DNA from: a virus
Lineage: Duplodnaviria > Caudoviricetes
Length of the DNA: 63,125 bases
Reading direction: 5' to 3' (one strand)
IMG/VR virus record: IMGVR_UViG_3300006114_000002
Coordinates: 1 to 63,125 of that record
The notes beneath the pieces are model-generated. The model saw nothing but the letters and a program-made list of their open reading frames with translations, did no database searches and was not told the origin of the DNA. This document shows, piece after piece, positions 1 to 63,125 of the stretch (position 1 is the first letter of the stretch; each line of letters starts with the position of its first letter). The translations under genes were made by a program, and so were the position numbers.

Positions 1-110
1 CAACCTAGTCAGAGGCGCATGAATAAAGGCTCTCCTTGCGGCGTGGTCTTTTTACAACACTCATCGATCCTAGCCAATCCGGTCATTTTGCCAAATTTTG
101 CAAAAAAAAA
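1..110. repeat. Terminal direct repeat (identical to 63016-63125); probably assembly circularisation overlap
   Basis: Base-for-base identity of first and last 110 nt. Confidence 0.95.
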
Positions 111-228
111 TTTTAGGGGGTTCGCTTTTTAGGCAGGAAATTTTAACGAGCTTGCGACCTGAGTGGGTCCCCCGCCCCCGCCTGCCGACGGGACCCTAAA
201 CGGTGGTGCGGTGCAACAAAAAGGCCCA

Positions 229-348
229 GCACCACATTGGTGCACACGTGCACCGCTTTAGTGCATGCCTGCACCACAATGGTGCACTGGCGCACTGGCA
301 TAGTGCACGCCCGCACCGATACGGTGCACAGGTGCACTGGCTTGGTGC
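229..348. promoter_or_regulatory. Six tandem NtrC-type sites GCAC-N7-GTGC at exact 21-bp period
   Basis: Sites start at 229, 250, 271, 292, 313, 334; half site at 355; 270-286 is TGCACCACAATGGTGCA, matching the NtrC consensus TGCACCA-N3-TGGTGCA. Confidence 0.75.
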
Positions 349-371
349 AGGTGTGCACCGGTGTGGCTCTA

Positions 372-496
372 AGGGTTTACCCTATCAGGGTCTACCCCTA
401 GTTGTTGGACATCCTACCTGGTAATGAGAATCATTCGCATCTGGCCGGGAGCCAGAGCAGCACTTAGGGTAAACCCTAGGTTGTTGGACATCCTAT
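372..496. promoter_or_regulatory. Repeated palindromic operator-like motifs of unknown regulators
   Basis: AGGGTTTACCCT 372-383, AGGGTCTACCCC 387-398, TAGGGTAAACCCTA 465-478; GTTGGACATCCTAY 404-417 and 483-496. Confidence 0.55.
420..441. promoter_or_regulatory. Fur box
   Basis: GGTAATGAGAATCATTCGC matches GATAATGATAATCATTATC at 15/19. Confidence 0.7.
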
Positions 497-498
497 CT

Positions 499-520
499 GG
501 TAATGAGACGCATTCGCATT
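499..520. promoter_or_regulatory. Fur box (second copy)
   Basis: GGTAATGAGACGCATTCGC, 13/19 to consensus; part of a 79-bp-period duplication. Confidence 0.55.
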
Positions 521-536
521 TAGCCACTCAGGCAAG

Positions 537-583
537 GCACCACTTTGGTGCACGGGCGGATTGGCAGGGCACCACTTTGGTGC
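537..583. promoter_or_regulatory. Pair of NtrC-type sites 32 bp apart
   Basis: GCACCACTTTGGTGC at 537-551 and 569-583. Confidence 0.7.
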
Positions 584-763
584 GGGCTGATACCGGACGC
601 ATTTAAACGGCCTAGGAGCGATTTGTTTGAAAAGACATACGTAGCTATTAGCCACGCTGCGATCGTGCCTTATAGGCTCTATACGCACGCCTGAGAAGGT
701 CTCTCGTGATGTGGCCTGACTATCAGCCAATGGGGTCTAATAGCGAAAACCTATCGATGCCAG

Positions 764-793
764 TTTACCTGTACGGATTGACCATAGTAGTAA
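764..793 (+). promoter_or_regulatory. Early promoter repeat 1 (sigma70-like)
   Basis: TTTACC-TGTACGGATTGACCATAG-TAGTAA; one of four near-identical copies, each upstream of a gene. Confidence 0.7.
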
Positions 794-839
794 GCAGGCA
801 GATAGCCTGACAACCACACAACACAACAGGAGTATTAAC

Positions 840-1487
840 ATGGTTAAATTATCAATTACTGGCAAATTGGACGGCATCAAGTCATGGAGCCTGCAGGCTC
901 TCGAGACGTGCCCCGGTTCAGTCAAGGCCGACGGCGAGCTAGTCGACGCATGCCGTGGCTGCTATGCCACTACAGGCAACTATAACTACCCAAACGTAAA
1001 GGCTCCACGTGCCGCCAATAAGTTAGACTGGCAGCGTGATGGCTGGGTCGATGACATGGTGCAAGCGCTCGGCGATTCACGCTATTTTAGATGGTTTGAC
1101 TCGGGCGATATGTACTCGCTCAATTTGGCCAAGAAAATGCGTGAGGTTATGGCTCGCACGCCGTGGGTTAACCATTGGCTCCCGACTCGCATGGCTAAAT
1201 TTCCAAAATTCGCCGACATTATCGGCGCAATGGATAGCCTGCCTAACGTCAAGGTTAGATTCTCGAGCGACAGCGTCGAGGGCGAGTTTACTCGCGGCGT
1301 ACATGGCTCAGTTATCGTAAGCGACAGCGAGTCGGTTCCGGCCGGTGCGACACTGTGCCGGGCGTACGACAGCAACGGTAAGTGTAACGGGTGCCGGGCA
1401 TGCTATGACAAGACGGTAGACGTTATCGCCTACCCTGCGCACGGCAAAAAGATGGCCAAGGTCATCATGCTAAAAAAGGCAGCATAA
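840..1487 (+). CDS. GP88-like Cys-rich (possible Fe-S) phage protein
   Basis: CPG..CxxCYA, FRWFDSGD, HWLPTR and C-terminal CxxCxxC motifs; AGGAG RBS. Confidence 0.7.
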   Translation: MVKLSITGKLDGIKSWSLQALETCPGSVKADGELVDACRGCYATTGNYNYPNVKAPRAANKLDWQRDGWVDDMVQALGDSRYFRWFDSGDMYSLNLAKKMREVMARTPWVNHWLPTRMAKFPKFADIIGAMDSLPNVKVRFSSDSVEGEFTRGVHGSVIVSDSESVPAGATLCRAYDSNGKCNGCRACYDKTVDVIAYPAHGKKMAKVIMLKKAA

Positions 1488-1493
1488 ACACCG

Positions 1494-1526
1494 AGCCCGG
1501 CAGCCGAGAGGTTGCCGGGCTTTTTT
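1494..1526 (+). terminator. Rho-independent terminator
   Basis: AGCCCGGCAGCC-GAGA-GGTTGCCGGGCT plus T run. Confidence 0.85.
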
Positions 1527-1528
1527 GT

Positions 1529-1558
1529 TTTACATGTGCGGATTGACCATAGTATTAT
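1529..1558 (+). promoter_or_regulatory. Early promoter repeat 2
   Basis: TTTACA-TGTGCGGATTGACCATAG-TATTAT. Confidence 0.75.
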
Positions 1559-1582
1559 CACCAACCACAGCGGAGCGACACC

Positions 1583-1972
1583 GTGAAATTCATTAAAAAA
1601 AACCCACGCACGATTGAGATAGAGCGCAACGATTGCGTAGTGCGTGCGATGACTATCGCATACGACTCGAGCTATGAGATTGTCCACAAGGCCTGCGAGG
1701 CGGCCGGGCGCCGCCCGCAGCGTGGCATGAACGGGTACCAAGTGGCCAAGGCTCTCGAGGTATTGACAGGGCGTGAGGATGTCAGCATGACGTGGTACAC
1801 GCTCAAGAGTGACCGCCCGACAATGGCTCAATTCGTACGGGCAAACCCCAAGGGACGTTTTTTGACGATCATACACGGGCACGCCGTGGCACTGATAGAC
1901 GGCGTCTACTATGACGCATCAGAGCCCGGCGCTCGACACAGGGTCTGGGCATACGCCAGACTGGACAAGTAA
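1583..1972 (+). CDS. Hypothetical early protein (DCVVRA...H motif, papain-like possibility)
   Basis: GGAG RBS, GTG start, lies between a promoter and a terminator. Confidence 0.65.
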   Translation: MKFIKKNPRTIEIERNDCVVRAMTIAYDSSYEIVHKACEAAGRRPQRGMNGYQVAKALEVLTGREDVSMTWYTLKSDRPTMAQFVRANPKGRFLTIIHGHAVALIDGVYYDASEPGARHRVWAYARLDK

Positions 1973-1976
1973 CACC

Positions 1977-2006
1977 AAGCCCGGGCAGCTGCCCGGGTTT
2001 TTTTTT
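1977..2006 (+). terminator. Rho-independent terminator
   Basis: AAGCCCGGGC-AGCT-GCCCGGGTTT plus T run. Confidence 0.85.
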
Positions 2007-2033
2007 ACATGTACGGATTGACCATAGTAGTAT
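2004..2033 (+). promoter_or_regulatory. Early promoter repeat 3
   Basis: TTTACA-TGTACGGATTGACCATAG-TAGTAT. Confidence 0.75.
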
Positions 2034-2067
2034 GCAGTACAAAAACACACACAACCGGAGCACTAAA

Positions 2068-2262
2068 ATGGATATCGCACAAAGGCTAAAAAACAAATTG
2101 GCCATCAACGCCGCCAAGTTTGAGGTAAGAACCAACCTGCACCCGTCGATCGGCGCACTAATGCGCAAAGACGGCGTCCAATACTACGCATTTATCGGCG
2201 GCGAGTGTATCGAGGACACGCCAGAAAATTTAACCAAGTTACTAATCGCACAGGGGCAATAA
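2068..2262 (+). CDS. Hypothetical early protein
   Basis: GGAG RBS before ATG 2068. Confidence 0.6.
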   Translation: MDIAQRLKNKLAINAAKFEVRTNLHPSIGALMRKDGVQYYAFIGGECIEDTPENLTKLLIAQGQ

Positions 2263-2394
2263 AATGCAAAGATCAAGGGCAGCAGCCCGGCGTGAGCGCC
2301 GGGATTGGGTACAGGCAATTAGCTACACTCTGGCCGCATCGGCGGCCGTGACACTATTTGGTTTTACATATCTTAAAGCAATGGGAGCAATATA

Positions 2395-2580
2395 ATGAAC
2401 AAATTAACATCACAAGACAGGCAATCGATGCTCGAGACAATCTGGCACGCTCTCGAGTGCTACCGTGAAGACTGCATACCGGAGGGCGAGGAGGGATACG
2501 ACGAGGAGTGGAGCGATATATGCACGGCGATGGCGTGGATCACCGAGGATCTAGAGAAATTCGACAACCAAGAGGGGTAG
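2395..2580 (+). CDS. Small acidic hypothetical protein
   Basis: GGAG RBS; acidic 61 aa. Confidence 0.65.
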   Translation: MNKLTSQDRQSMLETIWHALECYREDCIPEGEEGYDEEWSDICTAMAWITEDLEKFDNQEG

Positions 2581-2582
2581 TA

Positions 2583-2612
2583 TTTAGGTGTACGGATTGA
2601 CCATAGTAGTAT
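2583..2612 (+). promoter_or_regulatory. Early promoter repeat 4
   Basis: TTTAGG-TGTACGGATTGACCATAG-TAGTAT. Confidence 0.7.
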
Positions 2613-2640
2613 CACCAACCAACCAGACAGGAGCAACACC

Positions 2641-2877
2641 ATGGACATGTACCAAATGCTAGAGCATATGATCAGGCAGGCAGACAGCTACAAATGCCTG
2701 TGCCTGAGAAAAGACGGGGCAGTATTTCCACGAGGCAGACTGCTACACTTCAAAAAGCTAGACGCAAACACGTACGAGGTATCGGACGGGCACCAGACTG
2801 AGATTGTCGACGCCCTGCTAGTCGACTATACGTCATTCTGCAACCACTCGAAGTATGTACGGAGGATCGAGGCATGA
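2641..2877 (+). CDS. Hypothetical early protein
   Basis: AGGAG RBS; ATGA overlap with next gene. Confidence 0.65.
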   Translation: MDMYQMLEHMIRQADSYKCLCLRKDGAVFPRGRLLHFKKLDANTYEVSDGHQTEIVDALLVDYTSFCNHSKYVRRIEA

Positions 2878-3092
2878 GCCGAAAACTGCCAACTTTTTAC
2901 GACAATTTCAACTATCAGGAGTATGACGCAATGAAGACCATAACGACACGAGAGATTTTAGGATGGCTGCACATCGATGACGAGGGCAATCGTGACGTTT
3001 GGGACAAGGCGAGGGATTGGCCGGGTACGTGGGTACCGCTATACACAAACGAGACCATACAATGCGACGAGAATGGAGTGCCGATCAAATGA
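2874..3092 (+). CDS. Hypothetical early protein
   Basis: ATGA coupling at both ends. Confidence 0.6.
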   Translation: MSRKLPTFYDNFNYQEYDAMKTITTREILGWLHIDDEGNRDVWDKARDWPGTWVPLYTNETIQCDENGVPIK

Positions 3093-3379
3093 CTACAGTC
3101 ACCAGAATGTACCAAGAGCAGTGGGAGAGACGATACAGCCCGCTAAAAAACCACATGCGTGATGCGGAGGCCTTCGATGGCTGCCTCTACCAACCATACG
3201 GGCTCGATGACGAGTATATCCGCAATATTCACAACGCAACGCCGAGCCACGTCTGGACAGTCGTATCGTGCGACGAGGGCGACTTTATACTCTCCGGTTG
3301 GCACTACGCCAACGTGATCGGTTACCTGATCACGCTACTTCCGGCGCAGGGGGATGTGGAGGTCGACCTAAATGACTAG
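3089..3379 (+). CDS. Hypothetical early protein
   Basis: ATGA overlap suggests start 3089. Confidence 0.6.
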   Translation: MTTVTRMYQEQWERRYSPLKNHMRDAEAFDGCLYQPYGLDDEYIRNIHNATPSHVWTVVSCDEGDFILSGWHYANVIGYLITLLPAQGDVEVDLND

Positions 3380-3668
3380 ACTATACTCAAACTCACTATT
3401 CAACAGGCTCTATCAGCCGAGACTGATAGGGAGACCGATAAGGTACGAGAGCCGACTAAAAAAGTATCCCAAAAATAAAAAGTTACCAATCATACAGAGT
3501 CAGCGTAAAATATGCCAGACTCGAGCCAATTTGATCCTAGGGCGTCGTATGCTGCTAAGTGTCCGAGGCCTGAGATTCAAACACTCGGCATCGATATTTT
3601 TAAGGAGACTACGTGCCAAAAGACAAAAACAGCCTGAGCGATTATCTTCGTTCCCTGTACGGTATTGA
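3372..3668 (+). CDS. Basic hypothetical protein
   Basis: GGAGG RBS; overlaps sigma gene start. Confidence 0.4.
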   Translation: MTRLYSNSLFNRLYQPRLIGRPIRYESRLKKYPKNKKLPIIQSQRKICQTRANLILGRRMLLSVRGLRFKHSASIFLRRLRAKRQKQPERLSSFPVRY

Positions 3669-4185
3669 CCCCCTCTCTGTCGAGGAGGAGGTCAGGCTCG
3701 CCGGGCTGATACAGGCCGGCGATGAGGATGCGCTAGATAAACTCGTGACCCATAATCTGAGGTTTGTCGTATCTATACTTAAGGAATTAGCCTCGTGGCA
3801 CCATGGATCGATACCGATCGAGGACTTGGTTGGTTATGGTAATTATTGGCTACTGTATGCAGCCAAAAGGTGGACGCCGACAAACGGTGCCCGGTTCGCC
3901 ACGTACGCCAAGCAGTTTATACTTAAGGGCGTCCGGAGGGATGTCGACAACACGTCCAACATTATCCGTCTACCGGTCAACGTCAGCGAGGAGATCAAGC
4001 GCATGAGGTACGCAGAGAGAATCCTATCCCAGAGTCTGGGGCGTGAGCCCCGCCCGGGTGAGGTGGCGCAGCACATGGGTATCGGTGAGGAGCGGGTGCA
4101 GCAGCTGCAGGGTTATTTAATCAGGGAGCCGAGCAGTCTCGAGGCTCACAGGCAGGATCAATTAACAGAGGAGAGCGAGGAGTGA
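3613..4185 (+). CDS. Phage sigma70-family factor, regions 1.2, 2 and 3 only (no region 4)
   Basis: YLRSL..PLS.EEE..LA, LVTHNLRFVV, EDLV..GN..L, RFATYA, IIRLPV, LGREP; ends at EPSSLE (start of 3.2 linker); AAGGAG RBS. Confidence 0.88.
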   Translation: MPKDKNSLSDYLRSLYGIDPLSVEEEVRLAGLIQAGDEDALDKLVTHNLRFVVSILKELASWHHGSIPIEDLVGYGNYWLLYAAKRWTPTNGARFATYAKQFILKGVRRDVDNTSNIIRLPVNVSEEIKRMRYAERILSQSLGREPRPGEVAQHMGIGEERVQQLQGYLIREPSSLEAHRQDQLTEESEE

Positions 4186-4523
4186 TAAAACTAGACGAGG
4201 AGCAGGCGGCGGCCTACGCACGCTACAAGCGTGCGGCTGACGCCGTGGGTATAGGCAAGCGTGTAAGGGGTGCATGGGTGCCCTTTAGCGACGTTTTGGG
4301 CTCACTAAAACCGGACGGTGTAGCTACACCCCTATTTATACCGAACGATGCTTGGCTCGAGTATAAATTGGCCGTAGAGGCGTGGCTGAGGGTCGAGCCA
4401 AGGTTTAGACACGATGAGAGGCTGAGATCAACGAGGGGCGACTATGATCACGAGGACTCGTGGGATGAGCCAGAGGCTAGAGTAAAGGATACCTTTACAC
4501 TAATAAAGGAGGGCGAGTCTTGA
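4182..4523 (+). CDS. Hypothetical protein
   Basis: GTGA overlap with sigma gene. Confidence 0.65.
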   Translation: MIKLDEEQAAAYARYKRAADAVGIGKRVRGAWVPFSDVLGSLKPDGVATPLFIPNDAWLEYKLAVEAWLRVEPRFRHDERLRSTRGDYDHEDSWDEPEARVKDTFTLIKEGES

Positions 4524-4759
4524 ACAGCGGGGAGATGATATTCACGGCACTAAGTATATTTTTGGCGGCACTCGGACTCTCGGGTCTCGTGCTGAGGATC
4601 CACATTTGGTACAGGAACAGGAATGAGCGAGATTGAAAAACTTAGGCATGCTGCAAGGAGCGCACTCGAGGCGCTAGAGAACCCCTCTACGGTATCGGTG
4701 CAGCACGCACTGTGGCTGCTGAGGGAAATTTTAAACGATAAGAGCGAGGATATAGATCC

Positions 4760-4966
4760 ATGGATGGAGACAAGATGAAGCGTGCGATACTAATCGAGCA
4801 TCACGATGGTGATAAACTGACGATGATCGTCTGCAATGATGACAACGGCGGCCACATATTTGACGCACTATGGGACCCGACCGAGGCAAACACGCCAGAG
4901 AATCGTAAAAAATTCAGGGGGTGGGTCTCGACAATGTTAAAGAGAAAAGGATACACAGATGAGTGA
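4760..4966 (+). CDS. Hypothetical protein
   Basis: ORF in tightly packed operon. Confidence 0.6.
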   Translation: MDGDKMKRAILIEHHDGDKLTMIVCNDDNGGHIFDALWDPTEANTPENRKKFRGWVSTMLKRKGYTDE

Positions 4967-5144
4967 AAATTCAACAGCATCGGCGATACTAATCGCAGTA
5001 TGGGTGGCGGCCTTCTTTTTTATGGGCATGGCTCTCGTGACGAGGGGCGGGTCTCCGACGCCGACCGTGACAGTCGTATACGACTGCAATACCAACACGG
5101 GCGATGCACCGCCCGCAGTACTTCAATTGTGTGGGAGAAAATGA
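4959..5144 (+). CDS. Small membrane protein
   Basis: N-terminal hydrophobic helix. Confidence 0.55.
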   Translation: MSENSTASAILIAVWVAAFFFMGMALVTRGGSPTPTVTVVYDCNTNTGDAPPAVLQLCGRK

Positions 5145-5388
5145 TGCACCCGTCAGGACTGACACTTGAACGATGGAACTGGCCATTCAAGACGGACGAG
5201 GAGCGTGCCACGATACAGGCTTGGCTCGAGGGCGTACCGAAAGACTTGTCAGACAAGTCGATACCATTCTAGGGGCGCAAAATGATTAGTTTATTGACAG
5301 CGTTTGTCTTAGTGCACTTTGATGCGCATGGGGGTTGGTGGATAGCGTTTGGGTTGGTGCTAATAGGAAAAGCTATAAAGGAAATGCA

Positions 5389-5733
5389 ATGAACGAAACA
5401 TTTTTACTGTATGTATTAACCCGTTTAAATAAAATTGTTATCACATCCACGATCATAGGACTAATGACTCTATTTGTGATGCTAATAATGACGGCTCACT
5501 GGTGGTCAGAACTTGAAAATGAAAAAATACCTTCGCTTAAAAAGTTTTGGGCGATACCAATTGCCTCCCTGCTTATCAGCGTCTTTGTGCCGACTCAGAA
5601 GGATGCGCTCTTCATCATTGCAGGAACCAAAGTGATCGAGCTTGCCAAGGATCCTGACATTAAACGTGTGGCGGGTAAGTCGGCGCAACTGATTGAGAAG
5701 TATATTGACAATCTTCTTGAGGAAAAGAAATGA
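5389..5733 (+). CDS. Membrane hypothetical protein
   Basis: Two hydrophobic segments; AAGGA RBS. Confidence 0.6.
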   Translation: MNETFLLYVLTRLNKIVITSTIIGLMTLFVMLIMTAHWWSELENEKIPSLKKFWAIPIASLLISVFVPTQKDALFIIAGTKVIELAKDPDIKRVAGKSAQLIEKYIDNLLEEKK

Positions 5734-6029
5734 AAGAGCAAAAGTTTTTTAGGGGGGACTTGGTTCAGATAGCTGATGATCTTGGCAAGGCAATGAGCCA
5801 CTTTGAAAAGGGATGCAAAGCTATTGTTATTGGTACCTATGCAGAGCTGTCCTATGACGATAACAAAGTGGATGATTACCAGCTTTATATTTTGCCCCAC
5901 CAAGGCACTTCAGCTTGGTATCACACGCACCAACTAACCCTGATCGAACCAAACCGATATGACTTACTGCCGAAAAACAACCGCACACGACTTAACTGGG
6001 AAGCGCAACAAGCGAGGGATGCAAAATGA
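5730..6029 (+). CDS. Hypothetical protein (SH3-like possible)
   Basis: ATGA coupling; KF..GDLV motif. Confidence 0.6.
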   Translation: MKEQKFFRGDLVQIADDLGKAMSHFEKGCKAIVIGTYAELSYDDNKVDDYQLYILPHQGTSAWYHTHQLTLIEPNRYDLLPKNNRTRLNWEAQQARDAK

Positions 6030-6235
6030 ACGAACGAATCAAAGAACTTGCTGAACAGGCGGGATTTGAATTAGGCGATCAGTACACGATTTTGCCATTT
6101 AAAAAGTTGGAATTGTTAATCAGGCAGGATGAACGTGAGGCTTGTGCGAATTTGTGTGATGAAAATGAACGTGCAAATTTATATGGCGTTAAAGAATGTG
6201 CGGCAGCAATCAGAGCAAGGAGCAACAATGACTAA
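6026..6235 (+). CDS. Hypothetical phage protein (EREACA...CAAAIRAR type)
   Basis: Motif typical of small proteobacterial phage genes. Confidence 0.65.
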   Translation: MNERIKELAEQAGFELGDQYTILPFKKLELLIRQDEREACANLCDENERANLYGVKECAAAIRARSNND

Positions 6236-6605
6236 CCAACCAGAAGCATTGCGATTGGCTGATGATATTGATCTTGGAAATTACACTCACAAAGACGTTA
6301 CAAAAGCCGCAGCCGAACTACGCCGCTTGCATGAGGTGAATCAAGTCTTGAAGCAATACAACAATATTTTGAGGCAAAAAATGATGCCAATAAAAATTAA
6401 CCAACCAATATTTGAGTTACCTATCTGTGATGTCTGCAATAAGCCTGTCGAGTACATGGATGGGCGCAATGATATAAATTTTGATGCTCGCATATTCAAA
6501 GTGAGTTGCCATGGTGAAACGCAAGAAGTGGCGTTAACCGCTTTGACAATGCTTGATTGTGAAGTAACCACCACCCGAGCTTTTGTTAAAGAGAGATTGT
6601 TATGA
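6228..6605 (+). CDS. Hypothetical phage protein (EALRLAD...AAAELRRL, CxxC)
   Basis: AAGGAG RBS; coupled. Confidence 0.6.
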   Translation: MTNQPEALRLADDIDLGNYTHKDVTKAAAELRRLHEVNQVLKQYNNILRQKMMPIKINQPIFELPICDVCNKPVEYMDGRNDINFDARIFKVSCHGETQEVALTALTMLDCEVTTTRAFVKERLL

Positions 6606-7036
6606 ACCGTGAACTATTACAGCAAGCGTTGGATATGATAAACACAGCAATCAGCTCGGGAGACTGGAAAGTTGACGGGGCTTGTGATCCTGATAGCTTA
6701 ATCAGAAGGCTTAAAGCAGAGTTAGCACTAGACAGGAAAGCCGATAACGCTCGTGAACTAGGGTTGGATTATGAGCCTGTCTTGTGTGGATGTGGTGATG
6801 GTATTGTGGCGGATTCTGGTGCGTTATGCGGGATATGTGCAAGCCTAAAACCAATTAGAGAATGGGTAGGTCTGACGAATGAGGAGCTTGAAGAAATTCA
6901 GTATTCAACAGATACACAAGTTGAATATATAACATATGACGAGGGCGAGTACGGCATGGAAATTGAAATCCATCCTGAAAACTTTGCCCGTGCAATCGAA
7001 GCTAAGCTAAAGGAGAAAAATCATGGGTCTGTTTAA
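6602..7036 (+). CDS. Hypothetical protein with WxGLT..E / ARAIEAKLKEKN C-terminal module
   Basis: Module shared with next two genes. Confidence 0.7.
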   Translation: MNRELLQQALDMINTAISSGDWKVDGACDPDSLIRRLKAELALDRKADNARELGLDYEPVLCGCGDGIVADSGALCGICASLKPIREWVGLTNEELEEIQYSTDTQVEYITYDEGEYGMEIEIHPENFARAIEAKLKEKNHGSV

Positions 7037-7349
7037 ATCTGGTAAGGCAAAGGTAGATGATCTGCTCACAATACTGGTGCCAGCGTTGCGATGGGAAATT
7101 GAAAACGAAATCAGACAGCGATTAGCCAAAGAAATGGAAAGCATTGTCCGTGATGCCGCTGATAGGGTTTTGACATATGGATATAAAGAAGCGATTAAAG
7201 AACTTAGCATAACTGTCAAAGCACCCTATAAAGAATGGGCAGGGCTGACGGATGAGGAAATTGAAGAATTAGCAAACGGTGTGTTTAAACATGACGATTT
7301 TGCCCGTGCAATCGAAGCCAAACTCAAGGAGAAGAACAATGCCGTTTAA
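7023..7349 (+). CDS. Hypothetical protein with WxGLTDEE module
   Basis: EWAGLTDEEI...FARAIEAKLKEKN. Confidence 0.7.
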   Translation: MGLFKSGKAKVDDLLTILVPALRWEIENEIRQRLAKEMESIVRDAADRVLTYGYKEAIKELSITVKAPYKEWAGLTDEEIEELANGVFKHDDFARAIEAKLKEKNNAV

Positions 7350-7521
7350 ACAGCACCCAACAAAACCCGATATGGTCATTTACGAACCTAACGTGTATTG
7401 GATACCTAAGCCGTGGCAAGGACTGACGGATGAAGAAATCAAGGGCATACTTGATTGTGGGCGTGGCGGGTTGGTTGATATTAAAAAAGCAGAGCAAATA
7501 CTCAAGGAGAAAAACACGTGA
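7339..7521 (+). CDS. Hypothetical protein with WxGLTDEE module
   Basis: PWQGLTDEEI...LKEKN. Confidence 0.65.
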   Translation: MPFKQHPTKPDMVIYEPNVYWIPKPWQGLTDEEIKGILDCGRGGLVDIKKAEQILKEKNT

Positions 7522-7724
7522 ATACACTCAATACGCACAACATCATGCGCAACCTGCGCACGAGTCGCACAATGCAGGGCATCATGGGCACGCCAGACTA
7601 CGGATCCGCTCTCACGGTCTACAAGAGATCGATTTACAACCCTTCCGGCGAGTTTTGGCTCGGTATTTTGCTCGGAATTTGTCTAGGATCCCTCGCCGTG
7701 GCCGGGATTCTGGGCAAATTTTGA
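7518..7724 (+). CDS. Small protein with C-terminal TM helix
   Basis: AAGGAG RBS, GTGA overlap. Confidence 0.6.
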   Translation: MNTLNTHNIMRNLRTSRTMQGIMGTPDYGSALTVYKRSIYNPSGEFWLGILLGICLGSLAVAGILGKF

Positions 7725-7738
7725 GAAACCTAGACGCA

Positions 7739-7878
7739 GGAGAGCCTTTATCCATGCGGCCGTGGCTAGGTTGGCTAGGTTGGCTAGGTCACTTTACACT
7801 TATTGCTCTACTTTTATTTTTTATTTTTTTAATAATAATAATAAAAATAAGAAAAAACCTAGCCAACCTAGTCAAACC
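7739..7878. other. Putative replication origin A (iterons flanking AT-rich core)
   Basis: 3x TGGCTAGGT at 7763-7789, AT-rich (AAT)n core, inverted ACCTAGCCA/ACCTAGTCA at 7857-7874; immediately upstream of primase-helicase. Confidence 0.7.
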
Positions 7879-7967
7879 TAAGCAGGAGTAGGCGTGGAAC
7901 CCCGCCACGACCCGGCGGAGTCAATAAACATGCGGTTCTAGGCTTTTTTGACCGCACGTGATAGAAT

Positions 7968-7980
7968 TTTGCATTAGTAG
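7968..7980 (+). promoter_or_regulatory. Phage-sigma promoter core without upstream GGGC (putative middle promoter)
   Basis: TTTGCATTAGTAG upstream of primase operon. Confidence 0.6.
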
Positions 7981-8004
7981 TACACGACACAGGAAAATCA
8001 GACG

Positions 8005-10290
8005 ATGAAACCGACAGCACTACCAGTCAATTTTGGCAACATACCAAACGAGCTAAAGAGGATCAACCGTTGGGTGATGTGGCGCTATCTCCCCGTCGGG
8101 GAGGAGCAGGACCAGAAGTACAGCAAGGTACCGATGACTACACGTGGATCAAAGGCCTCATCCACAAACCCAATGACGTGGACGGACTTCTTTTCGGCGC
8201 AGGAGGCGTACAACACCGGCAATTTTGATGGGCTCGGTATCGTATTTGATGGCACCGGGAACCTGACAGGGATCGATATAGACGACTGCCTGACGAATGG
8301 TGAGCTGTCACAGTTTGCGAAGGATATACTCGACAAGGTCGAGGGCTACTGCGAGGTGAGCCCATCAGGTACCGGGGTCAAGATATTCACACTGACGGAG
8401 GGCGTGGATAAGTTTGTCGATCACTCTATCGGTCTGGAGGTCTACACAAAGGGTCGGTACTTTACGGTCACGGGGCACCACCTGCAGGGCACCATGCCCA
8501 CCGAGTTGCAGGATATGACGCCGCACATACCCAAGAGGACGATCACGCACTCTGGTGACGCATTCGAGGACTACAAGCCGCCACTTGAGGATTGGACGAT
8601 AGAGCGTGTCGAGTCCGAAATCATGCCCCACTTGGATCCAAACGGGTACGAGAACTGGCTCAACGTGGGAATGTGCCTACACCACCAGTTTGAGGGTGAT
8701 TATGAGGCTCTAGAGCTCTTCGATCGATGGTCCGAGGCCGGCACCACGTACGCAGCCGGGAGGTGCCAGGATAAGTGGCACACCTTCAAGGGATCGGGGC
8801 AGACGCTGCGATCACTGATCTACCTAGTCGGTCAAAAGAAACTCAAAGAAGCCCTCGATAATGGTGACATCGTGCTCGAGGCCAACAACCCGATCGATAA
8901 CGCCAGAAAATATTTGGAGTCCGAGCACAACGATGAGGAGGGTTTTAGACTCGTGCACTACGCAGGAGACTTCTACATATACACCGGGACCCACTACAGG
9001 CCGGTAGAGGAGGCCACGGTACGATCCGGTCTCTACATGTACCTGACGGCGTGTAAAAAGATGGTCAAGGGCAACCTAGTACCATTCAACCCCTCCCCTG
9101 CCGTCGTAAACGGCGTTCTGGACGCTTTAAAGGCGATCGTACACTTGGAGCAGGTGCCTGAGTCTAGACCGCCCGTATGGCTCAAGAATTTTGTCTCAAG
9201 CAAGCCACCCGCCGCACAGTTGGTATCGATGCGCAACGGGCTGTTTCACTTCGAGACTGACGTCCTACTGCCGCACTCGTTGGGGTTTTTTAATACGCAC
9301 TCTCTGCCCTACAGGTACGACCCGACTGCGACGTGCCCCAACTGGGACAAGTTTTTGAACGATATCTGGCCAGATGATCAGGAGTCTAAGGATCTGCTGA
9401 TGGAGTACATCGGGTACGTGCTATCTGGTGATACCAAGCAGCAGAAGTACCTATCCATCATCGGCCCACGCCGGTCTGGTAAGGGTACGATCAACCAGAT
9501 CCTACTCTCGTTACTCGGGGAGGAGAACGTCGTCAGTCCTCAGCTATTTGAGCTGTGCGATACGTTTGCGCTACAAAACTGGCTAGGTAAGCCGCTCGCA
9601 TCATTCTCTGATGCACGCATGACGCACCAGAATACGATCGGCGTCGTATCTCAGCTGCTGAGGATAGTCGGGGGTGATCCCGTCACGGTCAACAGGAAGA
9701 ACAAGGAGGCACTCAACGTCTTCCTGCCGACTCGGATCATCATGTTCTCCAACGAGGCCCTGCAGTTGTCGGAGAACAGCAACGCACTATCTGGCCGGAT
9801 GCTCATGCTGCAGATGAGGACGAGCTTTTTTGGGAAGGAGGACATCAACCTATCCGATAGGCTGACGAAGGAGCTCTCGGGCATATTCAACGCCTGCATG
9901 GCGGCCAACAGGAGGAGGCTTGCCAGACCCGGTGAGAGGTTTATACAGCCACGCTCGGCGCAGGAGACGCTCGATATGGCTGCAGAGATTGCAAACCCGA
10001 TGTCATCATTCATAGAGGATGTGCTAACATACGACGAGGATGGAATGGTCGACAAGGACGACATGTTTGCACTCTACAAGCGTTGGGCCACCCGGCAGAA
10101 TATTCAGCCTGGCACCTCACTCAGCTTTAAGAAGAGATTCATAGCATCCACGCAGGACCACGGCGTCAGCTCGCACAGGGACAGGACCGGGGGCAGTAAG
10201 GGTGAGTACGTATACCGTGGCGTCCGACTGAAGGAGAAGGCGCAGAGGTATATAGACTCGATCAGCGACTTTGAGAAGGAGGAATTTTGA
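8005..10290 (+). CDS. Primase-polymerase / PriCT-2 / D5-like SF3 helicase
   Basis: GIDIDDC, EVSPSGTGVKI, WLNVGMCLH, Walker A GPRRSGKGT. Confidence 0.92.
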   Translation: MKPTALPVNFGNIPNELKRINRWVMWRYLPVGEEQDQKYSKVPMTTRGSKASSTNPMTWTDFFSAQEAYNTGNFDGLGIVFDGTGNLTGIDIDDCLTNGELSQFAKDILDKVEGYCEVSPSGTGVKIFTLTEGVDKFVDHSIGLEVYTKGRYFTVTGHHLQGTMPTELQDMTPHIPKRTITHSGDAFEDYKPPLEDWTIERVESEIMPHLDPNGYENWLNVGMCLHHQFEGDYEALELFDRWSEAGTTYAAGRCQDKWHTFKGSGQTLRSLIYLVGQKKLKEALDNGDIVLEANNPIDNARKYLESEHNDEEGFRLVHYAGDFYIYTGTHYRPVEEATVRSGLYMYLTACKKMVKGNLVPFNPSPAVVNGVLDALKAIVHLEQVPESRPPVWLKNFVSSKPPAAQLVSMRNGLFHFETDVLLPHSLGFFNTHSLPYRYDPTATCPNWDKFLNDIWPDDQESKDLLMEYIGYVLSGDTKQQKYLSIIGPRRSGKGTINQILLSLLGEENVVSPQLFELCDTFALQNWLGKPLASFSDARMTHQNTIGVVSQLLRIVGGDPVTVNRKNKEALNVFLPTRIIMFSNEALQLSENSNALSGRMLMLQMRTSFFGKEDINLSDRLTKELSGIFNACMAANRRRLARPGERFIQPRSAQETLDMAAEIANPMSSFIEDVLTYDEDGMVDKDDMFALYKRWATRQNIQPGTSLSFKKRFIASTQDHGVSSHRDRTGGSKGEYVYRGVRLKEKAQRYIDSISDFEKEEF

Positions 10291-10518
10291 GTGAAAAACA
10301 AGACAGAGGCACAGCACGCATATGATGACTGGAAGTCCCAATTCCGTGTCAACATGGTAGTATTTACGGATGAGCAAATGTTTTGCATCGGTTACGAGTC
10401 CAGAGACGAGTACGTCAAGGATCTGGAGGCCGTCGTAAAGGATCTGGATAAGGAGCTCACGAAGTACAAAAAGGCCGCCATCAAGTCAAAGGAGAAGCCT
10501 AGTGTCAAGCCAAAATAA
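10291..10518 (+). CDS. Hypothetical protein
   Basis: Abuts primase stop; AAGGAGG RBS. Confidence 0.6.
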   Translation: MKNKTEAQHAYDDWKSQFRVNMVVFTDEQMFCIGYESRDEYVKDLEAVVKDLDKELTKYKKAAIKSKEKPSVKPK

Positions 10519-10693
10519 AACTGCGCCAGATACTGAGAACTGCGCCAAGTGCGCCGAGTGTGGCGATGTGATAGAGAGCAGGCACAGGCACGACTTTGTC
10601 TGGTGCAAGTGTGGTGCGATTGCGGTAGACGGCGGGCAGGACTACATGCGCAGGATCGGTGACCCGAAAAACTTTTTACCCGTAGAGGATTAA
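10502..10693 (+). CDS. Small Zn-binding protein
   Basis: CAEC..HRHDF..CKCG..AVDGG. Confidence 0.7.
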   Translation: MSSQNKTAPDTENCAKCAECGDVIESRHRHDFVWCKCGAIAVDGGQDYMRRIGDPKNFLPVED

Positions 10694-10912
10694 ATGCCGA
10701 AGGCTAAAAACAAGATTAAGTTAGAGTTTGCACCCGGATGTTTTGATGACATCGGTGATGACGTGACTCAGGAGGATATCGATCAGATGGTCGCATACAT
10801 CACTCAAGCGATAGCGGATGGGAGTATTATGGAGATGTCGGAGCCGCTCTCGGATGAGGAGGCGGAGAAACTATTTCAGGATATGGAAAATAAAAGGAAT
10901 ACAAGGCAATGA
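10694..10912 (+). CDS. Acidic hypothetical protein
   Basis: Coupled ORF. Confidence 0.65.
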   Translation: MPKAKNKIKLEFAPGCFDDIGDDVTQEDIDQMVAYITQAIADGSIMEMSEPLSDEEAEKLFQDMENKRNTRQ

Positions 10913-11211
10913 TATTCACAAAGACGCAAGAATTGATACTGGATATGTGCACCGGGGAGGGGAAGACCAAGCGTGAGATATCCGAATTGACCGGCATACG
11001 TCTGGATACGATCAACCACCACCTGAGAAAACTGAGGGTATCTGGGCACCTCAACATGGTAGGGTACGACCGCAGCAAGGCCACCAAGGGCACGTTTATC
11101 ACGGTATCGAGCGGTGTTGATCAGTTTATGACCGACAACGTAATACGCAGGGCCCACAGACTGCCCCACATGGCGCACGACCCGTTTGGTCTGGCTAGGA
11201 GAAAAGAGTGA
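10909..11211 (+). CDS. Winged-HTH DNA-binding protein
   Basis: KTKREISELTGIRLDTINHHLRKL. Confidence 0.7.
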   Translation: MIFTKTQELILDMCTGEGKTKREISELTGIRLDTINHHLRKLRVSGHLNMVGYDRSKATKGTFITVSSGVDQFMTDNVIRRAHRLPHMAHDPFGLARRKE

Positions 11212-11447
11212 GGCTGATCATCAAACTCGTCAAGGAGAACCCAGACGGTTCCGGGGTATGCAACGTCGAGTATGACAGTGAGGCCCTCCAGTTACTGATC
11301 CAGTACGGGCTCACGTCCATCATGAAGGAGGCTCTCGAAAACGAGCGTCTAAGGAGTCTACAACCATTTGATGCCCACAATACGTGGCCATTCGAGAGTA
11401 AACCTAAATCACCTAAAAAAAGGGCACCCAAAAATGAAGCTAAATAG
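11208..11447 (+). CDS. Hypothetical protein
   Basis: GTGA coupling. Confidence 0.6.
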   Translation: MRLIIKLVKENPDGSGVCNVEYDSEALQLLIQYGLTSIMKEALENERLRSLQPFDAHNTWPFESKPKSPKKRAPKNEAK

Positions 11448-11667
11448 TGACGAGAAGCAGGCCAAAGACTTGGCGATGTTTATCGATAGCCAAAAGTGGG
11501 GCGATCCGAGGGCCCTCCTGACGGCACTCATACTCATCCTAGGCAGCACGACGATACACATGGGCATCTCTTGCGAGGATGCTCAGGATCTCGTATCGGG
11601 CGTGATAGAGAACGTATACACGCAGATAGAGTCGATCACGACGACTCAAGGGATGACGATGCAATGA
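11434..11667 (+). CDS. Hypothetical protein
   Basis: Coupled ORF. Confidence 0.55.
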   Translation: MKLNSDEKQAKDLAMFIDSQKWGDPRALLTALILILGSTTIHMGISCEDAQDLVSGVIENVYTQIESITTTQGMTMQ

Positions 11668-12245
11668 AGAAACCCAAGTACAACTACTACCACGTCGATG
11701 CGGGCCACTTCCCGGTATCAATAAAACTTTGCTTTGACAACAGTGAGTTTCAGAAGATACTCAAGGATCACGATATACGTGTGCGTGCCAATGCACTCGA
11801 GCTCGGGATAGCAGAGACGCACGTTATATCGGACGGGCGTGAGGCGATCGTCATCCTAGTATTTGACCTGGCTGAGTGTGATCAGGGTGAGGCCTACCTG
11901 GCGGGTACCGTGGCGCACGAGGCCACTCACTGCGTCAGTCGAGTATTTGAGCACATAGGCGAGGAGCCGGACTATATCGGCGAGGAGAGCCGGGCGTATC
12001 TCACGGAGCATATTGTCCGGCAAATCACTCAGGCCGTTATTAACGAGAAGGAAAAGCGTGCTAGAAAAACAAATCGAGCAGCATCTAGTAAAAAGGGTGA
12101 GACAAGCGAGGGGCTTGTCCTACAAGTGGATATCGACGGTGACGGGGGTACCGGACCGGATAGTCATCCTGAACCAAAGGCTACACTTGGTAGAGCTGAA
12201 GACCGCAAGTGGCGTCTTGTCGGCACGTCAAAAAATCGTATTTAA
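11664..12245 (+). CDS. HExxH metalloprotein
   Basis: TVAHEATHC...GEESRAYL; start by ATGA overlap. Confidence 0.65.
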   Translation: MKKPKYNYYHVDAGHFPVSIKLCFDNSEFQKILKDHDIRVRANALELGIAETHVISDGREAIVILVFDLAECDQGEAYLAGTVAHEATHCVSRVFEHIGEEPDYIGEESRAYLTEHIVRQITQAVINEKEKRARKTNRAASSKKGETSEGLVLQVDIDGDGGTGPDSHPEPKATLGRAEDRKWRLVGTSKNRI

Positions 12246-12348
12246 AGATCTTGAGAGCCACGGGCTCACGGTACACATTCTAAGGAGCAGGGAAGATGTC
12301 GACAACTTCATTGAAGCGGCAGTACGTGATGGAGGAGTACCCGGATGA
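12058..12348 (+). CDS. VRR-NUC domain nuclease
   Basis: EKQIE...GVPDRIV...VELK...LSARQ. Confidence 0.88.
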   Translation: MLEKQIEQHLVKRVRQARGLSYKWISTVTGVPDRIVILNQRLHLVELKTASGVLSARQKIVFKDLESHGLTVHILRSREDVDNFIEAAVRDGGVPG

Positions 12349-12559
12349 AGAATTCCTTTTCATGGAGCCAAACGACTTCGATGCAGCAATTGTTGGAGTG
12401 ACTTCATTCGATCCTGTCGTCGTCTATGATGCCCACAAGATCATCGAGATCTTAGAGTCGCAGGGCATGTGTAACAGCGAGGCTCTCCGATATTTTGATT
12501 GTAATATTGCCGGGGCGTACATGGGCGAGAAGACTCCGGTTTATATTTGGGGAGTCTGA
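12296..12559 (+). CDS. Conserved hypothetical protein
   Basis: FDAAIVGV..VVYD..K..EA..YF..NI.GAYMGE.TP. Confidence 0.7.
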   Translation: MSTTSLKRQYVMEEYPDEEFLFMEPNDFDAAIVGVTSFDPVVVYDAHKIIEILESQGMCNSEALRYFDCNIAGAYMGEKTPVYIWGV

Positions 12560-12563
12560 CGAA

Positions 12564-13412
12564 GTGAAGGCATGCTCTAAGTGCGGCAAACAAAAGCCGC
12601 TGACTGAGTTTAGCAAAGATAGCCGTATTAAAAATGGTTTTCGGTCAAAATGTAAAACTTGCGAAGCGGCCTATCGTGCCACAAATAGGGAGCGATATGC
12701 AGCCTATCGTGCCACAAATAGGGAGCGACATGCAGCCTATCGTGCCGCAAATAGGGAGCGATATGCAGCCTACTACGCCGCCAACATTGACAAATTTAAC
12801 GCACGTAGTGCAAAACGCCATGCAGCTAAATTGCAGCGGACACCGCCATGGCTAACACAGGAACACTTGGAGCAGATAGCCAATTTTTACAAATTGTCTA
12901 GACACATGACAGAAATAACTGGCGAACAATACCACGTTGATCATATAATCCCGCTACAGGGCGATACAGTATCCGGGCTCCACGTACCCTGGAACCTGCA
13001 GGTCATACCGGCTAAAATCAACTTAAGCAAACGTAATAAACTAATGGATAATTATGCTGACCAAACAAAATCTACACCCGTACCAGTTGAGCATGATCAA
13101 ACTGGGTACGAGCGTGCCAAATCTGGGGCTATTCATGGAGCCGGGGCTGGGCAAGACAGTGACAGCCCTCACGATTATTGCAGAGAGTCCAACGGGCAAG
13201 ACTCTGATTGTTGCCCCGAAGAAAGTTGCAGAGTCAGTATGGAGTCAAGAGTGTCAGAAGTGGCAACATCTACAGCACCTGAAGGTAGTCAAGGTCATGG
13301 GGACGCCACAACAGCGCCTGTCAGCTTTAAAAAGTCAAAGCGACGTGTACGTCGTCAACGTCGAGAATCTCCCATGGGTACTCGACCAGATGGGCAGTTA
13401 TCCCTTTTTTGA
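12564..13412 (+). CDS. HNH homing endonuclease (Zn ribbon + HNH); frame runs on 359 nt into the helicase gene
   Basis: CSKC..CKTC; YHVDHIIPL..GLHVPWNLQ..N..KRN; internal 33-nt tandem repeat (AAYRATNRERY). Confidence 0.85.
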   Translation: MKACSKCGKQKPLTEFSKDSRIKNGFRSKCKTCEAAYRATNRERYAAYRATNRERHAAYRAANRERYAAYYAANIDKFNARSAKRHAAKLQRTPPWLTQEHLEQIANFYKLSRHMTEITGEQYHVDHIIPLQGDTVSGLHVPWNLQVIPAKINLSKRNKLMDNYADQTKSTPVPVEHDQTGYERAKSGAIHGAGAGQDSDSPHDYCRESNGQDSDCCPEESCRVSMESRVSEVATSTAPEGSQGHGDATTAPVSFKKSKRRVRRQRRESPMGTRPDGQLSLF

Positions 13413-14391
13413 TTACCTGATAATAGACGAGTCAAGCCGATTCAAGGACCCCAGCACGAAACGGTTTAAGGCTATTAAGAAATACTTAGCCAAATTTGAT
13501 AAGCGCATCATACTGACGGGTACACCGACGCCTCAGGGTCTGGCCGACCTATGGTCACAGGTCGGGATACTTGACCTCGGCAAGAGACTGGAGACCTCGA
13601 TAACCAAATTCAGGGCCAAGTACATGTTTGCGGCGGATCGAAATCGTCACACGGGAGTCGTATACAAGTGGGACCTAAACCCGGGAGCAGCGCAGATCAT
13701 TCTTGACAAAATCTCGGACATCTGCATATCACTCAAGGCGGAGGACTATCTGCAACTTCCGAAGTTGAGCAAGATCTACCACAAGATCGAGATCGATAAA
13801 GACGTGCGTCAGCAGTATGCGAGGATGAAGAAGAGCATGGTCCTCGATATTGGTGAGGAGCAGATCACGGCACCCACGGCTGCGACCCTCGTCAACAAGC
13901 TGCTGCAGCTAACGTCTGGGGCCGTCTACGGCGAGGATGGATGGAGCCACGTGCATGACGCCAAGATAGACTACCTGGAGGAGCTCCTGGAGTCCTCGAG
14001 TGCCCCTACGCTACTCTTCTACCACTTCAAGCACAGCAGGGAGCGTATACTGGAGAGATTCCCGCACGCCGTGGAGTTGAGTGAGGGCAAGATACAAGAC
14101 TGGCGTGATGGCAAAATAAAGCTCCTGATAGCACACCCGCAGTCTGGCGGTATCGGACTCAATCTGCAGTGCAATGTCGGCGATCTGGCTCAGTTGGTCT
14201 GGTTTGACCTCCCGTGGTCGAGTGAGAATTTTGTGCAGGCGAATGCGAGAATTTATCGTCAGGGCCAGGAGAAGCCGGTAGTGATACACCACCTGACTGT
14301 ACCGGACACCATCGATGAGAGGGTGGTTGACGTACTTGAGGGTAAGATTAAAATTCAGGATGCCCTACTTGACGAGTTAAAATTAACATGA
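13054..14391 (+). CDS. SNF2-family helicase
   Basis: LHPYQ, PGLGKT, IIDESS, LTGTP, GLNLQ, QANARIYRQGQ. Confidence 0.92.
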   Translation: MLTKQNLHPYQLSMIKLGTSVPNLGLFMEPGLGKTVTALTIIAESPTGKTLIVAPKKVAESVWSQECQKWQHLQHLKVVKVMGTPQQRLSALKSQSDVYVVNVENLPWVLDQMGSYPFFDYLIIDESSRFKDPSTKRFKAIKKYLAKFDKRIILTGTPTPQGLADLWSQVGILDLGKRLETSITKFRAKYMFAADRNRHTGVVYKWDLNPGAAQIILDKISDICISLKAEDYLQLPKLSKIYHKIEIDKDVRQQYARMKKSMVLDIGEEQITAPTAATLVNKLLQLTSGAVYGEDGWSHVHDAKIDYLEELLESSSAPTLLFYHFKHSRERILERFPHAVELSEGKIQDWRDGKIKLLIAHPQSGGIGLNLQCNVGDLAQLVWFDLPWSSENFVQANARIYRQGQEKPVVIHHLTVPDTIDERVVDVLEGKIKIQDALLDELKLT

Positions 14392-14702
14392 AGCACATAA
14401 TCAGTTATACTGTCAATGCGGCACACCCTCGCCTATCTGACGAGGAGCCGGACCTACTTGAGCAGGACGATAGTCAGCCGGAGGGCTCGACACACTCCCA
14501 GGAGGGTTGGCTCCCGTGGAGTGCTGAGGACTTGATGGATATCCGTAAGATTATCGAGCACCAGATGCCTCGCAAGGAGCGTGAGATTATAGAGGCGTAT
14601 TTAGCCGGGCTAAACAACAAGAGCCTCGGCGTGACAGAGAAGTACTGGAGGTACCACTTTGAGAGGGGTATCAAATTTATTAAAAAGGAGCTTGAGATAT
14701 GA
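14388..14702 (+). CDS. Free-standing sigma70 region-4-like protein (putative late activator or second sigma subunit)
   Basis: Acidic linker then MPRKEREIIEAYLAGL..LGVT....R....RGIKFIKKEL, resembling LPEREREVL...GL...LGIS...R....RAL.KLR..L. Confidence 0.6.
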   Translation: MKHIISYTVNAAHPRLSDEEPDLLEQDDSQPEGSTHSQEGWLPWSAEDLMDIRKIIEHQMPRKEREIIEAYLAGLNNKSLGVTEKYWRYHFERGIKFIKKELEI

Positions 14703-14995
14703 CAGACTTGAAGAGCTACATCGGGATGATTGAAAAGCGGGACCCCTACATCGGCGCATACTCACTCGGGCTTGGTACGGGTAGGGTCAAAGACGTCGTC
14801 AACCACCCCCCGCACTACACGCAGCACCCGAGCGGTATTGAGTGCATACAGATCACGGAGCACATGGGTTTTAACCTCGGCAACGCCATCAAATATATCT
14901 GGCGTGCGGACCTGAAGGGCAACAGCATCGAGGACCTCAAGAAGGCGGTCTGGTACATCAATCGAGAGATTGCTAAGAGAGAGAATTCCAAATGA
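14699..14995 (+). CDS. DUF3310-type protein
   Basis: DVVNHPPHYT..GIECI..FNLGNAIKYIWRA..K...EDLKKA.WY. Confidence 0.88.
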   Translation: MTDLKSYIGMIEKRDPYIGAYSLGLGTGRVKDVVNHPPHYTQHPSGIECIQITEHMGFNLGNAIKYIWRADLKGNSIEDLKKAVWYINREIAKRENSK

Positions 14996-15267
14996 AGTAT
15001 TTTGATGAGTTGACAGAACTTGAGACTGTCATGATTGATCTGTCTTGTCATGTATCGCTTTTGCAGGCGTATGCACTCGCATGCGAGTCCGGATTAAATG
15101 AGGAGGATAGGCAGAATGCGATCGGGCTGATTACAGACTCCATGCAGGGGTACTGCAGCAAGCTGTTTGATATGCACCAGGCACTCTTTAACAGAATCAG
15201 GGAGGATACGCATGAGAAGCCCAAAAAGGCAGAAAAGGGATGCGCTAAAGGAAAAGACAAGGTTTGA
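14992..15267 (+). CDS. Hypothetical protein
   Basis: ATGA coupling. Confidence 0.6.
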   Translation: MKYFDELTELETVMIDLSCHVSLLQAYALACESGLNEEDRQNAIGLITDSMQGYCSKLFDMHQALFNRIREDTHEKPKKAEKGCAKGKDKV

Positions 15268-15469
15268 CCTGGAGCAGGAGATTCAATTGGCCTGGAATAC
15301 TAAGGAGGATCTCGAGCTCTTTCTGCGGGCCAAGTTTGACAGAGTGGAGCCCATGACGGAGGATGAGGAGGCTAATATTCTGATAGGAATCATCCACCTA
15401 TTCAATATGCGGATGCAACAGGTCTGGGATACCCAGGAATTTTTAATTAAAAAAGGAGCACTACTGTGA
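15212..15469 (+). CDS. Hypothetical protein (RFDLEQEI...W type)
   Basis: GGAGG RBS. Confidence 0.6.
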   Translation: MRSPKRQKRDALKEKTRFDLEQEIQLAWNTKEDLELFLRAKFDRVEPMTEDEEANILIGIIHLFNMRMQQVWDTQEFLIKKGALL

Positions 15470-15684
15470 GTGAAATTAGCATCGATTTTACCGTTGAGCA
15501 GATCAATAGCCTACTCAACATTCTAAACACGCCGACCCAGGTACCCACCGTCGTCTTATTTAACTTCATCAGCCTGATTCAGCAGCAGGCCGAGCCCCAG
15601 TTTAAGAAACTAGAGGAGACGCAGAAGGCGATTGCCGATGCACTGGCCAAACAGGGCGGTGAGGTACCAAAAGATGGCGAGTGA
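15466..15684 (+). CDS. Small helical protein, similar to the 40515-40694 product
   Basis: FTVEQIN.LL.IL..P......I..IQQQ. Confidence 0.6.
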   Translation: MSEISIDFTVEQINSLLNILNTPTQVPTVVLFNFISLIQQQAEPQFKKLEETQKAIADALAKQGGEVPKDGE

Positions 15685-15862
15685 CCTACTTTTGAAGATG
15701 CTATCCAATGCCGGCGTATCTAACAAGCAGAACGTCGAGCAGGCACGCATGGAGCTCGCAGGGGCCATTACACGTGTCGTCCTCAACCAGACCATACAGG
15801 AGGCTAAGCAGCGTGCAAAAATTCGTGACGAGGCCCTAAACAAGGGCGAAAAGTCCGAGTAA
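15674..15862 (+). CDS. Hypothetical protein
   Basis: GAGG RBS. Confidence 0.6.
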   Translation: MASDLLLKMLSNAGVSNKQNVEQARMELAGAITRVVLNQTIQEAKQRAKIRDEALNKGEKSE

Positions 15863-15880
15863 TTTGCATAAGTAGTAATA
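15844..15880 (+). promoter_or_regulatory. Late promoter (bipartite)
   Basis: GGGC-N15-TTTGCATAAGTAG-TAAT-A, upstream of terS. Confidence 0.8.
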
Positions 15881-16053
15881 GGACACGTCGGGAGACGCTC
15901 CGTTACTCGGTCCTTACGACGCCGGATAAACGTAACCGGCACAAAAAATACCCCTCTAGTTACTTAGGTGGCTAGACGCAGCCCTTCCGGGCTTGCTTTG
16001 CACGACAATACCCCCCAAGCCTCTTAACAATGCTCACCCCGGGGGGTTTTCTT
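15880..16053 (+). ncRNA. Candidate structured RNA or leader (five hairpins)
   Basis: ORF-free; hairpins at 15886-15897, 15921-15940, 15956-15975, 15978-15996, 16011-16046 followed by U tract. Confidence 0.45.
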
Positions 16054-16069
16054 AACAGTGGAAAACTCA

Positions 16070-16456
16070 ATGACAGTGAGCAAATACGATCCTAAGATGT
16101 TGGAGACCATGATCGAGATGGGTCGCCAGGGTGCGTCCCAGAAGATGATCTGGTCCGAGCTCGGGATATCCAAATCGACGGCGGACGCATGGCGCAAAAA
16201 ATACCCCGACTTTGCCGATGCACTGGATCTGGCACTCGTCCATAGCCAGGCCTACTGGGAGCGACTGATGCTCGCCAACGCCGAGAACAAAAATTTCAAC
16301 ACACGCATGGTGGAGGTTGCAGTACGTGGCCAGTTTCAGCAGGACTACCGTGAGCGTATGGATATCAAGCAGGACATCAACCAGAAGGTCGAGGTCGACT
16401 TTAATGCAGCCGTGACCGACCTGATCGCCCAACTCAAGAAGGCCGGCGAAGAGTAA
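16070..16456 (+). CDS. terS: Terminase small subunit-like HTH protein
   Basis: SKYDP...G.S...I..ELGIS.ST...W.K.YPDFA.A...A...SQAYWE, typical TerS N-terminus. Confidence 0.7.
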   Translation: MTVSKYDPKMLETMIEMGRQGASQKMIWSELGISKSTADAWRKKYPDFADALDLALVHSQAYWERLMLANAENKNFNTRMVEVAVRGQFQQDYRERMDIKQDINQKVEVDFNAAVTDLIAQLKKAGEE

Positions 16457-16481
16457 ACCCCCCAAAAAATATATTTTCAAG

Positions 16482-16510
16482 AAGGGCAGACCGAAAGGCT
16501 GCCCTTTTTT
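16482..16510 (+). terminator. Rho-independent terminator
   Basis: AAGGGCAG-ACCGAAAGG-CTGCCCTT plus T run. Confidence 0.8.
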
Positions 16511-16520
16511 GCATAAGTAG
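16508..16520 (+). promoter_or_regulatory. Phage-sigma promoter core without correctly spaced GGGC (putative middle promoter)
   Basis: TTTGCATAAGTAG upstream of DUF2800/SSB operon. Confidence 0.6.
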
Positions 16521-16570
16521 TTTATACTCACAGTAATTCAACGCTAAACAGGTAAACAGGTAAACAGATC

Positions 16571-17704
16571 ATGACAGCACACGCCCTCCTATCCGCATCG
16601 TCATCCAAGAGGTGGCTGACTTGTACACCGGCACCAAGACTGGAGGCGACACTACCGGAGCAGAAGCGAGCACCGGGCCAGAAAGATTTCTCCGCCGAGG
16701 GCACCATGGCCCACACGCTCGCAGAGGCCAAGCTGAGGCTCTACTACGATCAGATAAAACCCCCCGAGTTTGAAAAGATCTACGATGAAGTTCGTTCATC
16801 TGAGTACTACTCCTGCGAATTTGAGGAATATGTAGACAACTACGTCGTATACGTCCGGAGCCAGATCGGTGAGGGTGACCGCCCGCTATTTGAGCAGCGT
16901 GTCGACTACAGCGACTTTGCCCCAGACGGGTTTGGTACGGCGGACGTCGTCATACTATCCAGGTACAAAATTAGAGTGATCGATCTAAAATTTGGCATAG
17001 GGATACCCGTGAGTGCCAAGGATAATCCTCAGCTGCGGCTATACGCACTCGGGGCATACTGCAAGTTTAGGGAGGAGTTCCCGGAGGTCAAAGAGGCCGA
17101 GTACACAATCGTACAGCCACGCCTGGAGAGCATCACCACAGACTCCACGACGATAGAGAAACTACTCGACTGGGGCAACTACTTCGTACGCCCAAAGGCC
17201 AAGCGTGCCTGGGTCGGTACCGGCGAGTTTGTACCCAGTGAGGAGGGGTGCCAATTCTGTCGTGCAAAAGCAACATGCCGTGCACGTGCCGACTACGTCA
17301 ATGAGCTCGCAAAATTGGAGTTCAGGCCGGCACCATTGTTGGATGACAATGAGCTCGATACGGTCCTGGCACGTGCCTCTACGCTCGTGACGTGGGCCAA
17401 AGACGTACAGGAGTATGCGACACGGCGAGCCATCGAGGATGGCGTCGTGCCTAGAGGCTATAAACTTGGCAAGACAAAGCCACACCGCAAAATTGCCGAT
17501 AGCGCACTGGCTGCTCAATTATTGCTAGAGAACGGTTTCAGCCGGGACGTGATATATGATAAGCCGAGCCTGAAGTCTGTCGCACAGTTGGAAAAACTTG
17601 GCAGCAGCAAGACTCAAATATCTGCTATACTGGGTGATCTTATTATTCGACCAGAGGGTGAGCCCAAACTGGTTATCGACAACTCTCTGGAGGAGTTCAA
17701 ATGA
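16571..17704 (+). CDS. DUF2800 Cas4-like PD-(D/E)xK exonuclease
   Basis: HALLSASSSKRWLTC, EGT.AH, FGTAD, IDLKFG, QLRLYALG, CQFCRAK..C. Confidence 0.9.
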   Translation: MTAHALLSASSSKRWLTCTPAPRLEATLPEQKRAPGQKDFSAEGTMAHTLAEAKLRLYYDQIKPPEFEKIYDEVRSSEYYSCEFEEYVDNYVVYVRSQIGEGDRPLFEQRVDYSDFAPDGFGTADVVILSRYKIRVIDLKFGIGIPVSAKDNPQLRLYALGAYCKFREEFPEVKEAEYTIVQPRLESITTDSTTIEKLLDWGNYFVRPKAKRAWVGTGEFVPSEEGCQFCRAKATCRARADYVNELAKLEFRPAPLLDDNELDTVLARASTLVTWAKDVQEYATRRAIEDGVVPRGYKLGKTKPHRKIADSALAAQLLLENGFSRDVIYDKPSLKSVAQLEKLGSSKTQISAILGDLIIRPEGEPKLVIDNSLEEFK

Positions 17705-17844
17705 GTTCATGGCTTGTTGGACTAATGGGTCTGGTATACTTGGCCGTCGCAGTAGAGCAGTTTATGAAGGGCGGCTATGGCCAGGGCATTATGTTTACCG
17801 GTTACGCAATCGGCAACGCAGGAATTTTACTTGTGGTAAAATAA
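17701..17844 (+). CDS. Small two-TM membrane protein (47 aa, below ORF-track cutoff)
   Basis: GGAGGAG RBS, ATGA overlap; MSSWLVGLMGLVYLAVAVEQF... Confidence 0.6.
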   Translation: MSSWLVGLMGLVYLAVAVEQFMKGGYGQGIMFTGYAIGNAGILLVVK

Positions 17845-17851
17845 GTTTTTA

Positions 17852-17887
17852 CGGGTAGACGATACGGCCCCGACTGAAGTCCGTATC
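17852..17887 (+). promoter_or_regulatory. H-type pseudoknot in SSB mRNA leader
   Basis: CGGG(17852-55)/CCCG(17869-72) crossed with GATACGG(17861-67)/CCGTATC(17881-87); extended -10 TGTGGTAAAAT just upstream. Confidence 0.55.
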
Positions 17888-17909
17888 ACAACGTCAAAAA
17901 GGTAGTCTT

Positions 17910-18428
17910 ATGTCAACAGCAAATAAAGTGAAGGTCGTTACAGGCAAAGTACGTTTCTCATACGCAAACGTATTCACACCCAAGGCATCCGTCGAGGGCG
18001 GCCCACTCAAGTACTCCGTATCACTCATTATCCCCAAGTCCGATACCGAGACAGTCAGCAAGCTCAAGAAGGCGTTTGAGGACTGCAAGGCAGGCTCTGC
18101 AGGTTATTTTGGTGGTGCTATCCCCAAGCTCCTGAAGGGTGGCCTACGTGACGGAGATGAGGAGAAGGATGATCCGGCTTACGCCAACAGCTACTTCATC
18201 AACGCCAACAGCTCCAACAAGCCAGGCATTGTCGATGCTGATACTCAGACCATCATCGACCCGAGCGAGTTTTACTCGGGCTGCTACGGTCGTGCATCCG
18301 TCACGTTTTACCCCTACAACGCACAGGGCTCAAAAGGCATTGCGTGCGGATTGAACAACCTCCAGAAACTGGAGGATGGTGAGCCACTCGGTGGCGTCTC
18401 TAACGCTGCGGCAGACTTCGCAGTGTAG
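17910..18428 (+). CDS. DUF2815 single-stranded DNA-binding protein
   Basis: VRFSYANVF, KYSVSLIIPK, LRDGD, FYSGCYGRAS, GIACGLNN.QKL.DGEPLGG, DF C-terminus. Confidence 0.92.
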   Translation: MSTANKVKVVTGKVRFSYANVFTPKASVEGGPLKYSVSLIIPKSDTETVSKLKKAFEDCKAGSAGYFGGAIPKLLKGGLRDGDEEKDDPAYANSYFINANSSNKPGIVDADTQTIIDPSEFYSGCYGRASVTFYPYNAQGSKGIACGLNNLQKLEDGEPLGGVSNAAADFAV

Positions 18429-18436
18429 TAGTAAGT

Positions 18437-18510
18437 GCCCCATTAGTTAAACGGCATAATGCTAGATTTGTAATCTTGAGTTGGTGGTTCAATTCCATCA
18501 TGGGGCACCA
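18437..18510 (+). tRNA. tRNA-Thr (UGU)
   Basis: GCCCCAT/ATGGGGC acceptor stem, loop TT-TGT-AA, T-arm GGTGG-TTCAATT-CCATC, encoded CCA; one T.T mismatch in anticodon stem. Confidence 0.85.
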
Positions 18511-18518
18511 AAAAACCC

Positions 18519-18539
18519 AACCCGCTTCGGCGGGTTTTT
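18519..18539 (+). terminator. Terminator-like hairpin after tRNA
   Basis: AACCCGC-TTCG-GCGGGTT-TTT. Confidence 0.75.
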
Positions 18540-18567
18540 CATCAACAATACAATAACCACACTGGCC

Positions 18568-20358
18568 ATGACAGAAACATATCTCGGCATAGAAATCAAC
18601 CTGGAACGTGACAAACTATTTGATGAGTTAGGCATCAAGCGATTGAGAGAGTCTTACATGCGAGAGGATGAGCCCTCGCCGCAGCACAGATTCGCATTTG
18701 TATCCAAGACATTCAGCAGCAACCCGGAGCATGCACAGAGGCTGTATGATTACGCAAGCAAGCACTGGCTCTCGTACTCGACACCGATCCTGTCCTTTGG
18801 CAGGTCAAAGAAGGGCATGCCCATATCTTGTTTTTTAAACTACATTGAAGACTCAGCGGAGGGGCTCGTTGAAAATTTATCCGAGACGAACTGGCTATCC
18901 ATGCTCGGGGGTGGTGTCGGTATTGGCTTTGGCATTCGATCCGCCGACGATAAGTCCACAGGAGTATTGCCACATCTTAAAATTTACGACTCTTCTTCCC
19001 TGGCATATCGTCAAGGAAAGACTAGACGAGGCTCGTATGCAGCCTACCTGGATATCAGCCACCCCGACATCATCCCTTTCATTGAGATGAGAAAACCCAC
19101 GGGGGATCAAAATCTACGCTGCCTGAATATGCACCACGGCATAAACATCAGCGACGAGTTTATGGGGATACTGGAGAGGTGCATGCTCGATCCAAACGCC
19201 TCCGATGATTTTGAGCTCAGGGATCCTCACTCTGGCGTCGTGCGTGATACGGTATCAGCCAAACACCTCTGGCAGCAGATACTGGAGCTGCGGATGCACA
19301 CCGGTGAGCCCTACATACACTTCATCGATACAAGCAACCGGCATCTGCCTGAGTGGCTCAAGGAGAAGGGCCTCAAAGTCCACCAGTCCAACCTGTGCTC
19401 CGAGATTATCCTCCCGACCAACGAGGAGAGGACGGCCGTCTGCTGCCTCTCCTCACTCAATCTGGAAAACTATGACGAGTGGAAGTCTGATAGTTTTTTC
19501 CTAAAAGACGTCGCAGAGATGCTCGACAACGTGCTGCAGTACTTCATCGACAACGCCCCGGATACGATATCCAGGGCCCGATTCTCGGCCGAGAGGGAGC
19601 GCAGTATTGGGGTTGGTGCCCTCGGGTTCCACGCATACCTGCAGCGCAATGGGATACCATTCGAGGGCGTCATGGCCAAGGTCGCAAACAGGAAGATTTT
19701 TAAACACGTGAGGGAGGGCCTGAATGCTGCGAACAAGATCCTGGGGACCGAGCGTGGCGAGGCGCCTGACGCTGTTGGTACTGGAAATCGTTTTAGTCAC
19801 GTTATGGCCATTGCTCCTAATGCGAGCTCTTCCATCATCATGGGTAATACTAGCCCTAGCATTGAACCTTACCGGGCTAATGCTTACCGTCAGGATACTC
19901 TATCGGGTGCTTACCTCAACAAGAACAAGTGGCTCGATCTGATTATCCGTGAGCGTACGAAGTCCGATGAGGAGTACAACGACGTCTGGTCATCGATCAT
20001 CGCCAACGATGGCTCCGCCCAACACTTGGATATGTTGACGGGTCTGGAGAAGGATGTATTTAAGACGTCGATGGAGATTGATCAGCGCTGGGTGATTGAC
20101 TTGGCGGCAGATCGCCAGGAGCATATAGACCAGAGCCAGTCCCTTAACCTATTCTTCAGGCCGGATGCGCACATCAAGTACATCCACGCAATCCACTTCA
20201 TGGCGTGGAAGAAGGGCATCAAGACGCTCTACTACTGCCGCTCTGAGAAGATAGGCAAGGCCGACAAGGTATCCAAACGAATTGAGCGTGAGGTGATCAA
20301 GGAGCTTGACATGGCTCAGATTGCTCAGGGCAACGATTGCATAGCGTGCGAGGGTTAA
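18568..20358 (+). CDS. nrdA: Ribonucleotide reductase class I alpha subunit (no ATP cone)
   Basis: ISCF, QSNLCSEI, AIAPNASSS, KTLYY, C-terminal CIACEG. Confidence 0.95.
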   Translation: MTETYLGIEINLERDKLFDELGIKRLRESYMREDEPSPQHRFAFVSKTFSSNPEHAQRLYDYASKHWLSYSTPILSFGRSKKGMPISCFLNYIEDSAEGLVENLSETNWLSMLGGGVGIGFGIRSADDKSTGVLPHLKIYDSSSLAYRQGKTRRGSYAAYLDISHPDIIPFIEMRKPTGDQNLRCLNMHHGINISDEFMGILERCMLDPNASDDFELRDPHSGVVRDTVSAKHLWQQILELRMHTGEPYIHFIDTSNRHLPEWLKEKGLKVHQSNLCSEIILPTNEERTAVCCLSSLNLENYDEWKSDSFFLKDVAEMLDNVLQYFIDNAPDTISRARFSAERERSIGVGALGFHAYLQRNGIPFEGVMAKVANRKIFKHVREGLNAANKILGTERGEAPDAVGTGNRFSHVMAIAPNASSSIIMGNTSPSIEPYRANAYRQDTLSGAYLNKNKWLDLIIRERTKSDEEYNDVWSSIIANDGSAQHLDMLTGLEKDVFKTSMEIDQRWVIDLAADRQEHIDQSQSLNLFFRPDAHIKYIHAIHFMAWKKGIKTLYYCRSEKIGKADKVSKRIEREVIKELDMAQIAQGNDCIACEG

Positions 20359-20359
20359 T

Positions 20360-21346
20360 ATGATTAAGAAAGTAAAACTGAATTTGACGGACGAGCGTAG
20401 CTACTTTAAGCCATTCACCTACCCCTGGATGTATGAGGCGTGGCTCAAGCACGAGCAGTCCTCCTGGCTGCATACGGAGGTCCCCATGATGGAGGACGTA
20501 CAGGACTGGAAGAAACGTCTCAGCAAGGAGGAGAAGCAGTTCCTGACGCAGATCTTCCGATTCTTTGTCCAGGGGGATATTGACGTCGCAGGGGGGTATG
20601 TTAAGAATTACCTGCCCTACTTCCCGCAGCCAGAGGCCCGCATGATGCTCCTAGGGTTTGCTGCACGTGAGGCTCTACACGTGGCGGCGTACTCACACCT
20701 GATCGAGACTCTCGGTCTGCCCGAGACGACATACAACGAGTTTCTCGAGTATGCGGAGATGAAGGAGAAGCACGAGTACGTCATGGATATCTCGGCCCAG
20801 AATACGACCAAGGAGAATACTGCGACGCATATTGCGGTATTCTCAGCATTCACGGAGGGCATGCAGCTATTCTCCTCATTCATCATGCTGCTCAATTTCC
20901 CCAGGCACGGGAAGATGAAGGGTATGGGGCAACTGATCACTTGGTCGATTGTGGACGAGACGCAGCACGCTGAGTCCATGATCAAGCTATTCAGGACCTA
21001 CATCGAGGAGAATCGTGAGATCTGGAACGATGAGCTCAAGGGCCGCATCTATACCATCGCCGATAAGATGGTCCAGTTAGAGGACAAGTTTATCGATCTG
21101 GCGTTCCGTATGGGTGACATGGAGGACTTGACGCCGGAGGATGTAAAGAAGTACATCCGCTACGTGGCTGACCGTAGACTGATATCCCTCGGACTTAAGG
21201 GCATATTCAAGGTCAAGAGAAACCCACTACCCTGGGTTGAGGAGATGATCAACGCCCCGACCCACACGAATTTCTTTGAGAATCGTGCCACGGACTACGC
21301 CAAGGGGGCACTATCCGGGAGTTGGGGGGATGTCTGGGCGGCATAG
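20360..21346 (+). CDS. nrdB: Ribonucleotide reductase class I beta subunit
   Basis: REALHVAAYS, TEGMQLFSSF, VDETQH, NFFENRATDY. Confidence 0.95.
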   Translation: MIKKVKLNLTDERSYFKPFTYPWMYEAWLKHEQSSWLHTEVPMMEDVQDWKKRLSKEEKQFLTQIFRFFVQGDIDVAGGYVKNYLPYFPQPEARMMLLGFAAREALHVAAYSHLIETLGLPETTYNEFLEYAEMKEKHEYVMDISAQNTTKENTATHIAVFSAFTEGMQLFSSFIMLLNFPRHGKMKGMGQLITWSIVDETQHAESMIKLFRTYIEENREIWNDELKGRIYTIADKMVQLEDKFIDLAFRMGDMEDLTPEDVKKYIRYVADRRLISLGLKGIFKVKRNPLPWVEEMINAPTHTNFFENRATDYAKGALSGSWGDVWAA

Positions 21347-21390
21347 TGTGGTAGAATGATATTTTTGTGTTGTGTGGTGTAGTACTTTTC

Positions 21391-21417
21391 GGGGAGCCCA
21401 GTGCTCCCCACTTTTTT
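21391..21417 (+). terminator. Rho-independent terminator
   Basis: GGGGAGC-CCAGT-GCTCCCC plus T run. Confidence 0.75.
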
Positions 21418-21473
21418 CGACTTTTTGATATAATTACATTTTCTGATTAGTCAGACAGCCTTAGGAGCATTAG

Positions 21474-23375
21474 ATGAAAGTAAGCATAGACTTTGAGACA
21501 CGCAGTCAGTTAGACCTCCCAACCGTCGGACTAGATAACTACGCCCGTCACCCATCCACGGAAGTGATCTGCATGGCCTACTGTTTAGGCGATGAGGATA
21601 GGGTAAGACTATGGACACCCCTCACGAGACTACCCCACTTCATGATGGATCCAGATACTGTATTCCAGGCCTGGAACGCATCATTCGAGCGCAACATCCT
21701 ATACCACGTCCTTGGCGTGCGAGTAAAAAACAAACAGTTTGTCGATACGATGGCGATGGCAGCCGCCTGCAACGTCCCCCAGAGCCTTGAGGAGGCGGCC
21801 ATATTTTTGGGCGTCTCGCAGCAGAAGGATCCGATCGGCAAGCGACTCATCAACAAGCTATCCAAGCCCCAGAAGGATGGGACATTCAACCAGGATCCCG
21901 AGCTCCTGTCGCAGATGTATGACTACTGCCGCCAGGATGTCAGGACAGAGATGGCGGTCGCCAGTAAGTTACGCAACCTTACTCCCAGTGAGCGATTCAT
22001 CTGGACACTGACTCAGAGGATAAACAATCGTGGCATACCGATCGCTGTCGATGAGTGTATGCGTGTAATCTCCTCAGTCGATAGGATCAAGTCCGAGATT
22101 GACGAGGAGATACGCCAGATCACTGGAGGCATCGGTGCCAGTCAGCCAAGCAAATTACTGGCGTGGCTCAGGGATAACCACGGTATCGATATGCCCGACA
22201 TGACATCCGAGTCGGTATCAAAAATGCTGCAGTGCAATATAAATGATACCGTCCGCAGGGTCCTCGAGCTGAGGGAGCACGGATCCTCGACATCGGTAGC
22301 CAAGTACGAGAAAATGCTCGAGATACAGAACGGTGGCAGGATCAGGAACCTACTCGTCTACCATGGAGCCTCTACCGGTAGGTGGGCATCCAGGGGCGGA
22401 TTGAACGTCCAGAACCTGCCAAGGCCACAAATCAAAGATGAGGCCATTCCTGAGGCCATAGAGCGCATTTTGGTACGGGGTGAGGGTGGTAGTATACCCG
22501 AGCTCTCCAGCCTCGTCAGGAGCGTTTTAAAGGCCCCTGAGGGGTATACATTCATCGATGCCGACTTCAGCTCGATCGAGAACCGTGTAGGGGTCTGGAT
22601 ACCCAACCAGAAGACCAAGCTCGAGATGTTTAGGCAGGGACTGGATGAGTACAAGGTATTTGCATCCGAGTCGCTCTACAACCTGCCCTACGATGAGGTC
22701 ACGAAAGACATGCGTCAGGTCAGTAAGTCTGCCGTACTGGGTTGCCTATTCGGTCAGGGTGCCAAGGGCCTCGTCGCCTACGCAGAGGGCATGGGCGTCA
22801 AGATGGATATGGGGCAGGCGGAGATCGCCGTCAAAAAGTATCGTGAGAGCTACTTCAAGGTCAAGAGCTGCTGGTACGAGATGGAGCAGCTCGCCATTCA
22901 GGCGATACAGAACCCGGGGCAGCCCTTTGGTCTAGAGAACGGCAGGATCGTATTCAAGAAATTTAACAACGCACTATGGATGCGGCTACCCAGTACTCGA
23001 CTGATATGTTGGCAGTCTCCATGCGTGGGGCCGCAATTAACTCCCTGGGGGAGTGAAAAGCTCGGCATCACGGTGCGTAGCCAGAATACTTTTACCCGCA
23101 AATGGGGGAGAAACAACCTGATTGGCTCCAGTATATTCCAGAGCGCCGTACAGGGAACTGCCCGTGATCTGTTGGCCTTTGCCATGACTAACCTTGACAA
23201 GGCGGGTTACAGTATAGTAGGTGCCTTCCATGATGAAATCCTCCTGTTGGACAAGGAGCAGGATGCTGAGATCAAGCTCAGTGCCATGATTGACATAATG
23301 ACCACCCAACCCGAGTGGGCTCAGGATATTCCTCTAGCCGCAGAGGGTTGGGTCGGCACTCGTTTCAGGAAGTAG
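21474..23375 (+). CDS. polA: Family A DNA polymerase with 3'-5' exonuclease
   Basis: IDFET, NASFE, YCRQDV, TGRWAS, DADFSSIENR, RQVSKSAVLGCLFG, FHDEI. Confidence 0.93.
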   Translation: MKVSIDFETRSQLDLPTVGLDNYARHPSTEVICMAYCLGDEDRVRLWTPLTRLPHFMMDPDTVFQAWNASFERNILYHVLGVRVKNKQFVDTMAMAAACNVPQSLEEAAIFLGVSQQKDPIGKRLINKLSKPQKDGTFNQDPELLSQMYDYCRQDVRTEMAVASKLRNLTPSERFIWTLTQRINNRGIPIAVDECMRVISSVDRIKSEIDEEIRQITGGIGASQPSKLLAWLRDNHGIDMPDMTSESVSKMLQCNINDTVRRVLELREHGSSTSVAKYEKMLEIQNGGRIRNLLVYHGASTGRWASRGGLNVQNLPRPQIKDEAIPEAIERILVRGEGGSIPELSSLVRSVLKAPEGYTFIDADFSSIENRVGVWIPNQKTKLEMFRQGLDEYKVFASESLYNLPYDEVTKDMRQVSKSAVLGCLFGQGAKGLVAYAEGMGVKMDMGQAEIAVKKYRESYFKVKSCWYEMEQLAIQAIQNPGQPFGLENGRIVFKKFNNALWMRLPSTRLICWQSPCVGPQLTPWGSEKLGITVRSQNTFTRKWGRNNLIGSSIFQSAVQGTARDLLAFAMTNLDKAGYSIVGAFHDEILLLDKEQDAEIKLSAMIDIMTTQPEWAQDIPLAAEGWVGTRFRK

Positions 23376-26300
23376 TTAGCATTTCCACTTGCGCAGGGAC
23401 TTGTTTATTCGTGAGTCTGGATCGTTCGCCGTCTCGGATGAGGTCAGTTTTTTCTTCATGCCCTCCATCCTTGCGCAGAACGAGTCCCTGCGTGACCCAC
23501 CCTCAGGCTGGGGTGCCTTGAGGTGTCCGCCAGTCTCACGGTTGTATGATGCACGCCCGGCGGCGTTCAGTCCACCCTCCGGGTTTTTGCCCTCAGATCT
23601 TTGCCACGCCGGTGTCGTATGTCCGCCGCCTGCAAAAGCATCAATCAATCCACCCATAGCTCGGCCCTCGATGCGAGGCAAGTCTGCGACACCGGCAGCA
23701 TCGTTGATAGCTTTAACTTCGTCATCAGATAAGACACGATTGACTTTCATGTTGCCGCCAATCAGCCACTCACCAGTCATGTTTGGGTTGGTCTTGTAGC
23801 GGTAGTGGCCACCAAGGGGGACCTGGTCAGTAATGTGGGCCGTGCGTGGGATAATATCTCCCGCTTTATTGCGCTGCGCACGCTCCATGGCGACCTTCTG
23901 CCAGTCAACATCGGCAGGCATTTCAACCTCGGCCCAGACCTGATTGCCGGGGCGATAGTCCGGAGCCTTTAATCCAGGCTCAGACTTACCACCTATGTGG
24001 GTAGCAATCGGGAGATCACCGGCGTGCCAACCTGGACGGTACGCAAGGGGCCCAAGTTTTGACTTGACCTTGTCGCCCACCATCTCACCCGCACGAGCCT
24101 CTAGCCACTCCCCTGGTCTTACAGACTCATTTGCGTTAACAAACAACGGAAACAACTCGTCAGGCCTATTCGGGTTTGTCCGGAACAGTTTGTAGGCCTT
24201 GACCGTATTAGCAAATTCTTGTGCGGCTTTTTTTACCACATCCCCACCGCCTGCGTAGCCCTCCGGATTTGAATCTGACTCGGGCACCATCTGGCTACCC
24301 GCCCCACCGAGCGCACCGAGGCCGGTGATGCTGTACATAGGACGATCACCTCGAATGAAGCCCTTCAGGACCTCCTCCTGCGGCTGACCAGTGATCTTGC
24401 TCGTCCTTGCGAGCATCTCATTGATCTCCTGCATCATCGGCTTGCCGGGGTAATCCTTGGCACCCGCCCAGGCAATATCCTGAAAGTTTGCGGGCTGCAC
24501 GTTGTACTCTTTTGCCAGATTGGCTAAGGCTTTCTCGTATATGCCGTATGCGTTGCCTGGGGGAGCCATCATCTTTGGATCCCACAACTGACTCATCTGC
24601 TCATCAAGAGTAGAACGGTCACGGTTGCCTAAAAAGTTTGCAGAGAAGTTGTATCGTTTTGGGTTTGATACGTGTGATATACCACCCTGCTCGGCCACCT
24701 TGTTAGCCTGCTCCATGTTGCCACTGACAAACCTTCCACCGATAGGGAACGGCAACTCTGATGCAGTTGTAGGTATCGGCTTGCCTGCCTGCTTTTGGAA
24801 GTTTGTATACGCCGCCATCATCAGGTTAGAGTTTGGATCCGCCCCGCCTGTTGTCGCCGCCATTGCATCTGCGAATCGATTCTTAAATTGTCTTGCACCC
24901 TCCTCAGGACCAAGCTCATCGATGAATGCCTTCTCAAGCTGACCCATGGCGTACCAGTCTTTTGCGAGTGGGCGATCTTTTGCCTTCTCAAATGCGCCAC
25001 GCAATCTGGCCAAACTCTCTGGGGCATTAGCGAGAGCCTCATACTTTTCAACCGTTTCAGCTTTTTTTGGTACAACGTCAGTAATTGTATCCCCCGTCAA
25101 TTTATAACGAGACGGGTCCGCATAAAAGCGATCTGCGATATTAAAGTGCGGAGTGTAGTTGCCTGCGTTAATTTCTGACTGGGCGGCCTTCCTAGCCTTT
25201 TGTACAGCCAGGGCCTCTGGGCTTAATTGTTTCTGAAAAAATTCTTTCCCGGTTTTTGGGTCGACTGTCAAGACTGGTTTAGCGATGTCAGGATAATTTA
25301 AACCGATCTTATTAGGATCGTACCCGAACTTTTTGGCAAACGATACCAGACCGGGTGACTCACGTCCAATCATTTGCTCGACGACTTTCCTGCCGCCTGC
25401 GTAGCCGTCTACGTGTGCCGTCTTGGCTGACTCCTCAAATGCGTGCGCAGTCGGCGCACCCGGCGAGCCCGGCCTGCGCATGTGCTCACCAGACCCGTGA
25501 GCGATACGCTCTTGTTTAGCGTGAATGTTTTCGTATAGACCACCGCCTGCGGCGTAGCCGTCTATGTGGCCACCATCTGCACGGCCCTGAAAAAGATCTA
25601 TATTGCGATTGACTAATGGCGCACCGACAGCGATAAATGGTGCGGCAGCCTTTAATTTACGTGGCAGAAAATTCATTTTTGGAACAGCGGAGGCTGCCAA
25701 TCCGGCACCACTGATTGCTGCCTGAGTTGTGTTACCGGACTCTAGTTGGTTAGCTAAGTCTGTGGCGTTGTATGCTCCAGTGCCCAATGCAAAAGGTAAA
25801 GATTTTCCTATTTTTGCTGCGCTGCGAAAAAAAGGATCGTTAATACCTTCATTTTTAACAGTCATCAAACGCTGCGCACGGGCCCTGGCGAGTCTGTTAG
25901 TCTCTGGGTCAACATTTTGGCGAACCCAGTTTTGATGACTTGCTTCATTTTGAGTCTGCCAAGCCTCGTGTTTGGCTTGCCTCTCAGCCTTTATCCGATC
26001 GACCTCATCGGGGGCCATCATTAACATCTTGGGGTTGCCCTGAGCATCGTAATAATGTGAACCCGGTACAACTTTTTGAGGGTAATTCATGCGCTCCATT
26101 TCGTCGGCGTGACGCTGCAGGAGTGCCTCCTCGGCCATGGTGCCACCGCCCAGGAAACCTCTCAAATCCTGTCCAGTCATATTTGCGGCAGTGCCTTTGC
26201 CACCAGCCCAATTTTTTACGTTAGAGGCTCCGGGCAACTCATACGGAGAGCTTGCATTTATGTATGGAGAATTTGGTGCAAGACGTTCAGCCGCTCGTCT

Positions 26301-26618
26301 TGCAACTTCGCTTGGCGAGGCTGGAGCGGGCACGTTTGGAGTATTGGACGGAGGCTGGCCAATGTTCTGTATTGCATTTACTAACTGGCGACCCTTACCA
26401 ATCCCGGCACCAACAACACCAACACCGGCACCAGCGGCACCCATCAATCCCGCAGGCAGCTGTATAGAGTTCTGGATCTCTTGAGTCGACGGCATACCTG
26501 CACCGGGCGACATGCTGGCGGCGATCTCGTCGATCGTTTTGTGTTGCTCCTCCTCGGGCAGATTGTGAAAGCTGTCGTCTACCGTTACATCTCTGCCATT
26601 GATCGTTAACTTTGCCAT
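23376..26618 (-). CDS. Large multi-module (polyvalent) virion/ejection protein with AxGG-delimited modules
   Basis: Start MAKLTING by TAATG coupling; six AxGG junctions; C-terminal WQR.EGKNP.GGLN..GR..SFCARM..KSLRKWKC module. Confidence 0.75.
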   Translation of the reverse strand: MAKLTINGRDVTVDDSFHNLPEEEQHKTIDEIAASMSPGAGMPSTQEIQNSIQLPAGLMGAAGAGVGVVGAGIGKGRQLVNAIQNIGQPPSNTPNVPAPASPSEVARRAAERLAPNSPYINASSPYELPGASNVKNWAGGKGTAANMTGQDLRGFLGGGTMAEEALLQRHADEMERMNYPQKVVPGSHYYDAQGNPKMLMMAPDEVDRIKAERQAKHEAWQTQNEASHQNWVRQNVDPETNRLARARAQRLMTVKNEGINDPFFRSAAKIGKSLPFALGTGAYNATDLANQLESGNTTQAAISGAGLAASAVPKMNFLPRKLKAAAPFIAVGAPLVNRNIDLFQGRADGGHIDGYAAGGGLYENIHAKQERIAHGSGEHMRRPGSPGAPTAHAFEESAKTAHVDGYAGGRKVVEQMIGRESPGLVSFAKKFGYDPNKIGLNYPDIAKPVLTVDPKTGKEFFQKQLSPEALAVQKARKAAQSEINAGNYTPHFNIADRFYADPSRYKLTGDTITDVVPKKAETVEKYEALANAPESLARLRGAFEKAKDRPLAKDWYAMGQLEKAFIDELGPEEGARQFKNRFADAMAATTGGADPNSNLMMAAYTNFQKQAGKPIPTTASELPFPIGGRFVSGNMEQANKVAEQGGISHVSNPKRYNFSANFLGNRDRSTLDEQMSQLWDPKMMAPPGNAYGIYEKALANLAKEYNVQPANFQDIAWAGAKDYPGKPMMQEINEMLARTSKITGQPQEEVLKGFIRGDRPMYSITGLGALGGAGSQMVPESDSNPEGYAGGGDVVKKAAQEFANTVKAYKLFRTNPNRPDELFPLFVNANESVRPGEWLEARAGEMVGDKVKSKLGPLAYRPGWHAGDLPIATHIGGKSEPGLKAPDYRPGNQVWAEVEMPADVDWQKVAMERAQRNKAGDIIPRTAHITDQVPLGGHYRYKTNPNMTGEWLIGGNMKVNRVLSDDEVKAINDAAGVADLPRIEGRAMGGLIDAFAGGGHTTPAWQRSEGKNPEGGLNAAGRASYNRETGGHLKAPQPEGGSRRDSFCARMEGMKKKLTSSETANDPDSRINKSLRKWKC

Positions 26619-28567
26619 TAGTGGATCTCGTAAGTTACGCCGCTCTTGGTTTTTCTTTGACCGCCCTTGGATTCTTCTTTGTACCACTCAGGGTGCAAAG
26701 ATTTTAGACGATCGTCGTGTGCTTTGTAGGCATCCTTCGCAAATTGAGATTTTTCAAAATCTCGATACTTTGCGACTTTGCCCTGCGCCTTTAAATCTTT
26801 TTGATACTGATCCCACCCGTCGTACAGTTGTTTGTCAAGCGTACTCCTGGAGGACATCAATCGAGCATACTCGATGTTTACTTTCGGTGAGTTTTCATCC
26901 CCGAGACCCTTCGCTTTCTCAGCATATTTACTCTCAGCATCAGACACTGCACCGGTACCCTTGTATACATCCTTGCGGTACTTGAGTGCAAGATCTGCGG
27001 CTAAAGACAGTAACCGTTTTCTGTTTTCGTAGGCCTGGTCGCCTATCATGTTTTTAATGACCGTCTCTTTGCCGAATGGTAATATTTTTTGATTCTCAGC
27101 AACATCCAGTATGGTCCCCTTCAGTCCCGGCATTGCATCAAATCCGATAGCTGTAGGGGTTTCCTTAATTAGGTTTTCAAAAGTGTTTAGATTGTTTTCC
27201 GTGTCTAAGTGTCCCTGGGCACTTGACGTCAAAGCATCTAGACGTTTTTGTGCGTTCTCCTCTTCTTTTTTCTGAGCCTCTGTATCTAGAGTTGTTTGGG
27301 ACTCAATCGTACTCTCAGCCAGTTTTTTGGCTGCAGCGGCCCTGATTTCCAGATCCTCTTTTGATCCAGGTGCAAACCCGGTTGATGCTGGGGGTGCATT
27401 TTTTGTAGAGCCTACCTGGAAACCCGTACCCTCAATGTGTGCATGGGGGCCTGTGCTGTTACCTGCCCCAGGTGCGCCCTTGGAACCACCCGTCATGCCA
27501 ATAACAGTACCCGGCTGTACCTTCGTACCATTTGGTACAGCATACTGATCCAGGTGAGCAACTCGACCGATAATTTTACCATTATCGTCGATAATATCGG
27601 CAGCATTCCCGTAGCCTGCCGGGTCTGTCTGGTAATAACGAATAGTGCCGCCCGTCGTGGTAGTCACTGGGGTACCCACTGGTGATGCAACATCCGTAGC
27701 ATTAGGGTGTTGCGCCGAGGGGCCTCTTGATATTGGGTACGTCCCTGTGTTTGCGGGGGGAGCGACTGGGGTCGCTACTGGTGCACCGGTTAAGGGCTGA
27801 GTTGCTGCAGGGGCTCCAGTATATTTACCTGTCGTATCAAAAGGAGTCTGTTGCCCCGTGCCACCAGAACCACGGACATCATGCGGTACAAGAGCACCTG
27901 ATCCGATAACATCAATCAGTGCGGCACGCTTTACCATATCGTCTGAGTATCCAATACTCCCCAAATAGTCGACTCGTTTTTGGACATCTGAAGGCTCGGC
28001 CATCTTAGCAAGGTGAGCATTTAGTGCCGTCATGGCCTTGGTTGGATCCTGCAGGTATGTTGCCCCAATAGCCTGGCGAAGTGCAGGATCCCTGACTAGC
28101 CCCAAAAGACCTCCGGATGCCTGATTAGCCTGTGCTACGCCGGGACCATTTACTGCACCCGGCTGTCCCTCCGCCTGAGTACCTTGCGCAGGTTGTCCCG
28201 CCGCCTGAGTTCCTTGCGCAGGCTGCCCAAAGAAAGCGTTACGGTTGGCGATGGCAGCCTTCTGGGCAGCAATCTGAGTCTGCATGTCAAATAATTCTTT
28301 CGCCTGCTTGTCTTTCTCTGTGGCTCTTAATGCTAATGCCTCTGCGGGGCCTTGCATGCCGCCCGATGTCCATGCGGCTGCATCCTTCAACCCCTCCATG
28401 ATCGAGCCAAGGAAGCCCTGATTCTGGGCCTGCTTCTGCTGATACAGGCGCTCCATATTGGCAAGCACGGACTCATTGGCGACTACCGCCTTTGCGCCCT
28501 TACCGCCGAGGCTTACCGACTCATCCGATGTATCAGTCGCTGGTGTTACGTTATCTAATCCGGCCAT
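26618..28567 (-). CDS. Ejection protein with M23 peptidase domain
   Basis: HxxxD, GYGN, AHL, G..IG.TG, GNSTGPHAHIE. Confidence 0.75.
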   Translation of the reverse strand: MAGLDNVTPATDTSDESVSLGGKGAKAVVANESVLANMERLYQQKQAQNQGFLGSIMEGLKDAAAWTSGGMQGPAEALALRATEKDKQAKELFDMQTQIAAQKAAIANRNAFFGQPAQGTQAAGQPAQGTQAEGQPGAVNGPGVAQANQASGGLLGLVRDPALRQAIGATYLQDPTKAMTALNAHLAKMAEPSDVQKRVDYLGSIGYSDDMVKRAALIDVIGSGALVPHDVRGSGGTGQQTPFDTTGKYTGAPAATQPLTGAPVATPVAPPANTGTYPISRGPSAQHPNATDVASPVGTPVTTTTGGTIRYYQTDPAGYGNAADIIDDNGKIIGRVAHLDQYAVPNGTKVQPGTVIGMTGGSKGAPGAGNSTGPHAHIEGTGFQVGSTKNAPPASTGFAPGSKEDLEIRAAAAKKLAESTIESQTTLDTEAQKKEEENAQKRLDALTSSAQGHLDTENNLNTFENLIKETPTAIGFDAMPGLKGTILDVAENQKILPFGKETVIKNMIGDQAYENRKRLLSLAADLALKYRKDVYKGTGAVSDAESKYAEKAKGLGDENSPKVNIEYARLMSSRSTLDKQLYDGWDQYQKDLKAQGKVAKYRDFEKSQFAKDAYKAHDDRLKSLHPEWYKEESKGGQRKTKSGVTYEIH

Positions 28568-28577
28568 GTTTTATTCC

Positions 28578-29549
28578 TTAACCACCATTTATAGGATTGC
28601 CAAACGCATCTGTAAGACCGGAATACGAGTACGACGAACCATCTGGGGAGGTGCCAGATACAGATGATTGACTTGTATCTACGGATGAATTAGCAGCTTG
28701 ATTGGCGGCTGTCTGGGAGGCGTCCTCGGGAACAGATGTAGTTGCCCCGGGTACCCCTGGACTACTAGCGCCCGATACCAATCCAGACAAACCACTTTTT
28801 ACACCAAGCGTTTTCAGTAAAGAATCTAACCCATTTGTCCCTCCAGTAACCAACGAACCCAGGGCACCTAATTGAGCGATTGGGCTCGGTGTACCTACAG
28901 TCGCAGCCACCGTACCAGGCTTGACAGCATTCAGGACGTTAGCCTGACCCTGCAGCCCCATCGATGGAGCCTGCATCTGGAATGTTCCGGTGTTGAGTGC
29001 AGAGTTTACCTCCTGCAATCCTGTTGATCCCAGACCGGTACCCGCCTGTACTCCAGTCTGTTGATTCTGGAGTGCCGAAGTATCCTGCTGCTGAGTCAGG
29101 TTGGCGAGTGCATCCGCCTTGGCCTTGTCGACTGCCGTCTCGCCACGCAGACTGCCAAAGTTACCTGATCCAATGTTGGCGGCCTCTGGCGTCGCAGTGA
29201 TGTTGGGCATGATCTGGTTAAGGTAGCCAGTCTGGGCATTGAATAGGCCGCCCATGGCCGTGTTGGGGTTGCCGACAACCTGTGGATTGCCGTTTGCATC
29301 CGTCGTAGTCATCCACGGGTTTACTGCACCCGAGCCGATCGAGCTCAGGATGCCCTGCCCCGTCGTGAATGCGTTGTTGTTGCCGGGGGTGAACATGTTG
29401 ACTGCGGCCTGCCCCGCCGTCTGATTAGGTGCGGGTGCGTTTGCGGTGACGGCCTGCCCAGCCAGGTTTTGCTGCGCAGCGTCGTACCACGACGGTAGTG
29501 TGGTTGTTACTGTCGACGATGTCGATGTTAAGTCTGATAATCCGGCCAT
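28578..29549 (-). CDS. Gly/Ala/Gln-rich ejection (pilot) protein
   Basis: Composition, LPSWY and FGSLRG motifs, position after tail genes. Confidence 0.6.
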   Translation of the reverse strand: MAGLSDLTSTSSTVTTTLPSWYDAAQQNLAGQAVTANAPAPNQTAGQAAVNMFTPGNNNAFTTGQGILSSIGSGAVNPWMTTTDANGNPQVVGNPNTAMGGLFNAQTGYLNQIMPNITATPEAANIGSGNFGSLRGETAVDKAKADALANLTQQQDTSALQNQQTGVQAGTGLGSTGLQEVNSALNTGTFQMQAPSMGLQGQANVLNAVKPGTVAATVGTPSPIAQLGALGSLVTGGTNGLDSLLKTLGVKSGLSGLVSGASSPGVPGATTSVPEDASQTAANQAANSSVDTSQSSVSGTSPDGSSYSYSGLTDAFGNPINGG

Positions 29550-30118
29550 TATGCCCTCGTTTCAAATGTATTGCTTTTACGCAAATTTTCTATTGCTGTT
29601 AATATTTGTAAGTTTCCAGGAACATGTAGCCCACAAACATTTTTTCCTCTTAACGGAACAATATGGTCTACGTGATACCATTCCCCCAGCAATTTACTTA
29701 ATTCTTGCGCCTCAATATAAAAAGATTCTATGTCTTTTAAATCTACCCAAGAAGGAGTTGCTTGTAATTTATCCGCTTTATATTTTGCCTTAAGAGCGTT
29801 TCGTTTTCCAGGATTATTTTTTCGCCACTCTCTAGATGCTAATTTTTTTAATTCTCTTTCTTTTTCAATATTTTCTTGATAATACTGTTTTCTTTTTTGT
29901 TTTAATTTTTCAGCATTTTTAACGTATTTTTCTTTAGTTTTTATTTTAGTTTGTTTTGGGTTTTTGTGGTATCGTATTTTTGCATTTATTTTAACGCATT
30001 CAATACAGGACCCGGTTAAAGCATGCCGCTCCGACAAATGCCCACGTTTGCAAGGTTTTTCTGAAAAATAAGTTTTTGACCCATTTTGAATCGCATCATA
30101 CCTAGCCCCACGATCCAT
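29549..30118 (-). CDS. HNH homing endonuclease
   Basis: CKRGH..CIEC; ATPSW..YHVDHIVPLRGKNVCGLHVPGNLQ..N..KSN; AT-rich insertion. Confidence 0.88.
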   Translation of the reverse strand: MDRGARYDAIQNGSKTYFSEKPCKRGHLSERHALTGSCIECVKINAKIRYHKNPKQTKIKTKEKYVKNAEKLKQKRKQYYQENIEKERELKKLASREWRKNNPGKRNALKAKYKADKLQATPSWVDLKDIESFYIEAQELSKLLGEWYHVDHIVPLRGKNVCGLHVPGNLQILTAIENLRKSNTFETRA

Positions 30119-32098
30119 TTATATATTTGCCTTTTTGTAAGCCATTTTTAAATATTCTAGGGGTCCTAATGAATCGGGAGGCAATTCATCCACTGGATTA
30201 GAGCGCTTATGTTGTCTAATAACTTCAAGAAATTTATCTAAAACTTTAGACCCCGCTTCATTATCCCCATTTCCTATATCGGAAACAATTTGTGCGGGCA
30301 ACACAAATTCGCCCGTAGCAAGCATGGCCGGAACACTGTCGCTTGTCCCGTCTCCGCCACCCTTGGCGTATAAGTGCTTGAGGCCTCCCGTCGAGTAAAA
30401 CTCTGGCTCATGCTCATAGGTTGGCTCATCGTGCTCCTCAGAAAGCATGCCGGGCTGCCCACCACTTGCGGCGTATACCGGGTTGAATACTTCCTGAGAG
30501 AATAAATTTGATAGCATAGATGGTGTCAATGGTTGTGAATCGGCCGATGGCTGTGACGGGTTTGCAAACTCCCAGGGCTGTGACTGTTTGACTATATCGC
30601 CACCGAAGGTGCTCGCAACGGGGGCCGGCGGTGCATTACTTGTCGACGGGGATGCCGCAGCAGTAGTCGAGGCTGCGGGCGTTGTCGTCGATGTAGACGT
30701 CGGCACTTTGGGTATTGAAGGTATTTTCGGTGTGCTTGGCGTCGTTGTATCTGTCGGAGGTGTCGTTGTATCAGTTGGTGTCGTTGGGGGAGCAGGCTCT
30801 GTAGGTGTTGGTTCTGTAGGTGTGGGCTCTGTAGGTGTGGGCTCTGTAGGTGTAGGTGCCGTAGGTACGGGTTCCGAGGGTATTACAGGCGTCTCTGTCG
30901 GTGCTGGTACATCGATAGGGCTGTTATAGGGCCCCATTAACTGGTTTGCCCCAGTCTCTGTCAAATTACCCGCAGAGTCCATTAAACCATTAGCTACGGC
31001 ATCCGCAGTTGACATACCAAGTGATGCTGCTGTGGCTGCGGCAGAGCCTGCGGCAGCGCCTGCAAGCGATCCCGCACCCGCAGTAGTACTACCGGCAAGC
31101 GATCCCGCACCCGCAGTAGTACTACCGGCAAGGGATCCCACTCCAGCACCCGTCCCTGCAGCGCCTCCAACAGCAGTTGGGACTGCACCATCCATAGTGC
31201 CGTATAGCGTGATCTTCATATTTGAAGTATCTACAGGCACTGTTTGATCAGGGAATGTAACAGAAGATGTTTCCCCGGGTAAAGCATTCGATGCTACTTG
31301 TGTACCTTGACTAATATCGTAGCCAGGATTATTAGTCAAATTTGATACTAACTGATTATAAATACCATTTGCGCTAGTCGTGCCTATATCGGCCGTTGTA
31401 CCGCCAGCCAATGCAGACGTATCAAATGCTCCGGGCGTCATGCCTAGCGCATCAACCATTGTCGGCGCAGTTAGCGCATCCAGCCCCGCAGCACCACCAA
31501 GAGCGGATGCCACAAACCCAACACCCTTCAAGGCATCCAAAAGGCCCGTATTGTAGTCAGTCTGTGGGATAGCTAAAGCAGTTGTATACCCCTGAGGCAA
31601 AGAACTTGTCGGGTTCCACTGAAACTGATTGGATGCGTATGATGTTGGTGTGCCTCCCTGATCCTGTTGAGTCACTCCATAAGAGGCAACAACTTTACCC
31701 GTGCTTGGATCAATAAAAGATGTCGGGACGCCTTCATAAGTCGTCCCACCTGGAACGTATCCTTGGCTCTGATAGTACTGGGCCCCAGCAGAAAAGCTAT
31801 TTGGATCCCCCGCCACGTTGGAGAAGGGCGTCCCGCTCGCAGATGCTGCCGTCGCCGTGTCCCTCAACACGTTCGCCACTGTGGCGTTTGGATCACCCTG
31901 GTAGGCGTTTACGGTCTGGTTGATCCAGTCCTGTGTAGGGGCCTGGCCAGTAAGCTGCTGGTAGGCTGCTGCGACATTGCCCGGAGTGATTGACGTATTT
32001 GCCGTCTGCATGACGCTCGGATCGGTCGACACTGCGCCGGTATCACTATCGTAGTAATACCCGCCACCACTTCCGTCGTCTATGAAACTCCAGGCCAT
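30119..32098 (-). CDS. Virion protein with PT/PTE repeats and C-terminal GDGTSDSVPAMLATGEFV domain
   Basis: Low-complexity repeats; C-terminal motif. Confidence 0.7.
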   Translation of the reverse strand: MAWSFIDDGSGGGYYYDSDTGAVSTDPSVMQTANTSITPGNVAAAYQQLTGQAPTQDWINQTVNAYQGDPNATVANVLRDTATAASASGTPFSNVAGDPNSFSAGAQYYQSQGYVPGGTTYEGVPTSFIDPSTGKVVASYGVTQQDQGGTPTSYASNQFQWNPTSSLPQGYTTALAIPQTDYNTGLLDALKGVGFVASALGGAAGLDALTAPTMVDALGMTPGAFDTSALAGGTTADIGTTSANGIYNQLVSNLTNNPGYDISQGTQVASNALPGETSSVTFPDQTVPVDTSNMKITLYGTMDGAVPTAVGGAAGTGAGVGSLAGSTTAGAGSLAGSTTAGAGSLAGAAAGSAAATAASLGMSTADAVANGLMDSAGNLTETGANQLMGPYNSPIDVPAPTETPVIPSEPVPTAPTPTEPTPTEPTPTEPTPTEPAPPTTPTDTTTPPTDTTTPSTPKIPSIPKVPTSTSTTTPAASTTAAASPSTSNAPPAPVASTFGGDIVKQSQPWEFANPSQPSADSQPLTPSMLSNLFSQEVFNPVYAASGGQPGMLSEEHDEPTYEHEPEFYSTGGLKHLYAKGGGDGTSDSVPAMLATGEFVLPAQIVSDIGNGDNEAGSKVLDKFLEVIRQHKRSNPVDELPPDSLGPLEYLKMAYKKANI

Positions 32099-32126
32099 GT
32101 GCTCTTCTTTACGTTGTTATTGCATC

Positions 32127-32163
32127 TATATCTACTAATGCAAAAATTGTGGTTAAATTGCCC
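32127..32163 (-). promoter_or_regulatory. Late promoter (bipartite)
   Basis: GGGC-N15-TTTGCATTAGTAG-ATAT-A. Confidence 0.8.
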
Positions 32164-32414
32164 TAGATTGTCGGTCCATTTACGGCGACAATCAGCTCAC
32201 GGACCCACTCCTGCCAGTGATCAAACTCGCCGGGCCCCGGGATTGCAAAGTTGACAAACGTAGGCAAATTGATAAGACAAAATGCCACCTCACGCCAGTC
32301 ATCCTCCTTGACTACAGGGATAGGCTCCTCGCCGTAGTAGTGCAGCAGGTCACCATTCCAGTCGTCCCAGGTGGCAAACTGGGGCAGCATGACAATACTC
32401 TGCCGGATTGTCAT
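32163..32414 (-). CDS. Hypothetical protein
   Basis: TGATG coupling to upstream tail gene. Confidence 0.65.
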   Translation of the reverse strand: MTIRQSIVMLPQFATWDDWNGDLLHYYGEEPIPVVKEDDWREVAFCLINLPTFVNFAIPGPGEFDHWQEWVRELIVAVNGPTI

Positions 32415-34519
32415 CAGGGCCTCTGGTCGCCGTACTCTACCGTGACGAGGTTTCTACCCATCTGGTAGTTGCCCCCGACCTCGTTGGACTCAAACTGGAG
32501 CCGCATCTCACGGTACTCGAGGCGTGTATCTATCTTGCCATCACTGGGTCCAAACGTGTATGGCCCCATAATCTCCTCATCGCCCCTGGCAAACTTGCGC
32601 CCAAGTACATACATGTTCATGTTGCCCGACTGCTCGAAGTCTGGCTCTACACGAGTCAGGTGCATGCGAAGGTTTACGCCCGGTGAGGCATCCTGAGACG
32701 GGTTTCCTCCGACCCAACTAATGTCGCAGGTTGTGAAGTAGGATGGTATCGCCTCAGTGGTTGTATCCGTAACCTTGTCGGTGCCAATCTCATGCTGCCA
32801 GACGCCGTACCCGGAGTTGTTGAAGTAGACCAACTTTCCTGCAGCGATGATTGTAGGAAAGCTCGTGGTTATCGTCACCAGCGTCACGCCGCCCAAAGAC
32901 TCGGTACTTGTATTGTAGATGAAAGAGCTTGATGCGACGACGTACGACGTTGCGCCTGTGATATTGCTCAGTGAGATCTCTGCACCCGGGTAGAATGTAG
33001 TCGTCTGATTACCGGCCAGATATACCTGACTGATTGTGGCGGGCGTCTGACCAGTAGGAGTAGCTAGTACAGTATAGGCCCTGCTAAATATTGCTGTGTA
33101 GTCCCAGCCGCACCACACTGGTGACGGCAAGAGCTCCGTCGTGTATCCGCAAGACCTGCGTGCTCCCTCTGCGCTGCCTGCATCGTACCAGAGGTCGTCC
33201 TTGGTGTTGTAGATAATTGCATCGCTGCACTCGGTATTGGTGCCACGTGGATAGAAGAACCAGATCTCATTGTAGCGGGGGACTTTTGTCGCCCAAACTT
33301 TTTGACGCTGCTGGTAGTTGATGTTGTTAAATAGCCAGTCGACGTTCTTGTCGTTTGCGAGTAATTTGACCGCACCATTGTAGGCGTAAAAGCGATCGAC
33401 CCCCATCCAGTAGTATATGCCATCCATCTCGACGACTGAGTTGGATGACATGATTGAGATCTGGCTGGAAAGAATATCGTACCTCCAGGGGAGTGTTGCG
33501 TCCGCCGTAAAGGATGCACGTATTAGGCTATCAGTCGCCCAAAACAGGCCCGATGGTGAGTTGGTACCGCCACGGACAGAGACGCCCTTGACGATCTTAC
33601 TAGAGGCCATGTTGACCTGGTTTGCCAGGGGCCCATTCCAATCGTACAGGGTCTGCTGACCGTATGTTGTGCTGACGTTGTTGTTAGATATAAACCCATT
33701 CGATCCGTATACAAACACGAATGGATATATGACGCACACGCCGCCATCGACTGATACTGGTTTGTAAGTGGGGTTCTGTCCGCCGGTATCGGCGAGTCCG
33801 TAAAAGCTCCACGACTGATTCGATCCCGGCAGCACGTTACCGACCAGTACCTGGGTCTGGATACCACTATCGATGTTGCCCAAATTTTGACCCGGGTGAG
33901 CCAGGACCTGAAGATTTCCACCCAGTGGGCTGTACTGCAGGTCAAACTGCCACAGGTTGTTGGAGTTTGCCGAGAATGATGTATTGGCTACCCATACGGT
34001 TGTAGGCGATCCAGATACGGCTGGGCTGAAGTTTACGACCGTGTTGGGGCTTGAGTATGTCGAGGTTGATACTGTGTACACCGTGGCACCAGGAGTCTGA
34101 CTGAATACGATCTGGGTCCCGGCAGGGTATAGGCTCGTCAGGTTTGTCGTGCCGCTGTTGATAGTTATCGAGGTCGTAGTATTTGATGTGATAGTCTGCT
34201 GAGAGTAGCCTGTATAGATGGTGGCCGTGTAGGGGCCGCTACCGATGCCAAGGTTGGTGCTCGATGTAAAGACGTTTATACCGTTCTGGTTCCCGATGAA
34301 CATGTAGTTAACGCCGTTGTACGGGTTTACAATCATGCCCCTCGGGATACCGCTAGGCGTACGGAACATCTGCTGATACCCGCCCATCTTTTTGGGTATA
34401 CCACGCTGAAACCTACACCAGAGCCCATCACTATACTCACGGGACTCGAATGTGGTGCCGTCTCGCTTGATACCTGCATTGGTACCAAGCGTGTATACCA
34501 TAGGCTGCTGATCAGCCAT
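32414..34519 (-). CDS. Tail tubular/nozzle (P22 gp10-like stabilisation) protein
   Basis: GI.RDGT, RFQRG.PKKMGG, YWMG.DRFY.Y.G, YNEIWFFYP; beta-rich. Confidence 0.65.
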   Translation of the reverse strand: MADQQPMVYTLGTNAGIKRDGTTFESREYSDGLWCRFQRGIPKKMGGYQQMFRTPSGIPRGMIVNPYNGVNYMFIGNQNGINVFTSSTNLGIGSGPYTATIYTGYSQQTITSNTTTSITINSGTTNLTSLYPAGTQIVFSQTPGATVYTVSTSTYSSPNTVVNFSPAVSGSPTTVWVANTSFSANSNNLWQFDLQYSPLGGNLQVLAHPGQNLGNIDSGIQTQVLVGNVLPGSNQSWSFYGLADTGGQNPTYKPVSVDGGVCVIYPFVFVYGSNGFISNNNVSTTYGQQTLYDWNGPLANQVNMASSKIVKGVSVRGGTNSPSGLFWATDSLIRASFTADATLPWRYDILSSQISIMSSNSVVEMDGIYYWMGVDRFYAYNGAVKLLANDKNVDWLFNNINYQQRQKVWATKVPRYNEIWFFYPRGTNTECSDAIIYNTKDDLWYDAGSAEGARRSCGYTTELLPSPVWCGWDYTAIFSRAYTVLATPTGQTPATISQVYLAGNQTTTFYPGAEISLSNITGATSYVVASSSFIYNTSTESLGGVTLVTITTSFPTIIAAGKLVYFNNSGYGVWQHEIGTDKVTDTTTEAIPSYFTTCDISWVGGNPSQDASPGVNLRMHLTRVEPDFEQSGNMNMYVLGRKFARGDEEIMGPYTFGPSDGKIDTRLEYREMRLQFESNEVGGNYQMGRNLVTVEYGDQRP

Positions 34520-35788
34520 TTAAAACGTCCCGCCAGAGATTAAGGTTGCAGTCAAGAGACCCGTCACGTCAACGTGTGGCGATGACGGGTTACTGTTGTC
34601 GACGGCAATCATCTGAGTACCGTTTGCTGCCAATCCAAGGACCGCTGTTGATTTTAGATACAGACCGGTAGTCGTGTCGTTCAGGAATGAGAACGATGGG
34701 GCCGATGCCGTACCATTCGCTGCAAAGAATGTCGATGCACCCACCGAAGTAAGTATGTAGACGTTCAATCCGTCTGTCAAAATTAACGATACGGTGTTTG
34801 TCGGGAATGGTACAGGAGTCTGCGAACTGCCACTGACCTGGAACGATACGTTGTAGCCAGAGTGCCCCGTGTTGTTGTTGATCACATACAGCTGTGTAAT
34901 AGTAGGCAGCGTGACCACCAAAGTCTGCGTACGTGTACCGGAGAGTGCGACGTAGGACTGAATGTTTGGCGCATTACTGACGAGGCTCAGAGAGTTGCCT
35001 GCAATACTGTCCACGTCGTACGTGCTGGACGTCAACGTGACTGCGTTCTGGTTTGTCAGACCGACGGTAAAAAAGTTGCCGGTGGTTTTCTCAAACGCAA
35101 TAATCGCAGAGTCGCCGGGGTTAAATACTTGGCTGGTATTGCCGTTGATTGTTGATGTACCCTGGGGCGTAACTGTCAGGGCACCGGTACCGCTGTTGCG
35201 CAGCATGAGGTACCAGCCAAGATTGATGTTGGCCGATGTAGGCATCGTGAATGGACTCGCACCACCCGTCCAGACGTACGTCGTGCCACGGTCAGTCTCG
35301 TTCAGCGTAGGATTGGTAAAGGCCTCTACGACGACGTTTGAAGTGACTAACTTACCCAGCAAGGCAGATAGTCCGGCACCCGCCAAGGATGCAGCATCTG
35401 CGGAGGATGTCCCGGTACCGTACGTGAAGTTGCTCCACGTACCCGCATCGGTCGTGTTTGATGTCAGGTAGAAGTATCGTGCCTGACCCGCTGCAACCGT
35501 GGCAGACTCAAACCCTGCGCTATCAGTGACTGTAAAGGAGTTGCTGCCGACGTTGCGGATCAGGATATCCGTACCAACGGAGCCCTGACTTCCAGGGGGT
35601 AGTATGATTGTCAAACCGGTAGCAGTAGCGGTGCACTCCATAATCCTCGCAGCAGCGATCTGCGAAGAGTTTGGCGGCACGTATGCTGGCCATGCCAGAG
35701 TGACATTGGAACCGAACGATATTGGTGTATAGCTTACGTCTGTCGGCTCGACAATGTCGCCGGTAAACGGTGATGTGAATGTCGTCAT
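34520..35788 (-). CDS. Tail structural protein
   Basis: S/T/G-rich; GTASAPSFSF.NDTTTG motif. Confidence 0.65.
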   Translation of the reverse strand: MTTFTSPFTGDIVEPTDVSYTPISFGSNVTLAWPAYVPPNSSQIAAARIMECTATATGLTIILPPGSQGSVGTDILIRNVGSNSFTVTDSAGFESATVAAGQARYFYLTSNTTDAGTWSNFTYGTGTSSADAASLAGAGLSALLGKLVTSNVVVEAFTNPTLNETDRGTTYVWTGGASPFTMPTSANINLGWYLMLRNSGTGALTVTPQGTSTINGNTSQVFNPGDSAIIAFEKTTGNFFTVGLTNQNAVTLTSSTYDVDSIAGNSLSLVSNAPNIQSYVALSGTRTQTLVVTLPTITQLYVINNNTGHSGYNVSFQVSGSSQTPVPFPTNTVSLILTDGLNVYILTSVGASTFFAANGTASAPSFSFLNDTTTGLYLKSTAVLGLAANGTQMIAVDNSNPSSPHVDVTGLLTATLISGGTF

Positions 35789-36412
35789 TTATGGCTCTTG
35801 GATGGTTGTATTTCGGTCTATGTTGCGGCTGTTGTTCTCCGCCTTGAGGGCAGCCATCGACGTATCGTAGTACGATTTCCAGACTGCAATCTTGTCCAAA
35901 GATTTCAGGTACCCCTGCGCCTGTAACAGGGTCCCATACAAGAGTGCCTGTGGAGCCTCTCTCGTGATTAGGTTCTCCTGGTTGTCTGAGCTCAGTGGCT
36001 GTATCAGGCTGTAGTAAGTAATCTGGACAGGATACGCTTGATCAGGTACTGGGGCCAGGGACCAGTTATTGTAGTCGTAATCTGCGTAGTAGAGAGGCTG
36101 ACCAGAGGATACCTCGTACTGAAACTGCCGGACATAATCCTGGCTGCGTTTTACGATCGGCTCACCATTGACGCTCATCGATACCGTCTTCCTCCATCGT
36201 GCAGGCTTTTGAAGTACGGCACCCTGAGATCCAGATACTAGCGTCGTGTTGACGACAGTCAACTGCAGCAGCGTCTTGACCTGGGCAGCAATCTCCTGCT
36301 CGGCCAAATAAATCAGGCTGGGTATCTGTGCAATGAATTGTGCATCGTCACGCTCACTGTAGTTGATCACGTCAGCCACAAGTGAGTCGTATGTTTGGAC
36401 TGGTACGCTCAT
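35789..36412 (-). CDS. Head-tail adaptor-like protein
   Basis: TY..L...V..Y.ER.D..IP.LI.LAE; APVPD.AY; P.ALLYG.L. Confidence 0.6.
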   Translation of the reverse strand: MSVPVQTYDSLVADVINYSERDDAQFIAQIPSLIYLAEQEIAAQVKTLLQLTVVNTTLVSGSQGAVLQKPARWRKTVSMSVNGEPIVKRSQDYVRQFQYEVSSGQPLYYADYDYNNWSLAPVPDQAYPVQITYYSLIQPLSSDNQENLITREAPQALLYGTLLQAQGYLKSLDKIAVWKSYYDTSMAALKAENNSRNIDRNTTIQEP

Positions 36413-36413
36413 G

Positions 36414-37484
36414 TTATCTCGTGTAGTAACTTATGTTGGGCTGATAGTATATCGGCGACTTGTCTCTCTCCTCATCCTCCGCCTGCTGCAGCCACTTGGC
36501 GTACTGGCCCTCAAGGTACTGGATGCGTGCCAAGTCAACACCAGGCAACTGGATCGACATCTCGTGACTGAGCCAGGACTGTATCGCCATGAGCCAACGC
36601 TCGGGCACGTAGAGTTTGTTAGAGAGGTTACCGGCATCCATCAGTTTGGTCTCAATAACCAACTGAAAGCACTGGAAGTCATTGCTTGGAATCGGCCACA
36701 GATACATTCCTGGATCCAGCGTCCTGTCAAACCAGTACTGCAAAGATCTTTGGCTCGTAAACTGTTTATTTGGAAGGTTCCAGTAGTCGTCCCTATTAAG
36801 TCTGGCTAGTGGAATATCTTGCTGCGTGTATGAGAATACAATCTGTCGAAGAGAAAATACTGTGCCTGAAGTTGACCGGAGTCGGTAAAAATAGTGCGAT
36901 TGGGAAGGATCAATTTCGTAATAAAACCATTCCTTGTCGGAGAGAGTAACTGCTGGTAACGTCTGCGCCGTGATCCAAGTAACACCATCCTCGCTTGACT
37001 CTAGAATCAAGTTGTATGTGGCGGTTCCGCTCCCGGGGACGTAGGCATTAAAGCCAACCTGAAACATGCGCTGAGGGCTCTGGTATGCGGCACCAAACCA
37101 GTTTTCAGTAAGTGTAGAGGTTGCAAAAGTGCTGAGTGTGCCATCGAAAATTGCGGGGGATCCGATGTTATCTATCGGCAGAGCTGAAGATATTTGAGGC
37201 GTTACTAGATACCTCCAGTTTGCCTCACGCACGTCAATAGTCTCGGGAGCCATGGGCAGCACAGTCTGGTCTGCAACTGTACCGAGCAGCACAGACTTCA
37301 GCATCCACAGGTTTACACCACGGTTGGAGAGGTTCATCAGGATGTAGTAAAGCGCCTGCTTTGCGGCGTTTATATACTCCGGAGTCTGCTCCTCGGCCGT
37401 CTTACCAGCCGCACGGAAGGCATACTCAATGAGTTGCCCGACCGTGATCTGGGTCTGGTTGTAAGTGCCCGAGTAGTCGGCCAT
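36414..37484 (-). CDS. Head-tail adaptor with inserted beta-sandwich
   Basis: IEYAF...NRGVNLW; R..RDDY.NLPNK; YLWP.P; P.RW..AI. Confidence 0.6.
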   Translation of the reverse strand: MADYSGTYNQTQITVGQLIEYAFRAAGKTAEEQTPEYINAAKQALYYILMNLSNRGVNLWMLKSVLLGTVADQTVLPMAPETIDVREANWRYLVTPQISSALPIDNIGSPAIFDGTLSTFATSTLTENWFGAAYQSPQRMFQVGFNAYVPGSGTATYNLILESSEDGVTWITAQTLPAVTLSDKEWFYYEIDPSQSHYFYRLRSTSGTVFSLRQIVFSYTQQDIPLARLNRDDYWNLPNKQFTSQRSLQYWFDRTLDPGMYLWPIPSNDFQCFQLVIETKLMDAGNLSNKLYVPERWLMAIQSWLSHEMSIQLPGVDLARIQYLEGQYAKWLQQAEDEERDKSPIYYQPNISYYTR

Positions 37485-37487
37485 CTG

Positions 37488-37655
37488 CTATCGCCCCCTG
37501 CCGGATGCCTTTTTGGGCACCTTGTTGGGCAAGTTTTTGCTGGCGGCCCCCGCCTTGACAAACTCCTTGCCCACCTTTTTGGGGATGCCGATATTGCTCT
37601 TACCCTCTGCTGCGGCGTACATCGCCTTGCGTTGAGCCTCTGATTTTATTGGCAT
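37488..37655 (-). CDS. Small basic protein (55 aa, below ORF-track cutoff)
   Basis: [35 protein letters not shown]. Confidence 0.65.
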
Positions 37656-37664
37656 ACCGCCCCC

Positions 37665-38495
37665 TTAGTAAGGATCGCTTAGACCGTTTGCACCATGGTA
37701 GTGGTGGTGAATGTGGACGTCGCCGCCCTCATTGTAGCGGCCTGGGGTAATCCCTGGCTGCGCAGGTGCGTTTGTGGCTGCACGTCCCAAGTTTGTAGGT
37801 TGCGCCGCACCGAGAGTCGCAGCATCCATTGCGTTACCTGCGGCTGCTGCACGGCCCATCATTCCAGGCTGCTGCTGTGCCAAATTTTGCATGTCCCGGC
37901 GTGCCTGTGCATTTTGTGCCGTTGTACCCATAAACTTATCACGCAAGTATTCAGCCACGCTGCGTCCATCTGCATATCCAGGAAGATCTTCCTGAGCCTG
38001 GAAAGGTGTCTCAGTCAATGCAGCCGAGGGTGCCATGGCTTTCTTGTCGCCGGTTGGTTTGACTTTTCTCGTCTTGTCCACGCCGTCGGATGGCTTGCTC
38101 TTCTCTTTCTCGACATCGCTGCCACGGAAGTTAGACTTTTCTGCCGCCTTGGATGGGGCTGCAGCCTTTTTGGGTACAATTTTCTTCTCCTCGGCTATCG
38201 CTTTTTTGTCGGCCTCATCCTTTTTGGCACCATACACACCGCCGCCGGTCTTGTACTTTTTGACTGTACCGCAGTCTTTTTTGGCACGACCGCCACGCTT
38301 GAGTTTAATCTCGGTCGGCTCTTTATCGTGCTCGGCCTCATCGTGCTGTTTGAAGCTCTTCTTGATCATGGCCTTGTCTTTCGACTCGTCCCGCTTTTCC
38401 TCAAGTTTGAGCTCTTTTTTGGTGACGTAGTCACTCTTAATGTGACCGCCTTCCTTAAAGCACTGCATCTTTGGTAACTTTTTGAAGCCTTCCAT
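37665..38495 (-). CDS. Basic virion protein with five xKxGG/YADG motifs
   Basis: FKEGG, LKRGG, YKTGG, YADGR, YNEGG. Confidence 0.7.
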   Translation of the reverse strand: MEGFKKLPKMQCFKEGGHIKSDYVTKKELKLEEKRDESKDKAMIKKSFKQHDEAEHDKEPTEIKLKRGGRAKKDCGTVKKYKTGGGVYGAKKDEADKKAIAEEKKIVPKKAAAPSKAAEKSNFRGSDVEKEKSKPSDGVDKTRKVKPTGDKKAMAPSAALTETPFQAQEDLPGYADGRSVAEYLRDKFMGTTAQNAQARRDMQNLAQQQPGMMGRAAAAGNAMDAATLGAAQPTNLGRAATNAPAQPGITPGRYNEGGDVHIHHHYHGANGLSDPY

Positions 38496-38547
38496 TTTTA
38501 TTTCCCTAGGGTAAGTTGTTATTTTTCAGGGGTGATCAATCCCTGCC

Positions 38548-38584
38548 TATTACTACTAATGCAAAAAATTGGATTTTTATGCCC
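38548..38584 (-). promoter_or_regulatory. Late promoter (bipartite)
   Basis: GGGC-N15-TTTGCATTAGTAG-TAAT-A. Confidence 0.8.
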
Positions 38585-39116
38585 CAATCATCTCAATAGC
38601 AACCTTTTCAACCTGAGCCACTCGAGCCAGCCAGCCCTTGCCGTATCGTGGGTAGGTCGGCAGGTTCTCATAGTGGTGAATCTTCTCAGAGCCAAACTTT
38701 TTGGCCAATGCGATCGGGTCGGCGGTTTTTACTGCAAGCATGGTGTTTGGGCCAAGGACCCCATCATCGGAGAGCTTGAGGGCCTTCTGGAGCGTTTTGA
38801 CGCTAGTCTTCGGCCCGGCATTGATACCGAAATCAAACAGCAGGTAGTCTATCCCGACCGGTAAAGAGTCCCCGGAGACCTTGTCCCAGTACTCTTTTTT
38901 GTACAGGGGTTTGACGTCCTCTTTTGTCAATTTACGTATGTCGTCCTGCGTGACTTGGTGCCCGACGTAGGCCTCCCAAGTTTTCTGCGTACAGCCCCAG
39001 ATTGTGCAACCCTGGCGACCGTCCGGCATCCTGTTGCCGGGATCGTTTTGATCGTTTGTAAAACCACCCTCACTTTTGATAACAAGCTCAAATGATTTAT
39101 CCCAATTATTAAGCAT
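38577..39116 (-). CDS. Endolysin, glycoside hydrolase 108 + peptidoglycan-binding domain
   Basis: SEGGF.ND..DPG..T..G.T; Y...YW; LP.G.D...FD...N.G; DG.LGP.T; YGKGWL.R. Confidence 0.9.
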   Translation of the reverse strand: MLNNWDKSFELVIKSEGGFTNDQNDPGNRMPDGRQGCTIWGCTQKTWEAYVGHQVTQDDIRKLTKEDVKPLYKKEYWDKVSGDSLPVGIDYLLFDFGINAGPKTSVKTLQKALKLSDDGVLGPNTMLAVKTADPIALAKKFGSEKIHHYENLPTYPRYGKGWLARVAQVEKVAIEMIGA

Positions 39117-39318
39117 TATCTTTACCTATTTTTATACCAGCTATAGTCCCAACAAAAGCACCTACAATCGTATTAAATGCGGGTGTTATCATTTTAAATA
39201 TTTCGTTGTTATCTACTTGAGGGTCAAACAATCCTACCAAAACCACTCCCACAGTCGCTACCATAACCATCGATAATGTTGCGCAACACAACATTGTTAT
39301 CCTATCCGCTACGTTCAT
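39109..39318 (-). CDS. Two-TM membrane protein (holin/antiholin-like)
   Basis: Two hydrophobic helices in lysis cassette. Confidence 0.55.
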   Translation of the reverse strand: MNVADRITMLCCATLSMVMVATVGVVLVGLFDPQVDNNEIFKMITPAFNTIVGAFVGTIAGIKIGKDNA

Positions 39319-39734
39319 TTGACCTCCAAGTTTTGCCTGACCCAGTCCTGCAGCGTTATGAGCTGGACTGTGGTTTGAGCACATCGTCCAACAAATTCTG
39401 GGTCGGAGGCGATTTTAATAACTCTGGTGGGGGCGATGGAAATGGTGGGCACGTTACCGCCACCGGTACCGGCGTGCTGCACGCCGACAGAATAAGCACC
39501 GTTGACAGCAGCAAGGCGAGCCTCGTAGCTATTTTTAATACCCGTGTTGACAATTTGATGCTCCCTCTCAATGTTTTGGTTAGCAAGCTCCTGAGCCTTT
39601 CCGACGGCCGCCGTCTCAGCCTGGAACCTGATAAATTTTTCGTGCTCGCTTGAGTATCCCTTAAAGTAGGCGAATACAATCGCAGCTATCACGATCCCTA
39701 TCTTGATCCACGTGAGTGTCGGTATCGGAAACAT
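39315..39734 (-). CDS. i-spanin (Rz-like)
   Basis: N-terminal TM, coiled periplasmic part, C...QL..LQ.W C-terminus. Confidence 0.75.
   Translation of the reverse strand: MFPIPTLTWIKIGIVIAAIVFAYFKGYSSEHEKFIRFQAETAAVGKAQELANQNIEREHQIVNTGIKNSYEARLAAVNGAYSVGVQHAGTGGGNVPTISIAPTRVIKIASDPEFVGRCAQTTVQLITLQDWVRQNLEVK
39356..39553 (-). CDS. o-spanin (Rz1-like lipoprotein) embedded in i-spanin
   Basis: TTG start after GGGAG; lipobox LSAC; Pro-rich CPPFPSPPPELLKSPP. Confidence 0.75.
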   Translation of the reverse strand: MSTRVLKIATRLALLLSTVLILSACSTPVPVAVTCPPFPSPPPELLKSPPTQNLLDDVLKPQSSS

Positions 39735-39958
39735 TACTGTGGCTCCGTGTCTTTCTTCATCATCACCGCAGCACCATGTGCTCCACTGATGATCCCTACA
39801 GACTCCGCAAACTCTCGTATGCTGAAACCTGCATGGTTCATCACCTCATAGATAGCGAGCCCGATGACTACAGCGAGCGAGATCAGCCAGGACCACCTTG
39901 CGATGTCGTTGGTCTGGTTATCTTTCCCTGTCAGTATCTGGCTGATGATGTCTTTCAT
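39734..39958 (-). CDS. Holin-like membrane protein
   Basis: Two hydrophobic segments, lysis cassette. Confidence 0.55.
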   Translation of the reverse strand: MKDIISQILTGKDNQTNDIARWSWLISLAVVIGLAIYEVMNHAGFSIREFAESVGIISGAHGAAVMMKKDTEPQ

Positions 39959-40164
39959 TTTACAAAATGACTCGCAAAGTATCCAAACACGGAGCTTATC
40001 GCCGATACAAAAATTATGCCGACCCAGAACCCGCCACGAGATTTGTTGGCGAGCGTCAGGAGCTGCTCCATGTTGTGCTCAAGTTTGTCTATCTTTTTTT
40101 CAAGTGCTTCGACGGTAGCCACCAGTTTCCCATACTCGTAGAGGTCTATGTTATCGTTTGACAT
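39955..40164 (-). CDS. Coiled-coil + TM protein
   Basis: YGKL.A.V..L...LANKSRGG.W + TM. Confidence 0.65.
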   Translation of the reverse strand: MSNDNIDLYEYGKLVATVEALEKKIDKLEHNMEQLLTLANKSRGGFWVGIIFVSAISSVFGYFASHFVK

Positions 40165-40180
40165 TTTAGCTATTCAACTT

Positions 40181-40507
40181 TTAATTTGTTGACCATGGCA
40201 ACGGGGCCGGCTGTGGTGTGGGTGACTCCTGCTCCGTTATTTGAGACTGCACCTCTGACTCCATCGATGCGATACGGTCGGGTCCAAGTGCATCCTGCGT
40301 CCACTGAATAGCCTGACTTTGAGTTATCTGATTGTACGGAGTAAAGTTGGATGCACTCGCCGGTAGTAAATTTACGGAGTACGTTACTTGGCCCGACTTG
40401 ACTCCGTCGGAGCCAACCAGCGTGAAGTTGGATATCACGGCAGTATTCGGTTCCGGTGTCTGTGAGACTAGGAGATTGTTAACCCTCCACGTGTATGTAG
40501 TAGCCAT
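40181..40507 (-). CDS. Tail-fibre-associated protein
   Basis: TYTW....F.PY..IT......W...ALG...PLPW. Confidence 0.65.
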   Translation of the reverse strand: MATTYTWRVNNLLVSQTPEPNTAVISNFTLVGSDGVKSGQVTYSVNLLPASASNFTPYNQITQSQAIQWTQDALGPDRIASMESEVQSQITEQESPTPQPAPLPWSTN

Positions 40508-40514
40508 GTTTTCC

Positions 40515-40694
40515 TCAGTCTTGTATTGGAGTTATTGGGGCCTGTACAATCGCAGAGGCCTGCTGCTGTTGTTGAATCTTTGCACACAACGGAAACGCTC
40601 CGGATTTTGTTGGCAACTCACCAAGGACTTGCAGCACAAAATTTATCTCTTCCGAAGTTAATTTAAGTGGTACTTCTTTTATTGCGTCATTCAT
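40515..40694 (-). CDS. Small fibre-associated protein (59 aa, below ORF-track cutoff)
   Basis: MNDAIKEVPLKLTSEEINFVLQVLGELPTKSGAFPLCAKIQQQQQ... Confidence 0.65.
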   Translation of the reverse strand: MNDAIKEVPLKLTSEEINFVLQVLGELPTKSGAFPLCAKIQQQQQASAIVQAPITPIQD

Positions 40695-40699
40695 TTAAT

Positions 40700-42517
40700 T
40701 TACCCTACCAATAGTCTGCGAGATATGCCGTTCGAGTCTGCAATAGTAATATATCCTGCCGGCGTAAGTGCGCCCGAGGTGTAAGTGCCAAACTGAACCA
40801 GCCCGGTGCCCTTGGGGACAAGTGCAACTCCGATGTTAGTATCAGATCCGTTTGCTGTCAATAATACGGGATTGCCTGTCGAAGATCCGTAACTTAATAC
40901 AAAGTTAACTGCGGATGAATTGCTTCCTATACCAAATTGAGTAGCTCCCCCTGCAAAAAATAAATGTGCCCCATTTCCTTTCGTGCTGTAAGTTAAATAA
41001 ATATTTGCATCAGAACCTGCTGAAGATATTACAGGGCCATTGTTAGTTGTGTTTCCAGTAACCTGCAAATAGTTAACTGCTAACGCTGTACTTGCTATAA
41101 AAAATTGAGGATCTCTAAAATTATTTGAGTAATAACCAATTGCCCCGTTACCTTTTGAGCTGGTTACAATTGAAATATTTGTATCACTACCTTGTGCTAA
41201 TAATGAAGGTCCACTACCCGTAGCTGCACCCGACACTTGTAAGTAGTTAACTGCTGATGCTGCGCTTGACACAAAAAATTGTGGGTTGCTATAGCTATTT
41301 GAGTAATAGCCAATTGATCCATTACCCTTTGAAGTTATTGAAAACCCAATATTGGTATCACTACCTTGTACAGATAAACCGGGGGAATTACCCGTAGTTG
41401 CCGCTGTTGTCTGCAAATAATTAACTGCTGATGCTGTGCTTGTCACGTTAAACTGAAGTGCGCCCACTCCGTTTTGGAAAGCTGAATAATTATTTGATGT
41501 TAGATAAACACCGCCCGTCCCTTTTGCTTGGAGTATAACGGGAATATTTGTATCACTACCTTGTGCAGATAATGAAGGCGCATTTCCAGTTGTATTCCCT
41601 GACGCTTGAATGTAATTTACCGCACTAGAAACAGTCGGAACGTATAAAGACTGCGACCCCGATGCACCACCCAGATAAGAGTTACCTTTTACTGTGAAGT
41701 TTGTACCATCAAAGGTCAAGTTGGTTGAGGATTGGAATGCGCTCGTACCGTTGCCGTACGGGATGTAATTGGCTGTAAGTGATGTCAATCCAGTACCGCC
41801 GCCGTTAACCCCGAGTGTGCCAAACGCAGGGGCACCTGCTCCTGCGCTTATCAAAGGCTGCCCACTTGTCCCAGCAGCACTATAGGCGTGCGCTGTACCA
41901 GTACCGTACCCGACGCCTCCGGCTGTTGGCGTGGCCGTAGAGTTGGTTCCACCGGCAGAGATGGGGAGCGTGCCGGTCGTCAGTGCAGATGTTGAGGTTG
42001 CATAGACCGCACCATTGGTAGAGAATGAGGTTAATCCAGTCCCACCGTTTGTAGTGGCCAGAGTGCCGCCCAGAGTAATTGCGCCAGTGGTAGCCGTATT
42101 TGGTGTAAACCCGGTAGTCCCTGCGCTGAAGGTGCTGACGAAGTTACCCGTCAAAGCCGATGTCGGGATCGTCGTTGATGCCGTCATGGTACCCGTACCG
42201 TTGCCGTAAACGTAGCCAGTCAACGTCGTTGCACCAGTACCGCCAGATGCCGCACCGAGCGTACCAGCCAGCGTCACTGCGCCCGTGGTTGATGTCGATG
42301 GCGTCAGGCCCGATAAAGATGTCTGGAACGATGATACGTTGACGTTGCCTGCCTTGCTGGCAATAACCTGGACGACGCCAGAGTTGTCTTTGTAGTACAG
42401 CTTTCCGTCCGTGATATTGATCGCAAGCTCACCACTGACCAGATTGGCGGCCAGCGGTGCACTCGCCGCAGTTGTGCTGTAGTAGTGTTGCAGTGGTGTA
42501 AACCCTGACTGTGCCAT
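40700..42517 (-). CDS. Tail fibre protein
   Basis: GELAIN.TDGKLYYK N-terminus, GGTG repeats, five ~53-aa AVNY.Q..GSDTNI..KG.G repeats. Confidence 0.8.
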   Translation of the reverse strand: MAQSGFTPLQHYYSTTAASAPLAANLVSGELAINITDGKLYYKDNSGVVQVIASKAGNVNVSSFQTSLSGLTPSTSTTGAVTLAGTLGAASGGTGATTLTGYVYGNGTGTMTASTTIPTSALTGNFVSTFSAGTTGFTPNTATTGAITLGGTLATTNGGTGLTSFSTNGAVYATSTSALTTGTLPISAGGTNSTATPTAGGVGYGTGTAHAYSAAGTSGQPLISAGAGAPAFGTLGVNGGGTGLTSLTANYIPYGNGTSAFQSSTNLTFDGTNFTVKGNSYLGGASGSQSLYVPTVSSAVNYIQASGNTTGNAPSLSAQGSDTNIPVILQAKGTGGVYLTSNNYSAFQNGVGALQFNVTSTASAVNYLQTTAATTGNSPGLSVQGSDTNIGFSITSKGNGSIGYYSNSYSNPQFFVSSAASAVNYLQVSGAATGSGPSLLAQGSDTNISIVTSSKGNGAIGYYSNNFRDPQFFIASTALAVNYLQVTGNTTNNGPVISSAGSDANIYLTYSTKGNGAHLFFAGGATQFGIGSNSSAVNFVLSYGSSTGNPVLLTANGSDTNIGVALVPKGTGLVQFGTYTSGALTPAGYITIADSNGISRRLLVG

Positions 42518-42518
42518 G

Positions 42519-43574
42519 TTATTTCCTGTAGTATTCCAAATTTGTTGTGAGTCTCAAATCGTTCGGGTCCAGATCTACCGCTATCTGCCCCTGCTCAATC
42601 GCCTCTTCCTTCAGCCCAAGGTTGTGGGCGGATATTGCCAGTAAATCGTGAGGCTTTGAGCCCCATACCGATGGATCCATCGTGTAGACCTCGGCCTTGT
42701 CTGTAATCTTTAGCGCACTCTTACAGGCCTCGTAACACTCTCGCCACATGCACCTGCGGTAGTAGATCATCGCCAACTCTACCCAAGGCTCTCTCGTGTT
42801 GGGGGCCTCGCTGCAGGCTTTTTTGAGCCACTCCGTGCCATCCTGACCAAGCTCCTCGTAGCAGGTACCCAGGAGCCTCATGGCGTAGCATCTTTCGTTT
42901 TGCCATGTCGCCTCAGGCATCTCCAGGTACTTGTTGAGTGCCGCTACGGCATCGAGCCACTTGCTGTAGAACGTCAACTCACGTGCATAGTAGAAGGCAT
43001 TCCTGGGGCACCTGGAGTCCTCGGTGACCGCCACCCTGAGTAGGTCCAGGTACTGCCCCCTTGACTTTGTCGGATCCGGTTTGTGGATCACGAGAAGCAT
43101 ATCCGTATGGGCCCAGACCTCTTTAGTCCTCAGATCGGGAACAGGATACTCATGGCAAGGATGGTGCCAGTGATAACCTTTTCTATGATGTATTTTTTCG
43201 TAGTGAAAAGCAATACCACAGCCCCAGTCGAACTTGTAACGCATTCGTGTAGTGTCATCTTTCCAGATTCTCTCAATCTCTTCCCGCCAACCCGGCTGGA
43301 GTTCCTCATCCAAGTCGAGTGAGACGCAGACATCCACGTCGCTCGGTATTAGTGCGAGTGCCGCATCACGGGCCTTGTCAAACCTCCATGGGCTGATAAA
43401 TATGTTGTGCACAACAGCATTGTGCCTCTTTGCCAGCTCGACCGTGTTGTCTGTTGATCCCGTGTCAGCTATCAGGATAATATCCGCATCCTTGGCTGAG
43501 TTACAAAATCTTTCGACAAACTGCTCCTCGTTCTTACAAATTGCATATACAGCAATTTTTAATTTTTTGTTCAT
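42519..43574 (-). CDS. Glycosyltransferase family 2 with TPR C-terminus
   Basis: I.KNEE, DTGSTD, FD.AR..AL, SLDLDE; helical TPR-like tail. Confidence 0.9.
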   Translation of the reverse strand: MNKKLKIAVYAICKNEEQFVERFCNSAKDADIILIADTGSTDNTVELAKRHNAVVHNIFISPWRFDKARDAALALIPSDVDVCVSLDLDEELQPGWREEIERIWKDDTTRMRYKFDWGCGIAFHYEKIHHRKGYHWHHPCHEYPVPDLRTKEVWAHTDMLLVIHKPDPTKSRGQYLDLLRVAVTEDSRCPRNAFYYARELTFYSKWLDAVAALNKYLEMPEATWQNERCYAMRLLGTCYEELGQDGTEWLKKACSEAPNTREPWVELAMIYYRRCMWRECYEACKSALKITDKAEVYTMDPSVWGSKPHDLLAISAHNLGLKEEAIEQGQIAVDLDPNDLRLTTNLEYYRK

Positions 43575-43577
43575 TGT

Positions 43578-46500
43578 TTAAAAGAATGCCCCAAAAAATA
43601 GTGCGTTTACAACCGTCACAACCACGGCACCGAAATTCCATCCGGTATTGTTGCTGACGTTGGTAGAATTATTTGCATTCCAGGTTGATGCCGGAGTTGC
43701 GTTTGAGTCTTGTATGCTTAAATAGTTTGATGTTACAGTTCCTCCCCCCGACTTTGTCAACGTCGCCTGAGTTCCCGGTGTGCTAGAGTTAAGCGTTACT
43801 AGGTTGCCAGATGTACCGTTGACATTGAAGTTGCTTACCGTTGTAGTGGTTCCGGCTGTAAAGGTTATTGTAGTCGGTTGTACCGTATTTGTAATGTTGG
43901 CAAACGTATTTGATCCAGTAATTGTCAACGTACCAGCACCGTCTTGGCTCAAAGTTGGGTAGGTAATACTGCCGCCTATGAATGTCTTTGCACTTGCGGA
44001 GTTGGTGCTTATCGTTCCTGTGCCTGTAACAGTCAATCCTGTCGGCGTAGTAGCATCAAAAACAGTACCAGAACCTGTCAGCGTAAGGGTGTTTGTACCC
44101 AAGGCAATAGTACGGGTAAGCGTTCCCGATGTCGATATTGACCCACAACTTAAATTGTGAGTATTAAGGTCAAGCGTTCTTTGCGTTAAAGTAATTGACT
44201 GCGTGGTAGCAACGGTTAAATTGTCCTGTAACTGCAAACCGCCAGATGTTGTTCCGTAAATGCTTACGGGGAAGTTTAGTGTTACGCCGTTACTTGTAAT
44301 CTGCTGCGTTGCAGTATTGGATGCTACGTTAAAAGTACCGCTTACTTGAGCCGTTGCCATTCCAGAGGAAAAGATTACGTTACCCTGCAAGTTTGTTGAC
44401 TGATTATTAAACGTACCAGTAAAGCCAGTAAAATTGATATTGCGGCAAAAGTAGTTTGATATTTGAACCGTATCAGAACCAGCATTAAAGTAGGCATCAA
44501 ATAGCACCGTACCACCAACACCAGAACCGTTAAGCTGTCGAGTTCCTGTCGCACCAGAATAAGTAAAATAAATTGGGATGACGCTGGTTGCAGTCATGTT
44601 TGTTTCGGGTGAAACAGTAAATATCGCCGCTGCATTACCTGTGACGTAAATACTACCTAAGTTTGCATTTAACGCCCTGACGTTGGAGTTACCAGATGCA
44701 AATATTCCGCACGTTAAAACTTTTCCGTTTAAATCTAGTGTTCCCGTTGTAAGGTTTAATGTCCTAGTGCTACCGATTGTTAGTGCATCTTGAAGTTGGT
44801 AAGTGTTTGTCCCGTTTAGAGCAATAGGGAAATCCATCGTTTTACCGTTGGATGTAATATTTTGCTGCGATAATGTCCCGGCAAATGTTGTTCCAGTTGC
44901 TCCTGCTGTAATTGTCATTCCCGTACTTAAAACTAAGTTTCCATACAAAGATCGGCCAATGTTGGTTAAAGTACCTGCAAAACCCGTAAAGTCTATTGTC
45001 CTAAAGTTTCCGTTTGGCGTGACTGTATCTGTGCCGCCAGTTATATATAGGTCTACAGCACTTGTTTCTAATACAGCACCAGTTGTAAATGTTCTTGTAC
45101 CCACAGAACCAGAATAAGTGGCAATAACAACCCTATTACCCGTAGCCAACATTGCAGGTGTACCGTTTGATACAAAAGTATTAGCCCCACTACCGTTTAC
45201 ATATAAAGTTGCTGTTCCAAATGCAAGAGTTCTTGAGTTGTTATTGCTTGAAGCAAAGAACCCGCAATTAAGTGTCTTGCTATTCATATCCAACGTGCCA
45301 GTAGTAAGCGTAATAATTCTGGTACTACCGACCGTCATTGCATCTTGCAGTTGATACGTATTTGTGCCGCTGAATGTAAGTGGAAAATCTAGCGTTTTAC
45401 CGTTTGTTGTAATGTTTTGTTGAGTAAGCGTTCCACTAAAAGACTGAGCGAGTGTTCCAGCAGTTAACGTCATGCCAGTAGATATAACTAAATTTCCATA
45501 AATATTTTTGGTGTTGTTGCTATATGTACCTGCAAAACCTGTAAAGTCTAAATTTAAAAATACAGTTGAAAGTGCAACAATATCTGTACCAGCAGATATG
45601 TTAATTGATACAGCGTTTGTTTCTGATCCACCAGCAGTATTACCCCAGTTAAATGTTCTAGTACCTGTAGCCCCTGAGTATGTTGCGTTTATAGTCGGAG
45701 TACCTGTGTAGGTAAACCCCGTTAAGGTTGCCCCGGCAAGAATTGTTCCGTTATTTGTGGCTAATGTAATATTTCCAGTACCAAACAATATTGAACGAGT
45801 ATTGGTATTTGACGAAGAAAATGAGCCTGCGGTTAATACTTTATTGTTTAAGTCTAGCGTTCCACTATTAAGCAAAGCTGCCCTAGTGCTGCCTAAAGTC
45901 ATTGCATCTTGAAGTTGAACTGTATTAGTGGATGATCCGCTACCGAAGTTAATTGGGAAATCTAGTGTCTTACCGTTTGTAGTTATATTTTGCTGCGTTA
46001 AACCAGCTATCGTCCAAGCGTTTGTTCCGGCGGTTAACGTCATTCCGGTAGATATAACCACGCTTCCACCAATAGCCAAAGCAGCATTACCTAGAGTACC
46101 TGCGTAACCTGTAAAGTTAAGACCACCTACAAGGAAGTTAACTGAAAATGTAAGTGCGTATGTACCACCAGTAAACGCATAGTTAAACGGGTTTGTTACG
46201 TTGGGAGTTTGAATTGTTATAGCCGTAGAGCCAGTACTCGTTACGTTGACGTTTGATGATCCTGTTATGGTTAAGCCAGTATATGTTAAACAACCTATAA
46301 CTGTACCAGTACCGCCTACGTTTAAAGAGCCAGAAACACCGAAAGCTAAAGTTCTAGTATTTGAGTTTGATGACGAAAACAATCCAGTAGTTAGTGTCTT
46401 GTTATTTAAGTCTAACGTACCCGTTGTCAGCGTCAGTGTTCTCGCTGAACTTGTAGTTAAAGCATCTTGTAATTGATAAGTATTAGTTCCACTAAATGTA

Positions 46501-47117
46501 AGTGGTCTATCTAACAATGTACCGTTTGTTGTAATGTTTTGTTGGACAAGGGTGCTAGAAAAAGTTAAAACAGTCGCACTTGCAGTTACGGTCATTCCTG
46601 ACGATAAAACTAAATCACCATAAATAGTGTGTGAAGTAGCTACTAATGATCCTGTAAAACCAGTAAAGTTTATGGTTTTTGTTCTTGATGTAGTAAAACT
46701 TACAATGTCTACCCCTGCTGTTATGTTGAAACTAATTAAGTTAGTTTCAGCCATAGAAGTAGTGTTAATAATTCTTGTTTGACCGCTAGTTCCTGCTCCA
46801 TTACAAATTAGTAATGGTGTTCCTGTTACCGTACAAGTAGTTGCACCTGTAAATATTGTGGTGTTAGTGCCAGATACCGTAATTGAGTTAGTGCCGAACG
46901 CTAATGTTCCAGTAAAACCAGTAAGAGTAAGCGTTAAGCATACTGCTGTACCAGAACCAATCGTTACTGTGTTTGCGCCTGAGTTAGCATCAAAGAATAC
47001 CGTATCAGCAGACGTAGGAACAGCTTGACCACCAGCACCGCCAGAAGTTAATGCCCATTTGCTACCTGCTGTACCATCCCACGTTGCAGTACCACCGACC
47101 CAGTATCGAGCAGCCAT
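43578..47117 (-). CDS. Large repetitive beta-solenoid fibre/virion protein
   Basis: RYWVGG...W; VPTSADTVFFD; five repeats of QQ.IT.NG...QLQD.LT...LT.GTLDLN. Confidence 0.75.
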   Translation of the reverse strand: MAARYWVGGTATWDGTAGSKWALTSGGAGGQAVPTSADTVFFDANSGANTVTIGSGTAVCLTLTLTGFTGTLAFGTNSITVSGTNTTIFTGATTCTVTGTPLLICNGAGTSGQTRIINTTSMAETNLISFNITAGVDIVSFTTSRTKTINFTGFTGSLVATSHTIYGDLVLSSGMTVTASATVLTFSSTLVQQNITTNGTLLDRPLTFSGTNTYQLQDALTTSSARTLTLTTGTLDLNNKTLTTGLFSSSNSNTRTLAFGVSGSLNVGGTGTVIGCLTYTGLTITGSSNVNVTSTGSTAITIQTPNVTNPFNYAFTGGTYALTFSVNFLVGGLNFTGYAGTLGNAALAIGGSVVISTGMTLTAGTNAWTIAGLTQQNITTNGKTLDFPINFGSGSSTNTVQLQDAMTLGSTRAALLNSGTLDLNNKVLTAGSFSSSNTNTRSILFGTGNITLATNNGTILAGATLTGFTYTGTPTINATYSGATGTRTFNWGNTAGGSETNAVSINISAGTDIVALSTVFLNLDFTGFAGTYSNNTKNIYGNLVISTGMTLTAGTLAQSFSGTLTQQNITTNGKTLDFPLTFSGTNTYQLQDAMTVGSTRIITLTTGTLDMNSKTLNCGFFASSNNNSRTLAFGTATLYVNGSGANTFVSNGTPAMLATGNRVVIATYSGSVGTRTFTTGAVLETSAVDLYITGGTDTVTPNGNFRTIDFTGFAGTLTNIGRSLYGNLVLSTGMTITAGATGTTFAGTLSQQNITSNGKTMDFPIALNGTNTYQLQDALTIGSTRTLNLTTGTLDLNGKVLTCGIFASGNSNVRALNANLGSIYVTGNAAAIFTVSPETNMTATSVIPIYFTYSGATGTRQLNGSGVGGTVLFDAYFNAGSDTVQISNYFCRNINFTGFTGTFNNQSTNLQGNVIFSSGMATAQVSGTFNVASNTATQQITSNGVTLNFPVSIYGTTSGGLQLQDNLTVATTQSITLTQRTLDLNTHNLSCGSISTSGTLTRTIALGTNTLTLTGSGTVFDATTPTGLTVTGTGTISTNSASAKTFIGGSITYPTLSQDGAGTLTITGSNTFANITNTVQPTTITFTAGTTTTVSNFNVNGTSGNLVTLNSSTPGTQATLTKSGGGTVTSNYLSIQDSNATPASTWNANNSTNVSNNTGWNFGAVVVTVVNALFFGAFF

Positions 47118-47120
47118 TTA

Positions 47121-47363
47121 TTACACCTGTGGGTCAACAGGATCGACGGGGGCTTCCGTTGGGGTAGTGATAATCGTGTACCAGTTGTTAAAGCGTTCAG
47201 TCTGAATCGCCGTGATCTGGTCTGGTGTCAGGGAGTTGATGTAGTCAGTATCGCCCACAATGGCATCACTCAGCGTATAACCACCACCCTTTGCGGTAAA
47301 GTTAATCGCTGAGATGTCGTCGTGTACAACTACTGCCGGTTGGCTAGTAATAACTGGAGTCAT
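47121..47363 (-). CDS. Hypothetical protein
   Basis: Fills gap in fibre operon. Confidence 0.6.
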   Translation of the reverse strand: MTPVITSQPAVVVHDDISAINFTAKGGGYTLSDAIVGDTDYINSLTPDQITAIQTERFNNWYTIITTPTEAPVDPVDPQV

Positions 47364-47365
47364 GT

Positions 47366-49054
<1,689 letters not shown>

Positions 49055-49061
49055 TTAATCT

Positions 49062-49676
49062 CTACGTGTAGGTAAAGGCACCATGTGAAGTGCCCGTGCC
49101 AAACGGGGATATTACGCTGACATCCACGATACCCGTGACGGGGTAGCTTGGAGTTGTTGCGTGTATCTCCGTCGAGTTTATGATTACGAATGTTGCCACA
49201 CTTCCACCAAATTTGACCGTCGTGGCACTCGTGAAGTTTGCACCCACAATCACTACGGGCGTCCCGCCGGACTTTGTGCCAAGGTTTGGTGTAACTGAGT
49301 TTACAAAAGGGTACAGCTGCTGCGTTGTTGGTACGACAGTACTCTGCTGATTCAAGTCGCCCTGAGCACCACTTGCTGGTGGGACGCCCTCGATAAAGAT
49401 CGAGTTTGCACCCTCAGTAAACCCACCATCCGTCATAATCTGATTAGGCTGCAGTGCTATAGATACATCTGGTCTTGGGAACCGCAGCGCAATATTCTCT
49501 GTCTGTCTGGCAGGCAGTCTCCACGGATCAAAATTGTCTAGATCCTCCTTGCAGACACGCATACCAGGAAAGTTTGGATCCGGCATAAGATCCACGTAAG
49601 GAAACTTCCTGTTGCAGCGATCGCAGATCGCCACAGACAGGACAGAGTTTCCCCTCGTGTCAATATATACCGACAT
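49062..49676 (-). CDS. Zn-ribbon + IPT/TIG domain protein
   Basis: AICDRC..VC..D; SV.P..G...GGT.V.I.G.NF...V.FG. Confidence 0.75.
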   Translation of the reverse strand: MSVYIDTRGNSVLSVAICDRCNRKFPYVDLMPDPNFPGMRVCKEDLDNFDPWRLPARQTENIALRFPRPDVSIALQPNQIMTDGGFTEGANSIFIEGVPPASGAQGDLNQQSTVVPTTQQLYPFVNSVTPNLGTKSGGTPVVIVGANFTSATTVKFGGSVATFVIINSTEIHATTPSYPVTGIVDVSVISPFGTGTSHGAFTYT

Positions 49677-49683
49677 CTTTTAC

Positions 49684-50469
49684 TTACGCCGCCTGTGAAT
49701 TGCTCTTGATCAATTTACCAGTAATTACTACACCCGCTGCGATTGAGCCCGTGCTCGTAGACAGCTGCCACTGGATGTCCGTCTTCTCCGTGTAGATAAA
49801 CGGATCAGATGAGCGATTGATTGTGTAGATTGAGACAAAAGGCTGCTGCAAGACACTCAGCTTGACGCCAGTCACGTTGTTGATAGCCTGTACCTTGTAC
49901 GTGACGATTGTGCTGCTGGTGTAGCTGTTTGATGTATTGACCTCGGCGACATCCAAGTAAAAACTGTAGCCCGCAGGGACTGTGTATACAGTGCTCTGCG
50001 ATTTGCCCACGCCTGCGTTGATCTGCGAGAGTGTGTTTGTCGTCTGCTTGAGTGTAATCGTACCGATGTTGGTATTTTGACCTGTACCAGGCGATACCAT
50101 GATCATGCTATTGATACGGAAGTAACTGTTGACGGTAGTCACGCCAGTCGTGCCGTTCATTGCAAGCGTCTCGGATATCGGGTTAAAGTTTGCATCCAGG
50201 CCGCTGATTAAAATCTTTGCAGACGTGTCGTCCGATGCGGATGTACTGACGAGTGTCAGTGTCGATGCCGTAGTGGGGTATACGTATGCTGCGGCATTCT
50301 CCCAGACAGGGATTGACGTGGTTGTCACTGCTGACTGGTATCCAAAGATGCTGACGACCTGGTGACCCATGATCTGGTTGCGTGCAACCTGAAGGTCAAA
50401 AGGCTCGTAGGCACCCTGTACCGTCACCGAGTGAGGTGGTGATGTAAATATGTTTGTTGATACAGTCAC
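49684..50469 (-). CDS. Virion structural protein
   Basis: F.LQVAR..I.GH; I.GLD; YTVPAGY. Confidence 0.6.
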   Translation of the reverse strand: MTVSTNIFTSPPHSVTVQGAYEPFDLQVARNQIMGHQVVSIFGYQSAVTTTSIPVWENAAAYVYPTTASTLTLVSTSASDDTSAKILISGLDANFNPISETLAMNGTTGVTTVNSYFRINSMIMVSPGTGQNTNIGTITLKQTTNTLSQINAGVGKSQSTVYTVPAGYSFYLDVAEVNTSNSYTSSTIVTYKVQAINNVTGVKLSVLQQPFVSIYTINRSSDPFIYTEKTDIQWQLSTSTGSIAAGVVITGKLIKSNSQAA

Positions 50470-50521
50470 AATAATCTCCTGAGTTTAAAAGTAACGGGGG
50501 TGGTTAGCCCCCTGAGATTAT

Positions 50522-51094
50522 TTAGCTGTTGGTGTAGCCGGAACCGATAGGAGTAATTGATCCATCTACGTTGCGGGCAGTGTAGGATACGTCCAATGTA
50601 CCGCCGAGCGAGCCGCTCGTCAGTGTCGTCACGGCTGCTGCCGTAAACGTCAGTGTCGCATCAAGGACGCCGATGTTGTTCAGGATCGCAGCCACTGCTG
50701 CAGAAGCCACGAACGAGATGGAGATCACGCCACCTGCTGCTGTCGGTGTGATTGTACCGATGGTTGTCGTCGTCTGTGCGCCCGTGGTTGGGTTGGTCTG
50801 TACGATTGCCACGGTGATAACGCCACCGACTAAACCTGCAGGTACTGTAGTCTGGTATAGGCGGATGTTACTGATCAGCGCACCGGCCGGTAACACGTAT
50901 GGTGTCACGGTGGTTGTACCGATGTCTGCCGTTGTGAATACTGTATTGCCTGCGGTGGTTGTCGTGATTGGGTTGGTGATGTAACTCTGCTGTGAGCAGG
51001 CTACTGCGCCCGTGTTGTCGGGTGCAATCACGCCGTTGTTGGTTGGGTTGTTGCGCTTAAATACCCGGATTGGGCCTGTAAATGAGCTTGACAT
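50522..51094 (-). CDS. Capsid decoration-like protein
   Basis: S.F.GP.R N-terminus, LPAGA; directly after MCP. Confidence 0.55.
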   Translation of the reverse strand: MSSSFTGPIRVFKRNNPTNNGVIAPDNTGAVACSQQSYITNPITTTTAGNTVFTTADIGTTTVTPYVLPAGALISNIRLYQTTVPAGLVGGVITVAIVQTNPTTGAQTTTTIGTITPTAAGGVISISFVASAAVAAILNNIGVLDATLTFTAAAVTTLTSGSLGGTLDVSYTARNVDGSITPIGSGYTNS

Positions 51095-51182
51095 GTTAAT
51101 TTCCTTGTCTCAGTGGTTTTCCCAAACTGTCTCTGAGTCGTCGTACCGGGAAGTTCGGCAGTCAGAATGGGATAAGTCTTCC

Positions 51183-51219
51183 TATAACTACTAATGCAAA
51201 AAATTGATAAAAAGTGCCC
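51183..51219 (-). promoter_or_regulatory. Late promoter (bipartite)
   Basis: GGGC-N15-TTTGCATTAGTAG-TTAT-A. Confidence 0.8.
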
Positions 51220-51226
51220 CAAAAAC

Positions 51227-51257
51227 AAAAAGGCTCCCTCGTGGGGAGCCTTTTTTT
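51227..51257 (-). terminator. Terminator after major capsid gene
   Basis: AAAAAGGCTCCC-TCGT-GGGGAGCCTTTTT. Confidence 0.85.
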
Positions 51258-51273
51258 ACTGCTTTGGCGCTGA

Positions 51274-52191
51274 TTAAACGCCGGCGGTGCCGAAGATGTC
51301 ACGAGCGTCGTGCCAGCCGGTAGCGTAACGCTCCGTTGCCTTGTAACGCATCGAGTCGGTCTCGAAGTCACCCTCCATGGATTTCTCCATTGGGCGGCGC
51401 ATTACGAGCATCAGACCGTTTTCTGCGTCTGTCTGCACGAACCAGGCCTTGCTTGAGCTCAGACGTGTCACCACGTGTGCGCCCTTTGGCAGCATGCCTG
51501 TCGACTTGATCGGGTTAAGATCGTTGTCGGCTGTACCCGAGCGGAGTACGGACTTGAGGATAACCTCAGCCTGGAACTCCAGTGCGGGTGGAACGATCAG
51601 CTGCTCAGCCTTCAGGCGGATACGCTTGCCGTTGTTGTCAATGGCGGAGCGGATCTGGATCAGCATCTGCTCAACCGATGTCTGCGAGAGAGATGCGGCT
51701 GTTGAGAGCTGGTTGCTGAAGGTTTGACCGTTAGCGATCGGGTGTGCTGTGTTGACCAGTGTAACGCCGTCACCGCCGGTGTAGCCGGTTGTGAATGCGA
51801 AGTTGAGCAAGTTAGCGCACAGGGTTTCCTTGGTCTCGATCATTGATTGAGCCAAGTGCTTGGCGAAGGTGCTGCCGATACGGATGTGGTCACCGTCTTC
51901 CATCAATACTTTGGTCAAGGCGTATGCCAAGCCATAGATTTGATAGATGAAGCGTGTGATGTACAGAGTACCACCCTGGTCATAGCTGACAGGAGTACCG
52001 TCAGGCATCGCAGGAGCGGCATTCATGCCGTACAGCATTACTTCTTCGTGATAGTTGCGTGGAATACCTTGGATTTGTTCTACAAAACCTTTCCACTCGT
52101 CGGCACGTTGTTCATACACACCGTCAAAGACTTCGTTGATAATCGGTTCGACTACCGCACGAAAGTCCGTACTACGCATTGGGGTTGCCAT
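51274..52191 (-). CDS. Major capsid protein (Mu gpT-like family)
   Basis: 305 aa; LA.SM..TKE, GGDGV.L....HP, LIVPP.L, AWF..TD..NGL, DF.T...RYKA.ERY..GW.D.R; followed by strong terminator. Confidence 0.88.
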   Translation of the reverse strand: MATPMRSTDFRAVVEPIINEVFDGVYEQRADEWKGFVEQIQGIPRNYHEEVMLYGMNAAPAMPDGTPVSYDQGGTLYITRFIYQIYGLAYALTKVLMEDGDHIRIGSTFAKHLAQSMIETKETLCANLLNFAFTTGYTGGDGVTLVNTAHPIANGQTFSNQLSTAASLSQTSVEQMLIQIRSAIDNNGKRIRLKAEQLIVPPALEFQAEVILKSVLRSGTADNDLNPIKSTGMLPKGAHVVTRLSSSKAWFVQTDAENGLMLVMRRPMEKSMEGDFETDSMRYKATERYATGWHDARDIFGTAGV

Positions 52192-52213
52192 GTTTAGTTC
52201 CTTTCGTTGTTAA

Positions 52214-52876
52214 TTAAACCGAGATTGCCGGAGCCACTAACTGGCTGTTAGCAACTTGAACTTGGACGATTGTGTAGGCATCTGCCCAGGCGTTTGTCTG
52301 GCCTGTTGGGAATGCTGTCTCACGACCAAGACCCACTACTTTGACCTGGCCCTGAGCACCAGCTGCGACAGGCGATGCTGCCAATGCTGTTGTCGAGAAG
52401 CCTGCGCCGCCGTTACCGATCGAGTAACCGGATGCTGCGGTGTTAGTTGCGTCAAAGTTGTACTCGAGACCGATTGCGGAAGTTGCAACGGAACCGTTAC
52501 ACTGAACTTCGTAGACCATTGCGGGGTCTGTGAACAACCAGAAGACGATCTGTGTCGATGCGTCGAGGGTTGTCTTCGATGCCCACTTGGCTACCGAGCG
52601 GCGGCCTTGCGAGTCGGTGAACTCAACACCGTCAAACACGCCATACATGCGGCCTGTGGCTGCAAGTGTAGGTGCCGGGTAGAGCTGGCCGGATGAGTTA
52701 ATTGCTACTGGCTGGTACTGGTAGAAAGCCTGGCCCGTGGTCAAACCGTAGGGGGCGCTGTATGAGTTATCAGTAGCTGCCTGGAAACTGTTGGTACCCA
52801 CGAATGGGGTAGCACGGTCCAAGCCGCTTGGATGATAAGCTGGCTTCATACCAAAGGGGTTGTATGTCGTTGACAT
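52214..52876 (-). CDS. Head protein preceding MCP
   Basis: PFG.KP; GVF.GVE.TD; DP..VYEVQ. Confidence 0.65.
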   Translation of the reverse strand: MSTTYNPFGMKPAYHPSGLDRATPFVGTNSFQAATDNSYSAPYGLTTGQAFYQYQPVAINSSGQLYPAPTLAATGRMYGVFDGVEFTDSQGRRSVAKWASKTTLDASTQIVFWLFTDPAMVYEVQCNGSVATSAIGLEYNFDATNTAASGYSIGNGGAGFSTTALAASPVAAGAQGQVKVVGLGRETAFPTGQTNAWADAYTIVQVQVANSQLVAPAISV

Positions 52877-52906
52877 CTATATTTCCTTTGTATTTATTGA
52901 AGTATG

Positions 52907-53449
52907 TTATGAGAAGCGAATATCGCTGCTCGCTCGTTTGGCCGCCTTCTCCATCTCCAGAACGCCACCCTCAAGAATTGAACGGCCACCCTTGCCCTCC
53001 TGCGCAGTATTGCGCACTTGGGCGGTGATGTTGCGCTGGTGTTCCAGTGGATCCTCCAGGTGCATCATCCGCATCACTTCCTGATAGATTTCTTCCGGTA
53101 TTTTGAAGAGAACCATTTCGTTACAGCTAACACAGCCTTCAAACTTGCCCGAGCTCATCTTACCTAGCGTTTCAAAGCCTTTTAATTCTACGGCTTTCAC
53201 TGGCTCATAACCCAATGCCATGCGTTTGTCGATACTGTCGTACGTGTTGGTTGTTGACAACCAGCACAAGTGCATTCCCGGGATAGCATCCTTTGGAATG
53301 TCTGGCAGAGCAGAGTTCTGCCACTTATCACGGAACGCCTCTATGCGTTCCCTATTTGATAAATCTTCTGAGCTTTCGGCTCTAGCTTTGACCTCCAAGA
53401 CTCGTTCTGCTAAACGGTCTTCCACGTCACGCTTAATTCTCGTATTCAT
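52907..53449 (-). CDS. Conserved head-module protein
   Basis: LP..P...PG...CW.S....LGYEPV. Confidence 0.65.
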   Translation of the reverse strand: MNTRIKRDVEDRLAERVLEVKARAESSEDLSNRERIEAFRDKWQNSALPDIPKDAIPGMHLCWLSTTNTYDSIDKRMALGYEPVKAVELKGFETLGKMSSGKFEGCVSCNEMVLFKIPEEIYQEVMRMMHLEDPLEHQRNITAQVRNTAQEGKGGRSILEGGVLEMEKAAKRASSDIRFS

Positions 53450-53460
53450 TTTATCTACCC

Positions 53461-54423
53461 TTATCCGTTACGGTTTTGTTTATCGAAGGCTGCGTAGGCT
53501 CTGATCATCTTTGCACGCTTGGCTGGGTCGTCCCAGGCTCCTGCATCCTTGATGGCGTCTACTCTTGCCTTGCTTAACGTAATAGTATTTGCCGATTTTC
53601 CGCTTGGGTTAGCCGTCCTGCTCGATGCAGTCGGTCCACCCCTGCGGGCACCGGACTTACCGCCGTAGCGGTGGGGTAGTCGTGCCTGTAGTCTATTATC
53701 CAGCTCGTCCCAGTACTCTGGGTCCGCCGGGTCCCAACCCTCTGAGGCCAGCTCCGTGTCAATCACCTTGGCTATCTTGCTATCGGTGTCACGTGCCTGA
53801 GGATCGTACCACTTATTTTTACCGAGCCAGTCTTTTGCGTTCCTCTGTACGTCTGCAGAGACCTCATTCGGCACATTCTGGCGTGGGCGTTTTGCCTCAT
53901 CCAGCTGGTGCTTCTTGTAGGCCTGGATCTGTGCCAGTCTGGCCTTCGCATCCTGCAACTGCTCCAGGTACTCCACCTGGCCCGCAGCATCCCCCGATTG
54001 GGAGGCCTGCAGCAGTTTCATCTTGTTGTACTCTACCCGAGTCGCTTCATCCTCGAGGGCCTTATCTATCTGGGCAAATTGGTATGATGCCGCTGTGTTC
54101 TCCACGTTGGCCAACCGCCTAGCAAGCTCCTCATTCCTGCGCTCGAGTGCGCTAATCTTGTGCTTGGCTGACGCCTCTCGCTCTTTTGCGAGCTCCTTCT
54201 TCAGCCTGCGCTCTTCTCTGCGTGCCTCTCGAATCTTTTCACGATCATCCTCGGTCTCACCCTCGTCCTCGTGACTGTCTTCTACCGTGCCGCCATCTGC
54301 GTGGCCATCCTCATCATCCTCACCCTCTTCTTTCTCGAAGGGATCAACCTCCTGATCTATGGAGATGAGTGCCGAACCGTCATCCTGCTCCTTGACGGGG
54401 ATATCTTTTTCATTGTCTGCCAT
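53461..54423 (-). CDS. Scaffolding-like coiled-coil protein
   Basis: Acidic N-terminus, coiled coil, W...N.W, EG.DP...EY..ELD.RL. Confidence 0.65.
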   Translation of the reverse strand: MADNEKDIPVKEQDDGSALISIDQEVDPFEKEEGEDDEDGHADGGTVEDSHEDEGETEDDREKIREARREERRLKKELAKEREASAKHKISALERRNEELARRLANVENTAASYQFAQIDKALEDEATRVEYNKMKLLQASQSGDAAGQVEYLEQLQDAKARLAQIQAYKKHQLDEAKRPRQNVPNEVSADVQRNAKDWLGKNKWYDPQARDTDSKIAKVIDTELASEGWDPADPEYWDELDNRLQARLPHRYGGKSGARRGGPTASSRTANPSGKSANTITLSKARVDAIKDAGAWDDPAKRAKMIRAYAAFDKQNRNG

Positions 54424-54442
54424 ACTTTTATCCAAAAGTTAG

Positions 54443-54883
54443 TTAGTCTACAAACGCTTTGAGTTTTTGAGCCGCTTCAAATGATTTAATTTTGGCTACA
54501 ATTTCTCGAGCTTGGATAACAATAAAAACTACTGGAGGACCACCATCGTCCGGATCTACAACGTGTCTAGATCCACCCCATTTTATTGTCGTCACTATAT
54601 CCCCAACAGCGCACCAAGGACCCTCTGGCCACGGAGTTAGGTCGTCTGGACTTTTATAAGCCAAAGGTCCGATCTGTTTAACCAACGCAACAGTCTCGTT
54701 GTAGCGTATGGTCTCTCTTGTCTCTGCCACCAAGACAATACCGCCCTTGCTTTTAAATTTTTCACGCCTAAGTTGAACCAAAACACGATCCCCTTTTACT
54801 TCCAATCCGGGATCAACATCTGGGAAACACTCATCAAAAGATCGAGTGTCTGGTTCGTCTTTAACTTTCATATCAATCGCCAT
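54443..54883 (-). CDS. GroES/Cpn10-like co-chaperonin
   Basis: GDRVLV....K.KGGIVL; V..IGP.AY; WC.VGD.V. Confidence 0.8.
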   Translation of the reverse strand: MAIDMKVKDEPDTRSFDECFPDVDPGLEVKGDRVLVQLRREKFKSKGGIVLVAETRETIRYNETVALVKQIGPLAYKSPDDLTPWPEGPWCAVGDIVTTIKWGGSRHVVDPDDGGPPVVFIVIQAREIVAKIKSFEAAQKLKAFVD

Positions 54884-54902
54884 ACGGCAATCTCCTCATA
54901 AG

Positions 54903-55094
54903 CTATTCAGCTTGTTCGCTATCTGATAAAATGTTGTTAATAATAGACAAGGCATCAGATAAACCTTCTCTCCTACCTACCAGCCTTTGATATGCCTCAA
55001 AGCTGTGTATATTTACGCCGGAAGAAATTGAGTCAATCATTTCTTTTTCAGCGATTAAAATTCTATCCAGAATTTCACTAATAAAATCTTTCAT
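54903..55094 (-). CDS. Small conserved head-module protein
   Basis: G....FE.Y..LVG...GL..A. Confidence 0.7.
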   Translation of the reverse strand: MKDFISEILDRILIAEKEMIDSISSGVNIHSFEAYQRLVGRREGLSDALSIINNILSDSEQAE

Positions 55095-55181
55095 AGCGTT
55101 TTATAACTCCGATAAGTTAATTTATGTAGAGGGTTAGTCCTTGTATCGGCAAGAACGATTCCCGTCGGAATATGTTCCCTC

Positions 55182-55218
55182 TACACCTACTTATGCAAAG
55201 ATATTGTTTTTTCCGCCC
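55182..55218 (-). promoter_or_regulatory. Late promoter (bipartite)
   Basis: GGGC-N15-TTTGCATAAGTAG-GTGT-A. Confidence 0.8.
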
Positions 55219-55221
55219 TAA

Positions 55222-55434
55222 TTAGTAAAAATTGCCGCCGCCGATGTCGTTCAGGTTCTTATCTGGGCCGACCTTGTTGGTGCCCTTCAGTTTGACCTGA
55301 GCTGCGCCCTTCTTCCAGTTATTGTCACGGTGCGAGCCGGATGGACCGCTCTCGACCTTCTGATCTGGTCCGCCTGCATAGCCGGGTGTACCGGTCATCT
55401 TGTAGGCCTTCTTAAAACCAAGTTCTTTTTCCAT
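55222..55434 (-). CDS. Hypothetical protein
   Basis: AAGGA RBS after portal; contains GYAGG. Confidence 0.6.
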   Translation of the reverse strand: MEKELGFKKAYKMTGTPGYAGGPDQKVESGPSGSHRDNNWKKGAAQVKLKGTNKVGPDKNLNDIGGGNFY

Positions 55435-55438
55435 TTAC

Positions 55439-58267
55439 TTATCCTTGCTGGGGTGGTTGTTGAGGCTGCTGTGCCGCCTGTTGCTGCTGTTGAATAGCTT
55501 GCTGCTGAAGTTGCTGCTCGTGCTGCATACGCTGCTGATCGGCCTGCTGCTGCGCCTGAGCCTGCTGCTGAACCTGCTGCGCAGCCTGCTGGAATTGCTG
55601 CTGCTCGACTGCGAGACCATGCTGGCGTATGTCTTGCTCCGCTGCCTGGATAGCCTCCGCTGCGGACTGATTCTGCTCGTGCTCTAGCTGCGCCTGCTGC
55701 TGATCCATCTGTGCGCCTGCTGTGATCATCGCAGTCCGCTCCCTTGCGGAGTTGTTGATGTTTGCGAGGGCGATATCTGTAGCGTTTCTCTGGCTATCGA
55801 TGTTTGTCTGGGTCGTGTACTTAGCCTGCAACTCTGCAACCTTCTGCTGCAGCTCGGCAACCTTGAGCTGATACTCCTGCTGCGTCTTCTGCAAATCTGT
55901 CTGCATCTGAGTCTGGAACTCTTGCGCCTTGCGCTGAGTCTCGGCCATCTGCGTCTTGAGCAAGACCTGGGCAGTCGGGTCATTGTTGAGCATATTCTGC
56001 TGCTGCGCCTGCTGCGCCTGCTGAACCTTCTGTACAAGCCCCTGGATTGCTGGCATGACCGGTGCAAACGTCTGCTGCGAGTCAGCCTGCACCATCTGGG
56101 CAGCCAGTGAGAGTGCCTGCTGAGCCTCTACATCGAGAGGCTTCTCCTCATGCAATTTGAATGCTTCTTTGCCGCCGGATGCCTGTGCGACGTAGCCACG
56201 CATAGATTGCAGGTAGTGTAGCGTCAAATGCTGCTTGATGTGCTCCAGTGCGTGCGGTGCAAATACGGGGCCAATCATTGGGCTGCCGCCGTAGTTCGGG
56301 TCCTGTGCGTAAGCCAAGTGGATCTTGATGTGGGCAATATGATCCTGATCCGGGTATGCGGCGGCCATCCTGCCCATCGTCATCGAGACGTTCTCGAGAG
56401 CCGGGTTGGACTCCTTGATGCCGTCAGGGTTGGGCATGACCTCCTCGACGTTGGGGACCTTGAGCTGCCTCAAAATGCGGCCGTAGACGGCACGCATGTC
56501 GAACATTCCAGGAGGTGCAGAGGTGGCCATCTGCAGGATCGCCTGCGCCTGTGCCAGTCTCTGAGTCTCTGAGAATATGTTGGGGTCCGATACTGGGCGA
56601 ATGTCGTTATTGTCTGCAAAGTCACGTACGGCGATCTCCGTACCAGACTCGTTGTCCATCTCATCCAGGTACCAGTGGTTGATCCTGGATAGGATTGCTA
56701 GCGACTTGGCCTGGCTGCGGTGTAGTCTCGCATGTATCGATGAGAATACCTTGGCACCCTGCTCGATCAGTGCCTGCGTCGTACCGACAGGTGCATTGGC
56801 GTTGACGTCCCCGATCTTCTCCTCGGACGTCGTAACAACGCCTTTGGCTGCATCAGTCAGCCAGCCAAGGAGGTTGTAGAGTACCGAGGATGGCTGGTTG
56901 AATGGTAGCGGCATCGCCAGCTTGCGCACATCATCTACCCCAGGAGATCCCTCGATCTCGATGACCTGCGTGGGTTCCACTCGGTCAGATTGTCCAGATA
57001 TGCGTCCGCCCTTGAGCTTAAGCATTGTCTGGCTGTTGTTGATGTGAGCAGCGTCAAGGAGAGCACGAAGAGAGCCGGTAAGAGCAGCACTAAGGCCACC
57101 GATAAGGTGAGGTAGTCCAATGGCGTAAGCTCCACGCCAGGGAATAAATTTAAACTCGACGATCCAGTCGAGCTTTGTGAGTTTTTCATCTCCGTATGCC
57201 CAGTTTCGATAGAGCGATAATACCTTGCCGCTCGTGTCGTCGATTGTCAAAATGTATGGCGCACGTCTGCCGTCCGTCTCACCATCATCCTCGAGCCTCT
57301 CGAAGCATGTGATCTCATAGACACGACGCACGCCGTCGATGTTGGTGGAGGGCATCTCTTTGCCCTCGATCTTGTTGTTAGCCTTCTCGGATCGTGTCAT
57401 CTCATCCGAGGACAACTCGCCGATGTAGTCCGCATTCTCCAGATCTCTGTAGATACCCTGCTCGATGCGCTGACGGTACGTGTCCTCAGTGATGTCCTGC
57501 ACCTCAGTAGCACGCTGCGAGGTGTAGAAGTTTGTCGTGGCGTACGGGAGCAGCATGTTATCGATCGGTATCCACTCGGGCACCGGTCTCTTCTGCTCGC
57601 TGTCGTATCTCCACTTCAGGTACTGGCTACCACCCAGCGGTACCTGCGTAAGCAGTACCTCCATCTCGTCCCTGTACTCCGGGATCTGCTCCGAGAGCTG
57701 CCAGTTCATAAACTCGGCCTTGTTTGCGGCCGTCTCGGTGCGTTTCCTGTCTGCGGTGCCTTTTATTTCCGACTTAACAATCCCTTCAGGCGGGAGTAGC
57801 TCCCTTGCAGCACTGGCAGCAAAATCGACGCAAGCCTCTGCCATAACTGGGTGCACAACCTTAGAAGCCCCGTCAAACGTCGCTCCCCCGGGTGCATCTT
57901 TTCCAAGTCCTGTTCTACGGAGTCCATCCTCATACTGTTTATCTCTCTCTTTTCGTGCCTCCCGATCGATATCGATGTACTCGATGTATCGGGTTGCTAG
58001 TTCTTCAAGTAGGTCCTCATCAAAACTCTCGGCCAGATTGGCGTAAAACTCGGGCTGTTTTTGGGGGCCCTGTGTTTTTTTGTAGTTGATGATGACAGAG
58101 CCATCATCCATTTCAATGACTTCCTCCTCACCCTCGTCCTCCTCCAGGCCGAGCTCACTCTCAAGCTCGTCCATCTCCTCCTGCTGCTCTTCTGCCTCCT
58201 CCATGTCCTCATTGCGGAGGTCGGGCAGGTTAGCCCCCTGCTGAATCGGTAGGGTAGGTAGTGCCAT
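55439..58267 (-). CDS. Portal protein with Gln-rich C-terminal barrel
   Basis: F.ANLAE, GAS.V.HP..AEA, LR.L.DA, APVGTT.ALIE.G.KV.S.IH.RLH, PVSDPNIFS. Confidence 0.88.
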   Translation of the reverse strand: MALPTLPIQQGANLPDLRNEDMEEAEEQQEEMDELESELGLEEDEGEEEVIEMDDGSVIINYKKTQGPQKQPEFYANLAESFDEDLLEELATRYIEYIDIDREARKERDKQYEDGLRRTGLGKDAPGGATFDGASKVVHPVMAEACVDFAASAARELLPPEGIVKSEIKGTADRKRTETAANKAEFMNWQLSEQIPEYRDEMEVLLTQVPLGGSQYLKWRYDSEQKRPVPEWIPIDNMLLPYATTNFYTSQRATEVQDITEDTYRQRIEQGIYRDLENADYIGELSSDEMTRSEKANNKIEGKEMPSTNIDGVRRVYEITCFERLEDDGETDGRRAPYILTIDDTSGKVLSLYRNWAYGDEKLTKLDWIVEFKFIPWRGAYAIGLPHLIGGLSAALTGSLRALLDAAHINNSQTMLKLKGGRISGQSDRVEPTQVIEIEGSPGVDDVRKLAMPLPFNQPSSVLYNLLGWLTDAAKGVVTTSEEKIGDVNANAPVGTTQALIEQGAKVFSSIHARLHRSQAKSLAILSRINHWYLDEMDNESGTEIAVRDFADNNDIRPVSDPNIFSETQRLAQAQAILQMATSAPPGMFDMRAVYGRILRQLKVPNVEEVMPNPDGIKESNPALENVSMTMGRMAAAYPDQDHIAHIKIHLAYAQDPNYGGSPMIGPVFAPHALEHIKQHLTLHYLQSMRGYVAQASGGKEAFKLHEEKPLDVEAQQALSLAAQMVQADSQQTFAPVMPAIQGLVQKVQQAQQAQQQNMLNNDPTAQVLLKTQMAETQRKAQEFQTQMQTDLQKTQQEYQLKVAELQQKVAELQAKYTTQTNIDSQRNATDIALANINNSARERTAMITAGAQMDQQQAQLEHEQNQSAAEAIQAAEQDIRQHGLAVEQQQFQQAAQQVQQQAQAQQQADQQRMQHEQQLQQQAIQQQQQAAQQPQQPPQQG

Positions 58268-59872
58268 TTATTCGTTTTCCTGTAACATAAACCGGTATGG
58301 CATATTGTACGTGTCAAATGGTTCGTACTGGCTTGGGTATTTTTCACTAGCCAATCGATGTCTTTCGTTTTCTGCAGATTGTTTATATTTTGCAAAACTA
58401 GAATTTGGATTGGGGGTTCTGTTTTTTAAAATATTTATAGCTTGATTTGTGTTATCAACAAATTCGTTTGCGGTGTCACCCGCAAAATCCGCTATATCGG
58501 CTAAAAAACCTTGTTTGTACAAATTAGGCCTTCCATAAAATTCATTTAGATCTTTTTCTTCATTTTCATTTAAAGGATCTATGCGAGCCATTTCTCCAAT
58601 TGTTAAAGCTGGTAAAAAACCACCCATTGTTTTTGTTAACATAGCCGGAAGTTTTTTACCTAATACTGCTTCAGTTGCTTTTGGAGCAAGTTGATGAGAG
58701 GCCGTACCTAAATTAGCTAAATCCAACGCAGCTTCATCAAATTTACCTAAGTCAATAGATTCTGGTAATCCATACATACTTTGCGCTGCAATTAGTGCGG
58801 CACCACCCTTTGCAAATTTTTGCGGCGTGTGCCCGTGTACCGTCATCTCGGCACGCATATAGTCCGGGTTCAGGTGCCCGCCTGCCTTGAAGCCCGTATC
58901 GGGGCCGAGATCGATCTCGTTGGCGAGCCCCTGGTGCTGTGCACGCAGCCTCGATAGTGGTTTCTCAGCAGCGGATGGTGCAATGCCGGAGTCTATAGCC
59001 TGCTGCTGCCACTCTGCCAGCTGCTGTGACTGCTCTTTTGTCGGCTTGCCTGTAAAGATTGGCCTGCTGCCAAAAATACCCTCACCCTTGCCGGTGTAGT
59101 CGTGGCGTGTCGGGTTCATGTTGGCTATCGCTGCGTTTATCTCATCCTCATCCGGCTGGTGGCCAAGTTTTTTTCGCAGCATCGAGAGCAGATTGTCGGG
59201 GAGTAGTGCGTTCTCAATCCTTGAGGACCGTTCTGCAAAAAAATCTGATGATGGCGTGGTTGACTGCACGGGGGCGTCCCCGGGTCTGACGTGCGCCACG
59301 TCTCCATAGATACCCTTCTGCTCGAGTGCCGCCTTGTTCGCAACCAGGTCCTCTAAACTTGTCGTAAAAGGCTTGTGGCTCGTGCGTGTCGTCGATCTTC
59401 CAGTCATGGCCTCCGTCAGGAATGGGTCACGGTCCTCCATCGTCTTGATGCGTGGATCGTAGTACTCCTTCCTTGCACGGAAGTTTGCCGGCGTACTGCC
59501 AAATGGATCGATTGCGTAACCCTTTGCCTGCTCTGGCGTTGTCAGCTCGCCACGTGGTCCTCTTGCTGCGTTGTAGGCCTGCCCGCTAGAGTCGACAAAT
59601 ACATTCTGACCGGGCGTCGTCGCCTCGAGTCGCTTCATGTTGGGTGCCGGCCTCGTTGGTTTTGAGAAGGATGCAGCGTGCTGCTCCATCTGCGACATCT
59701 CGCTTGCGTTTGGCATGCGCCCCGATGCGACCTTGAAGCGCTCGATGGCCTTCTCCAGGAGCTGCTTGGCTCCGGGCGTCAGAGATGAGAATGGGTTACC
59801 GCCGCCAGCCAAGTGCGGTATGCCTGCCTGCTCGAACATGATCTGCTGCGGTGTCTTGATTAAGTTTGGCAT
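58268..59872 (-). CDS. Multi-module virion protein with AxGG motifs
   Basis: LAGGG, FKAGG, FAKGG. Confidence 0.65.
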   Translation of the reverse strand: MPNLIKTPQQIMFEQAGIPHLAGGGNPFSSLTPGAKQLLEKAIERFKVASGRMPNASEMSQMEQHAASFSKPTRPAPNMKRLEATTPGQNVFVDSSGQAYNAARGPRGELTTPEQAKGYAIDPFGSTPANFRARKEYYDPRIKTMEDRDPFLTEAMTGRSTTRTSHKPFTTSLEDLVANKAALEQKGIYGDVAHVRPGDAPVQSTTPSSDFFAERSSRIENALLPDNLLSMLRKKLGHQPDEDEINAAIANMNPTRHDYTGKGEGIFGSRPIFTGKPTKEQSQQLAEWQQQAIDSGIAPSAAEKPLSRLRAQHQGLANEIDLGPDTGFKAGGHLNPDYMRAEMTVHGHTPQKFAKGGAALIAAQSMYGLPESIDLGKFDEAALDLANLGTASHQLAPKATEAVLGKKLPAMLTKTMGGFLPALTIGEMARIDPLNENEEKDLNEFYGRPNLYKQGFLADIADFAGDTANEFVDNTNQAINILKNRTPNPNSSFAKYKQSAENERHRLASEKYPSQYEPFDTYNMPYRFMLQENE

Positions 59873-59897
59873 TTTAATTTTTTTGGTGAGGGTTCCC

Positions 59898-59934
59898 TAC
59901 AACTACTTATGCACAAAATTTGTTTTATTCGCCC
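59898..59934 (-). promoter_or_regulatory. Late promoter (bipartite)
   Basis: GGGC-N15-TGTGCATAAGTAG-TTGT-A. Confidence 0.78.
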
Positions 59935-61373
59935 TAGACTGCGTAGGGGTTGTAAAACTTCTTTCTGCGATCGTCGGCGTAGTCGTAGTCCCTGGCTGGT
60001 AGAGGATCCAGCTGGAGCCATCCCGAGTCCCTCAGTACACGCAGTGCCTGGCTCAGTGAGTCCACGTAGTCATCGTGCCCTCCCGCCTCTGGGAACGAGC
60101 AGACCTGCCTCATGAATCGTTTGGCCCATGGTGCTGGCTCTCCCGGCTTCTCTGGATCCTCCGGTATGTAGACCTTGCCCTTGGCTATCAGGGGTGCGAC
60201 GATGTTGATGCGCTGCACTTTGTCGGCCTTTCCGGGGTTGTATGCCCTCACCGGGACGCCAGAACCCTGCAGCTCCTGCACCAAAGATATCCCTGCAGAC
60301 TTATCCTCCATCAGTATCAGGTCCGCCTTTCTTCCTTTTGCGAAGGTGTTGTCGGCGCCGTAGACGACCTCCTTGAAGTCGGATACGACCCTCCTCCTGA
60401 GTGTCGGGTAGGCCAGGTGATCATCCCAGGCATCCAGGAGCATGACGCACGTCCCGCCATCCAGCTGCTCAAAGACTCCCCATATCTCGCACGCCGTCGG
60501 GTCGTTGTGTGTCTTCTCGCTCGTCGCAGGATCGTATGATGCGATGACGTACTCCAGGTCTGGCGTTGGTTTGTTTGCGGGCCACATCTTGAACCACCTC
60601 CGCTTGACGATGCCTGCATCCTCGGGGTCCAGGATCTCTCCATAGATCTCCTGCTTGCCCAGGTCTGTACCCTCGTACGTCTCCAGCTGCTTAAAAAACG
60701 TCTTGGATAGGTTTGCCTTGTTATCGTACGAGCTGGCGTTGACGACGTACACGTCTCCACCAATCTTGCCCTCATTCAAGTCGACTATCAACTCCCTCGG
60801 TTTGGGTGTCGTCGTGATGATCTGCTGTACTCGGCTGATCTTTGGATCCTTCAATCGAAGCGTGAACTGCACGCCATCATAGGCGTCATCCAGGTACTCA
60901 AATGCGCACAGCTCATCAAACCACGCACCGTGAAACTGTTTACCCCGGTAGCGTTCAGGCTCGGATGCCGGTATCCCCTGTATGATGGACCCGTTTATGA
61001 GGGTGATCTCAAAGAGAGACTTGTTGTAGTCCTTGATCAGGGACTTGGGTATGATGTTGAGGAGCCCCGAGTCGCCCTCGAAGCACGTCGCCCTAATATC
61101 GTTCGATGTCGGTGCCGTCACGAGCCAGCGTGTCCCTGGGTGCCTCCATGCCCTGATCCCGATCCAGTGGCTCGCAGTGTGAGTCTTGCCCGATCCACGC
61201 CCTGCGAGCATCAGAAACGTATCATACTCGCCATCCTCGGGCTCCCTCTGGTGGGGGAGGGCCTGCATGGCCCACCTGACCTGCCACAGCGTCGCATCCA
61301 GCTCCGGTTTTGGCCAGTGTTTGTTGGCCTTTGCGAACTGGGACAGCAGCTGCTCCTGTTTTTTTGTCAGCAT
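59934..61373 (-). CDS. terL: Terminase large subunit
   Basis: AGRGSGKT, WFDE, TTTP, SYD.A, EDKSAG, HDDYVDS. Confidence 0.95.
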   Translation of the reverse strand: MLTKKQEQLLSQFAKANKHWPKPELDATLWQVRWAMQALPHQREPEDGEYDTFLMLAGRGSGKTHTASHWIGIRAWRHPGTRWLVTAPTSNDIRATCFEGDSGLLNIIPKSLIKDYNKSLFEITLINGSIIQGIPASEPERYRGKQFHGAWFDELCAFEYLDDAYDGVQFTLRLKDPKISRVQQIITTTPKPRELIVDLNEGKIGGDVYVVNASSYDNKANLSKTFFKQLETYEGTDLGKQEIYGEILDPEDAGIVKRRWFKMWPANKPTPDLEYVIASYDPATSEKTHNDPTACEIWGVFEQLDGGTCVMLLDAWDDHLAYPTLRRRVVSDFKEVVYGADNTFAKGRKADLILMEDKSAGISLVQELQGSGVPVRAYNPGKADKVQRINIVAPLIAKGKVYIPEDPEKPGEPAPWAKRFMRQVCSFPEAGGHDDYVDSLSQALRVLRDSGWLQLDPLPARDYDYADDRRKKFYNPYAV

Positions 61374-62347
61374 AGCGTTATAAACCCCTCACCGATGCAG
61401 AAAAACCCGCCGGTATCGACAAAAATGCGTTTTTTTGGCTCAATTTTTGTAATTTTGCGTATAAATCTGCGTCTGAATCGATTTGCGGGGTCTTTTTTGT
61501 GCTGATTCTCGATCAGTGGTATCCCCGTCCTGAAAAATAGCCTAAATTTTGCCCCCGTCTTCTTCTCGACCATGACTGTCCTGATCCCGAGCGACTCCAC
61601 AACGCCCTGTATCCGCTTAACCAGCGAGTAGTCACGGCTCATGAACCTGAATACGTCCATCTTTTTGTCGTAGGAGTGCCTTTTGTCAAAAAATATGCCC
61701 CTCAGTAGGTCAATCCTCTGATGCTCTGAGGATATAAGGTACTCATCCGGTATCGTGTGCTGCTTCTCTGGGTACTTTGTCAAAAAAGCGTGCTGTATGT
61801 TGGGCCTGAGCTCCAGGTGTATCCTGTCGTACTCCCTCTTTACACGCTTGGCGTTGTAGCCGTACCTCCTGAAGTGGTTGACGTAGCTGTTGACCATGTG
61901 TTTCTCGACGGACAGGTTGGGTGTGTTGGATGTCCTCGTGAACCATACCCCGACTATGAAGGGGGGTACCGGCAAATTTACCTCCGGCAGCTGTATAGGT
62001 TGGGTATTTTTTACAGAGAAACGGTACCGGTTGTCTGCCTCAGGCATTGTCAGGCCAGCCTCCAGTATCTCGTCAATCGTCTTGATCATCCCCTTGGCTT
62101 TGTACCCCCTCGATCGTATGTTGCGTATGTTCAGGTTCTCTACGGGTAGCGTCGTGTTGCCGTCCGCCAGTATCGATACACCATCATCAAACACGACCTC
62201 ATAGCAGTCGCCCTCATCATAGACCTGGATCGTCTTGATCTCCTGGGGCATTCCCATCTCGTCAAAGACATAGTCTCCAGGCTTGAGGAGGCCTGCGAGC
62301 GTCCAGCCCTCGGATGTTATGACGGGCGTATTGACCTCAATCGCCAT
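61367..62347 (-). CDS. Free-standing intein-like protein (Hint + LAGLIDADG), splicing residues degenerate
   Basis: AI..NTP..T..GW...G.LK.GD.VFD..G.P; CYEV.F.DG..I.AD; LPVPP...G.W; IP.EYL..S..QR..LL.G; ends FITLC-stop. Confidence 0.75.
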   Translation of the reverse strand: MAIEVNTPVITSEGWTLAGLLKPGDYVFDEMGMPQEIKTIQVYDEGDCYEVVFDDGVSILADGNTTLPVENLNIRNIRSRGYKAKGMIKTIDEILEAGLTMPEADNRYRFSVKNTQPIQLPEVNLPVPPFIVGVWFTRTSNTPNLSVEKHMVNSYVNHFRRYGYNAKRVKREYDRIHLELRPNIQHAFLTKYPEKQHTIPDEYLISSEHQRIDLLRGIFFDKRHSYDKKMDVFRFMSRDYSLVKRIQGVVESLGIRTVMVEKKTGAKFRLFFRTGIPLIENQHKKDPANRFRRRFIRKITKIEPKKRIFVDTGGFFCIGEGFITLC

Positions 62348-62618
62348 TCTGCTTACCCAGTACCCAGGTATTGAGATACTTCCCGATAGGGTCACGTATC
62401 TGTCTCTGTATATTCTCAGGGAGGGACTGTATCTGTACCTCCTTCGTCAACATCATGCGGTACTTCATGTACTGCAGTATGGTCTTGGGAAAGACGTGCT
62501 CGGGTATATCGACCTCGTAGAAGTTTGTCGATGTCCACAGGAAGACACGAAAGCCTTTCACGTTCTGCTTTCGATCCTCGAGTGCCCCCTGAATTTGGTA
62601 TGCGTATTCTTGATCCAT
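62337..62618 (-). CDS. Hypothetical protein, probably leaderless
   Basis: ATG coincides with predicted +1 of late promoter. Confidence 0.65.
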   Translation of the reverse strand: MDQEYAYQIQGALEDRKQNVKGFRVFLWTSTNFYEVDIPEHVFPKTILQYMKYRMMLTKEVQIQSLPENIQRQIRDPIGKYLNTWVLGKQNGD

Positions 62619-62654
62619 ACACCCACTAATGCAAACTCGTAACCATTGCAGCCC
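62618..62654 (-). promoter_or_regulatory. Late promoter (bipartite) for terL operon
   Basis: GGGC-N15-TTTGCATTAGTGG-GTGT-A. Confidence 0.75.
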
Positions 62655-62894
62655 CTTTTTAAAAAATTAAAATTAAGACCCGCATAAACATTGGCCTGGA
62701 CACGGTGTGACGGGGTTTGCGTGGCGTCTTTATTAGTTCTAGCTGTTTTTAGGCTATTTTTAGGACTCTTAAAAAGACGTAGAATGGCTCTGGCATTGGC
62801 TCCAGAGTACCGTGACGGGGTTCCAACCCGCATGCCTGTTGGGTTTGGCTGGGATTTCCACTCCCTTATCTTCAATCCTAGACGCTGGAGAAGC

Positions 62895-63050
62895 GCATGG
62901 ATAAAGGCTTTGACTAGGTTGACTAACTCTTTTTATTATTATTATTATTATTATTATTAAAAAATAAAAAATAAATATAGAAGCAGTATAGTGGGATTTT
63001 GACAATAATCCTAGCCAACCTAGTCAGAGGCGCATGAATAAAGGCTCTCC
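62895..63050. other. Putative replication origin B, inverted homolog of origin A
   Basis: TGACTAGGT iteron, (ATT)n AT-rich core, TCCTAGCCA/ACCTAGTCA; 63032-63050 is an 18/19 reverse complement of 7739-7757. Confidence 0.65.
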
Positions 63051-63125
63051 TTGCGGCGTGGTCTTTTTACAACACTCATCGATCCTAGCCAATCCGGTCA
63101 TTTTGCCAAATTTTGCAAAAAAAAA
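63016..63125. repeat. Terminal direct repeat (copy of 1-110)
   Basis: Identity with window start. Confidence 0.95.

What the first reader, a model, noticed from the sequence alone, without database searches (positions are those of the whole stretch)
229..583. Helically phased array of NtrC-type binding sites in a phage non-coding region
Seen: six GCAC-N7-GTGC palindromes at exact 21-bp period (two helical turns) with variable spacers, so motif and phase are conserved rather than the repeat sequence. Two more sites lie 32 bp apart. Known: TGCACCA-N3-TGGTGCA is the NtrC consensus, and the E. coli glnAp2 enhancer pair is 32 bp apart; phosphorylated NtrC binds cooperatively. No strong sigma54 promoter is visible. 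Inference: a DNA sponge that titrates the host nitrogen regulator as genome copies rise, a sensor of host N status next to origin B and the first early promoter, or a protein-coating device for the entering DNA end.
Basis: partly seen in the sequence, partly recalled or inferred. Interest (0 to 1): 0.85.

Follow-up and report, generated by a model that had tools for sequence, protein, structure and literature searches.

The report
NtrC-type box array in phage control region
A lake phage carries eight binding-site look-alikes for the bacterial nitrogen regulator NtrC, six of them spaced exactly two DNA turns apart, in its main gene-free control region, so it probably reads or soaks up its host's nitrogen-starvation signal.

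Summary
GCAC-N7-GTGC occurs 9 times in the window, and 8 of these lie in 229-583. Six sit at an exact 21-bp period and two are 32 bp apart.

The array is three diverged 42-bp tandem units. All 16 core half-site columns are invariant, against 11 of 26 other columns.

The consensus over the window and its relatives is TGCACCAnnnTGGTGCA, the published NtrC box. The same scoring recovers only the glnAp2 pair and the glnL site in 10 kb of E. coli.

The boxes recur in the same intergenic region of relatives, in variable number. They are gained and lost between near-identical phages, and they track no phage protein.

Four unrelated phage lineages carry the same boxes. One has a 32-bp pair upstream of a canonical sigma-54 promoter. 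No phage examined encodes a sigma-54 activator or an NtrC-type HTH.

This window has no sigma-54 promoter, so classical enhancer action is not supported here.

Best reading: host NtrC sites acting as a nitrogen-status input or sink. The target promoter and the sign of the effect are unresolved. Binding is untested and the host is unknown.

The parts
229..348 (.). Six GCAC-N7-GTGC dyads at an exact 21-bp period (starts 229, 250, 271, 292, 313, 334). Odd-numbered sites are the stronger NtrC-type boxes, and 270-286 is a perfect TGCACCAnnnTGGTGCA.
226..351 (.). Three diverged 42-bp tandem units, each holding two dyads. Half-site cores are invariant while centres and spacers vary.
355..369 (.). Decayed seventh site. 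The left half GCACCG is kept and the right half is lost. A natural variant reads G>A at 360, giving GCACCA.
537..583 (.). Two further boxes (537-551 and 569-583, both GCACCACTTTGGTGC), 32 bp apart start to start. This is the spacing of the two E. coli glnAp2 sites.
387..525 (+). Two 60-nt direct repeats (387-446 and 466-525, 83% identical) between the two box clusters. Each carries a sigma-70-like match (TGGACA-N17-AATCAT at 406-434) and an AATGAGAATCATT-type palindrome that resembles a Fur box (the Fur consensus is recalled, not taken from a call).
371..478 (.). Pair of TAGGGTWWACCCTA palindromes (371-384 and 465-478), each just upstream of a direct repeat. The same palindrome occurs in relatives' intergenic regions.
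165..196 (.). GGGTCCC...GGGACCC element, conserved at this position in relatives (38 distinct versions found). Role unknown. It is not a significantly stable RNA hairpin (z = -0.41).
212..227 (-). Weak sigma-54-like match GGGCCTTTTTGTTGCA (GG-N10-GC kept, 2 mismatches), directly next to box 1 and pointing towards the late operon. Its score is far below the relatives' promoters and it is not conserved.
62908..63029 (.). A+T-rich run (about 62926-62975) flanked by an 18-nt inverted repeat (62908-62925 and 63012-63029) and by direct repeats. Two sigma-70-like matches (TTGACT-N18-TATTAT, 62910-62948, plus strand) point towards the array. This looks like an origin and promoter region but was not tested.
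840..1487 (+). First early gene, GP88 family (PF17338).
59934..62618 (-). Start of the late/packaging operon: a 93-aa ORF (62337-62618), a hypervariable 342-aa ORF (61367-62395) and the large terminase (59934-61373).

Best explanation
The array is a cluster of binding sites for the host's NtrC-type nitrogen response regulator, placed in the phage's single long control region between the packaging/late operon and the early operon.

Shown:
- The sites have the NtrC box sequence and NtrC-like spacings (21 bp is two helical turns, 32 bp is three).
- Selection has kept the half-sites since a recent 42-bp triplication.
- The same box recurs in this region in relatives and in unrelated phages, sometimes next to canonical sigma-54 promoters.
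- None of the phages examined encodes a sigma-54 activator or an NtrC/Fis-type HTH.

Inferred:
- When the host is nitrogen-limited, or becomes so through infection, phosphorylated NtrC dimers load cooperatively on one face of the six phased sites and on the 32-bp pair.
- This phage has no sigma-54 promoter. My committed guess is therefore that the oligomer acts as an operator or roadblock, or forms a loop across the roughly 190 bp that carry the two promoter-like repeats. That would tie transcription crossing the region to nitrogen status, as NtrC does at the sigma-70 promoters glnAp1 and glnL (recalled).
- Eight sites per genome copy would also act as a sink for NtrC.
- The sign of the effect and the target promoter are not resolved.
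For: - Motif, consensus: 62 non-redundant sites from the window and the TerL relatives give aTGCACCAnnnTGGTGCAtt. This is the NtrC consensus quoted in PMC8743547 section 20 (passage read) and close to the one in PMC4987338 Table 1.
- Motif, score in the window: at >= 12 of 14 the window has 6 hits, all within 228-584. Thirty block shuffles gave a mean of 0.3 and a maximum of 2.
- Motif, control: the same score at >= 11 of 14 on E. coli K-12 4052000-4062000 finds 3 sites only. Two are upstream of glnA, 32 bp apart, and one lies between glnA and glnL.
- Selection: 16 of 16 core columns are invariant against 11 of 26 others.
- Relatives: of 31 TerL relatives whose intergenic region is covered, 10 have >= 2 boxes, 11 have one and 10 have none.
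- Gain and loss: L132 and L123 are 92-100% identical from the conserved element through the terminase, yet L132 has 3 boxes and L123 none.
- No tracking phage protein, flank: no protein cluster in the early flank tracks the boxes. The best is 5 of 11 box-bearing loci (the window counted), 4 of them one near-identical group.
- No tracking phage protein, conserved genes: for the conserved primase-helicase, the TerS-like HTH protein and the 104-aa protein, G007 (3 boxes) is closest to G005 (0 boxes).
- Sigma-54 context: exact TGGCAY-N5-TTGCW matches occur in 39 of 169 loci. My own arithmetic expects about 2 by chance. They occur in the intergenic region of 10 of the 31 relatives.
- Promoter direction: in the relatives' intergenic regions the sigma-54 matches read towards the late operon, apart from two face-to-face extras in L093 and L293. 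Matches inside the 342-aa gene and elsewhere in the loci are left out.
- No phage activator: PF00158 and PF02954 are absent from the window and from 5 relatives, 2 of them complete.
- Other lineages: a scan for two perfect boxes <= 34 bp apart found 51 viral contigs, and 6 of them (4 distinct lineages) share no window protein beyond a 23% TerL match.
- G011 has a 32-bp pair whose box centres lie at -196 and -164 of TGGCACgacctTTGCT, ahead of TerS-TerL-portal.
- G009 has a 32-bp pair upstream of two consensus sigma-70 promoters and TerS.
- L007 has 4+2 boxes about 290-490 bp upstream of a canonical sigma-54 promoter.
- No ORF >= 45 aa is shared by more than two of these six genomes, except the pseudo-ORFs that read across the arrays themselves.
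Against: - No binding data exist, and the host is unknown, so the presence of NtrC and sigma-54 in it is assumed.
- The window has no sigma-54 promoter. The best PWM score in the intergenic region is 4.5 bits, against a minimum of 13.3 for the relatives' promoters.
- Where boxes and sigma-54 promoters do co-occur, the box centres cluster at -44 to -53 and at -1 to +19. Few lie at the textbook -100 to -150. Only 19 of 46 non-redundant promoters have any box within -520..+80.
- Forty-five of the 51 perfect-pair contigs belong to this one phage family. That would also fit a family-specific phage protein.
- In relatives the box usually sits at a fixed distance from a second palindrome, AGTGAGYRCTCACT. 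That looks like a phage-specific composite element.
- Two contigs that carry an Erv1/Alr gene, and so look like giant viruses of eukaryotes, have TGCACCAAAACGGTGCA arrays at 20-21 bp. A binder other than NtrC can therefore use such arrays.
- Most compared contigs are fragments (10-77% complete), so a shared phage-encoded binder could lie off-contig.
- Bacterial genomes gave no NtrC-like triple at 21-bp phase (0 of 70 hits), so this geometry is not a known NtrC enhancer design.
Confidence: 0.5

Rival explanations
1. Operator array for an unidentified phage-encoded HTH dimer, such as an early regulator. Its specificity happens to equal, or was copied from, the NtrC DNA-binding domain. The protein would coat one face of the DNA and control the divergent promoters.
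For: - 45 of 51 contigs with two perfect boxes belong to this phage family.
- Boxes are paired at a fixed distance with a second, family-specific palindrome.
- Most early genes are unannotated and hypervariable: the first 3 kb of early genes in the window have no homologue in 5 relatives.
- Giant-virus-like contigs carry similar arrays.
Against: - No HTH_8 or sigma-54 activator domain in the window or in 5 relatives.
- No flank protein tracks the boxes.
- The HTH at 10909 has no homologue in the box-bearing G006 and G007.
- Conserved DNA-binding candidates do not group by box content.
- Six box-bearing genomes share no ORF.
- Canonical sigma-54 promoters, which need a host activator, sit among or downstream of the boxes in several phages.
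Confidence: 0.27
2. DNA sponge. The sites have no target in cis. They multiply with the replicating genome, titrate host NtrC, and so blunt the host's nitrogen-starvation programme.
For: - The number of sites has been expanded by tandem duplication with the half-sites preserved.
- Other phages carry up to 10 boxes (G010), more than an enhancer needs.
- The window has no sigma-54 promoter for the sites to act on.
Against: - In every genome examined the boxes lie in the one control region, next to promoters and origin-like elements, not scattered.
- Several relatives and G011 place them beside sigma-54 promoters.
- A third of relatives do without them.
- Nothing measures titration.
Confidence: 0.13
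3. Structural element of replication or packaging: origin iterons, a centromere, or a terminase recognition site.
For: - The array lies a few hundred bp from an A+T-rich, repeat-flanked stretch and about 630 bp from the packaging operon.
- In G008 the same boxes alternate with perfect DnaA boxes.
- The relative L102 has DnaA boxes in this region.
Against: - Boxes are absent from 10 of 31 relatives.
- They differ between L123 and L132, which share 92-100% identical p93, p342 and TerL.
- The primase-helicase and the TerS-like protein do not group by box content.
- No ParA, ParB or ParM family was found among the 41 and 46 ORFs scanned.
- The window's intergenic region has no DnaA box with <= 1 mismatch.
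Confidence: 0.06
4. A neutral tandem repeat, or a short heptad-repeat coding sequence (21 bp equals 7 codons), with no DNA-level function.
For: - ORFs are open across the array in several frames.
- The 21-bp hits in bacterial genomes are plain tandem repeats.
Against: - Divergence is confined to non-core columns.
- The dyads are palindromic.
- Relatives space the same box at 40, 41, 49 and 50 bp, which are not multiples of 3.
- The ORFs match no Pfam family.
Confidence: 0.03

Closest known systems
E. coli glnAp2 enhancer (NtrC sites upstream of glnA)
   Same: The 17-bp dyad TGCACCAnnnTGGTGCA. Two strong sites 32 bp apart, seen in K-12 and matched by the window pair at 537 and 569. Several neighbouring sites of mixed strength on one helical face.
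   Different: No sigma-54 promoter within reach in this phage. Six sites at 21 bp, a geometry found in no bacterial genome scanned. It lies on a lytic-type phage genome.
NtrC as repressor at sigma-70 promoters (glnAp1, glnL promoter; recalled, except that one search shows the box upstream of glnL)
   Same: An NtrC box used without sigma-54. This is the mode of action I propose for this window.
   Different: Those are single operators overlapping a mapped promoter. Here eight sites bracket only promoter-like repeats, and no transcription start is mapped.
Predicted NtcA sites in marine cyanomyoviruses (PMC3037559, section 24; passages read)
   Same: A lytic phage genome carries binding sites for the host's global nitrogen regulator, and these are proposed to couple phage expression to nitrogen stress.
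   Different: NtcA is a CRP-family factor with GTA-N8-TAC sites acting at ordinary promoters and scattered over the genome (1-16 per genome). Here an NtrC-family box is clustered and phased in one control region.
Earlier notes of this scan on phage sigma-54/NtrC control regions (e1-5788576, e1-5496779)
   Same: Metagenomic phages with sigma-54 promoter boxes and NtrC-type activator sites and no activator gene of their own. The scan has therefore met this kind of thing before on other DNA.
   Different: Those have sigma-54 promoters. This window has the boxes alone, as a phased array. I did not re-examine those genomes.
Phased iteron or centromere arrays bound by plasmid or phage proteins (R1 parC/ParR, P4 ori/crr with alpha protein; recalled)
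   Same: Many short sites at helical-repeat spacing that let a protein coat one face of the DNA.
   Different: Those use direct repeats bound by an element-encoded protein and are essential. Here the sites are dyads with a host regulator's consensus, they are dispensable in a third of relatives, and no cognate phage protein was found.

Membership tests
NtrC (GlnG) binding sites / NtrC-dependent enhancer | 17-bp dyad TGCACCAnnnTGGTGCA | tested here: met
   Six of the 8 sites score >= 12 of 14, and 270-286 is perfect. The consensus is quoted from PMC8743547. The same score finds only the three expected sites in 10 kb around E. coli glnALG.
NtrC (GlnG) binding sites / NtrC-dependent enhancer | At least two sites on the same DNA face, allowing oligomerisation | tested here: met
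   Five intervals of 21 bp and one of 32 bp. The E. coli glnAp2 pair is 32 bp apart.
NtrC (GlnG) binding sites / NtrC-dependent enhancer | A sigma-54 promoter (GG-N10-GC, TGGCAC-N5-TTGCW) downstream of the sites | tested here: not met
   The best PWM score in the window's intergenic region is 4.5 bits, against >= 13.3 for 45 promoters of relatives. There is no match with <= 1 mismatch there. The feature is met in some relatives and in G011 and L007.
NtrC (GlnG) binding sites / NtrC-dependent enhancer | Occupied by (phospho-)NtrC | not testable with these tools
   Needs EMSA, footprinting or ChIP.
NtrC (GlnG) binding sites / NtrC-dependent enhancer | The host encodes NtrC and sigma-54 | not testable with these tools
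   The host is unknown. The nearest isolates by TerL are Caulobacter phages at 43% identity, too distant to name a host.
Operator array of a phage-encoded regulator | A cognate phage DNA-binding protein that co-occurs or co-varies with the sites | tested here: inconclusive
   None found. However, most contigs are fragments and most early genes are unannotated.
Replication-origin iterons or terminase recognition site | Conserved among relatives that share the initiator or terminase | tested here: not met
   Absent in 10 of 31 relatives. L123 and L132 share p93, p342 and TerL but differ in boxes.
Plasmid/phage partition centromere | Neighbouring ParA/ParB or ParM/ParR genes | tested here: not met
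   No such family among the 41 ORFs scanned against PHROGs and the 46 scanned against Pfam.

The most novel reading that the evidence does not exclude
Several unrelated freshwater phage lineages wire the host's NtrC / sigma-54 nitrogen-stress circuit into the control region ahead of their packaging and late genes. The nitrogen drain caused by infection itself, read through phospho-NtrC, would then serve as a clock or gate for late transcription, or for origin-proximal transcription. In this phage the module has lost or never had the sigma-54 promoter and has amplified the boxes into a phased eight-site array. That array would work as a high-capacity NtrC trap or roadblock: a virus-borne decoy for a bacterial global regulator.
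Probability: 0.2. Interest if true: 0.85.

Novelty: new variant of a known kind. Interest (0 to 1): 0.62.

Why it matters
Host transcription-factor sites on phage genomes are known for a few regulators: LexA and Fur in prophages (recalled), and predicted NtcA and Pho boxes in cyanophages (PMC3037559).

I found no paper on NtrC boxes or sigma-54 promoters in lytic-type phages. The searches were made, over full text of open PMC and bioRxiv only.

If host NtrC binds here, an abundant group of lake phages would sense or manipulate the host's nitrogen-starvation response. The TerL scan found 569 relatives of this group in IMG/VR. That bears on how nutrient limitation shapes viral lysis in freshwater.

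The reading can be tested directly with a 400-bp fragment and purified NtrC.

The phased, promoter-less array would also be a natural example of a decoy or roadblock design built from an enhancer-protein site.

Tried and rejected
- Nucleotide search of 1-840 against isolated phages found no match.
- The 80 loci fetched with the GP88 protein share no intergenic similarity with the window, and only 6 of 80 have >= 2 dyads. GP88 is therefore not a marker of the array.
- The metagenome scan was mis-specified by me: the dyad had N8 instead of N7, giving a 22-bp period.
- The genome-contig scan for three phased dyads returned 70 plain 21-bp tandem repeats in diverse phyla, none with NtrC-like arms. 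This gave no help with host or function.
- No RNA holder was listed for 1-3000, so transcript starts could not be mapped.
- DNA contigs of four lake runs show 10 variant positions within 1-600 and none inside 229-348. About 2 would be expected by chance there, so this is not significant.
- Caulobacter phage RW, the nearest isolate by TerL at 43%, has no boxes in its divergent intergenic region.
- The conserved GGGTCCC...GGGACCC element does not fold better than shuffles as RNA.
- No DnaA box (<= 1 mismatch) or IHF consensus occurs in the window's intergenic region.
- The Fur-box paper I opened (PMC1874648) does not spell out the consensus, so the Fur resemblance rests on recall.
- Helical phasing across the family (Rayleigh test) is inflated by shared ancestry of the 41-42-bp composite units. 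I do not use it as independent evidence.
- Earlier-findings look-ups by place and by sequence returned nothing.

Full report
**What the window is.** It is a complete IMG/VR virus record of 63125 bases. Its first 109 bases repeat at the end, so the map is a 63016-bp circle.
- Genes on the plus strand from 840 to 23375 are early and replication genes. They include GP88 (PF17338), a sigma factor with regions 1.2-3, a primase-helicase, a helicase, an exonuclease, an SSB, ribonucleotide reductase and DNA polymerase A.
- Genes on the minus strand from 62618 down to 23376 are packaging, head, tail and lysis genes.
- The finding lies in the only long gene-free stretch, 62619-63016 plus 1-839, between the two divergent arms.

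**The observation.**
- GCAC-N7-GTGC occurs 9 times in the window, 8 of them in 229-583. Shuffles gave a mean of 1.3 and never more than 5.
- Six sites start at 229, 250, 271, 292, 313 and 334, exactly 21 bp apart. Two more, at 537 and 569, are 32 bp apart.
- The six are three diverged copies of a 42-bp unit with two dyads each.
- In the three-unit alignment all 16 GCAC/GTGC columns are invariant, while only 11 of 26 other columns are (p = 7.8e-5). The exact period is thus inherited from tandem duplication, but the half-sites have been preserved since then while centres and spacers drifted.
- ORFs that happen to stay open across the array match no Pfam family.

**What the motif is.**
- Pooling 62 non-redundant dyads from the window and its relatives gives aTGCACCAnnnTGGTGCAtt.
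- That is the NtrC consensus as quoted in PMC8743547 (section 20, passage read). It is essentially the one tabulated in PMC4987338 (Table 1).
- Scored against the 14 specified positions, 6 of the 8 window sites reach >= 12. The site at 270-286 is perfect, there is no other hit in the window, and block shuffles give 0.3 on average.
- As a control I applied the score to 10 kb of E. coli K-12 around glnALG. At >= 11 of 14 it returns three sites only: two upstream of glnA, 32 bp apart, and one upstream of glnL.

**Relatives.** The large terminase has 569 relatives in IMG/VR, and the 80 best (80-100% identity) were fetched with their flanks.
- Of the 31 whose intergenic region is covered, 10 carry >= 2 boxes, 11 carry one and 10 carry none. 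The boxes always lie between a conserved GGGTCCC...GGGNCCC element and the early genes.
- Spacing differs from the window. Among 114 non-redundant neighbouring pairs the peaks are 40-42 bp (36 pairs), 49-50 bp (14) and 32 bp (5). The reason is that the box usually travels with a second palindrome, AGTGAGYRCTCACT, in a unit of about 42 bp.
- L132 and L123 are 92-100% identical from the conserved element through p93, p342 and the terminase. Yet L132 has three such units with boxes and L123 has the second palindrome alone.
- The boxes are therefore an accessory module that is gained and lost. They are not an origin or packaging signal tied to the terminase genes.

**Search for a phage-encoded binder.**
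- The window and five relatives (two of them complete genomes) have no match to the sigma-54 activator domain PF00158 or to the NtrC/Fis HTH PF02954. The controls rang in all 14 reference genomes.
- The first 3 kb of early genes in the window are unique to it.
- Clustering all ORFs of the early flanks finds no family shared by the box-bearing phages beyond one near-identical subgroup.
- For the conserved DNA-binding candidates (primase-helicase including its C-terminal quarter, the TerS-like HTH protein at 16058, and the 104-aa protein at 14388), G007 with 3 boxes is always closest to G005 with none.
- This is negative evidence, and it is limited by fragmentary contigs.

**Sigma-54 promoters.**
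- The window has none in this region. A weight matrix built from 45 promoters of relatives scores at most 4.5 bits there, against a training minimum of 13.3. The only near-match (212-227, minus strand, two mismatches) is not conserved.
- Relatives do have them. Exact TGGCAY-N5-TTGCW matches occur in 39 of 169 fetched loci, where I expect about two by chance. The unspecified positions also follow the sigma-54 consensus: G after CAC in 34 of 45.
- In 10 of the 31 covered relatives they sit in the intergenic region, one to three copies each. There they read towards the late/packaging operon, apart from two face-to-face extras.
- These phages encode no activator, so a host enhancer-binding protein must serve them.
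- The geometry is not textbook. Of 46 non-redundant promoters, 19 have a box within -520..+80. The box centres cluster at -44 to -53 and at -1 to +19, with only a few at -108 to -150. I count this against a simple enhancer reading.

**Unrelated phages.** A scan of 2.9 million viral contigs for two perfect boxes no more than 34 bp apart found 51 contigs.
- Forty-five belong to this family, with p93 and p342 next door.
- Six belong to four other lineages (G008-G011, GC 35-47%). These share nothing with the window's 84 proteins beyond a 23% terminase match.
- G011 has a 32-bp pair at -196 and -164 of a canonical sigma-54 promoter that leads TerS, TerL and portal.
- G009 has a 32-bp pair upstream of two consensus sigma-70 promoters and TerS.
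- G008 interleaves boxes with perfect DnaA boxes.
- G010 has ten boxes in a divergent gap.
- L007, a fragment of a larger phage found through the phased pattern, has four boxes at 21 bp plus two more. They lie about 290-490 bp upstream of a canonical sigma-54 promoter, beside the same GGTAATGAGAAT-type repeats as in the window.
- No ORF is shared by more than two of these six genomes, except the pseudo-ORFs that read through the arrays.
- One box in several unrelated phages, with sigma-54 promoters nearby and no common phage protein, is most simply explained by a host factor. The only factor known to use this box is NtrC.

**Cautions.**
- The family bias (45 of 51) and the composite element also fit a phage protein.
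- Two contigs carrying an Erv1/Alr gene, which look like giant viruses of eukaryotes, have TGCACCAAAACGGTGCA arrays at 20-21 bp. NtrC cannot be the binder there.
- No bacterial genome among 185,579 species shows three NtrC-like dyads at 21-bp phase. All 70 hits were plain tandem repeats.
- The host is unknown. The nearest isolates are Caulobacter phages at 43% terminase identity, and phage RW has no boxes.
- There is no RNA evidence.

**Mechanism.**
- I put 0.5 on host NtrC binding with an effect in cis.
- The six phased sites (229-348) and the 32-bp pair (537-583) bracket about 190 bp. That stretch holds two 60-nt direct repeats, each with a weak sigma-70-like match, a TAGGGTWWACCCTA palindrome and a Fur-box-like core (Fur consensus recalled).
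- With no sigma-54 promoter, the most likely action is cooperative loading of phospho-NtrC that occludes or loops this stretch and so gates transcription crossing it. NtrC does this at glnAp1 and glnL (recalled).
- The same eight sites on every genome copy would also draw NtrC away from host promoters. I keep the pure sponge as a separate rival (0.13).
- A phage-encoded binder gets 0.27, a structural origin or packaging role 0.06, and a neutral repeat 0.03.

**Novelty.**
- Two full-text searches found no paper on NtrC boxes or sigma-54 promoters in phages.
- The nearest published analogue is the set of predicted NtcA sites in cyanomyoviruses (PMC3037559).
- This scan has noted sigma-54/NtrC control regions on other phage DNA before, so the kind is not new to the scan.
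- The phased, promoter-less array and its spread across a large lake-phage family are new details.

Noticed in passing
relatives L093, L095, L099-L106, L109, L111, L112, L140, L163, L293, L295, L301, L305, L319, L329; GP88 loci L022, L028, L042, L053: Canonical sigma-54 promoters (cTGGCAYGrTTCTTGCW), one to three per intergenic region. In the TerL family they read towards the packaging operon. In other phage contigs they lie upstream of GP88 genes. None of the examined phages encodes an activator.
   Followed up: partly
window 423-435 and 502-514; L092, L093, L127, L140, L293; L007 1590-1650: AATGAGAATCATT-type palindromes and GGTAAT/GAGAAT hexamer runs that resemble Fur boxes (consensus recalled). 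In L293 one lies just downstream of a sigma-54 promoter. They accompany the NtrC-type boxes in two unrelated phages.
   Followed up: partly
L102 about 4530-4570; L341 (G008) 6270-6335: Perfect DnaA boxes (TGTGGATAA) in the equivalent control region of a relative. In an unrelated phage they are interleaved with NtrC-type boxes. This suggests that these regions are also replication origins that use host DnaA. The window itself has none.
   Followed up: partly
window 165-196 and 38 versions in relatives: Conserved TTTGGGTCCYGT...GGGGCCCCA element between the boxes and the A+T-rich stretch. Each arm is itself GGG-N-CCC. It is not a stable RNA hairpin by folding. Function unknown.
   Followed up: partly
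window 61367-62395 (minus strand): The 342-aa ORF directly upstream of the large terminase is only 30-36% identical in relatives whose terminase is 80-89% identical. It has no Pfam match and only partial PHROG 'terminase large subunit' hits. It may be a fast-evolving packaging-specificity or intein/homing-type protein.
   Followed up: no
window 3613-4185 and 14388-14702: The phage sigma factor has regions 1.2, 2 and 3 but no region 4 by Pfam. A conserved 104-aa protein has, by eye only, a region-4-like helix-turn-helix. This may be a split sigma factor.
   Followed up: no
L005 1415-1600 and L008 1501-1620: Contigs with an Erv1/Alr gene (giant-virus-like) carry 6-7 tandem TGCACCAAAACGGTGCA units at 20-21 bp, upstream of a conserved gene starting MNRCEYCG.
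   Followed up: partly
window 16058-16456: A 132-aa protein in the early arm looks like a small terminase subunit by eye (HTH, 'GIS..T...W' pattern). It is conserved in relatives at 49-61% and lies far from the large terminase. No family match was found.
   Followed up: no
window 18437-18510: tRNA-Thr (anticodon TGT) overlapping the listed TTG start of the ribonucleotide reductase large-subunit ORF (18481). The true start of that gene is probably further downstream.
   Followed up: no
L290, L307, L308, L309, L322, L328, L336 (inside the p342 gene): One allele of the 342-aa gene contains an exact TGGCAY-N5-TTGCW match on the sense strand. This may be an internal sigma-54 promoter or a coincidence of coding sequence.
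   Followed up: no
window 12495-13412 and 29549-30118: Two paralogous HNH / endonuclease VII-type genes, one in the early arm and one among the structural genes. Relatives carry them at different places.
   Followed up: no

Follow-up and report, generated by a model that had tools for sequence, protein, structure and literature searches.

Duplicated Fur-type boxes in the gene-free leader of a freshwater phage as candidate sites for a host regulator

The window, which is the whole 63,125-nt stretch of phage DNA analysed here, contains two Fur-like boxes (420-440 and 499-519) that form part of a duplicated cassette. The box is identical in sequence to bacterial Fur operators, is conserved across phages and lies in gene-free DNA close to the terminal repeat of the genome. 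From these features we infer, with a probability of about 0.45, that the host's Fur protein binds the boxes within a platform of host-regulator sites beside the terminal repeat, and that this platform couples early infection to the state of the host.

Genome, leader and duplicated cassette

The record is that of a complete virus of 63,125 nt, classed with direct terminal repeats, in which the 111-nt repeat at 1-111 is identical to 63015-63125. Plus-strand genes run from 840 to 23375 and encode a GP88-family protein, a sigma factor, a primase, a helicase, an exonuclease, a Gp2.5-type SSB, RNR subunits and PolA, and the minus strand from 23376 to 62618 holds the structural and packaging genes. 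Because the plus-strand genes start at 840 and the first minus-strand gene has its ATG at 62618, positions 62619-63014 and 1-839 together form a gene-free region of ~1.2 kb that separates the divergent operons and adjoins the terminal repeat. The leader follows directly after the left repeat and ends at the first early gene (840-1487, plus strand, GP88 family), which served to fetch the leaders of related phages. At the other end of the genome, the gene-free stretch from the first minus-strand gene to the right repeat (62619-63014) contains an AT-rich (TTA)n tract (about 62920-62980) directly before that repeat. Sigma-70-like sites in this (TTA)n or A-rich tract (TTGACT-18-TATTAT, 10/12) point at the repeat.

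The phage is present in DNA sequencing runs of freshwater and lake metagenomes, with no RNA run listed as containing it. A megablast search of positions 1-6000 against cultured phages gave zero matches, and no close cultured relative was found. FUR and Sigma54_activat domains are absent from every frame of the phage, and any Fur acting here would therefore be that of the host.

A repeat search delimits two copies of 60 nt each, at 387-446 and 466-525, that are 83% identical in an ungapped alignment and start 79 nt apart, so that the duplicated unit with a 79-bp period reported in an earlier note on this DNA is real. Each unit is composed of an AGGGT-NN-ACCCT palindrome, the element GTTGGACATCCTA and a Fur-like box, and none of the three occurs elsewhere in the 63-kb genome. 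In each copy the box lies 35 nt from the palindrome. Copy A has two palindromes and copy B has one, because the palindrome sites start at 372, 387 and 466: the first, AGGGTTTACCCT, occupies 372-383; the second, AGGGTCTACCCC, is a degenerate site with one mismatch at 387-398, where repeat copy A starts; and the third, TAGGGTAAACCCTA, is perfect over 14 nt at 465-478. The element GTTGGACATCCTA follows at 404-416 and 483-495, on the plus strand in both cases.

The cassette is flanked by NtrC-like palindromes of the form GCACC-N5-GGTGC (up to 1 mismatch). To the left, an array phased at 21 nt spans 226-360, with sites at 229, 250, 271, 313 and 334, and to the right two sites at 537 and 569 span 537-584. 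Exact NtrC-like sites are confined to 229-569 within the phage genome, and the earlier placement of the cassette between two NtrC-like clusters is likewise borne out. Variation among three variant lake strains was assessed from contigs of 4 DNA runs. There are 0 variable sites in 361-526 and 13 elsewhere in 1-716, an invariance that backs conservation of the cassette weakly because the strains share variants.

The two boxes stand out from the rest of the window by sequence. With up to 3 mismatches permitted, GGTAATGAGANNCATTCGCAT matches the window only at 420-440 and 499-519, and 0 of 100 shuffled sequences reach two matches. A Fur-type 21-mer consensus, searched with up to 6 mismatches on both strands of the 63,125 nt, finds only 422 and 501. 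The classical 19-bp Fur consensus is GATAATGATAATCATTATC. Box 1 (GGTAATGAGAATCATTCGCAT, 420-440) differs from it by 4 mismatches at 420-438 (15/19), is the sole such site in the window and contains a 7-1-7 dyad, ATGAGAAT-C-ATTCGCAT, in which 7/8 positions are symmetric. Box 2 (GGTAATGAGACGCATTCGCAT, 499-519) is the weaker copy and a marginal match, with 6 mismatches to the 19-bp consensus by manual count (13/19), 4 mismatches to the 21-mer consensus and a dyad that is symmetric at 5/8 positions. Phage copies of the box elsewhere are perfect 10-1-10 palindromes.

The earlier statement that no Fur box overlaps an evident promoter applies to box 2 and has to be qualified for box 1. A weak sigma-70-like site (TGGACA-17-AATCAT, 406-434, 9/12) lies over box 1, with its possible -35 hexamer, TGGACA, inside the first copy of GTTGGACATCCTA; the same register in copy 2 presents ACGCAT, a poor second hexamer. 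Across the phage contexts of the box, sigma-70 promoters reading into it are not enriched, whether strong sites are defined as at least 10/12 (10 found vs 8.6 expected) or as at least 11/12 (6 found vs 3.9 expected).

The gene-free region yields no Rfam match and no plus-strand terminator. These two results, together with a 79-nt period that is too short, led to the rejection of tandem Fur-controlled sRNA genes of the RyhB/PrrF type as a candidate. On the minus strand of 629-813, a leftward transcript of ~130 nt could run from a promoter-like site (813 to 784, 9/12) to a terminator-like hairpin (657 to 639); this small RNA would be antisense to the first gene's leader and has no match in Rfam.

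The box in bacterial genomes and in other phages

The exact 18-mer of box 1 (AATGAGAATCATTCGCAT, 423-440) was searched for in a database of one genome per prokaryote species, comprising 596 billion bases. At least 120 bacterial genome stretches contain it, most of them from Proteobacteria, with many from Burkholderiales and Methylophilaceae, vs ~17 occurrences expected by arithmetic from the database size and equal base frequencies. Eighty loci with 1.5-kb flanks were taken, 73 of which have an ORF directed away from the 18-mer with its start no more than 350 nt from it, and 125 such ORFs were compared with Pfam. Iron or metal genes lie beside the 18-mer at 32 of the 73 testable loci. These are a TonB-dependent receptor (Plug) at 17 loci, FeoB at 4, ZnuA with or without FUR at 3, and other iron genes at 8 (imelysin, the Fe2+ transport protein Iron_transport, TonB_C, ChaN, ferritin, fur and, twice, isochorismate synthase). 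Solute-binding proteins of a type that includes ferric-iron binders, which does not imply iron specificity, account for 6 more loci, and the remaining 35 have nothing iron-related.

Because the identical 18-mer precedes iron-uptake genes and box 1 agrees with the consensus at 15 of 19 positions, the box reads as a Fur-type operator sequence and a candidate Fur site, a designation supported well beyond resemblance. The Fur-like identity that the earlier note had assigned to it is thereby upheld. The box is like bacterial Fur operators, which are 19-bp sites with a 7-1-7 dyad, in its consensus match, its dyad and the occurrence of its 18-mer at iron-uptake promoters. It is unlike them in its location within a phage genome, where the nearest gene is hundreds of bases away and a clear promoter is lacking.

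The conservation of the box among phages was followed in two ways. Related leaders were collected from upstream of the GP88-family gene in 80 viral contigs at ~70% protein identity. The box is identical (18/18) in four of these leaders (L022, L032, L035 and L038), twice each with near-copies and amid unrelated flanks, and is near-identical in five others (L023, L026, L066, L067 and L068). In viral contigs at large, the exact 18-mer is present in at least 123 stretches, which correspond to 123 distinct contexts and 53 nucleotide clusters, the largest with 43 members. Among 61 long dereplicated contexts, 50 place the box outside any ORF of at least 90 aa, in gaps with a median length of 934 nt that reach 400 nt or more in 46 of the 50; the other 11 place it within ORFs, among them one cluster with a coding motif. 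Multiple boxes within 400 nt are common, with two or more in 45/116 contexts and three or more in 17/116. An exact search of viral contigs with a 26-nt mid-plus-box string returned 0 stretches.

A blastn search of 412-446 against cultured phages matched 65 records. Among the top matches listed, most phages measure 102-117 kb and are matched in DNA that has no annotation, and the two that were examined are Tequintavirus. A literature search found no paper that reports Fur operators to be conserved across families in the gene-free regions of phages.

The other two elements of the cassette differ in their distribution. In the window, AGGGTNNACCCT is exact at 372-383 and 466-477, has its one-mismatch copy at 387-398 and matches nowhere else. 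The count by itself is not significant (1.9 expected, with 31/100 shuffles reaching 3), and the weight of these sites lies in their clustering, not in their number. AGGGT-NN-ACCCT is found beside the Fur box in 26/116 phage contexts, mostly at a distance of 20-120 nt, and in 7/80 related leaders. In the relatives, the 9-mer AGGGTWWAC is more frequent than its reversed control both upstream (22 vs 1) and in early genes (43 vs 5).

The earlier note had regarded the palindrome and GTTGGACATCCTA as two operators of host regulators and had suggested that counts of the palindromes in bacterial genomes would identify the regulator. Such counts reveal a modest enrichment of AGGGT-NN-ACCCT and identify no regulator. 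Five candidate host genomes contain 10 sites vs 4 for the reversed control, and 121 genomes of one Burkholderiales family contain 22 sites of TAGGGTWWACCCTA, in 18 genomes, vs 4 control sites. The genes near the bacterial sites are heterogeneous, with LysR-type regulators at 3 related loci and otherwise unrelated genes. A host regulon was consequently rejected as a candidate, there being no regulator that could be named, and a bacterial locus with two copies of the palindrome, considered as possibly phage-related, proved not to be so. Because the enrichment in hosts is modest and the neighbours are heterogeneous, AGGGT-NN-ACCCT is treated as a conserved phage-family motif that would act as a partner site next to each box. 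GTTGGACATCCTA is exact only in the two cassette copies. Its 12 other matches in the window all have 3 mismatches and are at the level of chance (14 matches found in total vs 15.5 expected). With up to 1 mismatch it occurs in 3/116 contexts; it is not conserved and is specific to the lineage of this phage. As host sites, the two proposed operators are thus not sustained.

Regulator sites in related leaders and in known phages

Dereplication of the related leaders gives a set of 61, which consists of 60 relatives and the window. The first leader element throughout the family is a C-rich motif, CCCCGCCCCC at 170-179 on the plus strand of the window and CCCCTCCCCC in relatives, which is present in 37/61 leaders and in 35 of these stands on the plus strand ahead of the other scored sites. 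Behind the C-rich motif, exact DnaA boxes (TTATCCACA) are present in 15/61 leaders as arrays of 2-4, or of 2-5 with the Fur-box contexts included, some with an 11-nt period. Examples of these arrays (L010, L013, L071, L124 and others) occupy the leader slot of the Fur boxes. Sigma-54-type promoters such as TGGCACGGATCTTGCA are present in 12/61 leaders, often ~15 nt past the C-rich motif. Fur boxes occur in 7/61 leaders and GCACC-N5-GGTGC sites in 14/61. Among the 116 Fur-box contexts, 11 contain exact DnaA boxes and 19 contain perfect LexA-type CTGT-N8-ACAG sites.

The sigma-54 promoters located ~15 nt after the C-rich motif are those of L014, L020, L023, L027, L034, L041 and L045, and others lie directly upstream of genes (L018, L043 and L069), sometimes with 2-3 in tandem. 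It would be unusual for the early genes of a phage to be driven by sigma-54 promoters, and the window has lost the sigma-54 element.

The gene-free region of the window has no DnaA box, with 1 mismatch permitted, and no LexA box. It also has no sigma-54 promoter of at least 9/11, and its best sites are of 8/11, on the minus strand at ~211-226 and 62629-62645. The first of these, GGGCCTTTTTGTTGCA, retains both invariant dinucleotides; it points leftward and has the NtrC-like array (21-nt phasing) immediately upstream. The picture of many regulators rests on the relatives, since the window is without DnaA, LexA and good sigma-54 sites. The earlier proposal that the ORF-free region gathers sites for host regulators is accordingly clearest among the relatives, where DnaA, LexA and sigma-54 sites fill the same slot, and does not extend to those three in the window. 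Two smaller assignments fared less well. The site TGCGGTGCAACA (207-218), previously labeled as PhaR-like, resembles GCAGTGCAACAT, which is placed after the sigma-54 promoter in L014, L034, L041 and L045; it looks instead like a conserved family motif, and the 9-mer TGCAACATT is present in 13/61 leaders. The LysR label given to ATAG-N7-CTAT (740-754) was not confirmed.

Clusters of host-regulator sites in lytic phages are known for CtrA, with isolated cases for LexA and Spo0A. Several phages outside the family of the window carry comparable arrays. The left terminal repeat of T5 has Fur-type boxes at 9472, 9507, 9576 and 9611, which are annotated as 'direct repeat C' and 'palindromes E-I', together with DnaA boxes at 9358-9439 and a perfect LexA-type palindrome, annotated as 'palindrome D' (9330-9349). 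All three types of site adjoin nick 1 and the repeat boundary, and the array sits behind terminators, not at a promoter. The untranslated part of the repeat of Salmonella phage Kenya-K16 has four boxes, one of them a perfect AAATGAGAATCATTCTCATTT, along with the LexA-type palindrome of T5 and two exact DnaA boxes. Cronobacter phage CR3 (Vequintavirinae; L347, record 79639-80598) has four tandem Fur-type boxes, spaced by 29-38 nt, in an unannotated gap of 958 nt.

For the T5 injection-stop region, 8 DnaA boxes are described in the available text of the Davison preprint (10.1101/866236), where DnaA bound to them is proposed to halt injection; neither 'Fur' nor 'LexA' appears as a word in that text. 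Like this region, also termed Repeat Region 3, the leader lies at a terminal repeat, is rich in repeats, lacks genes over ~1 kb and has arrays of near-identical Fur-type boxes (AAATGAGAATCATT and others). DnaA and LexA sites are shared by T5 itself and the relatives of the phage, whereas the window has NtrC-like and AGGGT palindromes in their place. Homology to T5 stops at the ~20-nt box, and megablast gave no match for 1-6000. The T5 region comes after the pre-early genes and belongs to a repeat of 10 kb; the leader here precedes the first genes and follows immediately on a repeat of 111 nt. Two-step injection, a feature of T5, would be conjectural for this phage.

In lytic phages of Alphaproteobacteria, clusters of CtrA sites in gap regions or terminal repeats bind CtrA and regulate a phage gene, an arrangement termed 'lytic deferment', and have arisen independently in several phage lineages, according to the available part of the report (PMC9437464). 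As in those phages, the candidate sites for host global regulators in the window are clustered in one intergenic or terminal region and absent elsewhere (422 and 501 for the Fur-type consensus; 229-569 for the NtrC-like sites). The two cases differ in that the regulators here would be Fur and others, in a different host group, and in that the evidence is experimental for CtrA and drawn from sequence comparison for the window. Clusters of host-regulator sites in phage gap regions are thus a known kind of element, and what appears to be new is the proposed involvement of Fur and the wider pattern across families.

Possible roles of the leader

In the favored reading, the boxes at 420-440 and 499-519 would be operators for the host's own Fur and would constitute one module of a gene-free 'landing pad' between the terminal repeat, which it adjoins, and the early genes. 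The pad of this phage would comprise Fur boxes flanked by NtrC-like palindromes, with DnaA, LexA or sigma-54 sites taking the same slot in relatives. Each of these regulators binds DNA, or acts, only under particular physiological conditions of iron, nitrogen, DNA damage or growth, and the incoming genome would most likely read the state of the cell via the pad and gate an early step to match. Candidates for the gated step are early transcription through the leader and the handling of the genome end. A checkpoint on host state is favored because the regulators are state-dependent and because the CtrA clusters, as described in the available part of PMC9437464, offer a precedent. Several observations count against this reading. 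No clear promoter that Fur could control is present in the window, which offers only the 9/12 site over box 1; promoters into the box are not enriched across phages; box 2 is weak; and the T5 array lies behind terminators.

A Fur box on a multicopy plasmid derepresses Fur-controlled genes, as the FURTA assay exploits. The earlier note envisaged a corresponding effect in infection, in which multiplying phage genomes would soak up the host's Fur, derepress iron uptake and so feed the di-iron RNR. The phage does encode class I RNR subunits (18481-20358 and 20360-21346), arrays of two or more boxes are common among the phage contexts, and a sponge needs no promoter, in keeping with boxes that are not tied to promoters. 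However, there are just two boxes in this genome, one of them weak, the fixed position by the genome end is left unexplained, and the DnaA, LexA and sigma-54 replacements in relatives would each require a titration story of their own. T5-like phages with the same arrays also trigger rapid degradation of host DNA early in infection, as stated in the available text of 10.64898/2026.04.02.716235, and because of this rapid degradation the derepression of host genes would be pointless for them. Titration is conceivable but unsupported, is a poor fit to T5-like phages and to two boxes, and is considered quite unlikely. The arrays may alternatively serve a structural or entry-gating complex at the genome end that resembles the T5 injection stop. 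Bound host proteins would pause, anchor or protect the incoming end, or would aid terminase at the repeat boundary, and tight binding would matter over the identity of the protein. The pad begins 60 nt behind the 111-nt terminal repeat, the T5 injection-stop region combines Fur-like boxes, a LexA-type palindrome and DnaA boxes by nick 1, the interchangeability of site types among relatives is as such a role would have it, and DnaA is proposed to stop T5 injection (in the available text of 10.1101/866236). Set against these points, sequence homology to T5 is lacking apart from the short boxes, and the idea presumes that the repeat marks the physical ends, that a particular end enters first and that entry has two steps. 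Fur and LexA are not membrane proteins, and conditional regulators would be an odd choice for a purely structural role. Entry gating of this kind is judged unlikely.

A replication origin would account for the 21-nt phased palindromes as iterons for a phage initiator, with the Fur boxes and the AGGGT palindromes as accessory sites. Besides the phased array, the AT-rich tract at 62920-62980, the DnaA-box arrays of 15/61 relatives and a primase-helicase-type gene (8005-10290) are compatible with an origin. The window, however, has no DnaA box, the cassette itself is not AT-rich, and we know of no role for Fur at origins. The replication genes look T7-like (Gp2.5-type SSB and PolA), and T7-like phages use transcription-primed origins, which also counts against this explanation and leaves it very unlikely. 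Finally, phage-encoded regulators could bind the whole cassette, with the likeness to Fur operators being coincidental. The palindrome AGGGT-NN-ACCCT travels with the box in 26/116 contexts and has no coherent regulon in candidate hosts, and many of the early ORFs have no known family. Coincidence is nevertheless hard to reconcile with an identical 18-mer that precedes bacterial iron-uptake genes and with a box kept across unrelated families (T5-like and CR3-like) that share no obvious regulator, and this explanation is judged highly improbable.

The reading of the pad as a sensor of host state can be extended, much more tentatively, beyond this phage. It is possible, although on balance doubtful, that unrelated virulent phages, namely T5-like phages, CR3-like myoviruses and a large freshwater family, have converged on a landing pad of interchangeable host-regulator operators (Fur, LexA, DnaA and sigma-54/NtrC) on the DNA that enters first. 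Regulators bound to this DNA would decide entry and early transcription, and the T5 injection stop would be one case. If host Fur, and in relatives LexA, DnaA and sigma-54, do bind the DNA that enters first, infection by abundant lake phages would be tied to the state of the host with respect to iron and other nutrients, and host mutants of E. coli K-12 would allow a direct test of the mechanism behind the T5 injection pause.

Other features of the genome were noted in the course of the analysis. The phage sigma factor (3613-4185) has regions 1.2, 2 and 3 and lacks region 4; the overlapping next ORF (4182-4523, 113 aa) has no family match and might supply sigma region 4. The large terminase is represented by two adjacent minus-strand ORFs, 59934-61373 and 61367-62395, that both match terminase large-subunit families and could reflect a split gene or an inserted element. 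Among the replication genes, Rfam matches mark an abiF RNA (16011-16047), a DUF2815 RNA (17852-17912) and a tRNA-Thr(TGT) (18437-18510).
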